Shown in pieces: positions 1-64,000 of a DNA stretch of 64,000 bases. Below the pieces are notes generated by a model, which did no database searches, was not told the origin of the DNA, and saw only the letters and a program-made list of their open reading frames with translations. Positions within the stretch are counted from its first letter, which is position 1; the number at the start of each line of letters is the position of its first letter. The stretch lies in contig BCKQ01000025.1 in NCBI GenBank assembly GCA_001600695.1, forward strand, positions 20,343-84,342, in the 5' to 3' direction. The stretch comes from Ascoidea asiatica JCM 7603 (lineage: Eukaryota > Fungi > Ascomycota). The position numbers and the translations under genes are program-made.

Positions 1-1462
1 AATATGTAGTTTTTTAATTTTAATTTTTTTAATGATTAATCAAATTTTACTTTTCTTAAGTATTTTAACATGTTCAAATTCAAAAGGTAAATGTTTACCA
101 CAATTAAAATTTGAATTTATCGAAAAAACAGAATTTTCAAAAGAAATTTTATCATCTGCAAAAGATGTATTTAAAGCAGTTACATTTTTAGCTAATGATA
201 TGCCAGAAAATGGATTTTTTTTTTTTGATCAAAATGATAATCTTAATAATAATAATTATAATAATAATAATAATAATAATAATAACGATATTTATTATAA
301 TGATAATGATATGGATATGCTTAATGAAAATTTATATAATGAAACAATTTTAAATGAAATGAATAAAGTTATTAAAGATTCTTATCGAAAAAATTCAGAT
401 ATTAATACATTTAGTACAAATAATGAATATGAATTAAGTTTTATGAGTTATTGTAGAATTAAAGATAAGAATAAACAAAAATTTTGTACTGGATTTTTTT
501 TAAATGGAATTGATATAATTTCAACATTAATTAGAGATTCAGGAATTCAATTAGGAGAATTAACAGAAAATGATGATTTAAAATTAATGGGAGATTCATT
601 TGCACTTGTTTATGAAATATCATTGTTAAATGCCAAAAAATTGAAAGATTTAAGTAAAAAAACTGATACTAATAAAGGAAAAGACGATAATGATAATAAT
701 AGTAATAATAATAAAAGTGATGATGATTATGATTATGATATTAATATTGATGACTATAATACTGATAATGTTGACTTGAGTGATGAAGAAAAAGAAAAAA
801 AATTAAATTTATTAAAACTAAATCAAAAAAAAAAAGATAAAAAGGTTCTTGAAAAGGCAATTTCTAAAGCTTTATTATTAAGAGTCATAAGTAAAGTACT
901 TCCAAGAATTATTAAGATTGTAATTTTTATAAATTTCATAAATATTATAATTTCAATTACATATATAATTATTGGAATTTTTTTATGGAAAATCAAAAGA
1001 AAAATAAGTAATGATGGAATATATTTTGAAGCTTCAAATTCAATAGGAATTATTGGATCAAGTGATTGTAATAATATCAATGATAATAGTTTATTTGATC
1101 ATAATGAAGATATTCCAGAATCTAATAAAATTGGAGATCATATTGATAATGAAAATGACAATGACAATAATAACAATAATGAGACTAATAAAAATTATTT
1201 TTTCAAATTCATTTCATATTGTTTGAAGCATAGAACCAGAGTAACTAGAATATATATAATAAGCACTTTAATAATTGTAATTCTAAGTTTTATTGTTGGA
1301 ATAACAATGAATTGTTATATAAAACAATTAAGTAAATTATTAACAAAATCACTTGGATTAGCACTTATTAAACCTGGAGAAGGAACTTTTTTAATTTGGG
1401 GAACATTTTCGTCTGGAATTGTACTTTTTATCCTACTTGTTTTAGTTTTATTTGTATTTTAA
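1..1462 (+). CDS. SMA2: Spore membrane assembly protein 2 homolog; 5' end probably upstream of the window
   Basis: Motifs TCSNSKG..CLPQ, YELSFMSYCR, GIDIISTLIRDSGIQLG and GDSFALVYEISL match recalled S. cerevisiae Sma2 (TCTNSKG..CAPQ, FELNYFGFCK, GMDVLEVLVRDVGIQLG, GDSLVLTYRLAL). The frame is open from position 2 (ICSFLILIFL before the ATG at 32). C-terminal TM segments. Confidence 0.85.
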   Translation, partial: ICSFLILIFLMINQILLFLSILTCSNSKGKCLPQLKFEFIEKTEFSKEILSSAKDVFKAVTFLANDMPENGFFFFDQNDNLNNNNYNNNNNNNNNDIYYNDNDMDMLNENLYNETILNEMNKVIKDSYRKNSDINTFSTNNEYELSFMSYCRIKDKNKQKFCTGFFLNGIDIISTLIRDSGIQLGELTENDDLKLMGDSFALVYEISLLNAKKLKDLSKKTDTNKGKDDNDNNSNNNKSDDDYDYDINIDDYNTDNVDLSDEEKEKKLNLLKLNQKKKDKKVLEKAISKALLLRVISKVLPRIIKIVIFINFINIIISITYIIIGIFLWKIKRKISNDGIYFEASNSIGIIGSSDCNNINDNSLFDHNEDIPESNKIGDHIDNENDNDNNNNNETNKNYFFKFISYCLKHRTRVTRIYIISTLIIVILSFIVGITMNCYIKQLSKLLTKSLGLALIKPGEGTFLIWGTFSSGIVLFILLVLVLFVF

Positions 1463-1722
1463 TTTGATTCGAATTGAAATAAGTAAAATCAAATAAATAA
1501 TTAAATAAATTCATCTCATTCTTTGTAACTGTTGAAATTAAAGGTTTATTTTGTAATATTCGAGTAGTTCCAAAATGGGTAACTCGGAAGTGGGAAAATA
1601 CAGCCAATTACGAGGGTTTCTCGTGATTTATATTTTTAATGTAATTGAGACCATATTTGAGGTACTACTTTTGGCATCTACCACTATGGTGGGTCACATG
1701 AGCATTTGAATTTAGAGTGTCT

Positions 1723-1730
1723 TGATTGGT
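1723..1730 (+). promoter_or_regulatory. Hap2/3/4/5 CCAAT box (TGATTGGT) upstream of NUJM
   Basis: Matches the TNATTGGT consensus about 180 bp upstream of a respiratory gene. Confidence 0.5.
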
Positions 1731-1910
1731 GATTTGTTTTGGTGTGTTTAGTTCTGAGAGGAAGATTGAAGAATATTGAGATTAGTGGTGATAATGGAGA
1801 AGTTGGAGAAGTTGGTGATATTGAATTGAAAACAGTTTGAATGAGATATATAATTGTACCAGGAGGGAAGTGATAAATAAACTAAATAGAAGTATAGGAA
1901 TAAATTAATA

Positions 1911-2519
1911 ATGAGTGAAGCAGCAGTTGAAGTTCCAATAGAAGTACCTGATTCTTCTTTTAAATTTCCACGTTATAGAATTTTAGATGCTGAATATAAA
2001 CCAGTTGATACAATTTCAAATACAATTAATGCAGCATGTTTATCAGCATTAGCAGGAACAATATTAGCAGCAGCTAAGAATTCTTTAAGTAAAGAAAAAG
2101 TTGGACCATTAGGTATATTATCAAGACAAGGAAAAACTTTAGCAGCAATAACAGTATCAGGTACTGCATTCACATTTGCACAATCAGTTTCAATAAATTT
2201 AAGAAAAAATAATGATCCAATTAATGAATTTTATGGAGGTGCATTTACTGGATTTCTTTTAGGTTCAATTACAAAATCAGTACCAAAAATTTTTGGTTTA
2301 ACTATTGGTATTGGAAGTTTATCTGGATTTTTTAGTTGGGCTGGACAATTAGTTGGTATTCAAAAACAATCAGCTTATTATAATCAAAAAGATTTAAAAA
2401 TTAAAGAATTTCCAAGTGGTGATGAAAATAAAAAACAAGGTTTCTGGGAAGTTGTTCAAAGAAGACCATTATCACAAACTATTGAAGAATTAGGTACTGG
2501 ACGTGGTATATTTAAATAA
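1911..2519 (+). CDS. NUJM: Complex I accessory subunit NUJM / NDUFA11 (21.3 kDa, Tim17/22 family)
   Basis: Gly/Ala-rich TM helices, NLRKNNDPINEFYGGAFTG, and the fungal-type C-terminus RRPLSQTIEELGTGRGI. Confidence 0.85.
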   Translation: MSEAAVEVPIEVPDSSFKFPRYRILDAEYKPVDTISNTINAACLSALAGTILAAAKNSLSKEKVGPLGILSRQGKTLAAITVSGTAFTFAQSVSINLRKNNDPINEFYGGAFTGFLLGSITKSVPKIFGLTIGIGSLSGFFSWAGQLVGIQKQSAYYNQKDLKIKEFPSGDENKKQGFWEVVQRRPLSQTIEELGTGRGIFK

Positions 2520-2557
2520 TTTTTGTCCTATATATACAATATATATAAATTTATAAG

Positions 2558-2588
<31 letters not shown>

Positions 2589-2661
2589 TAATCAATAATT
2601 TATTTAAACTTCTATTCTAATAATTATTCTAATAATTATTCTAATTTATTCATTTATTATA

Positions 2662-3897
2662 TTATAAACCCATACTTCTTAAGACATCTAATTCATCTTG
2701 ATCTATATTATCCATATCATTATCTATTTCAAAATCTAATTCATTCTCTATTTCATTATCTTTTTTATTATTTATTTTATTATCTTTTTCACTGTCTTGT
2801 TTATTTGTTGGAGGTTGGGAATATTTAGTTGTTAAATTCATGAATTCTTCGTCATCATCATCATCAAAGTCATCATCAAATATATCATCAAAATTCTCTT
2901 TCTCTTTCTCTTTCTCTTTCTCTGGTTCTTTGTCTTTTTCTATTTCTTTCTCTTTCTCCATTTGCTTTTCTTTCTCTTTTTCTTTATCCTGTTGTATTTC
3001 TTTTTCTATTTCTTTATCAAAATCATCATCTTCATTATCATCATCATCGTCATCATCATCAGAAATTATATTTCTTTTTCTTCTTAAATTTGATTTATTT
3101 GGTGATATTATATCATCTTTATCTGTAATATTATTTGTAGTACTAATATTTATATTATTTGATAAATCATTTGAATCATAATCATCACCAACAAATAATG
3201 AATTTGATTTATGTATTTGACTTTGATTATTATTTGTATCTATATCATTTACATCATCATCACTTAATATTATTTCCTCAGTTTGTTTTTGTTTTTGTTT
3301 TTCTTGTTCTTTTTCTTTTTCTTTACCTTTATCTATATCTATAATTACATTTCTATCTATATTTTTATCAGTAGATACATCAATATTAAAGAAATTATTT
3401 GAATCATATTCTGAATTAATTAAAATTTTTCTATACTCTTTTAAATATTGATCAGTTTTTAAATTATTATTATTATGACAATAATAAATAAAATCATAAA
3501 ATGAATAATTTGGAAATAAATTATGAGCCCATAATGCATAAAATTCTAATAATTTAATTAAATTATCATATTGAAATTTAAAATTATCTTTTTTTTTGAA
3601 TAATTTTAATTCATTTCTTCTTTTCTTAAATAATTTATTTATTTTATTACTGTTTTTTAAAATATATGGTAATCCTTTATTACTTAATAATTTTTCAGAA
3701 TCTAATTTAACTCTTTTTCTAATTTTTGTTATTTTTAAATCTTCTTCATTAAGACCTAATATATCATCTTTTTTTTTTGAATTTGAATTTGATTTGGAAT
3801 TAAAATCATTTAAATCTTCTAAATCACTTGAAATATCCTGAAAATAATCATTCTCAATTCCTATATCAAGCTCCTCATTCAAATCTCTCATACTCAT
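2662..3897 (-). CDS. CSM3: Replication fork protection protein Csm3/Swi3
   Basis: Swi3 domain RKRVKLDSEKLLSNKGLPYI...NLIKLLEFYALWAHNLFP; acidic tail; MCB sites in the promoter. Confidence 0.9.
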   Translation of the reverse strand: MSMRDLNEELDIGIENDYFQDISSDLEDLNDFNSKSNSNSKKKDDILGLNEEDLKITKIRKRVKLDSEKLLSNKGLPYILKNSNKINKLFKKRRNELKLFKKKDNFKFQYDNLIKLLEFYALWAHNLFPNYSFYDFIYYCHNNNNLKTDQYLKEYRKILINSEYDSNNFFNIDVSTDKNIDRNVIIDIDKGKEKEKEQEKQKQKQTEEIILSDDDVNDIDTNNNQSQIHKSNSLFVGDDYDSNDLSNNINISTTNNITDKDDIISPNKSNLRRKRNIISDDDDDDDDNEDDDFDKEIEKEIQQDKEKEKEKQMEKEKEIEKDKEPEKEKEKEKENFDDIFDDDFDDDDDEEFMNLTTKYSQPPTNKQDSEKDNKINNKKDNEIENELDFEIDNDMDNIDQDELDVLRSMGL

Positions 3898-4057
3898 TTT
3901 TGATGACTGTCTTTTATTAATTATTACTTGCAGTTAGATCTTCTCATTATTTTGCATTTACTTCTTCATAAAAAGAATACTTTCTTGAAAAGTCTCAAAA
4001 AGAATGTCTGAATTAAACTTTAGAATATAACTATTATATAATTATAAAGTTTCGATT

Positions 4058-4078
4058 ACGCGTTTTCTATTTACGCGT
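4058..4078. promoter_or_regulatory. Two MCB (ACGCGT) elements upstream of CSM3
   Basis: ACGCGT at 4058-4063 and 4073-4078 in very AT-rich DNA; MBF control is expected for an S-phase gene. Confidence 0.75.
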
Positions 4079-4980
4079 CAGTTTTCAAATCTCGGACACC
4101 ATACTGTCCCTGATACTTCCTATGCCTGTCCGTGTCCCGTCTTCTCGTCCTCTGCTGCCGTCGGCCTGAGCTCACTCATGGCACTTTCCCACCCCAACCA
4201 CAGCAAGCAAACAAGCAAGCAAACAAGCAAACAAACAAATAACGAACAAGCTTACCAATTATTCATCAACTCACATTTATAATCAATATCAAGATATCAA
4301 TAATAACAGAAATAACAGAAACAAATAAAATAAAGGTCAAATTTATTAAAGAATTATATCAATTCAATTCCAAATATAATCTTCAATTTGTTCAAATTCA
4401 TATTCAATTCATTTCAAATTTATTTCTACAATTTCTTTTTTTCTCTATTTTCATAATTCTTCTCTAAATCTAATTCATTAATCCATTCAAACCTAATTCA
4501 AATCTAAATTCAATCTAAATTTATTCCAATTCAAATCCGATTGATTAAATTTCTCAAAAATATTAAATATATCTCGCAATAGTCATCCATAATTTTACTA
4601 TCTTCAATTTATTTATATTTACTTAATAATCTTCTCACCTTTTACTTTCTTTATTCATATTTATTTATAATAATATTTATATTCAATTCATGCCCAGATT
4701 TAAAAAATTTCATTTTTTAGTTTAAGTTAATATTTCACTATCCTTATATCATTATATCATTATATCATTATCATTATATCATTGTCATTATCTTAATAAT
4801 AAATATCATTTTCAATTATATTTTTATTAAATCCTAAATTAATTTTAGTCAATTTAATTAATCAAATTTATAATAAATATGATCATTTAATATATCTTTT
4901 TATATCATAATTCAATATACTGTATATATTATGAATTTCAAAGATATTAAATCATATACTGTATTAATATTTATAAAAAA

Positions 4981-7900
4981 ATGATAATAAACTTAAATAA
5001 TTTACTCTCATATATTCAAAATTTATCATCATATATTCAAAACTTACCAATCATAAATAATTTATTAACAGATATAAATATAAATATAAATATAAATACA
5101 AATATTGATAAATTAATAAATTTAATTAAATTATTAATAAATATCTCAATTTTTTTCATAACTTTTATATTTCCAACTATATTATCAATAAAAATCTTAA
5201 ATTATAATAATTTATCACTTTTAAAATCTTGGATAAAATATTTATCAATATTATCAATTTTTAATTCAATTAATAATGAAAATTTTAATTCATTTAAAAA
5301 TTTTATTTTTTTTAAAATTTTTTTAATAATTTGGTTATTTTCTCCATATTTTCAAGGTTATATTTATATATTTAATAATTTATTTTTAAATAATTTTACA
5401 AAAAAAGATAAAAATAGAAATAAAAATAAAAATAAAAATACAAATAAATTTATATTCATTATTGATTTAATTTTTGATAATTTTTTAAAATTTATTCATA
5501 TTTCTTTATTATTTATAACTAAAAATATTCTTTTAAATTTACCAATTATAAAAAATTTAAATTCAACTATTTATTTTAATGAAATTTTATTAAATATTAA
5601 TCAATTTATTAATTTAAATAATTTCAATTCATCCATCATCAATAAGACCACCAATAATAATAATAATAATAATCAAAATAATAATAATCAAAATAATAAT
5701 AAAAATAATCAAATTTCAATCTCAATTAATCAATCTAATCAATCTAATTCATATAATCCAAAAATTAATTCAAATGATCCATCTGAACAATTTTTTACAA
5801 GTTTAAATAATTCAAATAATTCAAATAACTCTTTATCTTCTTTAAATAATTCTTTAAATAATTCTTCAAATTTAATTAAATATAATGATAAAAATATATA
5901 TTTAAATTATTTCTTAATTTTACATAATGAAAAACTTTCTTATTCTTTAATTTTGGATTCCTTATTAAATGGTTTTAATTTATTATTATTTAAACCAATT
6001 TTAAATATTTTTAAAATTTTAAAATTTATAATTAATTATTTCATAAATTATTTATTTCTATTATATAATAATTCAAAAACAAGCACAATTTCAAACACCA
6101 ATTCAAACACCCATTCAAATATTATTAATAACAATAACATTAATAATAATAGAAGAAATTTCTCAAATTACACTTTATCATCAAACAAATCTCAAACAAT
6201 AATAAAAGATAATTCCTCAAACTCTTCAAATTTAAATTCTTCAATCTCAAATTCAAATTCAAATTCCGCTTTAACTTCAAACACAATTTCTTCTTCATTA
6301 CCAAATCTGTCAATTTATAATACCAACATTAATAATAATAGTAATAATAATAATAGATATTCAATACCTCAAATTCAAATTAATAATAAATCAACTTCAA
6401 TAAATAACTCAAATATTAAAAATACCAATTCAAATAGTTTATCAAATTTAAATCAATTAAATCAATTAAATCAATTAAATGATAATTCAACAACTTCTTT
6501 ATCTTTTCTTAAAAAAATTGCAAGATCAAGATCAAGATCAAAATCAAAATCAAAAGCAAATTTAAGTGATTATAATGATTTCATAACTAATTTAAATAAT
6601 AATAATAATAATAATAATAGTAATAATAATAACGTTATCACTAACACCAGTCCTAATAATAACATTAATCAATTGATAAATAAAAAAGCAAGATCAAATT
6701 CAACAATTTCTTATGATAATAATTTAATTCCAGGTTCAGGTTCTGGTTCAAATTCAGGTACAAGAATTAGTGAAATTATTGAAAATAATATTATTGGTAG
6801 TGATAGAAGAAATTCTTTTAAAGATTTTTTAAAAAGAACTTCATCAATAATTTCAAATAAAGGTACAAAACAAACTTCTCCAACTTTAACACCTGATTCT
6901 TCAAATGTTAATTTATATTCTTTAAATCCAATAACAATTACTAATAATTTAAATGATTATCTTGGTTCTATGAATAATAATAATAATAATAACTTAAATC
7001 AATCTCAAGATAAACTTAAACCTGAAAATGAAAATAATAATGTTTCAAGCCCGACTTTATCTATTAAACCAACAACTAGATCTCAAAGACAATATTCTTC
7101 AACTTCTACAATAATGCCTCTATTAAATGATAATTATTCGCCAATTAAAAATCTTAAAAATTCTAATAATTCAAATATTCCAGACAAATCAAACTCAAAT
7201 TCAAAAGTTTTATCAACTACAAATAATCATTTTCATAGTGATGATATTTTAAATAATCCTCGTAGAAATTCAAATCTGTCTATTGATACAAGTTTAACAA
7301 ATAAATCAAATCCATCAGGTCAAGCTCAATATCAACAATTTTTAACAAATTTAAATAATAAAAATATTACTAATAGAATTCAACAAGGTAGAAAAAGAGG
7401 TTTAACTAATAGTAGTTCAATTTATGTAACTCATGATTTATATAATGGTGCAGAATTAGATAAACCTGAAATTTATGATAAAGAAGGTAATATGAAAAAA
7501 AATACAATTAGTGATTTAAATAATGATAAAGAAAAAAATGAAATTATTAATAATAATAATTCTGAAAATGGAAATAAAGAGGTTTTAAAAGAAAAAGCAA
7601 GAAATAATTCATACCATGCTTTAATAGATTCAAATGATCCTCCATCTTCTTTAAGTACGAATGGTTCTGATTCTATCCATGGAAATGATGAAAATAAGTA
7701 TAATAGTCAAGTTCATCATACTCATAATAATATTAATAATAATCCAAGAAGACAAAAGAGTTCAAGTTTCAATTTCGGAGCTGTTGAAAATAAAAATACT
7801 CTGACACCATTAAAAGGAAATCATTTAGAAACTTTATCATCTTCTGCACTTGATTTACAAGAAAATAAAAAAGTATCTGAATTGTCATTCAAAAAAACTA

Positions 7901-9303
7901 ATTCTCATACTAGAAATTCTAGTGTTTTAAATTTAATACAGAGAAAAAATAGTAATAAACCTGATATAGTTACCCCAACACATCTAGAAAAAGAATTTAA
8001 TGATCTAAGTCCTAGAACAACATTTCTGAAACTTGGTACGATTAAATTACCTAAAATTAGTCCTGGGAAAGTAAATGAAAAACAAGAGAATAGTAAAAAA
8101 CAAGAAAATAACAATAATATTAATAATAATAATAATAATCCAGCAACAACAAGTTGGCTTGGACTTCTTTATAGATCCGGTAAAAAATTTGCATTTGGGG
8201 ATTCTTCAGATGAAGAAAATGATAATAATAATAGTAATAATAATAATGAAAGTTTAAATGAAATATCCAATAAAGAAAGTGAAAAGATCATTTCAGGAAG
8301 ATCATTTAGTTTTGATAGATCACCTAATAAAACTAGTTCTGAAATATTTATAAATGACAATTCATTTGCTTTAAAAGATCCATTTGTTGTGAAACCATTA
8401 AGATCAAAAACGAGTCCAATTTCAGATGAAGATTTTAGTATGCGAACACCAAAAATTATTCATCAACCTAGTAAAAGTTTTACAACAATGTCATTAAATG
8501 GCCCATCACCTATACGTATAAGAAGAGGTCTGACAAATGATTTAGGACCTATGGGAACTTCAAATAGAAAACAACAACTTCGTCATAATAAGGAAAGAAA
8601 AAAATTTAATCAAAGTTATGAATTTTTAGGTATGAATGAAGAAGAAATTCCAAAAAATAGGAATAGTGTTATGAGATCTAATTCAACAGTAAGTTTAAGT
8701 AGAAAATTAACTGGACAATCGGGATTAAGTGGTTTATTTAGTAAATCTCATACACCATCATTAGGTGGAGATAAAGTTCTTGAGAATCCAGGAAAAAATT
8801 CAAGTTCGGATATAATTTTAGAAGAAGATGATGATTTACATTATTTATCATATGAATATCCAGTTGGAGCAAGAGGAGTATCAGTAGTTCCTGCAAATAG
8901 AATTAATAAGAATAGAAATTCAGAACAATATGATAAAAATCAATTAATTGAAAAAAATATGAAAAGAAGTAGTCATCCAAGTAGACTAAAATCAATAAAA
9001 AAGGGTTTAAAAATATTTTCAATATCTGGTCATGGAAGAAAAAGTTCTGGTGATCATACTAGTTTCATAGATTCTCCTGAAATATATTCCAGAACAAATA
9101 ATTTTAGTAGTTTAAATGATCTTGATAGAGTTAAAAGAAAACTGCATAGAGGATCAGAAGATTTTTCACCTTCAAGCTATTTAAGACATTCAGCACATAA
9201 TAATATCAATTATTTAGTTAATTCTCAATTAAAAAAGATCAGAAATAATAATGTTTATACTTCCTATGCGGATGAACCAGTAACAATTCCAACTATTCAT
9301 TAA
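4981..9303 (+). CDS. TB2/DP1/HVA22 (REEP/Yop1-like) domain protein with a very long Asn/Ser-rich disordered tail (1440 aa)
   Basis: N-terminal FIFPTILSIKIL..SWIKYLSILSIF..FKIFLIIWLFSPYFQGYIYIF resembles the REEP hairpin domain; the rest is low complexity with RxxS sites. Confidence 0.6.
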   Translation: MIINLNNLLSYIQNLSSYIQNLPIINNLLTDININININTNIDKLINLIKLLINISIFFITFIFPTILSIKILNYNNLSLLKSWIKYLSILSIFNSINNENFNSFKNFIFFKIFLIIWLFSPYFQGYIYIFNNLFLNNFTKKDKNRNKNKNKNTNKFIFIIDLIFDNFLKFIHISLLFITKNILLNLPIIKNLNSTIYFNEILLNINQFINLNNFNSSIINKTTNNNNNNNQNNNNQNNNKNNQISISINQSNQSNSYNPKINSNDPSEQFFTSLNNSNNSNNSLSSLNNSLNNSSNLIKYNDKNIYLNYFLILHNEKLSYSLILDSLLNGFNLLLFKPILNIFKILKFIINYFINYLFLLYNNSKTSTISNTNSNTHSNIINNNNINNNRRNFSNYTLSSNKSQTIIKDNSSNSSNLNSSISNSNSNSALTSNTISSSLPNLSIYNTNINNNSNNNNRYSIPQIQINNKSTSINNSNIKNTNSNSLSNLNQLNQLNQLNDNSTTSLSFLKKIARSRSRSKSKSKANLSDYNDFITNLNNNNNNNNSNNNNVITNTSPNNNINQLINKKARSNSTISYDNNLIPGSGSGSNSGTRISEIIENNIIGSDRRNSFKDFLKRTSSIISNKGTKQTSPTLTPDSSNVNLYSLNPITITNNLNDYLGSMNNNNNNNLNQSQDKLKPENENNNVSSPTLSIKPTTRSQRQYSSTSTIMPLLNDNYSPIKNLKNSNNSNIPDKSNSNSKVLSTTNNHFHSDDILNNPRRNSNLSIDTSLTNKSNPSGQAQYQQFLTNLNNKNITNRIQQGRKRGLTNSSSIYVTHDLYNGAELDKPEIYDKEGNMKKNTISDLNNDKEKNEIINNNNSENGNKEVLKEKARNNSYHALIDSNDPPSSLSTNGSDSIHGNDENKYNSQVHHTHNNINNNPRRQKSSSFNFGAVENKNTLTPLKGNHLETLSSSALDLQENKKVSELSFKKTNSHTRNSSVLNLIQRKNSNKPDIVTPTHLEKEFNDLSPRTTFLKLGTIKLPKISPGKVNEKQENSKKQENNNNINNNNNNPATTSWLGLLYRSGKKFAFGDSSDEENDNNNSNNNNESLNEISNKESEKIISGRSFSFDRSPNKTSSEIFINDNSFALKDPFVVKPLRSKTSPISDEDFSMRTPKIIHQPSKSFTTMSLNGPSPIRIRRGLTNDLGPMGTSNRKQQLRHNKERKKFNQSYEFLGMNEEEIPKNRNSVMRSNSTVSLSRKLTGQSGLSGLFSKSHTPSLGGDKVLENPGKNSSSDIILEEDDDLHYLSYEYPVGARGVSVVPANRINKNRNSEQYDKNQLIEKNMKRSSHPSRLKSIKKGLKIFSISGHGRKSSGDHTSFIDSPEIYSRTNNFSSLNDLDRVKRKLHRGSEDFSPSSYLRHSAHNNINYLVNSQLKKIRNNNVYTSYADEPVTIPTIH

Positions 9304-10230
9304 TTCTCTTTTACATTTGTTTATCTTATTTACTTCTTTTTCCGTTCATGGGGCTGTTGAACATTTAATCAATTTTATCCATAGTTATTTTGCTTCACTT
9401 TCATTCATATTTTTTTTTATTTTTATTTTCATCTTTATTTTTATTTTTATCTTTATTTTTATTTTTAATTTCAATTTCTATTTAGATTTCAATTTCAAAA
9501 TTAATATTTGATGTTTTGTTTCATTTTTTGAATTTTTTAATATTTTGGATTTTATGATTTTTTTTCTTCTCTTTTATTTTCAGATTATTATTCGAATAGT
9601 TTCTGTTCTCGTTCAAGTTTTTCATAATTATAGTTCTTAAAAGTTTTCCAACAAAGTCTCGTAAATAAATAATTAATAGTAATAAACAATAGACTTTACA
9701 ATTCCGGATATTATAATTTGTAAATAGAATTGTTAATTGATTTCTTAACTTTGCAAATGTCAATTGAAAATGAATACTTTATGAGTTTTTAGCTTCTTTA
9801 AAAACTAAAAAAATTGCCATTTTTATATTTCATGAAGTACAAAAACAAAGCGAAACCAACAGAAGTTCTGTTTTTAAAGGGGAAACTCATAAAATTATCA
9901 AATATGATAAGGGCAAATCTGTACTGTTTGAAAGGGGATTTTCATAGTCCCAAAGTGGTAAAAGGTAAACAAACAACAGCTTTTCTTGGGAAAAAGCCAA
10001 AAGAAATCAAATTTTAAATCATTTTTTAAGCTGTGACTTTAAAAGAAAAGAGGTTTTTGGGGCTTGAGACTTGAAGATTCGATTAAAAAGAACTGGAACT
10101 GAAAGAAAAATATTTGCTTGTCAATTATAAAATATCTTCTGGGAACTCTTGTTTTGTATTTCTGAATAATAATTGAAGTAAAAGAAAGAAAAATAGACAG
10201 ACTACTTGAATAATTATAATAATAATCAAA

Positions 10231-12452
10231 ATGGTGAATCTGCTCAAAGACTCAAAAAAGCCAAGTTTATATCCTGAAATTAAACCAGATATAGGTAAAA
10301 TAAGAGCAAACCTATCTCCAATTGTAAGTTTATTTGATCAATTCTTTTATTTCAAAAAGGAATTCTTAAAACCAATAGAAATTTCAATTACTAACATTAC
10401 TTTAAATCAAATCAAATTCTAATTATTCTTCTTTTTTTTTAGAGAAAATCCCCAAGTCAATTATTAGATAAAAATGGAGATCCAATTGGTATAAATAAAC
10501 CTCCAGAAAGGAAGCTTTCTCCATTCAAGAAAAGTACAAGAATACTTAGAGCTACTCCTCAAAAACTGATTCTTGATAATCGATTCACTAATAATGGAAA
10601 TGATAAATCATCATCATTAATTGAAAATTTTACATCACCTACATCATCATCTAAAATACCAATTTCACAAAATCCTGAAAAAAATTCATTATTTGATAGA
10701 AATATTCAAAGATCAATGTCAAATTCAAATAATATTAATTCATCATCATTTAGAAATTATATTGGAACACCTTCAAGAAATCAAAATTCCTTTAATGATT
10801 TTAGATTATCTAGATTTTCAAGAACTCCACAAAGTGAATCAAAATTGACTAGTAAATTCAGTTCAAGAAATAGATTTATATTATCATCAAATATATCATC
10901 AGCAAATATTCAAAGATTAAGATCAAATTTAAATAAAAATAAAGAAATGTCAAAAAGTGAGTTATCTCATAGTCAACAATTATTAGATCTTTCACCAATT
11001 AGATCAACAAAAAATAAACTAAATGAATTAAATTTTCAAACTGCTACAGCCAATTCTTCAATATCTTCAAATAATTATTCCAATATTAATCTTAATAACA
11101 ATGATAATAATACCAATAATCTTTTATCAAAGTTAAAAGATTTAAGACCTTCAAACATTAACAAAATAGATAAAAAAGAAAATGCCATTCAAGTAAATAG
11201 TGATAATGATCATGATAATGATAATGATAAGGAAAACAATAATGATAATGATAATCAACATAGAAAACGATTATCATATAGTTTACCAACAGCTTCATCA
11301 TTGAAGAAAATATCTTTAAATTCGAATAAAAATGAAGATCATAATAGTAATTTGACAAATGAATCTTCTCCAACACAATCATCTTCGGATTCTAACATGA
11401 ATTTAGCATCTTCAACAAGTATGACAACTGTATCTAGTATGACTAATTCAAATTCCGATTCTAAAAGTCGTAAAACATTAAAATCATGTTTAAAACCAAT
11501 AAATAGTGATTTTAGTTCAAAAAGTGAAAGCCAATCACCAGAAAAAGGAATTGAATTATCAAGGAATTTTCAAATTAATGATATTTTTAATTATTCTGTA
11601 CCAGGAAGTTTTATGTCAACTATGAAAGAAAATAAATTTAATGAAGATACCACTGATGATGATACTAATACTACTAATAATAATAATAATAATAACCAAA
11701 GAAATAATAGCAATAATAGTGATAATGACAGTTCGTCATCAAGTGAATCTAATGAAAAAAATAAGAAAAGAAAATCAGTTACATTTGATTCAACAATTGA
11801 AGAATTAAATGAAGACAATTCCATTAGTACAAGTAAAAAAACCAAATTTAATGATATTGATAATTATAATGATAATGATAACAATACTGAAGAAATAGAA
11901 TCATCAATAATTGGAACTAGAGATTTAAACTTTAATGGATTTAATAATAATAATAATAATAATAATAATAGTTTAGGAAAAATTAATGGTAGTAAAAGTT
12001 CATATATAAATGAAAAATTAAAATTAAAAATGTATCTTTCACCAAAATTGAAAAAAACTAAAATTAATTTTATGAGTCTTGATAGTTTAAATAATATTGA
12101 AATGAAAAATTTTAATAGAGTCAATAGTAATATTATGAATAATGATATGAATAATGAAGATAATAAAAAAGATGAAAATAATAAAATAAAAGATGATAAA
12201 GAAAATGAAAAAGAAAAAGATAAAGGATCTGATAGGATTGAGAAGATTAATAATAAGAATATTAAAAATATTAAAAATAGTTTAAGTAATAATATTAATG
12301 AGATTAGAATTGAATCTAAATTAAATCATTTAATACGACAATGTTGTTCTAATGCTAAAAGTTTGGAAGTTATGAGTGAGGAAATTAATAATTTATATGG
12401 TAAACAACAAGATATAATAAAGGAGATTAAAGAATTGAAGGACTTATTATAA
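10231..12452 (+). CDS. Spliced gene (exons 10231-10323, 10443-12452; 700 aa): disordered, CDK-site-rich protein with putative PP1-docking motifs and a C-terminal coiled coil
   Basis: Intron 10324-10442: GTAAGT, TACTAAC at 10389-10395, TAG. Splicing joins the ATG at 10231 in frame to the 10716 ORF. Motifs KSCLK and KRKSVTF. Confidence 0.75.
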
Positions 12453-12570
12453 TAGTTTTGTGTTTTATGTTTTTATTTTATATTTTGGATTTTGTTTTGT
12501 TTTTGTTTTTGTTTTTTTTCTTTTCTTATAATCTTATACCTATTGATACCCTTATTTTGTTTTACATGAT

Positions 12571-12606
<36 letters not shown>

Positions 12607-12615
12607 AATATATTA

Positions 12616-13344
12616 TTACTTTTTAGATTTTAATTTTCTTTTTTCCAAAGGTAATTTTAATTTTTTTTCAACTACAGGTAATGAAGATTTTGAATTTTGA
12701 ATTTCATTTTTAGCTTTAACTTTCTTAGATAATTGAAAAATATAAGCTTTAAATTGATTTGAATAAGTTGATTTTAATTTATTTTGAATTGCAAATTCAA
12801 ATTCTTTTTCAATACAATATAATTTTGGAGTTTTATGATTTGGATATAAATTTATAAATTGTTTATAAAATTGTTTTAATAAATTTAATCTAATTGAAAT
12901 TGGTGGTAAATTTTTTATATTTTGAATTTTTGGTACTAAATATACATTATCTTGAATTTTAATTTTTTTCAATGGTTTTTTTAATGTTTCTTTTAAATCA
13001 TTTGAATTATTTTCAATACTTTTTCTCTTAGATATACTATTATTAATGGTATTAGTTATTGTTGTATTATTAGTATTATTAGTATTATTAGTAATAGTAT
13101 TTGTTGAAAAATTTGAATATAAATTTAAATTTTTTAAATTTTTAATTTCTTTCTCTTTTAAAAATTTTTTAATTTTTATATCTGTTTTTATCTTTTTTTC
13201 AGTAATTTGATTAATTTCATTAACCCAAAATCCATTAAAAGAATTTAAATTAATTTCATGAGAAAATAAACAATTTGCTAAAGTACATTTTTCTTGTGCA
13301 GGACATGGATAATCTTTAAAATAATCTAATTTTGTTTTAAACAT
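12616..13344 (-). CDS. Protein resembling the N-terminal half of fungal RNA exonuclease 3 (CCCH finger plus helical domain), with no exonuclease domain
   Basis: MFKT..FKDYPCP...C...CLFSH resembles the recalled fungal Rex3 N-terminus. The ORF ends at 242 aa with no DEDDh domain. Confidence 0.55.
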   Translation of the reverse strand: MFKTKLDYFKDYPCPAQEKCTLANCLFSHEINLNSFNGFWVNEINQITEKKIKTDIKIKKFLKEKEIKNLKNLNLYSNFSTNTITNNTNNTNNTTITNTINNSISKRKSIENNSNDLKETLKKPLKKIKIQDNVYLVPKIQNIKNLPPISIRLNLLKQFYKQFINLYPNHKTPKLYCIEKEFEFAIQNKLKSTYSNQFKAYIFQLSKKVKAKNEIQNSKSSLPVVEKKLKLPLEKRKLKSKK

Positions 13345-13915
13345 TTATGAGAAAGATATCATTATTTTTGAATGCTTGTTTTTGAGTGATGGATTGATTG
13401 ATATGGCTAGTTTTGGATAGCAAAAGTCCAGAGATTGAAATTAGTGAAGATTATAAAAATAGTTAAGCAAGATTTGATAGATGATTAGATATTAAAGTGA
13501 ATTAATTTAATAGTTTCATGGACCTTCATATATTCTTTTATATTTAAAGGTATCTGATCAAAATAAATAAATGTTTATTCTTTTGTAGTTTCTCAAAGCA
13601 CTTCAAAAGTTCCAAAAACAAAAAGCAAAAGGAGACCAGATTTGAGGATGTCCTTAATTTTCTTTTTTAAACATTAATTTCCGAGCAGAAAGTCACGATA
13701 CCACAAAATCCGGGTTTGTCCTGAAACTGCAATCATTGTCCTGTATAACACTGCTTACTGTCCTGTCCCTGCGGACTTTGTTTTGAAAGTTGCGCACGGC
13801 CCAAACGAAAGCAAAAAACGAATACAAAAAATGAAAATAAAAATAAAAATTTGAGACTCTTTCAAAATTTCATCGAATTTTGAGATTTTGAAGGTTTTCG
13901 ACTTTTTTGCTTTTT

Positions 13916-13973
13916 TGCTTTGCTTTGCTTTGCTTTGCTTTGCTTTGCTTTGCTTTGCTTTGCTTTGCTTTGC
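13916..13973 (+). repeat. (GCTTT)n pentanucleotide microsatellite in the IMD/REX3-like divergent promoter
   Basis: Direct reading, about 11 copies. Confidence 0.95.
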
Positions 13974-13984
13974 TCGTTGCACGT

Positions 13985-13995
13985 TGAAAAATTTT
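13985..13995 (+). promoter_or_regulatory. RRPE element plus poly(dT) upstream of IMD
   Basis: TGAAAAATTTT followed by a T-tract; TATATAAA near 14081. Confidence 0.6.
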
Positions 13996-14283
13996 TTTTT
14001 TTTTTTCAATGAGGTCCAAATCAGCTTTGACCTAGAAAATATTGTGTTTGTAGTAGTAGAGCCAGTACTAAAAATAAAGGTATATAAACCTGGTTCAGTC
14101 TCTGTATTTTAGCTATGCCTTAATTTTTATTTTCCTTTTCTTTTTTTTGGCAAACACTGCCCTTACAATTTGCCATAATCTTCTCTGTTCTTTATCTATT
14201 TCAATCTATATTATAATATATAATATAGAATATATTATATACCTTATCATATAATACTTTTATATCAATATCACAACTGAAAC

Positions 14284-16125
14284 ATGTCATACTTGGATTG
14301 TTCAAAAGCTGAAGATTATTTATCTTCATATCCTGAAAATGATGGTCTTGATGTTAAAACTTTAATGGATTCTAAAGTTAGAGGAGGTTTAACATATAAT
14401 GATTTTTTAATATTACCTGGAAAAATAGATTTTCCTGCAAGTATAGTTTCATTAGATTCAAAATTAACAAAAAAAATTACTTTAAAAGCTCCATTTGTTT
14501 CATCACCTATGGATACTGTTACTGAAAGTGAAATGGCAATTCATATGGCTTTATTAGGTGGTATAGGTATTATTCATCATAATTGTACACCTGATGAACA
14601 AGCAGAAATGGTTAAAAAAGTTAAAAGATATGAAAATGGTTTTATTTCTGATCCTGTTGTTGTTTCTCCAGATTTAACAATTGGTGATATTAGAAAATTA
14701 AAAGAAAAATTAGGATTTTGTGGATTTCCTGTTACTGGTAAGTTTTTTTTTTTAAATTTACATTTTTTCATTCTATTGATTATTGTTTTACTTTTCTTCT
14801 TTTCATGATGATTTTTTTAAAATTTATTAACTTTCGTTCTTCCGACTGTTGTGAACAAACGTTCTTGTGGATATTTATTATTTCTGATCTTATTCTTACT
14901 TTAAACTCATTATCATTACCAATATCAATTTCAATTTCAATTTCAAATTCATTTACTTCCTTCATATTATAATTCATACTAACTAGTACTTTTTTATATT
15001 ATTATTAAAGAAAATGGTGAATTTCCTGGAAAATTATTAGGTATAATTACCGCAAGAGATATTTCATTTCATGAAAATGATTTAACAAAAGTTTCTGAAA
15101 TTATGACAACTGATATAATTCTGGCAAAAAAGGGTATTGATTTACATCAAGGTAATGAAATTTTAAGAAAATCAAAAAAGGGTAAATTACCAATTGTTGA
15201 TAAAAATCATAATTTAGTTTCTTTATTATCAAGAACTGATCTTATGAAAAATTTAAATTATCCAAATGCTTCAAAATCAAATGAAACTAAACAATTATTA
15301 TGTGGTGCAGCAATTGGTACTTTAGATTCTGATAAATTAAGATTATCTAAATTAGTTGATGCTGGTTTAGATGTTGTAGTTTTAGATTCTTCTCAAGGTA
15401 ATTCAACTTTTCAATTAAATATGATAAAATTTATTAAATCAAATTATCCAAATTTACAAATTATTGGTGGTAATGTTGTAACCAGAGAACAAGCTGCTTC
15501 TTTAATTCAAGCTGGTGTTGATGGTTTAAGAATTGGTATGGGTTCTGGTTCAATTTGTATAACTCAAGAAGTTATGGCTTGTGGTAGACCTCAAGGTACT
15601 GCAGTTTATAATGTTTGTGAATTTGCTTCAAAATTTGGTATACCATGTATGGCTGATGGTGGTATTCAAAATATTGGTCATATGACAAAGGCTATAGCTT
15701 TAGGTGCTTCAACTTGTATGATGGGTGGTATGTTGGCTGGTACAACTGAATCTCCTGGTAATTATTTTTATAGAGATGGTAAACGTTTAAAAACTTATAG
15801 AGGTATGGGTTCAATTGATGCTATGCAAAAGACTTCAGAATCTGCAAATGCTTCAACTTCTCGTTATTTCTCTGAAGGTGATAAAGTTTTAGTTGCTCAA
15901 GGTGTTTCTGGTTCAGTTGTTGATAAAGGTTCTGTTAAAAAGTATATTCCATATTTATTCAATGGTTTACAACATTCTTGTCAAGATATTGGTTCTCATT
16001 CATTAGTTGAATTAAGAGAAAAAGTTGATTTAGGTATTGTAAGATTTGAATTTAGAACTCCATCTGCTCAACTTGAAGGTGGTGTACATAATTTACATTC
16101 ATATAGTAAACGTTTATATAATTAA
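14284..16125 (+). CDS. IMD4: IMP dehydrogenase (exons 14284-14737, 15011-16125; 522 aa)
   Basis: [21 protein letters not shown] and catalytic [11 protein letters not shown]. Intron 14738-15010: GTAAGT, TACTAAC at 14977-14983, AAG; splicing restores FPVT-E-NG. The symbol reflects the snR54-hosting intron; it is probably a single pre-duplication IMD ortholog. Confidence 0.95.
14805..14887 (+). ncRNA. SNR54: Intronic box C/D snoRNA snR54 (18S Am974 guide)
   Basis: Box C ATGATGA at 14805; guide TAACTTTCGTTCTT complementary to 18S AAGAACGAAAGTTA; D' CCGA; box D CTGA at 14884-14887. S. cerevisiae snR54 lies in the IMD4 intron. Confidence 0.9.
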
Positions 16126-16632
16126 AAAAATAATTCAATAAAAAATCAATTTCAAAACTAATATTAATTAGTTTTTTCTGCTCACATCCTCAATAATAAA
16201 CTCTTTTAATTTCTTCAATTCTATTAGTGGTGGTAACTTCATAAATAGTTTAATTTAATGTAATCCTCGTAATTTGCATTCATTGACTGTTATATTGAAA
16301 TTATCAAAGAACAGTTCAATGGTATAATTTAAATTCAAATAGTCAATAACTATTCAAAAAACATAATAATTTTATAGATTTACATCTAGTTAAAAAATAA
16401 TTAATTACTGATTGAAGTTTAAAACTTCAAAATACAATAAGCTACGATAGAAAAGTTATTTCAAAATAATTTTAATTTATTAAAATACTAAAAAAAATTT
16501 AAAACAAACTACGTAAAACAAACATTTGAAAACAAGATCAGAAAGAAAACCAAACTGTAAAAGAAATGTTAGAATTGAATTCATCTAAATCATTAAAAAA
16601 TGAATATATTTGAAATTAAATTTTATAATAAA

Positions 16633-16730
16633 TCAGGCCACGCCCTGTCACAGGCATAATATCATCAAGGTTCGAGGCTAACAACCTCAAACACAGTAGA
16701 CCGTCGTGAATTGTGGTAAAATAACATCAT
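16633..16730 (-). ncRNA. SNR73: Box C/D snoRNA snR73 (25S Cm2959 guide)
   Basis: Box C variant ATGATGT; guide TCACGACGGTCTA; D' CTGT; C' TGATGA; conserved GCCTGTGACAGGGCGTGG; box D CTGA. Confidence 0.9.
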
Positions 16731-16915
16731 TTAAATATTATAATTATTTAATCTCAATGAAAAAAAAAGAGGAAAACAAACATACCTTATTAAGTTTGTT
16801 ACTCAATATGAATTAAAGAATTTCAATTATGCAAAATTGTATTGAAAAACTAATTAAAGTTAGTATTAAAACTTTTTGGAGTATTCCCAATATTAAATAT
16901 TATATAAAGTTTGAA

Positions 16916-16987
16916 TCAGACGTATATCCATTTATCTTCCTTTATAGTCAGACATATGCTTGTCTATTCTGGTTTATTAATCATCAT
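16916..16987 (-). ncRNA. SNR74: Box C/D snoRNA snR74 (18S Am28 guide)
   Basis: ATGATGA; guide AGACAAGCATATG complementary to 18S CATATGCTTGTCT; D' CTGA; D CTGA. Confidence 0.92.
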
Positions 16988-17116
16988 TTAGCAACTTTAT
17001 AATAAGAATAAGGATTTGAAAATTGACTTCTAATTAAAAAAAAGTTAGTTAATTGTTTTAATGAAAGGGAAATTAGTTGATTATAATACAATTTCAATTA
17101 TAATTGGATATTAATG

Positions 17117-17205
17117 TCAGAAAGGCATGAATGGTTAAAATAAAGGTTGTCATCAATAAGATTACCTTAATTATGACTCGTCATCTAAAATATGGGTATC
17201 ATCAT
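17117..17205 (-). ncRNA. SNR75: Box C/D snoRNA snR75 (25S Gm2288 guide)
   Basis: ATGATGA; guide TAGATGACGAG (25S CTCGTCATCTA); D' variant CATA; C' TGATGA; second element CCATTCATGC (25S GCATGAATGG); D CTGA. Confidence 0.9.
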
Positions 17206-17432
17206 AAAAAATTAATTGAAATATTGTATAATTGAATTTGTAATAATAATTTAATTCTTGAAAGAGGATATAAACTTACACATTAATATATTAAAATTAA
17301 ATATAATACAAAAGTTATAATAGAAACTTAATTAAAAGAAACATAAGTTAGATATTTGGTTGATTTAAATATTGAATTTGAATTATATTTTTTTCTTTAT
17401 CAATTAAATGGTTAGATAAATTAAATTAAAGA

Positions 17433-17514
17433 TCAGATAAAATGGGTTTCTGAGGCCCAAGAAAGCATTGTCACTCATAGATATTATATCAGTGCCCAGT
17501 GCATATATCATCAT
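17433..17514 (-). ncRNA. SNR76: Box C/D snoRNA snR76 (25S Cm2197 guide)
   Basis: ATGATGA; guide GCACTGGGCA before D' CTGA; conserved ATGCTTTCT.GGGCC; D CTGA. Confidence 0.9.
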
Positions 17515-17699
17515 TAAAATTAATATTACTAATAATAAAGGATAATAACTGATTTTAAAATATAATAAGATATAATAAATAAGAAATAATTACCTATTGA
17601 TATAAAATAATTGAAGTTAGTTATTTGTTTTATTGCAAAATAAATTATTGAAATGATTATAGATTCATTTTCTTTAAAATTGAATGAAATGAATTAATA

Positions 17700-17768
17700 T
17701 CAGTATAAACGTTAGTCCATCATTGAAAATCAGCCAGTAATTCCAGCTTTTGTTTTATTAATCATCAT
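17700..17768 (-). ncRNA. SNR77: Box C/D snoRNA snR77 (18S Um578 guide)
   Basis: ATGATGA; guide AGCTGGAATTAC complementary to 18S GTAATTCCAGCT; D' CTGA; C' TGATGG; D CTGA. Confidence 0.92.
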
Positions 17769-18007
17769 ATTATTAATTCAAATCATTAATTTTAAAAAGA
17801 AGAATCTTTAATTATCTAAAATTGATTTAAACGTACCCTTTAGAAAAAGAAAGAAAGATTAAGATACTCCATAATGATCATTAAAATTCAAAGGAACAAA
17901 AATGAGAAAACTGAATAAAGAAAATAAATTGAAGTTAGTTATTGATTCTATTATGAATTAAACTTGTAATTGATATTATTTTTTATTATTCTATTGTTTA
18001 ATGACAT

Positions 18008-18077
18008 TCAGATATTGCAAATAAAATCATATACTGAGTATCATATACTCTAGTTTGTTAATTAAAGAAATCATCAC
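18008..18077 (-). ncRNA. SNR78: Box C/D snoRNA snR78 (25S Um2421 guide)
   Basis: GTGATGA; guide ACAAACTAGAGT; D' ATGA; D CTGA. Confidence 0.9.
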
Positions 18078-18257
18078 TACCTAACAGGCAAACAGGATAA
18101 TATATATCACTTAAACTAGTTAAACATACTCATTTGTTATTCATCTTCATTTCAATGAACCATTGATTGAATTGTTATATGATTATCATTGCAATCGATT
18201 ACTTATTTTAATTAAATAATATATTCTTCTTCTTAAATTTATTCAATTTCACTTCGT

Positions 18258-18385
18258 CTTAAATACTGCAATTATCGCCCAGGTTGAAAAAGAATGAAAA
18301 ATTTTCCAGGCGGAGGCAAAAACTTGAAGAATTCTTAGGGCAGTGCGTGCGGGTAACTGAAGTTCGAGTTAGGGCTTTAACGCGT
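18258..18385. promoter_or_regulatory. Divergent snoRNA-cluster/NUP120 promoter: Tbf1 x2, Reb1, RRPE, MCB
   Basis: TTAGGG at 18335-18340; TTAGGGCT at 18369-18376 (aRCCCTaa on the minus strand); CGGGTAA at 18350-18356; TGAAAAATTTT at 18295-18305; ACGCGT at 18380-18385. Confidence 0.75.
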
Positions 18386-18553
18386 GGAAAGTAAACAAAC
18401 ACAAAAATGAATAAAATGAAATAAAATAAAGATTTAATTAAATTGAATTGATTGAATAGAATCAATAGATGTAACAGATGCAATAAAGGAGGAAGTAGAA
18501 GAATAAGAAGAACACCAACATCAATTACTGGATAAGATATATACCACTCTGCA

Positions 18554-21500
18554 ATGGATCATCTCACTGTATTTGGTGAAACTCCTATTAACTACGACGA
18601 TAATCTCCCAGTGGAGGAACTTGTCATCTTACCCCAGGACTCTCCCAATGACATTAACTTAACCAATATCAATTCAAAATCAAAATCAACAATTATAAAT
18701 CAATCTGGAATTGATACTGAAGATGAAAACTTATTATATAAAGATCCTGAATTATATTTATCAAATCATTTAGCTTCTTATTCTACCATTTTTACACTTA
18801 CAAATAATAATGAAAAAATTATTCAAAATGATGATGATTTAGAAATTTCACCACCTTCAAGTTCCAGAAGTATTAAAAGTAATTCAACTATTACTTCTCA
18901 GTTAGATGACGAACAAGAACATGAAGACATAGACTTAGATTTAGATTCATCTTCAATTTCAAATGAAAATTCAATTAAAAATTATCCTTTTGATGCTTTA
19001 AATTTAAAAATTATAAATAATTCATCTTCTTTATTATTAATTCCATTAAATTTATCATCTAATTCATCATCATCTAATCCCTCATCAAACTCTTTAAAAA
19101 ATTCATTAAAAATACTTAAAATTAATATTCCTGAAAAAATTATTTCAAATTGTTTAATAATTAATCAAAATGTTAAAAAAAATTTAATTTTAATTGATTT
19201 TTTAACTGAAAATGGTATTTTCATTCAACTTAATTTTAATATCTTTACTCATTTCTCATTCATTTCAAATAAAACCATCACCACCACAACTAGTAAACTT
19301 AATATGAAAAATTGGTGTAATGCTTCAATAATTTATAATTTTAATATAAGAAAACCAAATTTTATTTATTCTTTGAATTTTAAAAATTTTATAATTTTTT
19401 TTAAAGATGGTGGTTTATTAAATTGTAAAAAAATTAAAAATTTTAAAATTAATTCAATTTTATTTAATGATAATTCTTATTTTAATTTAACTTTTGGTAA
19501 AATTTTTAATTTTAATAAATCTTTAACTCCTAATTTAATCTCAAATTCAAATTCAAATTCAAATTTAAATTCTAATAATTCTGTATTAGATTCAAACTAT
19601 TCAATTAATTCAATCTTAGATTCTAAGATTATCAATAATCAATATCTTATAACAATTTCAATTAATAAATCTTTAAAAATTTGGCATTTACAATCAAATT
19701 CTTTAATTAAACAACAAATACTTTCAAATGATAATTCAAATACTAATAATAATAATTCAATAATTCCTTTAACTTTAAAATCAAATTTATTATCTTTAAT
19801 TCCATCTCAAAAAAATCCAAATGAAATTTTTTATTTATTAACTTATTTACCAATTGGTAATGGTTTTTTAAAATTTTGGAAAATTATATTATCTGAAAAA
19901 AATCAAAATTGTGAATTGATTGATTTAGGTTCAAATTTTGAAATTATTCCAATTTTACCTTCAAATTCATTATCAAATAATTCTAAAACTAATAATGATA
20001 ATACTAGTACCACTACTACTGATAATAATAATTCAAATTGGTTTATTTCTGATTTTAAATTAATTAATTCAAATTTCTTGAAAATTAATAAAAACTTATT
20101 TAATAATAAATTTAATGATGAAAATTTATTCTCTGTTTTCATACTTTGGAAAAGTAATATTTCAACAAATATTCAATTATTATCAATTGATATTTCAAAT
20201 GGTAATAAATTTTGGTTTAATTCAAAAATTAATAATTATATCACCAATACTACTAATAATAATTTTATCACTAATAATAATTTCTTAGATTCTGAATCAT
20301 TTTCTGAATATTTCATAAATAAAATTTTTGATCAATCAATTTATCCAAATTTAATTATTAAAATTGCATTACCAATTTTTGAAAAATTATTTAATTCAAA
20401 TGAATCTTTAGATTCTTCAATTAATTCTAATTCTAATTCTAATTCCAATATTAATAATTATTCAAAAAAGTTTCCAATTGATTTATCTTTAAGAGAAAGA
20501 TCTTGTAAAATTTTAAATAAATTAATTATAAATTCAAATAATTATGAAAATGATTTAAAACTTCAATGGCAAAGATTTGATTCTTTATTAAATCAATTAA
20601 TTAAAAAATCAAATGAACCTTTATCTTTATCTTTAATTCCAAATAATAATTTATTAATTTTAAATAAAAATTTAAATTTCTCAAATTTTAAAATTTTATC
20701 AGATTTTCAAATTTTATATTTAAATTCAGACTTTCAAATCAATAATTCTAATCAATTAATTTTAAATCCAAATTTCAATTCTTTCAAAAGAAAATTCTCT
20801 ATTTCAAATTCAAATGATCATAATCAAGAAATTTTAAATTTTATTAATGTAATAAAAATTTTTTCAAAATCATTACCTCAAATTGTTTTAAATAATCTTA
20901 AAAATCAACTTAATAATCATTCTTCAATAAATTCAATTTCTTTAAATGATCAAATGAATGATATTTTTACTTCATGTCTTGCAGGACAAATTAATCTTGA
21001 TTTATTAGAAGCTTTAAGTAATCAATTAAATAAAATCCCAAATGCTTTAAATATTATTGATTATCTTGTTGATTTACCTAATGAATTTGATTTCAATTCA
21101 ATTTTCTTGAATTATGTTTCTAATTTTAATAAAGAGGAGTTTTTCAAAAATTCCTTATTATCTCAATCTTTTAAAGATTTATTAATTATTCTTCAAAGTA
21201 TTTATCTAAATATTATTCTTATGCTTTTAGTATTGAATTTCAACAATGATCAATCTGAAGTTTATTTTGAAAAATTATTATCATATTATAGTAATATTAA
21301 TTTAGCTTTACTTTCAATGGACGTTAATTTTGATTTAATTTTCTCCGATGAAGATAATGATGGTGATTTTGATTTATCTGGTTCAAATTCTTTAATAAAA
21401 CCTATTGAAATAAAGAAAAATAATGTAAGTAATTTATCTTCGTCTTTATTCATTTTTGTTGTCAACAAACATTTAAAAATTAATTTAGCATTTAATAGTG

Positions 21501-22678
21501 ACTTAAATATTACTCTCAAATATTTACTTTCCTATATTAATTCGAAATATTTTCTTTATAGTATTTCCTCAACTCTATTATCATATTCACATGCTAATAT
21601 ACTAAGGAACAGATTTTATATATATTTTGATAATTCAGCCATCAGTGATTTATTAAAAGCTTTAACTCTTTTTCAAACTGGAGAAGTAAGCAGATCTTTT
21701 TCCTTATTTCAAAATAATGCTAGTAAAATTTTGGATTATAAAATAACCAGAAAGGATTTCTTATCAATTAAGGGCATTGAACATATAGATATTTTTTTCA
21801 ACGAAAAAGAAATAATTGATGAAGATGATGAATTAGCAATTGATATTGAGGTTAAATCAAAATCTTTATCTTCATATTATTTCGACTTATCTCTTTTATT
21901 CTCCGATAAACATTATTTTTCAACTGCAATCAAATTTTCTAAATTATCATTAGATATCCTATTACAAGATGGAAATAAAAATGAAAATTTAATACAAAGA
22001 AATTATGAAAATATGTTTGTTATCTCTCTGGAACTATCAGATTTCGATGGGGCCTATAATGCATTAATGAAAATAAAATCAGAACCAATTAAAGTTAAAT
22101 GTTTGAAAAAATTCATCTCAAAATCATTTCATTCCTCCTCAGATGACATTAAAATGTTGGTACTGTACCCATTTCTTGGAACTGACGATACTGTTGATAC
22201 AATATTATTTCAAGAAGCAAATTCCTTTGACTTTGTCAAAACTACAAGAGAAGAATATTGGATAAATTTCAACAAAGCCTTGCGATATTTTAAAGTTCTT
22301 TATTCTTGGAGATTGAATCACAAAAATCCTAGGGGTGCTTGTGAAGCATTATACCATTTTATAAGCAAATATCACTACACTATTTCTGTTAACGGAGAAA
22401 ATAGTAAGGCTCTTATAACTTCTAGTTCTTCAAAGAAGTTCAACAAAAAGCTGAAAGCCAGAAATTTAACAATATTTCAGCTATACAGTATAGTCTTAAA
22501 TTTATTAAAGACATTCAAAAGTGAAGATGACAGGTGGATATTGAAACAGAATTTAGAATATTTGTATAAAGATAAAAAACATGAGGATGAGTTTTTACTT
22601 CTAACTTTTAATGACTTAAGAGATGAGTTTAATTCATTTACTAAAACCATAGATGATAGCTTTTCGGTTGAGATATAA
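18554..22678 (+). CDS. NUP120: Nucleoporin Nup120/Nup160
   Basis: FKDGGLL and LITISINKSLKIWHL beta-propeller motifs; C-terminal YKVLYSWRL..NPRGACEALY-type motif; 1374 aa. Confidence 0.8.
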   Translation: MDHLTVFGETPINYDDNLPVEELVILPQDSPNDINLTNINSKSKSTIINQSGIDTEDENLLYKDPELYLSNHLASYSTIFTLTNNNEKIIQNDDDLEISPPSSSRSIKSNSTITSQLDDEQEHEDIDLDLDSSSISNENSIKNYPFDALNLKIINNSSSLLLIPLNLSSNSSSSNPSSNSLKNSLKILKINIPEKIISNCLIINQNVKKNLILIDFLTENGIFIQLNFNIFTHFSFISNKTITTTTSKLNMKNWCNASIIYNFNIRKPNFIYSLNFKNFIIFFKDGGLLNCKKIKNFKINSILFNDNSYFNLTFGKIFNFNKSLTPNLISNSNSNSNLNSNNSVLDSNYSINSILDSKIINNQYLITISINKSLKIWHLQSNSLIKQQILSNDNSNTNNNNSIIPLTLKSNLLSLIPSQKNPNEIFYLLTYLPIGNGFLKFWKIILSEKNQNCELIDLGSNFEIIPILPSNSLSNNSKTNNDNTSTTTTDNNNSNWFISDFKLINSNFLKINKNLFNNKFNDENLFSVFILWKSNISTNIQLLSIDISNGNKFWFNSKINNYITNTTNNNFITNNNFLDSESFSEYFINKIFDQSIYPNLIIKIALPIFEKLFNSNESLDSSINSNSNSNSNINNYSKKFPIDLSLRERSCKILNKLIINSNNYENDLKLQWQRFDSLLNQLIKKSNEPLSLSLIPNNNLLILNKNLNFSNFKILSDFQILYLNSDFQINNSNQLILNPNFNSFKRKFSISNSNDHNQEILNFINVIKIFSKSLPQIVLNNLKNQLNNHSSINSISLNDQMNDIFTSCLAGQINLDLLEALSNQLNKIPNALNIIDYLVDLPNEFDFNSIFLNYVSNFNKEEFFKNSLLSQSFKDLLIILQSIYLNIILMLLVLNFNNDQSEVYFEKLLSYYSNINLALLSMDVNFDLIFSDEDNDGDFDLSGSNSLIKPIEIKKNNVSNLSSSLFIFVVNKHLKINLAFNSDLNITLKYLLSYINSKYFLYSISSTLLSYSHANILRNRFYIYFDNSAISDLLKALTLFQTGEVSRSFSLFQNNASKILDYKITRKDFLSIKGIEHIDIFFNEKEIIDEDDELAIDIEVKSKSLSSYYFDLSLLFSDKHYFSTAIKFSKLSLDILLQDGNKNENLIQRNYENMFVISLELSDFDGAYNALMKIKSEPIKVKCLKKFISKSFHSSSDDIKMLVLYPFLGTDDTVDTILFQEANSFDFVKTTREEYWINFNKALRYFKVLYSWRLNHKNPRGACEALYHFISKYHYTISVNGENSKALITSSSSKKFNKKLKARNLTIFQLYSIVLNLLKTFKSEDDRWILKQNLEYLYKDKKHEDEFLLLTFNDLRDEFNSFTKTIDDSFSVEI

Positions 22679-23050
22679 AGTGTAGAAAGTATTATATAAT
22701 TTTATTCAAATAAATAAATTCAGTTTGCATCGGTAAATAGATAAAAAAATTTAAACAAGTAATTTACACTATTTCTACAGTTGAAACCACGAGATTATTC
22801 ATAAAAAACATATAATTATATATATATAGCGCATAAAAACAAGAAAAAATGTAAGAGTTAATTATGAAAAAAGTCAACGAAGTTAACAGCAAAAACCTTT
22901 ACAATAAAAATGCATACCAAAGACTGGTAATATAGTCAAAACTAGATGGAGGGAAAAAAAATTACAACTTTTCCTACATGAGAAGATTGAGGACATACTT
23001 TTTTTTTAATAAATTAACGAATATAGAATTAAAACCTATGATAATTGTAT

Positions 23051-25237
23051 TTATGCGAAACCAAACTGTGGAGTTTCAGCTGTTATTTTTTCATTTTTAG
23101 CACCAAAATTCTGAATACATTTGGCCATAGTTGGAGAAGATCTTGAAATAACATCAGTGAAATAGAAATTTTCAATTGGATTTTTCAATGGAAGACCAAT
23201 TATTCCCTGTGATAATGATTTTGAAAGATAATCGAAACTTGTAGAAGCCAATTCACTAGAAACTGGCTCGATAATTTCATGTCTAACAAGATGTGGAGCT
23301 ACTTCTTCTAATCTTGCTCTAATTGCAAATATATCATCATATGGTAATGAAGCTCCCAAATAATCAGATAATGCTCTTATAATTTTCCAATCTTCTCTTG
23401 CAACACCTGGTGCATTAGTAGCAGCTCTTGTTACCTGTACTCTTCCTTCTGTGTTAACAAAAGTAGCATTTTTTTCAGTATAAGCAGATCCGGGCAAAAT
23501 AACATCGGCCAATGAAGCACCAATATCACCATGATGACCCTGGTAAATAACAAAGGCATCTTTTGGAATATCAGAAGGTTTAACATCATCTGCACCTAAT
23601 AAATATATAATTTTTGGAACTGTTTTTGAAATTTCTTTTGAAGCTGGAGCAAATCCAATATCTAAAGCACCAACTCTTGAAGCTTCATGATGTAATATAT
23701 TAAAACCATTCCATTCTGGGGTATTAAAAGTAGATGCGTGATCTTTAGAGAATTTAGAGACTAATTCAAAAACTGATGCAGCATCAGCTGAATCACTCAC
23801 ACTAGAACCAACAATAATCATTGGTTTTTTAGCAGATGCAAGTTTTTTACCATATTCACCTTCTAAAGCACCTTTTAAGGCATTTGCATTATCACCTAAA
23901 TAATTTAAGTCAAATGTAGAATCAAATTTTTCACCAACTGAAGCAACTTCTAAATCTGATCTTAACCAAATTTTTCTTATTCTAGCATTAAGAACAGCAG
24001 CTTCATGTCTTGGATTAGTACCAACCAATAATATTTGGTCAGCATCTTCAATACCATCAATAGTTGAATTAAAAATATAATTTGATCTAATATCAGAACC
24101 TTGAGTTGGAGGTAAAGAACCATTAGGGGTATCAATTGCTAAATTTTCTGAGCCTAATTTATTAGTTAAATCTTTTAAAGCAACCATTGATTCAACATCA
24201 GCTAAAGCACCAGAAATTGATTTAAATTCATTGCCTTCAGGCTTAAGTTGATTAATAGCAGATACAACTGTAGATAAAGCTTCATCCCAAGTTGCTATTT
24301 CAAATTTATTACCATTTTTAATCAATGGAGTTGTTAATCTTTGAGTTTTTAAACCATCACAAGCAAATCTTGTTTTATCAGAAATCCATTCTTCATTTAT
24401 ATCATCATTTAATCTTGGTAAAACTCTCATAACTTCAATACCTCTTGTATCTACTCTAATATTAGAACCTAAAGCATCTAAAACATCAATAGTTTCAGTT
24501 CTTTTTAATTCCCAAGGTCTTGCTTTAAAAGCATATGGTTTTGAAGTTAAAGCTCCAACAGGACATAAATCAATAATATTACCAGATAATTCTGAATTTA
24601 AATTTCTTTGAACATAAGTACCAATTTGCATATCATTACCACGACCAGCACTACCGAATTCAGGAGCACCAGCGATATCATTTAAAAATCTTACACATCT
24701 TGTACAATGAATACATCTATTCATTGAGGTTTTAACTAAAGGACCAATAGCTTTATTTTCAACAGATCTTTTACCTTCAAGTTCATTAAATCTACCTCTA
24801 TCAGAGCCATATCTTAAAGATTGTTCTTGTAAATCACATTCACCACCTTGATCACAAATTGGGCAATCTAAAGGATGATTTTGTAATAACATTTCAGTTA
24901 CACCTTCTCTTGAATGTTTAATTTTTTCAGAATCTGTATGAACTACCATTCCATCTCTTACAGGAAAAGCACAAGAAGCTATCAATTTAGGAGCTCTTTC
25001 AACTTCAACTAAACACATTCTACAATTACCTGCTATTGCTAATTTTTCATGATAACAATAACGTGGAACTGCAACACCTGCTTTATCACAAGCCTGAATA
25101 ATCGAAGAACCATTTTCAATTTGAACAGTTACACCATCTACAGTTACAGAAACTTCACCTTTGCGAATTATAGAAGAAGAAAACTGTCTTTTGAATGAGC
25201 TTCTTGAAACAGCCTTTAATATAGATCGAGAAAGCAT
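23051..25237 (-). CDS. NUAM: Complex I 75 kDa Fe-S subunit (NUAM/NDUFS1)
   Basis: PRYCYHEKLAIAGNCRMCLVE, HPLDCPICDQGGECDLQ, MNRCIHCTRCVRF; mitochondrial presequence. Confidence 0.98.
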   Translation of the reverse strand: MLSRSILKAVSRSSFKRQFSSSIIRKGEVSVTVDGVTVQIENGSSIIQACDKAGVAVPRYCYHEKLAIAGNCRMCLVEVERAPKLIASCAFPVRDGMVVHTDSEKIKHSREGVTEMLLQNHPLDCPICDQGGECDLQEQSLRYGSDRGRFNELEGKRSVENKAIGPLVKTSMNRCIHCTRCVRFLNDIAGAPEFGSAGRGNDMQIGTYVQRNLNSELSGNIIDLCPVGALTSKPYAFKARPWELKRTETIDVLDALGSNIRVDTRGIEVMRVLPRLNDDINEEWISDKTRFACDGLKTQRLTTPLIKNGNKFEIATWDEALSTVVSAINQLKPEGNEFKSISGALADVESMVALKDLTNKLGSENLAIDTPNGSLPPTQGSDIRSNYIFNSTIDGIEDADQILLVGTNPRHEAAVLNARIRKIWLRSDLEVASVGEKFDSTFDLNYLGDNANALKGALEGEYGKKLASAKKPMIIVGSSVSDSADAASVFELVSKFSKDHASTFNTPEWNGFNILHHEASRVGALDIGFAPASKEISKTVPKIIYLLGADDVKPSDIPKDAFVIYQGHHGDIGASLADVILPGSAYTEKNATFVNTEGRVQVTRAATNAPGVAREDWKIIRALSDYLGASLPYDDIFAIRARLEEVAPHLVRHEIIEPVSSELASTSFDYLSKSLSQGIIGLPLKNPIENFYFTDVISRSSPTMAKCIQNFGAKNEKITAETPQFGFA

Positions 25238-26404
25238 TTTATTTCAAATATTATTATTATTATTTTTTTTTTTTTTCTTCGTCTCACAAGGAATCGAATA
25301 ATAACCAAGTTGATATATAACTATAATAATTTTTCTAGAATATTATACACCAATGTCAATTCAACCTGCTTAATAATTGTTTAAACAATTCCACAATGAT
25401 CCTCTGATGGTTATTTTCTTTGATAATCGATGAAACACTGTTCAATCATTAGACAGTTCTTCAATTCTTCCAGCTCTTTCACTTTCTCAATCACTTTCCA
25501 GTGCATCTATGAATGTTATTTGCTTCATCCGCTCCCAGAAATGTAAGCAGTAAAAAAGACCATTTTGATTGGAGAACTCTCGCGGCTATCAGACCCTCTT
25601 ACTTTGGGGTCTATCTGCACTAAACCCCCTTCAACAATTTTTATCAAATCTCTTTTTAAACCCTACTTTCGGGAGCTATATCAAAACACGTGATTTAGAG
25701 GTCTGAAACAAAGTGTTTCACATATATGCAATCCATATAATTGGTCTCTTTACCATAAAATAAAGAGTAAAAATTGGAAGAAAAAAAGAAATAAAAATTA
25801 AAATCAGCTTGAAAATAGTAGTTAAAAATGGAATTATAATGAGAAATCAAAAGATTTATGAAATGAGATAAGAAAAAAAAGATAAAAAAGGAATATTAAT
25901 GAAGACTTTTCGTAACGGGATTGGTTAGCTATTTTTTTATGTTTATAATTTTTGGATTTCCTCTTGTTTACTATAGATAATAGAACGTGTATTAGTGGCT
26001 TAATCCTAAATTTATATGAACTCAGATAAATCCTGATAAGAGAGACATAGTTAAGAATTTTCAAGATACTTTTATTGTTTTAACCAAAAAAACCCTTCAA
26101 TTCAAAATATTTACAAAATGATAAGTATTATGAAGGTGAATATTTTAAACTCTAACTGAATTTATAGAAGAAATTCACTTAAATCTTCATTACTCAAGTA
26201 TACTCTTACATGTGTTATATTCTTCGATAAAATTGAAATTTTTTATAATTATGTCCTTAAATAAACATAGATGAGAAAATAAATCTAAAAACAAGAAAAA
26301 CACTATGAAAAAATGGGTTGAAAAAAAATAGGTTATTCAAATTCGAGTTCAACTTGAAATGTCATTTTTATATAATTACATGATTGAAATATTACTTTTT
26401 GTTT

Positions 26405-27484
26405 TTATTGATATTCAGGATCATTTGAAGCTTTTTCACTTGAATTTTTTTTACCAAACAAGAATGCTAAACCAAAATATGGTTTATTTAATGGACTTTC
26501 TTTACCTTGGTAAATAAATAAATCATAAATAAATCCACCTAAAAGACATCCAACAATTGGAGCAATAACTGGAACCCATGAATAACTATGATAAGCCGTA
26601 AACATATCAGAACCATAGCCCAAGGAAACTGCAGCAACTCTTGGAGCAAAATCTCTTGCCATATTTAAAGCATACCTTGTTTGATAACCAAAACACGAAC
26701 CTACTGCAAAAATTAGAACGAATAAACCAATTGGAAACCAATTTCCAGCAGGAGAATTATATGGATCAGTCAAACTAAAAATACCAATTTCTAATAAAGC
26801 ACTTGCAACTAATTCACTTACAAATTGTTCTTTAATTGAAATGAAGTCGACAGGAAATGTACAAAATACACCCGCAGAAGCAGTATCACCGAATACATTT
26901 CTATTTTGTCTACCACCTTCAAAATTATCAAAAGATCCAATATAAGTACCATAAACAAGATAAGCACCAATCATACCACCTAATAATTGAGAAAATATAT
27001 AACCAGGAACTTTTTTCCAAGGAAATTCTCTATAAACTGCAGCAGAAATAGTTACAGCAGGATTTAAATGACCACCAGATATACCACCAGAACAATGAAA
27101 ACCTAACATTACAGCAGCTGCCCAAGCTAAAACACCTGTAGTATAATTACCTGCAGAATTCGATGATAATTTAATTTGAGCTGCAACACCATCACCATAC
27201 ATAACTAAAACCATTGTACCAATGAACTCTGCAAAAGGCTCTCTTAATGAATGTCTAAATTCACTCCATTTATTATTAAATTCTACTGATGACTCTTGTT
27301 CATCTTTTATATCATTATTACTTGGATATTCTAAACCTGATGAAGGATTTCTAGCTTCTCCAAAATGTTTACTTCTATGTTTATTCAAATGAGATTTTTC
27401 TTTTGAATTATATTCAGAATTTGATAGAATTACCACTGGATCATCCATATAATTTGATAAAGAATCATTATTCATTTCTTCCAT
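26405..27484 (-). CDS. Aquaglyceroporin (MIP family, NPA/NMA)
   Basis: EPFAEFIGT, GGISGGHLNPAVT, YALNMARDFAPR; the Asp after the second motif is the GlpF-type signature. Confidence 0.92.
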   Translation of the reverse strand: MEEMNNDSLSNYMDDPVVILSNSEYNSKEKSHLNKHRSKHFGEARNPSSGLEYPSNNDIKDEQESSVEFNNKWSEFRHSLREPFAEFIGTMVLVMYGDGVAAQIKLSSNSAGNYTTGVLAWAAAVMLGFHCSGGISGGHLNPAVTISAAVYREFPWKKVPGYIFSQLLGGMIGAYLVYGTYIGSFDNFEGGRQNRNVFGDTASAGVFCTFPVDFISIKEQFVSELVASALLEIGIFSLTDPYNSPAGNWFPIGLFVLIFAVGSCFGYQTRYALNMARDFAPRVAAVSLGYGSDMFTAYHSYSWVPVIAPIVGCLLGGFIYDLFIYQGKESPLNKPYFGLAFLFGKKNSSEKASNDPEYQ

Positions 27485-28035
27485 TTTTTCAAAGTTTTTT
27501 TTAAATTAATTTTTGATCTATTAATTTAGCCATTTTTAAAAGAAAAAATTAAAAAAATGAATAGAAGAATGAATTGTGAAAAAATTGAAGCATTATTCTT
27601 CATTTATAAAAGTATCAAACAATTTTATTAATTTTAACATTACGAATCAATAAATAATTTAATAGAATTTAATAAAGTGGTAGTTTTGTAAGAAAAGCAG
27701 TATATTTATATATCTATCTTTATTTTAGAGATATAAAACCCTGAAAATTTAGGAAAAAAAAATGAAAAATCTGGATATGTCAGTAAATGCATGTCATACC
27801 TTGTAAAACATAAAAACACCTCTTTCTACAGTACAAAAGTGGAAATGAGAGGAGGAGTCTCTTTTACCAGGATACTGCTTACAAATGAATTTTTCTCAAA
27901 CTTTCTTACAAAAACTGGTAATAATAATAATTAAAATTTACGATATAAATTATAATAATGGTATCATTTTAAACAACAACAGGCGCAAAAGAAGTTGTAT
28001 TAAGTTCATCAGCATTTATTTAATGTGCAAAAGAT

Positions 28036-31000
28036 TTACCAATTGACAAAATTTTTACCAATTACTCTATAAACACAAATTTGACCACTCTTTAAATCAG
28101 AAGGTCTATAACTACTTTGTTTAATTTTTCCACCATTAGATTTTTCAATGGTTCTAAATTTTTCTTTCTTTGAGTCCCACTCTGTAACAATTGCAGAAAA
28201 TGGTTTACCTTCAAATCCAACATTAAATACCATTTTTTGATGTAATTTATTGTGTCCATTGAATTTACCTTTACTTATTGTTATTATATCACCGGGTTTG
28301 AAATCTCCAATTTTAATTATATTTGAATTAGAATTATTTTTATAAATTAATAAACCGAATGTAGATCCAATTGGTTTTAGAATATTTGGAATTTGATTCA
28401 ACAATGAATTAACAAAGTCATCTGTAATATTACTTCCAATTGATTTTATAGCTAATTGGTATACCTTTTTACCAAATGAATTATAGGTATTATCTAATAA
28501 ATCTTCATTTATAGTTGGAGTAGGAATATGTATTTGAGAAAATATAATTGATTTTTGAGGGTTATTTGAATCAAATAAAAGTGTTAATATTGTTTGAGAA
28601 TAATCATCATATAAAATATAATAGTCTCTATTTATAAACTTTCTATTACCTCTTTTAATTAATTCGTTTTCTTCAACCTCGAAAATTAAATCTTTTCCAA
28701 ATCTTTTCATTAATGAATATGGTAATTCTTTTCCTAACCACCAATCTGATGATTCTTCGACATCAATTTCAATATTTTTTGGGAGATTATTATCTTCATT
28801 AGTATCTAATAATGAATAACTATCAATCGAACTTCTTGGATATGATCGTTCAGATCTATAACTTGTAACACTATCCATCGACTTTCTGGAGGAAACTGGC
28901 TCAATTATTGAATTACTAGTACTTGATCTTCGAATATTTCTTAATTCAGTAGTTTCATCTTCAATTTCAGGTGAATTTTTTAAATTTTCCGAATTTGCTG
29001 AATTCAATGGTAATGATGGTGCAATGCTTTTTGGAAGTGGTGGAACCGAATCAGGTAATTTTGGGGGTGAATTCTTTGGTGCACTTGGAACATGAATAGC
29101 TTCAGTATCATCATCAGCTTCATAACCAGTTACTTCACCTTCTGAAATAATATTATTATCAATTGGAATAGGTGGTATAGAAGAAGGGGGTGGTGGCGGA
29201 AGAAGTTTATTCGGTCTTTTTCCAATTAAATTTTGATCAATCAGTTTGCTTCTAGCTTGAAAAGAATGATCACTTTCATCAAATGAGGCACCTGATGCAG
29301 TTGATTGATTTAAATCTCCAATTAGTCCAGTTTTACTAATAATAGAGTCTCTTTTTGGTGGTTTTGGGGGTGAAACTGATCTTTTGAAATCTTTATCAGT
29401 TTCATCATATTCATCTTCTTCATAGGTTTCAACTTGTTCATCTTCTTCTGACATAATAGGAATTTTTATTTTTTTATCATTAATCCCAATTTTGCCAATC
29501 ATATCGTTTTCAGGAAGATTTTCTCTTAAAGCATTCATATTAAAAGCATCTTGACTTATAGAATCATTATTTTCTGAGAGTTGATTTTTGTTTTCACTAG
29601 TTTCTTCAAAAGTTTCTAAATCTGAATCCAGATATTTTTCATCATCTGATTCTTTTGAAATTTCTTTACTATCGTTTTCTATATTTTTATTTGGGTTTTC
29701 ATTTAAACTTTCATTATCACCATTAGATGGTGTTGTATGATGTTTACTTAATGCCGGAGGCAATTGAGTTGGATTTGTAAATGGCAATATTGGAACAGCT
29801 TTAGGTAATTCAGATTGTTCTTCGTTTTCATTTTCTTCTTCAATTTGAGTTTTTTTGGATTTTTTTTTGGATTTTTTTGGAGGTATAGCACCAAATGGAC
29901 TAGCACCCATACCCATCATTCCAAACATTCCCATACCACCAGAAAGTTTAGCCATTCTTTCTCTTAAAGCAGCTTTACGTGCTTCTTCACTATCTTCCTC
30001 TTCTTCAGATTCAGATTCTTCTTCTTCATTTTCATTTTTATCATTTCTGATTTCTGATTCTGATAAAGATTTAGAATCATCTTCAGATTCATTCACTTGA
30101 ATGCTATCTTGTTTAATTTTTTGAGATTCTTTAATTTCATTATCATCATTTTCCTCACTTACAGGTAATGGAATAGGAATCATTGGAATAGTAGATTGTC
30201 TTGAAGGTGATTTAAATGAAGATTCAGTAGTATTTGATCTTTTAATAGATTTTGGAGAATCTTCAGATATAATATTACTTGAATCTAAAGCTTCTGGATT
30301 ATTTTCTAAATTAGAAGTTTCTTGTGAATCACCTTCAGATTTAATTGTAGAAGAATCAGAACCAGGAATTGGTACATGTTTTTTTTTCTTTTTATCTAAT
30401 TTTTTCTTCTCTAATTTTTTTTGATGTAAAGCTTCTTCTCTATCAGCTTCTTCCTTTTGCCTTGTTTGCAATAAAGCAATTCTTTCTCTTAAACTCATTT
30501 TTGGTAAAGCATCAACTTCTTCTTCATGATCATTAGTTTGATTATTAGATATCGGAGGACTAGGAGTAGAAGCGGAAGTATTTGTTGAATTTGAAGAATT
30601 GAAACTCTCAGTTCTTTGTTTTTGTTTTTGATATTGATTTGAATTAGAGTTTGAAAAAGAAGGAGGAATATAAGATGAATGAGATGAAGTTGCCCATATT
30701 GGTTTTTTCACAAAAGATTGTTCTTTTGGCTTAAAAGAAGGTAAAACTGGAGCAGAAGATTGATTAAAAGCAGCAATTTTATTGAAAAAATCATTTTTTT
30801 TAGCCGGTTTCAATGGTTTAGATGATGATTGTGATGAAGATAATGAAGATGATGGTAAATTTACTTTTTTTGAAAGAATTTCAGAAGAAGTAATCGATTC
30901 AATTTTAGTATTTTGTTTTGGTTGAGTGGTAGGAATTGAAGGAATTTTTGAAGATTCAGGTTCTACTTTTATTGTATTTGTATTTGTGTTTGTGTTTGTA

Positions 31001-31473
31001 GGGGGTAAAGGAGGTAAAGATGTTGAAATTGGAGTTTTAATAGCTGAAGGTAAAAAAGAAGGTTTAATTGGCTCATCTTCATCTTCTGAGAAATCTTCAG
31101 AAGAAAACCCATTATCGTCATCATCATCTTTATTATTATCATTACCATCTTTGGAATCATTGCTGGGAGCTTGTTTATTATCAATTGAATCAATTTTATT
31201 TTTTTTTTCAGATGGAGTAATTATTGATTTTGGTCTTTGAGGAATTGGTAAACTTGGTTTTTCAATTTTTGGTTCAATATATAATTCAACGAAGTTTTTT
31301 GGAAAGATACCTTCTTTTAATTGGCCATTTTCAATATAATTTCCACTATACCATTCATCATCTTCAATTGAAGTGATTGTGATGATTTGATTTGCATTAA
31401 ATACTAAATCATCATCATATTCAGAAGTATAATCATAAAGTGCTTTGACTTTAAAAGGTGGATTCAGAGCCAT
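28036..31473 (-). CDS. BBC1: SH3-domain actin patch protein Bbc1/Mti1
   Basis: N-terminal SH3 (ALYDY..WY.G..GIFPKNFV); KMSLRERIALLQ; ARKAALRERMAKLSGGMGM; C-terminal BBC1/AIM3 domain (DLKSGQICVYRV..VNW). Confidence 0.92.
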   Translation of the reverse strand: MALNPPFKVKALYDYTSEYDDDLVFNANQIITITSIEDDEWYSGNYIENGQLKEGIFPKNFVELYIEPKIEKPSLPIPQRPKSIITPSEKKNKIDSIDNKQAPSNDSKDGNDNNKDDDDDNGFSSEDFSEDEDEPIKPSFLPSAIKTPISTSLPPLPPTNTNTNTNTIKVEPESSKIPSIPTTQPKQNTKIESITSSEILSKKVNLPSSSLSSSQSSSKPLKPAKKNDFFNKIAAFNQSSAPVLPSFKPKEQSFVKKPIWATSSHSSYIPPSFSNSNSNQYQKQKQRTESFNSSNSTNTSASTPSPPISNNQTNDHEEEVDALPKMSLRERIALLQTRQKEEADREEALHQKKLEKKKLDKKKKKHVPIPGSDSSTIKSEGDSQETSNLENNPEALDSSNIISEDSPKSIKRSNTTESSFKSPSRQSTIPMIPIPLPVSEENDDNEIKESQKIKQDSIQVNESEDDSKSLSESEIRNDKNENEEEESESEEEEDSEEARKAALRERMAKLSGGMGMFGMMGMGASPFGAIPPKKSKKKSKKTQIEEENENEEQSELPKAVPILPFTNPTQLPPALSKHHTTPSNGDNESLNENPNKNIENDSKEISKESDDEKYLDSDLETFEETSENKNQLSENNDSISQDAFNMNALRENLPENDMIGKIGINDKKIKIPIMSEEDEQVETYEEDEYDETDKDFKRSVSPPKPPKRDSIISKTGLIGDLNQSTASGASFDESDHSFQARSKLIDQNLIGKRPNKLLPPPPPSSIPPIPIDNNIISEGEVTGYEADDDTEAIHVPSAPKNSPPKLPDSVPPLPKSIAPSLPLNSANSENLKNSPEIEDETTELRNIRRSSTSNSIIEPVSSRKSMDSVTSYRSERSYPRSSIDSYSLLDTNEDNNLPKNIEIDVEESSDWWLGKELPYSLMKRFGKDLIFEVEENELIKRGNRKFINRDYYILYDDYSQTILTLLFDSNNPQKSIIFSQIHIPTPTINEDLLDNTYNSFGKKVYQLAIKSIGSNITDDFVNSLLNQIPNILKPIGSTFGLLIYKNNSNSNIIKIGDFKPGDIITISKGKFNGHNKLHQKMVFNVGFEGKPFSAIVTEWDSKKEKFRTIEKSNGGKIKQSSYRPSDLKSGQICVYRVIGKNFVNW

Positions 31474-32127
31474 TGTATTTAGAATTGTTATTATTTGTAC
31501 CTTGGTTGTTATTTATTATTGATATTATAAAGGATAAATAAATATGAATATGAATAAGATTTAAATAGATTGATATGGAAGATAAAAAAAAATGATTGAA
31601 TTGTAAAAGGGAGTATGTGAGATTTATATGAATTGTAAAATACAATAAATCAAAAAGAAATAGACTTGTAATAAGAATTGTTAAGAATAGATCGTAAGAA
31701 CTTTAGGAAATAATTAAATAAATATCAAGAGTTAATAATTGGATAAATTGATGGATCAATGTTAGAAATAAAGGTATATTCTCATAATTTTACCATTGAG
31801 ATCTCAGGAATCCAAGACCTTTATTTTATTTTGGGCTTGAGATAGACTTCTGACCTCAGAGTTAACTGAAGACTGCTGACAGAAATCAGAATTAACAACA
31901 AGACGTTATGGCAGCGGTGGAAGTGATCTCATTCTCCTGTCACGGAGCGGTGCCACGCCGTTGGAGTCAAAATGGTCACGTTTGTTTTTGGTAAAAATTA
32001 AAAAAATAAAGAATATCCACAAATATGGAGTCGGTTACATAACATCCCCACAAAATTTAAAGAGCACCATTAAACTGGTCTCGATTATAATTATTTGATT
32101 TCAGGTACAAACTTTTTATTTATTTCA

Positions 32128-33897
32128 TTATTTAATATTTTTCAATAAATTTCTTTGTTTTTTCAATGCATTTAACCATTCAAAATTGCTTATAATTACA
32201 TTCTTAGGATCTTTTTGTAATTCATTTAATAAGAAACTAGTAAATTCACCTCCAATTCTACTCAAACTTTGAGAACAATAAACAATTTGTAATAATAATG
32301 AATCTCTGATTGATTTTTCATTAATTTTATTAAAATTTTCTTTTAAAATAATTATTAAATAACTTAAAATATTTTTAATAAATCCAAAAAATAATTGATC
32401 ATTATCTGAGTATAATAATAATTTATCAATTTTATTATTAGTTTCATTAATTTCTTCATTTTCTGTTGGAAAAATTGTTTGAAATGTCATTATTGAAGAA
32501 TAGCAATATTCTCTAATAACTTCAATTGATCTCTTGATATATTTTTCAATTGAATGATTTTTTAAAGGTATTAAAACTTCTAATTCATTGATAATAAATT
32601 GATATCTTGATTGTAAATATATTCTTTTTAAACATTTATTTAATAAAATTTCTGAATATTTCAGATTATCCAAACTTTCTAAATTATCTGAATTTTCATA
32701 TTTATTATCTTCAAAATTTTCAAGTTTATAATTACTAATACTATCATCATTATTATTATTATTAATATTATTAGATTTATTTAAATTTTCAAAAGGTTGA
32801 ATTTTTTTTAAATATGAAATAATTTTAATAATAGTTGATTGTTTTAAATCTGTTTTTAATAAAGAAATTAAATTTATTAACATTTCACTAATTTCATTAT
32901 TTATACCATTTAAAATTTTATTAATAATTTCAATATCTGGATATTTTAATTTCAATTTTTTAATATATGAATTAATTTCTAAAGATTCTGAATAATAACC
33001 TGATTTCACACAAATATTAACTAATGTTGGTAATTCTAAAATATCCATAATTTCATCAATATTTTTTAATAATAAATTTATATTTTTTTTATTTATTGTT
33101 GATAATTTTGAATTATTATTTATATTTTCAATCTCTTCACTATTCTTATTATTATTATTCTCAGTAAAGTCTTCTTTGTCATTTTGTAAGTCAATTTGTA
33201 AATCATTTTGTAAATCTAAATCATTTTGATATTCATAATCATAATCATAATCATTATTATTTTCATTTCCAAATTCATTTGGATTTAATTTATTTATAAT
33301 TTTTTTTAAATTAATGATTGAAATATTTAAATCTTCATTTTTATTAAAATTTTTATCAATTTTATTCAATTGTTTTAAAAAATCATTATTATATTCATCA
33401 ATTAAATTAATTAATTGAAATCTTGAATTAATAATTAAATCTTTTGAATTTGAAATATATGATTTTAATTTATTATCAATAATTCTTTGAGATGAATCTA
33501 ATTCTGCTATTTCTTCAATTATTGAACTTATTTTATTTTCATTATTTATATCATTATTTAATGTATTCTTTTCATCTTTGTTGTTATTATTATCATTTGA
33601 TAAAGTTATTGAATTTCTTGAATTTGAAACTGTTGATGTTGGCATTGGCGGTAAAGCAGATGATGATAAAATATCATCATTATTGTTATTAATCAAATCA
33701 TTTAAATAGTTCAATGCAAAGTTTTTATTCTCTTCATTATTTTCAATTAATAATCTAATCTTTTCTGGTAAATTAACTGATAAAGTATCTAATAAAAGCT
33801 GAACATTAGATGTATCTACATTTAAATCTTCTTCAAGATCCTGATTTTCATTACTGGGTATTAAATCCAGATAATTTGATTCTTCAATTATTGACAT
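32128..33897 (-). CDS. COG8: Conserved oligomeric Golgi complex subunit 8 (Dor1)
   Basis: IMDILELPTLVNICVKSGYYSESLE, YIKRSIEVIREY, SLLLQIVYCSQSLSRIGGEF. Confidence 0.93.
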   Translation of the reverse strand: MSIIEESNYLDLIPSNENQDLEEDLNVDTSNVQLLLDTLSVNLPEKIRLLIENNEENKNFALNYLNDLINNNNDDILSSSALPPMPTSTVSNSRNSITLSNDNNNNKDEKNTLNNDINNENKISSIIEEIAELDSSQRIIDNKLKSYISNSKDLIINSRFQLINLIDEYNNDFLKQLNKIDKNFNKNEDLNISIINLKKIINKLNPNEFGNENNNDYDYDYEYQNDLDLQNDLQIDLQNDKEDFTENNNNKNSEEIENINNNSKLSTINKKNINLLLKNIDEIMDILELPTLVNICVKSGYYSESLEINSYIKKLKLKYPDIEIINKILNGINNEISEMLINLISLLKTDLKQSTIIKIISYLKKIQPFENLNKSNNINNNNNDDSISNYKLENFEDNKYENSDNLESLDNLKYSEILLNKCLKRIYLQSRYQFIINELEVLIPLKNHSIEKYIKRSIEVIREYCYSSIMTFQTIFPTENEEINETNNKIDKLLLYSDNDQLFFGFIKNILSYLIIILKENFNKINEKSIRDSLLLQIVYCSQSLSRIGGEFTSFLLNELQKDPKNVIISNFEWLNALKKQRNLLKNIK

Positions 33898-34225
33898 TTT
33901 CTATTTATATTCTGGTATATTTTCTCTTCTTCTTCTTCTATTATATCATCTTCCTTTTCTTCTTTATCTTTATTCATTGTCATTATAAATTCAAATTCAA
34001 CAACAACAGCTCAAATCTCTGAAAAACAATTACGTAATACAAACAGCTTCTTTTACTCAGCCGCGTGTTAGGAGCTTGTGTCTAAAAACAGAATGTGTGG
34101 CTAGAGTTTAATATTTGTTTATTTTTTAGATCTTTTTTGATTAATTTCAATGTTTATTTTACTTATTTGATTATATTTGGTTAATTGAATCAAAGTAATT
34201 CAAATTCAAAAGTCAATAGCTTCAT

Positions 34226-35299
34226 ATGGATCCTTCAAGTGATTTATTAATATCTTTAGGTTTAAGATCTGATCCAGATTATGAAAGAGATTATGAAAAA
34301 AAAATAAATTCAAAAATCTCAGATTATGAAGAATCAAATAATGAATTAACTAATGAAATAATTGAATTAGATAAGCAAAATTTAGAATTGATTAATCAAA
34401 TCAAATCAAATAAAGAAAATCATTCAAATTTAGATACTTTATCATTATGTTTCAAAGAAATCTTTTCAAATAGTGTTGAAATTTCAAATAATAATACAAG
34501 AGAAAAAAGGCATCAAAAATTAAATAAAATTTTAAAAGAAAAAAAAATTATAAAAAATTTAAATATTGAAAATATTTATAGATTTTTTGGAATTTCATTT
34601 TTTCCAATTCAAGATCAAATTAATTTTAATAATGAAAGTTTCATTGGTATAAGATTTGATTATTTTAATAAATTTAGTAAAAACTTTGATGTGCCAAATT
34701 ATATAATTCTAAAAAAATTAAATAATATTAAAAATGAAAAAATTATTCAAACAAAAGAGTTTTTAGAAATTAATAATGAAAATAATGAAGAAAAAGAAGA
34801 AGAGAATAATGAAGATAATTATGTTTGGGAAATTCATAAACATACAATACCAAATTTTATAAATTTAAATGAATTATTAATTAAATTTAAGTATAACTTG
34901 ATAAAATTCTCAAAAAATATATTCAAATTACTAAATCATTTAAATGAAAGAAAATTAATATTTAATATTAAAAAACTTAAAATAGCTGAAAATAATGATA
35001 ATAATGATAATTATTTGAGAATAATTGAAAAGAATTTATCATTTACAAAAATTTTATTAAATTTAAATTATAATTATAATTTACAAATTTTAATTAATTA
35101 TTTAAATAGAATAGAAAATGTTTTATTAATTGAAATTGAAGATAATAACAAACTCAATAAAATTTATGATAATGAAAACAATAAAGGATATTTATCAAAA
35201 GAAGAAAAATTACATTGCCAACAAATTTTAAAAAATGATTTAAGTCAATTAACTAATAACTTAAATCGCGTTTTAAATATAATTAACAAAAATAACTAA
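34226..35299 (+). CDS. MCM21: Kinetochore COMA subunit Mcm21/CENP-O
   Basis: N-terminal coiled coil; ENIYRFFGISFFPIQD, IGIRFD..F..P.YIILKK, WEIHKHTIPNFINL. Confidence 0.88.
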   Translation: MDPSSDLLISLGLRSDPDYERDYEKKINSKISDYEESNNELTNEIIELDKQNLELINQIKSNKENHSNLDTLSLCFKEIFSNSVEISNNNTREKRHQKLNKILKEKKIIKNLNIENIYRFFGISFFPIQDQINFNNESFIGIRFDYFNKFSKNFDVPNYIILKKLNNIKNEKIIQTKEFLEINNENNEEKEEENNEDNYVWEIHKHTIPNFINLNELLIKFKYNLIKFSKNIFKLLNHLNERKLIFNIKKLKIAENNDNNDNYLRIIEKNLSFTKILLNLNYNYNLQILINYLNRIENVLLIEIEDNNKLNKIYDNENNKGYLSKEEKLHCQQILKNDLSQLTNNLNRVLNIINKNN

Positions 35300-35998
35300 T
35301 TAATAAAACAAAAATAGAGTTATTCTTTTTTTTTTAAAAAATGAATTTGAATAAATAACAAAAAGGATTTGCTTTATAAGATAATCTTGGAAATATGTCC
35401 ATGAGTAATGAAAGTTACATTAAATAAGTAAAAAAATATTTTAAGTAAGAACCTGTTTTTTTTTTAAATTTTAGTTATATTCTTGAAAACTTACTTCAAT
35501 CCTTTCAAGTAACTTTATTTCAATGGTGATTCTATTAAAATTTTCAATTAATGGTGAAAGATACAAACTCATAATTTGATTTTTCTTTCTTCAAAGTAGA
35601 AAAACTATTCATCTAAAATTCAGTTTATTCTCAATTCTAATCTATTTCTAGGTCTGCGTTAGTTGGCATAATTTAGAAATATGAATTAAACCAGAACTGT
35701 GGGAGATTCCATTTTTCTGATCGAAACCACTTTCACGGGTTCAAAGCGAGCAAAAACTTTAAATTTGATTGTTGACATTTTAATTAAACAAATCTAAACT
35801 TTTTAAATCTTAGAAAAATCTTTTTGAAATTAAATAATCAAATTAATTACTATTTGTCCATTTTCTCAAAAAATCATACCTTTATTTTCTTCAAATAAAA
35901 GAGCGTGAGGCAAATTTTTAGATTCAGTTTGAAGTTTGGAAATTAATCCAAAATATAATTGCTAAAAAGCTTCTATTAAGTTGTAATGATTAGATTTT

Positions 35999-37500
35999 AT
36001 GTTAAGAATTTTAAAAGGAATATTGCTATTAGGTAGGAATTTACTTGTTATTCCTGAATTTTACAAAATTAAAGTAAATGATGGTAATAAAAACTCCAAT
36101 TTTTCAAGTAAATTGAATTTTAGAAAATTCAAAATATTAGTTTTTGAAAAGCTCTTCAAATATTGGAAAATCTTGAGAAATTATCAAAAAAAATAAAAAC
36201 TAGATTACCAATAACTTTTTTTTCATATATTGAATATTTTATCAGGCGAATTTTATTTCTCAAATATGGACACAACTGCTTGTCGATTAAATGAAATACA
36301 AACAAAAACAGAAACAAATAGTATTCTTTATGAAAAAAGTATGCGAGATTTTTATTTTTTATTATTACATTATTCCCAAATATTTAAAGATTTAGCATTT
36401 TCATCTAAATTTTCAATTTACCTGACCAATTTTTTAGCCGATATTATGATAAACAATACAAAATAAGCTATAAACGAGTCAAGATTTAAGACAAATCAAT
36501 TTTTATATAAAAAAAATAAGTTGGAAGATGAGAAAAATGGAATACTCTTGATAAGTTTTTTAACTCTTAAGTTTAGAAAATATGAAGATAAAATGATTGA
36601 AAATGATGATGAAAATGATATAAACATTAAAAAATTTGAAGAAATTTCAGTAATTTTATTTGAAATTTTCAACAAAGTGAAAATTTGTGGGAATTTGACA
36701 AACTTTTTCATTAAAAAAAGTTATAGAAACAGAAGAAATTTCAATTTATTTATTCAAAATAATACAGTTGATAATTGGTTTCCATTTGAACAAAGAATTT
36801 TGCAGACTATGATTCAATAATGCTATTAACTTTTTTATATGATTCACTAAAGGATTGTGAAAAAATACTACCAAAATTTTTCTCCAAAGAAGACAAAAAT
36901 CAAAGTAAAAATGGCTTATCAGTATTTTATGAAAAAGTTAAAAAGATATTAAAATAAGAATATTTAATATTTCAAATGGCAAAATCAAACCATTATTCAA
37001 AATATCTGAACGAGAAATTGAAGATATTCAGGATAAATTAGCCCTAAAAAGTATAGAAGAAAAATTCACCAAGCATTTAAATCATGATTTTGGAAGTATA
37101 AAAAGCTTCATTATTGAAATAGTTTCATCTTTAGTTTATGATAATTTCAGAAATCAAGAAGTTATAAACGAAAAATACTTGTTAGATAATTGAATATTTG
37201 ACAAGTTAAATCCTTTCATTAAAGAATGAATAATTGTTTGTTTAACATTTTCGTAGACAAGCAATTCTAAAAACCAAGAATTCATCAAACAGATTTAACC
37301 TCAGAATATTGAAAAGTATTATCAAAATAGTAATCTCATTATGTTATCCAAAAGCAGTGTAGGATAATGTAAAGTTACAGTCTGTAAGATTAAAGGAATT
37401 AAGCTAAATTCAAATATAAAATTAGAGTGACCAATTAGTTATCTGGGGGAATAGAATTTTATTCATTAAAAAAGACCTAAAATTGATTAAAATTAATGGC
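35999..37500 (+). pseudogene. Probable decayed coding sequence of unknown origin (3' end approximate)
   Basis: ORFs 35999-36196, 36230-36466 and 36521-36820 are all in the same frame, separated by only three TAA codons. Purine-rich, codon-like sequence continues with frameshifts. Confidence 0.4.
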
Positions 37501-40031
37501 GAATTTGTTGAATCAAAGGACTCCGAATAAGGTTGTGACAAAAGTTATCTTTACTTTAACATAATTTTTTTTTTTAAATCAAATAAGTTCTCTATTTCAT
37601 ATTTGTTAATAGGCTTAAACTATTTAAAATTAATACCCGAAATTTTACTTATTAAGTGAATTAAATATCAATTTGTAAGTTTTTTACAAGAATATCGACA
37701 TGCGGAAATAGATTAACTTCAACTTAAAAGACATAAAGTAATTTTAAATTCGGTTTATTTATCTGATTTTATACAGATTTATTAAAAATTTACTTTAATA
37801 CCCTCTTTAGTTCCATCGGAGTTTCTAGGTAGTTGTTTGCAAGGTAAAAAAGTTAAAGTTTTTACAAAAAATGAATAAAAGTGTTATTTAGTTGGTTGAT
37901 AATGGTTTTTTTATGAGAATAAAATTGACATAATTAATTACTCAAACACCCAATTCTCTTTAATGAAATCAAAAAATATAAATATCAGTAACGTTAACCG
38001 TTGCTTCTTCTTTTTATTTATATTTATTTTCTTATTTTTAAAGGAATATTATTTTTAATTTCTATGTAATATTTATTGTTTTCGAATCTTGTATATCTCG
38101 TATCCTACCATCATTACCTGTAGGACTCTAAAAACACTACGTAATGATTATTATACACCCATGAAAACAGGATTATTTTACTGTAAATAGAAGCTTCTCT
38201 GTAATTGGGAACTATCCGGATTGTATCAACAAAAATTTAAATTCTTAAATTAAAATCCGGTGTATGGAGTTTCCAATCCGCCATAAAACTAAATCCTGGC
38301 AGCTTTCAAAAATTGACAAACACGGATTTATTCCGAGCAGGTAAGGTTCAATTAATTTATCGGGAAATAAAAAAGTTCGTCAATATTTCTACAGGTCCCT
38401 CGAGAGTTTTTCAAGTGTTCGTTAAGATTCCACCGAATATGTCGGGACGTTTATTTTAAATGTAGGCCACTGTTTTAATAAGCAGACCTGGTGGATCTCA
38501 GGTTTGGTTTGCAATATACGATTTTGCGAGGCCCGAACTAGGTTTCGTTACTGATTGTAAGGTTAGTATTATGCGTTTAAGAGTCTAGTGTTTGGGATGA
38601 TATTCTCCCGCTAAGCCAATTAACGTTGTGTTTCGCTTCATAAATAATTTTAATTCTTTGCAGAAAAAGTGGTATCATTTTTCAAGAAAATAAACATGGA
38701 AAAAATATTAATATTTTATAATTTTTATAATATTTATGATTTTTTTCTATGATTAACATAAACAAAATTACTCGAAAGCTCTTACTTTTTGTGTTTTTTC
38801 AAAGAATTGGTTAAAGAAATCTCTCCATAATATCTTCAAAAAAATTTTGCTTCAATTGTTATCAAGGTACAGTAATGACACCAATTCCGGTTTTTATTAT
38901 GGTTTTAATATATTAGAGTTTTATAGTAATAATGATTTTCTAATATGACAATAAACAATGAATGATATATTAATATTTAAATTATCTTTTGTTAATCTTT
39001 AGCAACCTACAGCCTGTAACTGAGTTATAATTATGATTTGGGTGAAGAAAAATTAATTTAATATCAGTATTAATAGGTAAATTTACATTTGATATGATAA
39101 AAGATTATTGAAATTTAAAATTTACCATATTTTATAAAATTTCCTAATTATCAGTTTCATTTAATTTCTTTTATTTCAATATTATTCTCTTAAGAAACCA
39201 ATTCAAACTGTCATTTTCAGCTGGTTAATAAATAATTTAAAAAAAGTATCTAAATATCGATATCGGTTTCAAATATTTTCTTAATATTGAAAGATATAAA
39301 TAATTAAACAAATAAATATAAGCTACATCAAACTCTTGAATTCTTAAATCTTTAAATTCTTAAATTCCAATAAATAAACTTCTCAAGTCATAATCTGTGA
39401 TATTGATGATTAATTAAAATTTAAAAACAAATTCTGGTGCAGGTTACTTTTTTGTCTCTTTTAAATATTAATATTACAATTTCCATTTGATTTTAATCAT
39501 TAATCAATTATTAATCCAAGTAAATCAATATTAAAATAACTTATTGATACAGTGTGCACATTTATAATTTTTCCCATTTGAAAATTTTTATCCTTACAAG
39601 AAAAACTTCAGTTAAATCTCTAAGAAAATAAATAAAATAGATTTGAAATCAATCTTTCAAATTTTTTTTGAACTCTTTGAACTCCTTTAAATCTTAGAGA
39701 AAGTTTTCATTTCAAATATTCAAGATTCTAAGATTTGGTATTAATTTACTTTTTTTTAAAGGGGTCATTTTAACACATAATTCATAAATTATAAAAAATC
39801 ACACCAGTTCAATATTATTTTGTTTTAAATTTTCTAAATTTAATAAGAGTGTAGTATATAATCTATCATCTACCAATTGCTATTTATAAACTGTCATTTA
39901 TAATATATTATTTAATGATATAAATTCAAAGAAATCACTAAGTTTTAGCTTCTTTAATTTTTTCAATTTAATATCAATTATATTATACTATACTATATAT
40001 CTTATATTATACAATATAATAATATAATAAA

Positions 40032-40505
40032 ATGGCATTACATAATTATATATATTCTAAACATCATGATGATATTATTGATAAAATTGCAAGACCAAAT
40101 GATTATAGACCAAAATTAAAAAAAAAGACAATTGAAGATAATTTTAAAAATGAAATTAGATTAAATAAAATTAGAATTAGAAATGAAGAAAGAAATAGAT
40201 TATTAAATGAATCATTTAATAAAGAAAGAAGAAAAAAACTTGAAAAAAATCAATCAATCAATCAAAATGGAACTCAAAATAATATTATGAATAATAATAA
40301 TAATAATAAGAATAATATTTATAATAATGATAATAGGAATAATGAATTTACTAAGTTTAATAAATTAGGAGATATGAAAAATATTGAAATTAATAATAGA
40401 AATGGAAATGGAAATGGAAATGGAAATATTGTTGAAAATGTTGATTATAATGAAAGTGGAAATGAAAATGGAAATTGTAAATTTAATTGTAAATATACTA
40501 GTTGA
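40032..40505 (+). CDS. Hypothetical 157-aa protein (basic N-terminal half, Asn-rich tail)
   Basis: AAAATGG start context, genome-typical codon usage and AAT repeats; no recognised family. Confidence 0.65.
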   Translation: MALHNYIYSKHHDDIIDKIARPNDYRPKLKKKTIEDNFKNEIRLNKIRIRNEERNRLLNESFNKERRKKLEKNQSINQNGTQNNIMNNNNNNKNNIYNNDNRNNEFTKFNKLGDMKNIEINNRNGNGNGNGNIVENVDYNESGNENGNCKFNCKYTS

Positions 40506-43500
40506 CCTATAATAAGAAATTATCAATTATTATTAATCACTACTAATCACTATTAATTACTTTTATCCTGTATTAAATTTCATAATTATTTTCTGCTAAA
40601 ATTTCACTCTTTAATTTTTCATTTTTAATGTTTTTAAATGCTTCATCATTTCAAAAAAAAAAGTCTTCCTATTTATTATATTTCATATTTAATTTTACAT
40701 TTCATAGTTCATGAATTTTCTTTTATTTTTATTTATTTATTAATTTATTTTTATTTATTTATTTATTTTTATCCTTATTTATCTTTATTTAACTAATTAT
40801 GTTATTTTCTTTAATATTTTCTCATTTCTGTTTAAATTGATGATATATGAACGTCCTGCTTTATTTATATTTCTTTTATTTGTTTTTATCAAAAAATCAT
40901 TGTGACTTATTTTGTGTTTGATTAATTTCTGATATTATATTCTATTAACCTGCGAAATGTGTCCTACCAAATCTCTTACGATTACTTGGAACTTTTTGTA
41001 CTAATATTGAAGGGTTGTTTTAGAAAAGTTTGTTTATTATTTCACGTGATACAATATTCCAATAAATTATGTTCATTAAGTTAATCTTATGTCTTCCAAA
41101 CCGAATTTTTAACGGAACACATTTCATGGATTAACAGCTATTTATTGTCCTAAAAACAAGCATTTATTTTTATTGCATATTGTTTACTTTGAAACCTATT
41201 TTAAGGCAATCCTTAAAAGTGGCGACAGAAAAATTTCATGAAAAGAAAAAAAAAATTTAAAATGGGTTTTCTAAAATTTGCATTCTAAAAAAGACTTTCA
41301 ATATTAAACAACAAGTTTTCATCGACAATTCTTAAACAATAAAGAAAAATAAGTATCGAATTAGTGTTACAAATATAAGAATCAAATTCAAGATCAAATT
41401 AAAAAGTAATAATATGATTTATAATATATTTAAATGTTAATGTCATTTGACACTCATTTTTCAAAGATAGTTTGATTAACTGCAAAAACTGCAAATTAAA
41501 AAGGTTTTCTCCAAATAAGCTCTAATAAACAAATTCATGATTTTTCTATCCAACAATTATCACAAAGCATAATATTATAAATTTAAAAACAATAAAATTA
41601 TACTTGTACTGTCTATATGATGTTGGACTTGATTAAAAAAAAGAATTAGAAAAGTATCTAAAAGTAAGAAAGAGAAGAAGTCTTAAATAGTTGGATTTTT
41701 CAACAATCAAATCAAGTTACCCAGTCCTTAGTAAAAATTAGTTAAAACTAGGTCAATTAACATATCATGTGATATTAAGTAATTGAAGATATTTACTTTA
41801 CGTAAGTGAAGTGAAATTGTTAAACATGAAACACGTCAGTGTATCGAAATCTGAAATCGCATTGTAAGAGAATATTTCAAACCACATCCATGGAACTGAA
41901 ACTGCAATAGAGGCGTTCAACGCGTACATTTTTTAGTCGAGTGGCAATTGTCCTTTTTAACGAACAACGAACTAACATCAAGTCAGGTGATAATCAAATA
42001 AAACTAAAATGTTCCGTGATCTAGTTACGGAACAGAAATCTTATGTCCGCATATAGTTCCGTTTTAGAATCCGTATCTGAATTTTCCTCATCCGATTAAT
42101 TCCACTGTAAGCGTTTTCCTGATAGCTCGATTTACGTTGACACGGAAATAATGGTAAGCAAAGCGATTCTTATTCTGGATTCCTGAATTATGCACATTCT
42201 GTTAACAAAAGAAATAAAAAGCTTTCTCTGCAAGTTACTAAAAAAGCAGCAAATCAAAGTTTATTATTTAAAGGACTGGCTGACTGGTTTTGTTGACTGG
42301 CTGAATTTTGACGGTTCAATTTTTGCCGTTGCTTGTGAGATTTTCATTGTACAGTAATCGGTTACGTTGAAATTACAAAAAAATTGAAAAAAAAAACAAA
42401 ATAAAAATGTCCCTCTTTCTTAGCTGAATACTAATTATATTGATTTTTTACCTCTTTGGATAGAATGTTCTGATAATAAAGGTATCTGCTACCGATTTTT
42501 TTCTATCGTATTGTATCAAACAATGCAAAAGTAATATAAATTCACCAACTTGGAATGGTTTAACTCAGTCCGAGCCTTGTATCAGTCTCAGTCTCAGCTA
42601 AATTCTGATTAGGCGAGTGTTCAAATCTAAGACCTCTGAAAACAACAGGTATTCCATATCCCAATAGAGAAGGGGTTTGAACTTCGAACACCGATCGGTG
42701 CCAAATTATGAGGTAAGTAAGAAAAAAAGGCGGGTAACACGGGTGCCGGGTTTATAGGAATTTAGCGATATCCGATAAATCCATATTGTTTTCGCAGAAG
42801 TTTCTATTGGCTTCCATTGATGTGGAACCTCAAAACTGGATGATAGCAGCAGTTGCCCTGGTTCAAAACAGATGAAAACCGATTTCAACATGTGTAAACA
42901 GGAAATACAAAAAATTCAATCGGCACAGGCCAAATCGAGATCCAAGTCAGTTCCGGAAATCCCTGGTAGTCCGTGTAGCAGAGGTGTAGTGTGCTTTTTG
43001 TATTTCTAATAATTTTACCTCCAACAGTTGAGTTAACAGTACCGCAGTGAGTGAATGAATGAATGAATGAATGAATGAATGAAATGCCCTTAGTAAATTG
43101 TTAAAACTGAAGTAATTGAAACAGTTGAGGCTAGCAAATTAATATTCATCCGTTTTATTATTATTTTTTTATTTTTTTTATTATTAACATTATTAATATT
43201 CCTCTGACTATTTCTTTATTATTTAGGAGTTCTTTAATAAATAATTTATTAAACCACCAATTATTACTATCAGTATTCTTAAAGCATTTCTTTTATTTCA
43301 TTATCCAATTATTTTTTAATTACGTATTCAAAATTACTTTTATTATCACTTATCCATTAAAAACTTCCAAATTCAACTAAAAATTTTAGATAAAACCATT
43401 AAATTTATTAAATTTTCTAAATCTATTATAAATCTACTAACATTTATCACTTCAAAAGGTCACTTAAAACAACTTAGATCATTTCTTATTTCTTTCTTTT

Positions 43501-43970
43501 TAATTACTCTTTTTATTTTCATATCATAAAAAAATATACTAATAATAATCTACCAAGCTACAAACATACTTTTCAACTAAAATCTTTATTTCAAAATAAG
43601 GCTGTATATTTTAATTACCACTCAAAATCATTACTAATAACAATTATTCATTAAATTTTTAATAATTTTATTATTAAATTATTCAATTACTGGTTATTCC
43701 TTATTCGTTTTTAATTCATATAATATTCCATTATCAAAACATTCAATAAACTTCAGAATTCAAGAAACTTCAAGTTAAAAAAAACTATATCCCTGAATAT
43801 TATATTCAATTATTTTATTCTTATTAACAAATAACTGTTTATATTTGTAGTTCATCCTTTTTTACTTACCTATTAAATATCTCTTAATTTAATATTTATT
43901 AAGTTCTATTTAATTTAATTATTCGGTTCATTACGAAAATTTAATTTCAACTTTTCTTAAAAAAAAATTA

Positions 43971-44090
43971 CTCAAAACTACTTGAAGTAATTCAAAGCTA
44001 TTCAAAACTACTAAAATAATTCAAAATAATTCAAAATAATTCAAAATAATTCAAAATAATTCAAAATAATTCAAAATAATTCAAAATTAT
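43971..44090 (+). repeat. 10-bp minisatellite (TCAAAATAAT)n with degenerate 5' copies
   Basis: About 7 near-perfect copies at 44011-44090, preceded by diverged units. Confidence 0.9.
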
Positions 44091-44598
44091 CTAATTATAT
44101 TCTCTTATCCTATCATATCTTTTATTAAAATCTATTCCTAAATAATTTAAATAAAAATATTGAATTCTTTCCCCCATATTATACTACATATCTTTTACAT
44201 GAATAATTCTTTAATTGCTTGTTTTTTAATTTTAAGTATTTTATAAATCTTCTATTACTATTTATATATTTAATATCAAATATTTATTCATATTCTAAAA
44301 CTTTTTCTTATATCAATTTATATTCAACCACTATTTATATTCCTGAAAATTTATACACTTCTCATAATTCCTCAAATATCTTATTCAATTAATCAATAAA
44401 TCAATTATTAATTGAAATATTCCTAGAAATTAGTATATATACATTCATATATATATTCATATAAATATAAATGATTATCAAATAATTTCAATTTCAAATC
44501 AATAATTTATTAACCTAAAATTTTATCTATTAATCAATCTATTCAATTAATTAGTTTATTGATTAATAAATAAATAAAATAACTTATATCTTAAAAAA

Positions 44599-47500
44599 AT
44601 GGAAACCGAATTTAATAATCAAAATATCAATCAATCTTTAAATAATAATATAAATAATAATCAAAATGATTTAATATCAAATAATGATAATAACAATAAT
44701 AATTCAACAAATGATTCAATGAAAGAATTAAATAAAGATAATTTCAGTATTGAGTCAAACAAAAGTAATATAAACTCAAGTTCTCCTTCTACTTCAAATA
44801 CAACTCCAACAGATTTTGTCATAGAAAATAATCTCATACACAATAATAATAACAATAATAACGGTAGTATGATAAACCGCGTTAATACTATAGATGATAA
44901 TAATATTAATTCATTTTATAATCATACTCTTAATGAACAAAATAAAGATAATAATACAAATTTTAGCACTGAAAATTCAGATACTACCACTATCACAAAA
45001 ATAGAAAGTAATGACTCAAATTTTTCTTCAAAAAAATTTGCAAGAGTAACAAAACCTTCAACAAAGGATCCATTAAAACCTGCAAAAAAAAAGCAAACTA
45101 CTTCTCCTGATAGATCTCCAGATGATGAAAATTTAATAACCGCCAATACTGTAGACTCTAATACTCTGAATTCTAGTACAAATTCAAATCTAAATTCTAT
45201 TTCAACTTCTCCAGTTTCTAATTCTCAAATAATAACAAATAATCCTCCAATAAAAGGTACTCAACCAATACCTAAAAAATCTGCTGTAATTAAAACTAAT
45301 AAACCAAGACCTCATATTTGTCCTACTTGTACAAGAGCTTTTGCAAGATTAGAACATTTAAAAAGACATGAAAGGTCGCATACAAATGAAAAACCTTTTC
45401 AATGTGCTGCATGTGGAAGATGTTTTGCAAGAAGAGATTTAGTTTTAAGACATCAACAAAAATTACATGCTAGTCTAACTGCAAATACTAATATTCATCC
45501 TGGTGGTTTAAATGGTTTACCTGCCACTGGAAAATCAAGAAGTAGACAAGTTAATCAAAATATAATTGAACATAAAAATAATACTGATAAGATAAAACCA
45601 TTACCTGGTCAATTATCTTTACCTGATTTTCAGAATATCAATTTATTGACAAATAAACCTCAACAACAACCTTCTTTCTTTCATCCAAATCATCCAAATC
45701 ACCCTAATCATCCAAATAACCCAAATCATCCACATCATCAACAAATTCATTCTCATCCAAACCAACCACATCCTCATGGCCCTCCTGTCAATGGTTTACA
45801 CCCTCATCATCAACATCCATCCATGAATATGATAAATTTTTCAAGTGATTTCAATCCAAATTTACCTCCTCATGTACTTCAAAACGGCTCATATATGCAT
45901 CAACCTTACCCACCTCTTCATCCTTCTCACCCTCAAAATCTTCAGAATCCTCAGAATCACCCTCAACATCAACAATTTATGCAAGATCAATCGCAGCAAC
46001 CAAATTCCCAACATCAACCCAATATGCACATGCAACAACAACAGCAAGAATCTCCCTCGACTCTAAATCAAATTCAGGAACGAATTCAGGATCAGGAGCA
46101 GAGGCAAAATTTTAATGACCAAAATCAAATCCAAGGGTCAGTACCAAATTTCAATAATCAGACTCATATGTCAGGCCAGACACCAAATCAAATGCAAAGT
46201 CCGATATCTAATCAAATGTCAAATCAAATACCAAATCAAATGTTTAATCAAACACCTAATACAAACCCAGTACAACAACAGCAACCGCAACAACACAATC
46301 CCTCTCCAAATTCGGGAATGGATATAAATCCATTCAGCGCTTTTCAACATCCACCACCTTTGAACTTCAAAGATCAACAACCCAATCAGACAGGAAACTT
46401 CAATAGTTTCAACAATCAATCTATGGCTCAAACAAAACAAAATAATAATTTAGTATCATCTTCAATAGATAATTCTCCTTTGATATCGGCAGTGCAATCA
46501 CCTCCAAAAAACCTTTTTCAAACTCGTTCGAATTCACGCTCTAATGATCATTCACCAAATGATTCAATATACAATAATAATTTTATGCCAATTTTGAGTC
46601 CAACTTTTAATGCCATGTCTAGATCTGCTACAAACGATTTACAAAAAGTTCCCAGTAATAATTCAACTACTCCTTCAAATCTGATTAATAATAATTTCAA
46701 TCTTACAGAACCTGATTTAATGTCATTAAATATGCTGAAATCCCAATCAGTAAGTCAGTCCTCTTCAATGTCCAATACAAAGAATACTTCGCTAGCAAGA
46801 ACTGCTGCTAAAAATTTACAAAATCAAAAACTCGGTTTAAGTAATAATAATAGTAACAATAGTATATCTGGAAATAATCAAAATATTTCTTCTGGCCAAG
46901 CTTCCAACCAGAACCACAATCATGCATCAAACAGACATCGTCACGCATCCTTTTCTGCTTCTTCAGCTTCTTCTTATACTGTCTTTAAAGATGCAAAGGC
47001 TATAAATTATCTAAGTATTCCCGAAGCACCTAAGCAAGTAGGATTTTCAACACCTCAACTTTCGGCTAGCGAATTAGCTTCAAAAGCAGAAATGTCTGGG
47101 TTAGATTTAGAATCTTTGGGGATTGATTGGTTTAGTTTAGATAGCTTTCAGGATGGGCTTAACGATGATAGTCTATTCGATAATAACATGAAAAATAGGA
47201 ATTCAATAAATGGAGGTGATAATATGACCGAAAGAATAAATGAAGGTGAATCCTATTTGAACAATAATGGATTCTCTTATGAAAACATGCCAAAAGATAA
47301 TGTGTCTCAAGAATTAAGTTATTTCGATCAGAAACATAATTCCGGAAAGCAAACTGGAACTCCAGGAAGTGGAACTCTGTATCATGGTTTAAACCATGAT
47401 TTTCCAAATACTCCTTACGGGTTTAGTTTATTAAACACAAATAATGATGCTAGAAAAAATGGCCAAAAAATGGAGCCAGATATTGAGTTTCCATTATTAC

Positions 47501-49893
47501 AAGAATATTTACATTTGGGAGGAGCTGGTGGTGGAGCTGGATTCGATGATGCAAATTTCAATGACTTTGAATTTTTAAAAGAACTTCAGAATTCGACTCA
47601 GGATATTAATAATGTTAGTTTGGTAGATAAATCTCAAAATCCTATAAAACCTATAGATAATTGGTTAGATGAATTTTTAGCCCCAATGGATATTGATAAT
47701 AAAAAAATTGATATTAATTATGTTGGATTTCCTCCAAATCCTACCAAACGAAAATTCAAAAGAAAATTGGATGATACTGGTCAGGCATTTACTTCAACTA
47801 TACCATCAAATCAAAATGGTGAAATCAATTTTAGTTCAACTTCTGTAAGTCCGGATTCATCATCTCCTGATATTGGTACATTGTTTAGATCAAGACAAGT
47901 TGAATTATTAAATGAACAAAATAATATTCTAACTCAAAGCTTTGATCCACATAATATGAGTCGACATAATTCTTTAAATCCACAGTATCAAGATGGTTTT
48001 CAAATAAAACCTGAAGAATTGTTTCAATATAATTATAATTTATTCGATGAAGAAGCAAGAAATAGTATTTTGATGCTCAATCATCTAAAAGACGATCAAT
48101 TTCCAAGTGTTCAAGAACTTAATAAATATCTCTATCTTTATGGTAAAGAATTTGATCAATATTTTCCATTTGTTCATTTTCCATCATTAAATGCTAAACT
48201 GGATAATATACCATTAATTTTATCTGTAGCAGCAATTGGAGCATTATATTCTTTTCATTCACAAAATTCAATACTTCTTTTTAGTATTGCAAAATTTTAT
48301 ATTCATAGTTTTTTAGAAAGAAATAAGAATTTTAAAAATGATGAAGTTCCTTTATGGCTTATTCAAAGTTTAACATTAAGTATGTTTTTAGGAATATTTA
48401 ATAATGCAAATGCAATTGCAGGTTCAATTTCTAAACAACTTAATTCATTAATTTATCTTGCAAAAAATTGTAATTTACATTTACCATTAGAAAATTTTAT
48501 AACACCACCTCCTGTTCATGGTGGTAATAATAATAATTTTAATTTTTCTCCACAAATAATTAAGAATAATTATGAATATTTTATTTTAGCACAATCAAGA
48601 ATTAGAACAGTTCATTCATTATTATTAATTTCAGTTTTATTTGATTCATTAATTGGTATACCAATAATTTTAAGATCAGAAGATATAAAATGTGGAACAC
48701 CATGTAATTTTGAAAATTTATGGAGATCATCAAATTTTAAACAATGGTTTGAAGTTTTAAAAAAATATAATATAATTATTGATTCAAAATTTTCATTAAT
48801 TCAATTAAGTAGTGGAGAAAGTTTTAGTGATTGTATAAAAGCATTAAATAGACATAATCATATTGAATTATCAAATAAACAATATAGTTCAAAAACATTA
48901 TTAAGTTTATTAATGAGTATTCATGAAAAAATATATTCAGAAAGAGTTGAATTAAATAGTGATAAAAATCTGAGTGGAGAATTAAAAGCAATGAAATGGA
49001 GAATGAATCAAAGACCAATGATTGAATCATTAATTAAAGCTTGGGAAGTTTTATATGTTAAAAATGGAGGAGTTTTAATGCCAAATGAATTTAATATGAA
49101 TATTATCAAAGAACAACCACTTTTAAGATTAATTTTACCAATATTATCATTTGCAAAAATTCGATTATGTGTTCATTTAACACCAATAATTGAAAGTATT
49201 TGGAGAAAAGATTGGGATAATATGCATAATTATCTTAAAGATTTAGGTAATGATATAGAAGCATTAAGAGAAAGTTCAATATTTGCATTAGATATTATTG
49301 AATTATGGATTAGTCAAATTTCAATAATTAATGATGCAGAACAAACATCAGCAAGAACACCAATTTTTTTTATAACATGTACATTTTCAGCAATACTTGT
49401 ATTATCAGAATATATGTTTATTCTTGAAATTGGAGCAAATAATTTTTTAAATAATAAAATTGGTAAAAAAAATTTAATTACAGCTGCAGATACAGCATTA
49501 TTTTTAAGATGTGCAGCAGTTTATAAAAAAGTTGAAAATAATCTTTCACCAAAAGGATTAAATAAAACATTTGCAGAATATTTAAGATTTCAAGCAAAAG
49601 GAGCATTAGATGTTGAAGGACTTGGAGATGAATTACATAATTTAAGTAATGGAAATTTTGATTTTAAATTTTTAATTGAATCAATTAAAGGAGCAAGATT
49701 ATCAACAAGATCACTTTATTTAGGAGTTAGAATTCTTGGAGATGCACCAGTTTGGCCAGCAGCAATGCTTTTTGCAGAAGCTTTAAAAAATAGAGCAATT
49801 TTTATTTCAAAATATGATATTAATTCTAATTCTAATTCTAGTAATAATTCTAATTCTAATTCTTCAAAAGATTTTATTCAAATAAATGAATAG
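44599..49893 (+). CDS. TDA9: C2H2 zinc-finger transcription factor of the Tda9/Rsf2 (Adr1/Mxr1-related) family
   Basis: KTNKPRPHICPTCTRAFARLEHLKRHERSH..CGRCFARRDLVLRHQQKLH; RHASFSAS regulatory motif; fungal TF middle domain; C-terminal SLYLGVRILGDAPVWP. Synteny with STR2/ATP18/MNS1. Confidence 0.85.
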   Translation: METEFNNQNINQSLNNNINNNQNDLISNNDNNNNNSTNDSMKELNKDNFSIESNKSNINSSSPSTSNTTPTDFVIENNLIHNNNNNNNGSMINRVNTIDDNNINSFYNHTLNEQNKDNNTNFSTENSDTTTITKIESNDSNFSSKKFARVTKPSTKDPLKPAKKKQTTSPDRSPDDENLITANTVDSNTLNSSTNSNLNSISTSPVSNSQIITNNPPIKGTQPIPKKSAVIKTNKPRPHICPTCTRAFARLEHLKRHERSHTNEKPFQCAACGRCFARRDLVLRHQQKLHASLTANTNIHPGGLNGLPATGKSRSRQVNQNIIEHKNNTDKIKPLPGQLSLPDFQNINLLTNKPQQQPSFFHPNHPNHPNHPNNPNHPHHQQIHSHPNQPHPHGPPVNGLHPHHQHPSMNMINFSSDFNPNLPPHVLQNGSYMHQPYPPLHPSHPQNLQNPQNHPQHQQFMQDQSQQPNSQHQPNMHMQQQQQESPSTLNQIQERIQDQEQRQNFNDQNQIQGSVPNFNNQTHMSGQTPNQMQSPISNQMSNQIPNQMFNQTPNTNPVQQQQPQQHNPSPNSGMDINPFSAFQHPPPLNFKDQQPNQTGNFNSFNNQSMAQTKQNNNLVSSSIDNSPLISAVQSPPKNLFQTRSNSRSNDHSPNDSIYNNNFMPILSPTFNAMSRSATNDLQKVPSNNSTTPSNLINNNFNLTEPDLMSLNMLKSQSVSQSSSMSNTKNTSLARTAAKNLQNQKLGLSNNNSNNSISGNNQNISSGQASNQNHNHASNRHRHASFSASSASSYTVFKDAKAINYLSIPEAPKQVGFSTPQLSASELASKAEMSGLDLESLGIDWFSLDSFQDGLNDDSLFDNNMKNRNSINGGDNMTERINEGESYLNNNGFSYENMPKDNVSQELSYFDQKHNSGKQTGTPGSGTLYHGLNHDFPNTPYGFSLLNTNNDARKNGQKMEPDIEFPLLQEYLHLGGAGGGAGFDDANFNDFEFLKELQNSTQDINNVSLVDKSQNPIKPIDNWLDEFLAPMDIDNKKIDINYVGFPPNPTKRKFKRKLDDTGQAFTSTIPSNQNGEINFSSTSVSPDSSSPDIGTLFRSRQVELLNEQNNILTQSFDPHNMSRHNSLNPQYQDGFQIKPEELFQYNYNLFDEEARNSILMLNHLKDDQFPSVQELNKYLYLYGKEFDQYFPFVHFPSLNAKLDNIPLILSVAAIGALYSFHSQNSILLFSIAKFYIHSFLERNKNFKNDEVPLWLIQSLTLSMFLGIFNNANAIAGSISKQLNSLIYLAKNCNLHLPLENFITPPPVHGGNNNNFNFSPQIIKNNYEYFILAQSRIRTVHSLLLISVLFDSLIGIPIILRSEDIKCGTPCNFENLWRSSNFKQWFEVLKKYNIIIDSKFSLIQLSSGESFSDCIKALNRHNHIELSNKQYSSKTLLSLLMSIHEKIYSERVELNSDKNLSGELKAMKWRMNQRPMIESLIKAWEVLYVKNGGVLMPNEFNMNIIKEQPLLRLILPILSFAKIRLCVHLTPIIESIWRKDWDNMHNYLKDLGNDIEALRESSIFALDIIELWISQISIINDAEQTSARTPIFFITCTFSAILVLSEYMFILEIGANNFLNNKIGKKNLITAADTALFLRCAAVYKKVENNLSPKGLNKTFAEYLRFQAKGALDVEGLGDELHNLSNGNFDFKFLIESIKGARLSTRSLYLGVRILGDAPVWPAAMLFAEALKNRAIFISKYDINSNSNSSNNSNSNSSKDFIQINE

Positions 49894-50311
49894 TGTATTT
49901 TTTATTTTATAAATTTATAATTATATTTTTTATTTTTTATTTCTTATTTCTCAATTTTCTTTTTAATTTTTATTTAAATGTTTATGATATGTTTAATGAC
50001 CGTTTATTTTTTTTTTTTTTTTCATTCTATCTCAATGTTATTTTTTTTAATCTTTTCTATTCTTATTCTTATTCTTATTTTTTTTATTGTGGTTTTTGTA
50101 TGGTTTAAATAATTTAAAATTTAAAATTAATACAAGTAAAATAAATATTAAAATATAAAAATATTAAAATATAATGAAAAATCATGTAAAAGTCATTAAA
50201 TTAATTAATTAAATTATATATATAAAAGGTATATATATAAAATGATTATATATAAAATGTATATAAATAAGTTATACTATATATATATAATTAAGAAAAA
50301 TGGGTGTTTGA

Positions 50312-50517
50312 TTAATTTTTATTACCACCTGGTGCAGTATAATTTCCTTCACCACTTGGATTACTATAATAAGTTGAACCATTTGAATTTGAATAATAAT
50401 AACCACCATCAGTATTTAATAATGATAAGAAGAACCAACATCATCAGATCTTGAACAATAATGATTACCTTGAGAATTAGTACCTGAACCAGTATATTCG
50501 AAACCATTACCAGACAT
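50312..50517 (-). pseudogene. Small Tyr/Gly/Ser/Asn-rich conserved fungal protein with a 1-nt frameshift (pseudogene or assembly error)
   Basis: MSGNGFEYTGSGTNSQGNHYCSRSDDVGSSYHY then TAA at 50416-50418; the -1 frame continues NTDGGYYYSNSNGSTYYSNPSGEGNYTAPGGNKN*. Restoring one C (TCA) gives a 68-aa protein. Confidence 0.75.
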
Positions 50518-51047
50518 TTTTAAAAAGAGATTTTTAATTGAATTGAAATTGAAATTGAAATTGAATAAGAATTGAATAAGAATTGAATGAGAATTGAGTA
50601 ATTGAGATAATATTCTAAATAAAAAGAGTAATTAACTCGATGATGAGAGAATAAAAGAAGTATTAAAAAGCATTGAAGAAATTGACTAAAAGACTGGAAT
50701 TCAGGGGATATTTATATCATTTTCTCCTCCATTGACCAATCAATATCTTTATTCATTAGTAGTAATAATAGATCAAATCATAATAATCCATCCAGCTTTA
50801 TCAGATAAGAAAACACTTTTTCCATTGACATGAATCTGTTATGAATGAATCAATCAAAGAGAACTTTTCTTGATCGTTTGTGGTTGGTTGTTTTGCAGCT
50901 GGAAACTCGAAGTTGTCGACAGCTGCGAAAGTTTCAGGAGAACCAAGAATTTGGCCCCGGATGGAGACGGGCGTCCGTGTCACCGCTGGCATGGATTAAA
51001 TTATAACAATGATATCCGGTTCCGGTAAAACGGAATAAAATTATCCA

Positions 51048-51058
51048 GGTCATGTGAC
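51048..51058. promoter_or_regulatory. Cbf1-like site (GTCACATGA) upstream of STR2
   Basis: GGTCATGTGAC; Cbf1 (TCACRTG) regulates sulfur-metabolism genes. Confidence 0.45.
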
Positions 51059-51496
51059 GTTGACAGAGTAACGTGTCAAAGTGCGTCTCACACTGCGTTC
51101 ACATCACTTTCTTTGGGTGCCGTCGCTTTTCTTTTTCAGTCACTTTTCAGTCACTTTTCAGTCATTTTTCAGATTTTCACCGAGAACTTCCCAGAAAGCT
51201 GCAATTTCACACTGTCAACACTCTCGGTAGATTAAGACCTGATAAACATGGTGAATATGATAAATATGTTAAATATGTTAAATATGTTAAATAGCTATAA
51301 ATGGTGATAATCATCAATAAATCTTTAGTAAACTTTTTTAATCTATTTCATTTTAAATCATTTCATATTAATATATTTTCATCAAACTCTTTTTTCTATT
51401 GCATTTTCTTTCATTTATTTAGTCTCATAGATCTTCATTAATATTCAATTTACTTATTCAATTAATAAATTAATAAATTAATAAATTTTAAGACTA

Positions 51497-53320
51497 ATGA
51501 CAGATATATCATTACCATCAAAAGAAATTGGATTACCAATTCCAAATATAGATCATGCAGTTTCTGTATCTTTACCAACATGGGAAGCAACAATTGGTTA
51601 TGAAGAAGGTAAAGATTGGGTTGTAAATAAAATGAATTCAGGATATCCAAGATTTTTTATTCATGAAAAAATTAAAAATTTATGTTTAATATTTCTTAAA
51701 AAATATGGTTTAAAAAATGAAAATTGTTTAATTTTTCCATCTTTAAAAATTGCAAAAAATTGTAGAAATTTTATCTTAGAACAATCTGATTCTGATTTAT
51801 TTTTTTTAAAAAAATCAAATTTTAGAATTTTACAATTAATTACAGATTCTCCAAAAAATTTTGATGAAGAAAGTTATAAAATTGAGAAAAAAATTGCAAT
51901 AATTTTTTTCCCAAAAAATGAATATAAATATGCAAAATTATTTTGGCAACATTCTGGTGAAGGTATATCTTCAAGATTAGCAGAATATTGTTTAAAAGAA
52001 TTTTCTGATGATATTGATTATAATAATACTAAAAGTAATATTACTAATAATAATAATAATATTAATATTAATATTAATAATAATTGTAGTGAAGAAGGAA
52101 ATAGATTTATTGAAGAACGATTTGGTAGAAATTTAGATTTTAAATTTGGAGAAGAATCAAGAATAATTTTAAAAAAAAGAATTTCAAATAAATTTAATGA
52201 AATTATTCAAGAAAATAAATTAGATAATAATAATGTAGAAGATAATGAAGATAATGAAGATAATGAAGATGAAGATATTGAAGAAGTGGAAAAATTAGAT
52301 GAAAATGATATTTATTTTTATTCAAGTGGAATGTCTTCAATTTATAATGCACATAATATAATTTTAAATTCAATAAGTTTTGAAAAATCAGTTTTATTTG
52401 GATTTTCATATGTTGATACATTAAATATTTTAAAAAAATTTGGACCTGGAGTTTTATTTTATGGTAATGGTGATGAAGATTCAATAAATGATTTAGAAGA
52501 AAAATTAAAAAAAAAAGAAATAAAAATTAATTCATTATTTTGTGAATGTACATCAAATCCATTATTAAAAACTCCAAATTTAAAAAGATTAAGGAAATTA
52601 AGTTTAAAATTTAATTTTTTAATAATTATTGATGAAACTATTGGAAATTTTTTAAATATAAATATTTTAAAATATTGTGATATTTTAGTTTCATCATTAA
52701 CAAAAATTTTCTCAGGTGATTCAAATGTTATGGGAGGATTATTAATTTTAAATAAGAATAAGAAGAATGAAAAAATTTTTAAAAATTATAAAATTTTAAA
52801 AAATTATTTAAATTTAAATTTTGAAAAAAATAATTTTTGGATTGAAGATTGTTTATATTTAGAAAGAAATTCAAGAGATTTTGAAAAAAGAAATGAGATA
52901 ATAAATTTTAATTGTGAAGAAATTTTAAAAATATTTAAAAATAATTTAAGATTTAAAAATTTAATTTTAAAAATTTATTATCCAAAATTTAATACAAATT
53001 TTACATTAAAAAATTATTTAAAAATTAAAAATAAAAATGGTGGATATGGTGGATTATTTAGTTTAATATTTAAAGAAGTTCAAGATGCAATTTGTTTTTT
53101 TAATGAAATTGAAATTTTTAAAGGACCAAGTTTAGGTACAAATTTTTCATTAGCTTGTCCATATAGTATTTTAGCACATTATTCTGAATTAGATGAAATT
53201 GAAAAATGGGGAGTTGATAGAAATTTAATTAGAATTAGTATTGGATTAGAAGATATTAAAGATTTAAGAAAAAGGTTTATAAAAGCTTTAACAGCAGTTT
53301 TAAATCAACATATTAATTGA
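51497..53320 (+). CDS. STR2: Cystathionine gamma-synthase
   Basis: HAVSVSLPTWEATIGYEEG, GYPRFFIH, WQHSGEGISSRLAE, PLP motif SSLTKIFSGDSNVMGG, KGPSLGTNFSLACPY. Confidence 0.95.
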   Translation: MTDISLPSKEIGLPIPNIDHAVSVSLPTWEATIGYEEGKDWVVNKMNSGYPRFFIHEKIKNLCLIFLKKYGLKNENCLIFPSLKIAKNCRNFILEQSDSDLFFLKKSNFRILQLITDSPKNFDEESYKIEKKIAIIFFPKNEYKYAKLFWQHSGEGISSRLAEYCLKEFSDDIDYNNTKSNITNNNNNINININNNCSEEGNRFIEERFGRNLDFKFGEESRIILKKRISNKFNEIIQENKLDNNNVEDNEDNEDNEDEDIEEVEKLDENDIYFYSSGMSSIYNAHNIILNSISFEKSVLFGFSYVDTLNILKKFGPGVLFYGNGDEDSINDLEEKLKKKEIKINSLFCECTSNPLLKTPNLKRLRKLSLKFNFLIIIDETIGNFLNINILKYCDILVSSLTKIFSGDSNVMGGLLILNKNKKNEKIFKNYKILKNYLNLNFEKNNFWIEDCLYLERNSRDFEKRNEIINFNCEEILKIFKNNLRFKNLILKIYYPKFNTNFTLKNYLKIKNKNGGYGGLFSLIFKEVQDAICFFNEIEIFKGPSLGTNFSLACPYSILAHYSELDEIEKWGVDRNLIRISIGLEDIKDLRKRFIKALTAVLNQHIN

Positions 53321-53394
53321 ATTATTAATTGAATTATTAATTGAATTATTTATTTAACTATTTAATATAATATATTAGGATATTAATGTAATAA

Positions 53395-53653
53395 TTATTT
53401 TTTTGAATTATCACCTTTTGTAAAACGAGGATGTCTTGGATCATTAATAAATTCACTTGTATTCATTGAAGCATCAGCAGCTTTAGAAACTAAGAAAATA
53501 GTTGCAACACCTATTATAATATATAAGTTAGTTAGTTAGTTATTGAATATAAAAAATAAGATTGAAATAAGATTGAAATAAGATAATTAATTACATACCA
53601 CCAATGAAAAATGGCCATAATGGTTTTAAAATTGGAGTTGGAAAGCTAGGCAT
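53395..53653 (-). CDS. ATP18: ATP synthase subunit i/j (exons 53653-53599, 53510-53395; 56 aa)
   Basis: MPSFPTPILKPLWPFFIGGVATIFLVSKAADASMNTSEFINDPRHPRFTKGDNSKK. Intron 53598-53511: GTATGT..AACTAAC..TAG. Not in the ORF track. Confidence 0.95.
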
Positions 53654-54106
53654 TTTGATAGAATGTTATATGTATGTATGTATATATATATATATATATA
53701 TGAATATATTAGTTTAGATATTAAGAATATGAATTGAATAAGATAATATAATATAAATATTTTAGATTATAATATCTTTGTAATTAATGAAATTAATATT
53801 CTGTATAAGTAAAGTATCTCTCTATTAGCTATTAGTTAATATATCTTGGATATATCTTGAATACACCTTTATTTCATAGAGAAAAGAAGGTGAAGCATAA
53901 ACAACGAATGAAAAGTGAGCATTTCACAGAGAAGAAGAAAGTCAGGGTAAGAAGTAAGAAGTAAGAAGTAAGAAGTAAAAGCATGTCAGGTGATCAATGC
54001 ATATACGAGGGGTAAGCCACTAGGTCAAATGCACTGCCACATACTTCTCCATCCACAATTAGAATATCTCAGAACTCAGGACAACAACAACACTACACTA
54101 CACTAC

Positions 54107-54190
54107 ACTCTTCACTCTTCACTCTTCACTCTTCACTCTTCACTCTTCACTCTTCACTCTTCATTTCTTCACTCTTCATTTCTTCATTTC
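54107..54190 (+). repeat. (CTCTTCA)n 7-bp tandem repeat in the ATP18/DAL2 divergent promoter
   Basis: Direct reading. Confidence 0.9.
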
Positions 54191-54206
54191 TTATCTGAGT
54201 CTTATC
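54190..54206 (-). promoter_or_regulatory. Tandem GATAAG (nitrogen catabolite repression, Gln3/Gat1) sites upstream of DAL2
   Basis: CTTATC at 54190-54195 and 54201-54206. Confidence 0.6.
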
Positions 54207-54474
54207 TCAGCCAGACGCGTGACTGGAGCCTTTTTCTGAGACAGACAGCAGCGGACTGCCCGCGGGACGTGCTCCAAGCAGTAATAATCGGCCAACTCTT
54301 CTGAGGTTCCAGCTCCGGCCCTGCTAAATCACATTTTATCGACTTACTCGGCTACTCTCACACTCATATAAATTAAACACATTCTATTCTCTATTCTTAT
54401 TCTTATTCTTATTCTTATTCTTATTCTTATTCTTATTCATCTATTCATTAATCAATCATTAAATTCAATTCAAA

Positions 54475-54847
54475 ATGTCAATAAATTCAGAAATACCAAT
54501 AAAGATATTATCAGAAGATGAATTTAATTTAAAAATTAAAAATAATTATATTGATATAATTAATGAAAAATTAAATAATAAAATTATTAAAATTTCTGAT
54601 GAATTTTTTGCAAATGCAAATAATTTAATTAAATCAACAAATCCAATTCAAGAAAAAAATAAATTTATTCATTCTGGTGCTTGGTATGATGGTTGGGAAA
54701 CAAGAAGACATAATCCAAATGATTATGATTATATTATAATTAAATTAAGTGTTTATTCTACAAAAATTATAGCTACAGAAATTGATACTAGTTTTTTCAA
54801 TGGTAATCATGCTCCAAAAATTTCAATTGAAGGTATTTTTATTCCTG

Positions 54848-54879
<32 letters not shown>

Positions 54880-55617
54880 GATGATAATATTGATTTTAAT
54901 AATGTTAATTGGATTAATATTATTCCAGAAATGAATTGTGGTCCAAGTCAAAAACATTTTTTTTCAAGATTAAATTTATCAAATGAATCTTTTAATTATA
55001 TAAGATTAAGAATGTATCCAGATGGTGGAATTGCAAGATTTAAATTATATGGTAAAGTTATACCAAAAAATATATCTTCATCTTCTTCATCAATAACAAA
55101 TAAAGATACAATTATTAATTTATCTTCAATTTTAAATGGTTCTATAATTACTAAATTTTCAAATCAACATTTTGGTAATGTTAATAATTTATTATTACCT
55201 GGTAGAGGTATTGATATGAGTGATGGTTGGGAAACAAAAAGATCAAGAATTAAAAATCATAAAGATTTTGTAATTATAAAATTATCTAAAATTTCAAATT
55301 TTATTAATCAAATTATTATTGATACTGCTCATTATAGAGGTAATTATCCACAATCTATTGAAATTTATGGTATCTTACATTCCAATAATAAATCAGATAA
55401 TAATAATAATAATAATGACTCAGGTCCAGATATTGATGATAAAAATTGGAAAATTTTAGTTAAAAATTTTAAAACTGGTCCTGATAAAGAACATTACTTT
55501 AATAATATTAATAATCTTTTAATTAATAATAAAAATACTTTAATTTCTCATATTTTATTATATATGATTCCTGATGGTGGTATTAAAAGAGTTAAAGTAT
55601 TTGGTACTACTCCATAA
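54475..55617 (+). CDS. DAL2: Allantoicase
   Basis: Duplicated allantoicase repeats: SDEFFA, WYDGWETRRHN, DTSFFNGNHAP, YPDGGIARF, DGWETKRSR, IPDGGIKRV. Confidence 0.96.
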
Positions 55618-56000
55618 CTTCTCTTTTCACTACATATTTCCTACTTTCCTATTTTCCTATTTTCCTACTTTCTTATATAAATATATTCAATATATATAAA
55701 TATAAATATAAATACAATTAGGTAACTTCATTGTCCGTGTCCTGAAATACACCTTGTTCTATCTTCCCCATCCATGCCAACTGTATCTAATAGATTTTAA
55801 CCTTACCGCTATTAAAATATCTATCAAATATCTAATACAATATCTAATATAATATCTAATATAATAACAACAAATTATATATATCCTTAATTCTTTAATC
55901 AATTAATCAATTAATCAATCAATAACATTGACATTGACATTGACATTGACATTAATCAACTGATTAGATCATTTTGAATTAGATTATATTCTTTTTTAAA

Positions 56001-56273
56001 ATGTCATTTGATGAAAAAAAAAGTTTAAATTTATCAAATCATTTACATTGGAGAGCAAAATCAAATAAATTACCTTTATATAAAGATAAACCATTTTTAA
56101 ATAATAATTCAGATATTAATATTAATAATAATTCAAAAAATATAATTTTAAATTTAAATAAAAAATATTATAAAAGAAAAATGATTTTTAAATTTTTAAT
56201 TTTTTCAATTTCTTTTTATTTCATTTTAAATTTTTTTAATTTAAATAATTTTAATTTATTCTCTTTTTCTTCA

Positions 56274-56311
<38 letters not shown>

Positions 56312-58397
56312 TAACAATAACAATAATAACTTAGATAATATAAATTGGAAAGAAAGACAAGATTTAGTTAAATCTGTTTTTAAACAATCTTGGAATGGTT
56401 ATGAAAAATATGCTTGGGGTAAAGATATTTATCATCCATTATCAAAATCTGGTGAAAATATGGGTGAAAAACCATTAGGTTGGATAATTGTTGATTCTTT
56501 AGATACTTTAATAATAATGGATTTAAAAAATGAATTAAAAACTGCAAAATCTTGGATAAAAAATGAATTAGATTATAATTTTGATTATTATGTAAATACT
56601 TTTGAAACTACAATTAGAATGCTTGGTGGATTTTTATCTGCTTTTTATTTATCAAATGATGATTTATATCTTGATAAAGCTGTAGATTTAGCTGATAGAT
56701 TAATTGGTTCTTTTAATTCTCCAAGTGGTATACCATATGCAAGTATAAATTTAAAAACTAAAAATGGTAAAAGATCTCATACTGATAATGGTGCTTCTTC
56801 AACTGCAGAAGTTTCAACTTTACAATTAGAATTTAAATATTTATCAAAATTAACTGGTGAAAATTTATATTGGGATTATGTTGAAAATGTTATTCATATT
56901 TTAGATAATAATAATCCAATTGATGGTTTAGTACCAATTTTTATACAACCAAAAACTGGTAATTATCAAGGTAATTTAATTAGATTAGGTTCAAGAGGTG
57001 ATTCATATTATGAATATTTATTAAAACAATATATTCAAACAAATTTATCTGAATCAATTTATTTAAATATGTATCAAGAATCTATTCATGGTATTAAAAA
57101 AAATTTAATTGGTCATTCAATTCCAAATCATTTAACTTTTATTGGTGAATTAAATAATGGTTTAAATTCTCAACTTTCAAATAAAATGGATCATTTAGTT
57201 TGTTTCATGGGTGGTTTATTAGCTTTAGGTTCAACTTTTGGTAAAAATTTAAATGATTTTAAAAAAAATTATATTTGGACTTCAAGTAAAGAATCTGATT
57301 TAAATCTTGCAAAAGATTTAACTTATACTTGTTATCAAATGTATCATCAAATTAAAGAAACTGGTTTATCTCCTGAAATTGTTATATTTAATACTGAAGA
57401 AAATTCTAAAAATGATTTTTATGTAAAACCATTAGATAAACATAATTTACAAAGACCAGAAACTGTTGAAAGTTTATTTATTTTATATAGAATTACAAAA
57501 GATCCAATTTATAGAAATTATGGTTGGGAAATTTTTCAAAATTTTTTAAATTATACAAAAATTGATGGTGATGCTGGTTTTACTTCAATTGATGATGTTA
57601 TGAAAAATCCACCAAAATTAAGAGATAATATGGAATCTTTTTGGTTAGCAGAAACTTTAAAATATATTTATCTTTTATTTGATGATAATGAAGATTTATT
57701 ACCTTTAGATAAAGTTGTTTTTAATACTGAAGCTCATCCATTTCCAATTTTTGATATGGGTGATAAATTTAAAACTGGTTGGGAAAGAGGTACTCCAATA
57801 ACAAATAATATTGATAATAATAAAATAATTAAAGAAGAAAAAACAATTATAAAAAAAATTGTAAAACAAGAAGAAAATAATGAAGAATTTCCTGATCCAT
57901 CAGATTCTGAAAAAGAATTTTTAAAAAATAAAAATTTAAAAAATAAAAAAATTATTGATAAAATTGAAAATTTAGATAATACTGAAAATATTGCAAATGT
58001 TAAAAATGATGCAAAAATTAATGGTTATAATGAATTTAAAGAATCAAAAGAATTAGAAGATTTAGAAAAAATTGAAAAAATTGAAAAAAATGGAAAAAAT
58101 GGAAAAATTATTGAATTAAAAGATACTCGAAAGGGTAATGTAATTGATCTGACAAACCAACAAGAACCAATTGTTAAAGCTGCGGAACCTGCAAAACCTG
58201 CAATTGAAGAACTTAATGAAAAATTAGAAAATGAAAAAAAACATGAAAAGGAAAAAGAAGAAGAAAAACCAATTGATGAAAAAGAAAAAATTCGAAGGAA
58301 AATAAAAGAAGATTTAGAAAGTGGCTTGAATTATAATGAAGTTATTGATAAACTTATTGAACAAGAAGAATCAAAAGAAGCTGCAGTTGGTAAATAG
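56001..58397 (+). CDS. MNS1: ER alpha-1,2-mannosidase (GH47)
   Basis: Type II TM anchor; LGWIIVDSLDT, FETTIRMLGG, GSRGDSYYEYLLKQ, QRPETVES, MESFWLAETLKY, FNTEAHP. Confidence 0.96.
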
Positions 58398-58766
58398 TAA
58401 TATAAGAAAAATATTTAATATCAACCTTTAAAAATACTCTAAGGATTTTATTATCCTTCTTTATTTAAATTTTTTTTTTTTCTTTTTTTTTTGGTTTATA
58501 AAGATCATACAGTATATAACAAGTTTCAGTTATCAAGTTATGATACTTAACAATTTAATATAGAGATAAATAACGAAAATAGTGAAACAAAAAAAAATAT
58601 CATTTTTTTTTTTATACGTAATAATTTTTATTAATTAAATCAAAGAATATGGAATCTAAAACTAACAAAATACAAACATTCATTACTATCAACAGATCTA
58701 GTTAAGATTAATTAAATTAAAGAAACTAGTAAATTAAGTTAAGTTAAAATTTTAGTTAATTTAAAT

Positions 58767-60856
<2,090 letters not shown>

Positions 60857-61148
60857 TTTGAATATATAAAGAAATAAATTAATAAAAACTAAAAACTAAG
60901 AACTTAATTAATAATTAATATTACCAATATATTAAATTGAAGATTGGAATATAAAGATTAAAAAAAAGTAAGTAGAAATAAAAGTGAAAATGAATAGAGT
61001 AAATATATATGGAAAAGAAGATGAATGGAATGGATAGTAAGTAAGTAAGTAAGTAAGTAAATAAGTAAATTAAAAGTTGTAAGAAATGAAATTGATGAAA
61101 ATGATGAAAACGTGAGAGAGAGAAAGTAGTAGCTTATGAGAGTATGAG

Positions 61149-61265
61149 GATTGGAGGATTGGACGCTGAGTGCAAGCGCAGGGAGAAACACACCGAGCCA
61201 GCGAGCTCAGAGCGAGCTGCGAGTGGTTGGAGAATGGTTGGAGAAATGTCGCGGGATTTCATTGG
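61149..61265. promoter_or_regulatory. CCAAT (ATTGG) boxes in the GC-rich ATP2 promoter
   Basis: GATTGGAGGATTGG near 61150 and CATTGG near 61260. Confidence 0.45.
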
Positions 61266-62289
61266 ACGAGCCCGTAGCAGGACCCACGTTACCCGGAGCA
61301 GGGCCTCCCAGCGAGGTCTCGGCGGGAGCTGTTGATGGTTATGTAAGCACTGACGTAACACTGAGAAACGAAGAACCAAAAAAAAAGATTATACCGCGCC
61401 TTCAAAGATGGCTGATTCATGGGAGGGAAATACCATTTCTGTGAACGTGGCTGGTGGTTGATCTGTGGGATTTGTTTACCAGATCCTATCATTGTCACCT
61501 GCCACACGCAGCCACAGAGAAGCACTAAAAGTGCAGCTCTGTGGCGCAGATCTGGTGAAATAGAACCGGTGATAGTTCCCACGTCGCAGCTCGAACCGAC
61601 TGTGCTCTGGGGACAGCGGGCACAGATCCAAGGACCAGTCTGCTTCTCGGCAGCTGCGCACTCTGCCATCCAGACCAAGTCTGCAAAAGCTCAGAGCTCC
61701 AGTTCTTTGGTGTGTTTGCAGTGTTTGCAGTGTTTGCAGTTGCAGTTGTAGTTGCAAGGTGTGTCACATGACTGCAGCCCGTCTAAGTCAAATTCAACGG
61801 TAGACGAATTCCGCAGAGTGTAAACAGAATGAAGTGGCAATAAGTACTACTAAAGAAGCACCGCATATCTGGTCTTGTTTTCTCTGTTTACAGTTTTCCA
61901 TTTAAAGTTACACGTCTGACTATAAAAAATAAAATAATTCAAAATAAAGGTTATTTTCTTCAAGAATCAATGAAAATATAAAGAAATTAATCTAAATTCA
62001 TTCATTTTTTACCTCGACTAAGAAACCAACTAATCTAATTCCATACAATTCCATATGATTCTTATTCACTTCATTACAATTCAACTTGATATTACTTTAA
62101 TATTACTCTATTAATTAAATATTAGACTCTGAATGAAATTAAATTAAATTAAATTCATTACAAAATATTAATAAATTATTCCAATTCTATCTTTCTTTAT
62201 CCAATTTCAATCAATTTTTTAATCTAAAATAAACCTAAAATAATTATCTTTATTAACCAAATTATCATTCTCCTATACTTTTTGATTAA

Positions 62290-62290
<1 letters not shown>

Positions 62291-62343
<53 letters not shown>
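62291..62343 (+). repeat. (TAT)n microsatellite; an (AATAT)n repeat lies at about 62603-62648
   Basis: Direct reading. Confidence 0.9.
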
Positions 62344-62344
<1 letters not shown>

Positions 62345-62653
62345 TTTAAATATTTTCTACAGTAACATAATTAACGATACATTTTATTTCCTAATTTTAT
62401 TAAAAATTTATATAATTTTTGTATTGTAAATAAACTTTGATAAATATTAAACTATATTCATTCATTCAGTCTATATCTTTAAAATTAAATAAATATAACT
62501 TATATTCTTCATATTTCTTAATTTCTTTTTCATTTCAAATATCATTGTCATTATTTATATTAACTATCAATTCATACAATCTTTTCATATACTATACTAT
62601 ACAATAATATAATATAATATAATATAATATAATATAATATAATATAATTCAAA

Positions 62654-63589
62654 ATGAATCCAACAACTTCAATTCCTTCAATGCCTCCAAATATGAATCA
62701 ACAACAACAACAACAACAACAATTACAAAATCATCATAGATTTAATCGTATACAAGAATTAAAAGTTTTATCAATAAGACCAAGACATTATGCTGTATTT
62801 TTTTTATTATTATATATAATCTTTGAATGTATAACTATGGCTTGTTCAATAACTCCTCAAACTCGTGGTACTTATATAATGGAATTAAAATATAAATCTT
62901 TAGATAATACTCAATATTTTTATTCAAATTCAATATCTCAATTAGATATAAGAATTGGTTATTTTTCTTCATGTTTAAAAGCTTATACTCAAAATGATAA
63001 AAGTTCTTGGTCTTGTAGTAATAATGAAATTAATTTATTATCTTCAAATTCTCAATTTAATTCAACTTTAGCTCCAAATAAAGATTTAAAAATTTTTGTA
63101 AATCAAACTGCAAAAAAATTTAGAACAAAATGTTTAACTCCATATATTTTATTAGTTTCAATATTATTATCTTTTTTAACAATAATTTTATTTGCTTTTG
63201 TATCTCCAAGAAATCAACCTTTATTATATAAATGTTCAACTGCTGTTTGTTATATTGGTTTTTCATTATCTTTAGTTGCTGCAGTTTGGCAAGAAACTAA
63301 TGTTTTAACAGGTGCAAAACTTTTATCTTCAATTGATGATGATTATTATACTTTAGAAACTCATGCTGGTGTAACTGCAAGAGTACTTATATGGTTTGGT
63401 GTTTCTTTATTATTATCAACTTGTATAGCTTTAGCTTCTTTAGCTATAATTGGTGAATTATTAAAAGAATCTCAAGATCAAGTTGGAATGGATCAATCTT
63501 TATCAACTTCATTTTCTGCTTTAGGTAATTCTGGTAATTCTGGTAATGCTCCTCCAACTTCGGCTGATATTCTTGATGCTAAATTTTAA
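62654..63589 (+). CDS. Fig1-family (claudin-like Ca2+ influx / mating fusion) membrane protein
   Basis: Four TM segments; IRIGYFSSC claudin-type Gly-Cys motif; VWQ and G..A.VL.W features. Confidence 0.7.
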   Translation: MNPTTSIPSMPPNMNQQQQQQQQLQNHHRFNRIQELKVLSIRPRHYAVFFLLLYIIFECITMACSITPQTRGTYIMELKYKSLDNTQYFYSNSISQLDIRIGYFSSCLKAYTQNDKSSWSCSNNEINLLSSNSQFNSTLAPNKDLKIFVNQTAKKFRTKCLTPYILLVSILLSFLTIILFAFVSPRNQPLLYKCSTAVCYIGFSLSLVAAVWQETNVLTGAKLLSSIDDDYYTLETHAGVTARVLIWFGVSLLLSTCIALASLAIIGELLKESQDQVGMDQSLSTSFSALGNSGNSGNAPPTSADILDAKF

Positions 63590-64000
63590 TAATCTCATTA
63601 TATTAAATAATTAATTCCTTTTTATCACTCCCTCCCACTTCCACTTCCACTTCCACTAAATAACATTTTTTAAAACTTAATTCATTAAAGAGTATCTCAA
63701 AGTTTGATTTCTTTTATCTTAATTTATCAACTTCAACCAATTTCATCTTCAAATTTCATCTATTCATTTATTAATTTATTTATTTATCTATCTCTATCTA
63801 TTTTTTTTTATTTTTCTATCTTTATTGGTAATTATGGTTTCTATTAATAACTTTTTTTGCGTTTTTATCGTGGTTTTTTTTTTTATAGTTGTCGTCTTTG
63901 TTTTTTTAAGTATTCTAAAAGTTTTGGTGTTTTAATGCCATTGGTATTGGCTCTATGTGTTTCATTTATATATATTTATTTAGTCATTCTAATTTATTCT

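Follow-up and report, generated by a model that had tools for sequence, protein, structure and literature searches.

Nested splicing, with an internal exon of negative length, and recursive splicing of snoRNA host genes have been shown by RNA-seq in Candida species (Donovan et al. 2016, PMC5033589), and exon-less polycistrons, namely snR57-snR55-snR61 and snR41-snR70-snR51, are reported from Candida, Lodderomyces, and Debaryomyces (PMC5033589; Luo et al. 2013, PMC3596301). In yeast, the release of intronic snoRNAs by debranching and trimming is established, and in C. albicans five of the seven snoRNAs of the cluster considered here are intronic (PMC5033589). A separate literature deals with stwintrons, such as the one of type [D2,3] described for bioDA in Sordariomycetes and Botryosphaeriales (Flipphi et al., PMC5639578); apart from [D1,2], stwintron types are called rare (PMC12403724), and complex introns of the types [D4,5], [D6,7], and [D7,8] in the Lipomyces reticulon gene have been tested by RT-PCR (Ag et al. 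2020, PMC7138796). The stwintron literature that we searched makes no mention of snoRNAs, and our literature search returned nothing on snoRNA introns in Ascoidea.

The locus described here, the junction between snR75 and snR74 in Ascoidea asiatica, shares features with each of these systems. As in the Candida polycistrons, the host is non-coding, each intron carries one C/D snoRNA, no exon lies in between, and removal of the first intron would rebuild the donor of the next. The Candida polycistrons, however, have either a single donated G (exon -1) or a zero-length exon, whereas here two bases would be donated (GT/AAGT, the slash marking the split), and in Candida snR74 is exonic. The 61 exon-less junctions in Table S3 of Luo et al., none of them split, do not include snR75/snR74 (PMC3596301). 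With bioDA the junction has in common an internal U2 intron between nucleotides 2 and 3 of the external donor; unlike it, bioDA is a protein-coding gene of filamentous fungi without snoRNA cargo, and its intron appeared inside an older one, while at snR75/snR74 two ancient snoRNA introns, once separate, have probably fused as the exon between them collapsed. The Lipomyces reticulon case resembles that of Ascoidea in belonging to the Saccharomycotina, in having different registers at one position within a genus, and in its abutting donors (seen in A. rubescens), yet it concerns a coding gene, has no [D2,3] type, and carries no cargo. The first-pass annotation, made from the A. asiatica sequence, had pointed to nested snoRNA-intron splicing in the Candida lineage and to stwintrons in filamentous fungi; the arrangement is indeed of a known kind, given nested snoRNA splicing in Candida (PMC5033589) and [D2,3] stwintrons in Pezizomycotina (PMC5639578).

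The snoRNA cluster and its host gene

The snoRNAs snR78 to snR72 form cluster I of the Ascomycota, in which snR74 always stands between snR75 and snR73 and whose S. cerevisiae version is cut by Rnt1 (PMC5824354). The window, i.e., the whole stretch of 64,000 nt that was analysed, has a G+C content of 24% and holds the A. asiatica version on its minus strand between IMD (plus strand, end at 16125) and NUP120 (18554-22678, plus strand), with snR78-77-76-75-74-73 in the conserved order. The snoRNAs, their order, the extent of about 1.5 kb, and the head-to-head position with NUP120, found in several yeasts, agree with cluster I elsewhere; the A. asiatica version differs in that its six snoRNAs all appear intronic, snR72 is missing, and two junctions are exon-less. 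All six have a branch site and an acceptor on their 3' side; consensus donors precede only snR78, snR77, snR75, and snR73. In detail, snR78 (18081-18006) lies in an intron at 17911-18129 (GTATGT, AACTAAC, CAG), snR77 (17772-17698) in one at 17594-17836 (GTACGT, AACTAAC, TAG), snR76 (17519-17429) in a probable intron at 17327-17593 with a weak donor (GTAATT, ATCTAAC, AAG), and snR73 (16736-16631) in an ordinary intron at 16555-16785 (GTATGT, TTCTAAC, CAG). The complex intron that carries snR75 and snR74 is flanked on its 5' side by a predicted non-coding exon of 45 nt (17282-17326), placed by the AAG acceptor at 17329-17327, and on its 3' side by one of 64 nt (16786-16849). When the exons of the host are joined in silico, the longest ORF starting with ATG has 13 codons.

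The host promoter is likely to lie in the short intergenic stretch between the cluster and the divergent NUP120 (18258-18375, minus strand), which the two genes share head-to-head, to judge from motif matches to a Reb1-like TTACCCG at 18356, two copies of GCCCTAA, and a TATA-like TATTTAAG at 18265; the clusters of A. rubescens, Cyberlindnera, and Wickerhamomyces have these motifs on their 5' side too. The best explanation of the layout is a single Pol II non-coding transcript, from whose spliced lariats the snoRNAs would be freed. snR72 is absent from the A. asiatica cluster (16300-16555) and present in that of A. rubescens; across the assembly, neither a match to the snR72 Rfam family nor its guide 14-mer was found, the snR74 guide 14-mer being found as a positive control, and snR72 may have been lost, have diverged, or lie within a gap. 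A second match of the cluster to the genome's own DNA proved to be low-complexity A/T sequence and not a second cluster.

Regarding the neighbours, the IMD intron (14738-15010, plus strand) carries snR54 (14801-14889) between GTAAGT, TACTAAC at 14977, and an AAG acceptor, which is used in preference to a TAG immediately 3' of the branch site. IMD has been relocated away from RPS1, its neighbour in A. rubescens and Pachysolen, and in neither of these does it adjoin the snoRNA cluster; the closest match of the IMPDH is that of A. rubescens (87%), the next best being 81%. The pairing of NUP120 with the cluster is kept in six yeasts, and no conserved cluster neighbours are reported across major lineages (PMC5824354).

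Signals of the snR75/snR74 intron

The complex intervening sequence measures 432 nt (16850-17281, minus strand) and has the layout of a 182-nt snR74 intron whose donor is interrupted, after its second nucleotide, by a 250-nt snR75 intron. It opens with GT (17280-17281), bases 1 and 2 of the external donor, followed by the internal donor GTAAGT (17274-17279), the box C/D snoRNA snR75 (17115-17207; Rfam RF01185 at 67.5 bits, gathering score 40), the internal branch site AACTAAC (17044-17050), 14 nt before the acceptor end, and the internal acceptor TAG (17030-17032), which is the first AG past the branch. Next come AAGT (17026-17029), bases 3 to 6 of the external donor, the box C/D snoRNA snR74 of the U27 family (about 16916-16992), the external branch site TACTAAC (16859-16865), and the external acceptor TAG (16850-16852). 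The positions that the first-pass annotation had given are all correct, as re-reading of the minus strand confirmed.

The internal intron (17279-17030) is thus complete in itself, with a canonical donor, a branch site, and an acceptor, and the external donor is split between nucleotides 2 and 3 such that removal of the internal intron restores a donor of the form GURWGY. Joining GT (17281-17280) to AAGT (17029-17026) does yield GTAAGT, as originally claimed. The external branch site and acceptor are accompanied by no other usable donor: from the internal TAG to box C of snR74, the only words starting with GT or GC are GTCAAT, GTTGCT, and GCTAAA, none of them of donor consensus, so the claim that snR74 lacks a donor of its own holds as well. 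On these motifs, the split donor is the sole reading that would provide the strong 3' signals of snR74 with a nearby consensus donor. GTGTAA at 17281, taken as a plain donor, was rejected with only 4 of 11 U1 matches. The internal exon has a length of -2 at snR75/snR74 and of 0 at snR77/snR76; a ratchet AG/GT site is absent from the former, where AAGT follows the acceptor, and present at the latter, with the weak GTAATT.

It is highly improbable that snR74 instead sits in an ordinary intron opened by a non-consensus donor after a 2-nt exon (AA/GTCAAT, 17027) or by another cryptic site. Exons of 1-6 nt do occur in the other snoRNA clusters of this genome, and snR76 probably relies on the weak GTAATT; against this, GTCAAT lacks both A or G at +3 and G at +5, is found upstream of branch sites three times against 3.8 expected, and has no counterpart in A. 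rubescens.

The identity of snR74 is given by its boxes (C at 16987, guide at 16964-16952, D' at 16951-16948, and D at 16919-16916, minus strand), by its slot between snR75 and snR73, and by a match to SNORD27 (RF00086) at 31.9 bits (E 0.005). This is below the gathering score of 52, as are the 35-43 bits of other yeast snR74, and the cut-off is therefore unsuited to yeasts. The D' guide, which we take to pair with the 5' end of the 18S rRNA (Am28), is identical in A. rubescens and in most of the loci compared, and the exact guide 14-mer occurs once in the genome assembly, making snR74 a single-copy gene. A search for rDNA gave no match in the assembly.

The probability that a random junction yields a split consensus donor, whichever of five registers is allowed, is 0.0019 (from a 264 kb genome sample) to 0.0031 (from the composition of the cluster). 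For a 130-nt spacer, the chance of holding TACTAAC with YAG is about 0.003, and that of any NNCTAAC with YAG about 0.02. The distance of 50 nt from box D to the branch site compares with a median of 47 (quartiles 45-49) among 76 fungal snR74 loci. A scan of the whole window for a branch site followed by YAG/AWGT returned 2 matches against 1.6 expected; the half-site alone is therefore uninformative.

As for the hexamer itself, GTAAGT is the donor of both the IMD intron (14738), at a position taken by GTATGT in A. rubescens, and the snR67 intron; on this evidence it is a working donor in this genome. Enrichment of hexamers upstream of branch sites marks GTATGT as the main donor in a set too small to rank GTAAGT, and for this reason the case for its use rests on these two orthology-anchored introns. 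The snR67 host is itself non-coding, with snR67 alone in an intron of the form GTAAGT..TACTAAC..TAG (G000:C5 504239-504317, minus strand), and no snR53 was seen by eye beside it.

Ascoidea rubescens, other fungi, and the likely order of splicing

Orthologous clusters were located through homologues of NUP120, and a metagenome scan for snR75 added 120 stretches. The cluster is syntenic in A. rubescens, Komagataella kurtzmanii, Kuraishia capsulata, Wickerhamomyces mucosus, Cyberlindnera jadinii, and one further yeast; the NUP120 of Saccharomycopsis has different neighbours. In A. rubescens the cluster (locus L127) is head-to-head with NUP120, and here two donors abut (GTAAGT GTATGT, 6389-6378), followed by snR75 and then by TTACTAAT..TAG. 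Its snR74 has no donor of its own and is followed by TACTAAC..TAG (5943-5927). If the inner donor is used first, GTAAGT would be left as the external donor of snR74, which would make this a [D6,7]-like arrangement. The predicted external donor is hence GTAAGT in both species, the internal intron following its base 6 in A. rubescens versus its base 2 in A. asiatica. This upstream "spare" GTAAGT, together with the A. asiatica DNA, supports the split-donor reading of the [D2,3] type put forward in the first-pass annotation; the exact [D2,3] register occurs in one species only, A. asiatica. The spacers of the two Ascoidea have otherwise diverged, which suggests that these signals are kept by selection. 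An error in the assembly, such as a spurious GT repeat (GTGT) or a lost short exon, is conceivable in a draft that is AT-rich, but it would require two separate pieces, GT and AAGT, both to be wrong by luck, and the nesting is kept in A. rubescens; we regard it as extremely improbable.

A CTAAC branch with an AG after snR74 was found in only the two Ascoidea among 13 budding-yeast loci. The 11 others, which comprise five named or syntenic loci and six metagenomic ones assigned from sequence style, have no such pair, with one weak ATCTAAT among them. In this comparison, snR74 has kept its 3' signals just where a hidden donor is present. The same 11 loci, and the absence of snR74 from the verified introns of C. 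albicans, would also suit an exonic snR74 freed by endo- or exonucleases, as in Candida, Komagataella, Kuraishia, and Cyberlindnera, with TACTAAC..TAG being a relic or a chance word. That both Ascoidea have a perfect TACTAAC..TAG despite diverged spacers, at a chance of about 0.003 each, and that TACTAAC stands at the right distance from box D, make this very unlikely. In two metagenomic yeast loci (L075 and L108), snR74 is preceded by GTATGC and followed by a branch-like word that lacks a near acceptor; these signals are possibly relics. Among other fungi, an own donor and an ordinary exon precede snR74 in 68 of 72 loci by a permissive pattern. In one fungal metagenome contig (Ga0160427_10018582, L010) the exon at snR75/snR74 is of zero length (TAG/GTAATT), the cluster lacking snR76, and in another locus (L116) it has 3 nt; the exon before snR74 can thus collapse.

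The rebuilt GTAAGT, which exceeds chance, the nesting in A. rubescens, and the 11 other loci without branch plus acceptor are the reasons for which we consider it likely that the introns of snR75 and snR74 are spliced in order, from the inside out, the exon at their junction having shrunk to "minus two". The shared-G nested donors in clusters II and III of this genome also speak for this reading. In the first step, the nearest sites (GTAAGT at 17279, the branch at 17045, and TAG at 17030) would pair, and the 250-nt snR75 lariat would leave; the ligation would bring GT and AAGT together into a new GTAAGT donor. A second spliceosome would then pair this donor with TACTAAC and TAG at 16850 and remove a lariat of 182 nt, predicted to start with GUAAGUCAAU and to be branched at 16860. 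Each lariat would be debranched and trimmed to one snoRNA, and the final exon junction would be 17282^16849.

The first-pass annotation had called this two-step order obligatory. That can be upheld for snR74 in its own lariat, but removal in one step (17279-16850) is chemically possible and is seen as an alternative for the [D6,7] intron of L. starkeyi (PMC7138796). By analogy with this species, one-step removal of both snoRNAs, leaving GT in the exon (a two-base difference), may accompany the ordered route. Nor is the nesting essential in principle, given that most budding yeasts can make snR74 without an intron. A rival reading has a single donor with two acceptors, GTAAGT at 17279 joining TAG at 17030 or TAG at 16850, the latter giving a 430-nt lariat of two snoRNAs that nucleases cut apart, with the rebuilt donor incidental. 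Alternative acceptors for zero-exon clusters are allowed for by Luo et al. 2013 (PMC3596301), the L. starkeyi [D6,7] intron also leaves in one step (PMC7138796), and exon skipping is a minor route in cluster I of C. parapsilosis (PMC5033589). We nevertheless find it unlikely, as it would leave the perfect junction donor (P about 0.003) and the second donor of A. rubescens unexplained, the proximal branch and acceptor are strong, and the spacer has no Rnt1-type hairpin in a crude scan. That scan detected no NGNN-capped hairpins in the snR75-snR74 or snR74-snR73 spacers of either Ascoidea, and likewise none in several yeasts with exonic snR74. The junction is, then, most likely a [D2,3] stwintron that would free two snoRNAs in order.

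The annotation had overlooked a tandem acceptor, in that AAG (17029-17027) directly follows the internal TAG, a kind of acceptor that this genome uses in its IMD intron. Use of this AAG would give GT/TCAA, a dead end in which the rebuilt donor is destroyed, and the TAG/AAG pair could thereby tune the output of snR74.

Possible origin of the nesting, and other exon-less junctions

Most likely, separate ancestral introns of snR75 and snR74, which filamentous fungi still show, lost their exon and overlapped in Ascoidea, and other yeasts de-intronised snR74. In Komagataella, Wickerhamomyces, and Cyberlindnera, a T precedes the snR75 donor and an A follows the acceptor, and in C. jadinii the donor is also preceded by GT. 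This gives a weak hint, obtained post hoc and with four other loci that do not fit, that the -2 state predates Ascoidea. Possible decayed split donors are also visible in yeasts with exonic snR74 (L006 8820-8600, L166, and L153), namely CT/ACGT in Komagataella, GT/ACAA in Cyberlindnera, and CT/ATTT in Wickerhamomyces. A somewhat unlikely course is re-intronisation: the ancestor shared by most budding yeasts would have had snR74 in an exon, Ascoidea would have duplicated the snR75 donor and gained a branch and an acceptor, and the internal intron would have slid by four bases, from [D6,7] to [D2,3]. If true, this would allow both an intron gain and the sliding of an intron to be traced, and A. 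asiatica, whose three clusters have four exon-less junctions, would be a natural model of how the order of splicing sets the proportions of neighbouring snoRNAs.

Within the literature searched, the new elements are the predicted snR75/snR74 junction, a putative non-coding [D2,3] host in budding yeasts with a snoRNA in each intron, and an apparent switch between [D2,3] and [D6,7] within a genus; priority for the -2 junction is uncertain, as Mitrovich et al. 2010 may hold a -2 case. If spliced as predicted, the locus would bring the rare [D2,3] stwintron into budding yeasts, and into a non-coding gene whose two introns both carry essential-pathway cargo, and it would join the literatures on stwintrons and exon-less snoRNA hosts in one series of exon sizes, 0, -1, -2, and -6. 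A. asiatica and A. rubescens, whose internal introns occupy different registers of a shared donor, offer a clean, small test case for intron sliding and for intron definition in yeasts. The textbook mechanism of splicing is unchanged by the finding.

The second exon-less junction of the window, snR77/snR76 (17593-17596, minus strand), has a zero-length exon, TAG/GTAATT, the A. rubescens counterpart being TAG/GTATAT (L127 6729-6718). The donor is weak in both Ascoidea and GTATGT in other yeasts, and the upstream exon, which ends in AAAG(G), may compensate for this. Such a zero-exon site at snR77/snR76 is known from Clavispora, Debaryomyces, Yarrowia, and Schizosaccharomyces (PMC3596301). Cluster II (snR57-55-61; L003 1230-1930, G000:C9 about 494.4-495.1 kb) reads G/GTATGT, snR57, then TAG/TATGT, snR55, the shared G of the second donor being rebuilt from the G of the upstream exon, and has a 4-nt exon, ATAA, before the snR61 intron. 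Cluster III (snR41-70-51; L151 1440-2270, G000:C3 about 690.2-691.0 kb) was located through snR41; the family search of the genome for snR70 was blank, and the snR70 candidate of this cluster is below Rfam detection. It has the same shared G at snR41/snR70 (G/GTATGT, snR41, TAG/TATGT), and an exon of 1 or 6 nt precedes the snR51 intron. The nested donors with a shared G in clusters II and III take the form that RNA-seq has demonstrated in Candida (PMC5033589), and the snR41/snR70 junction has a zero exon in Candida albicans and Debaryomyces.
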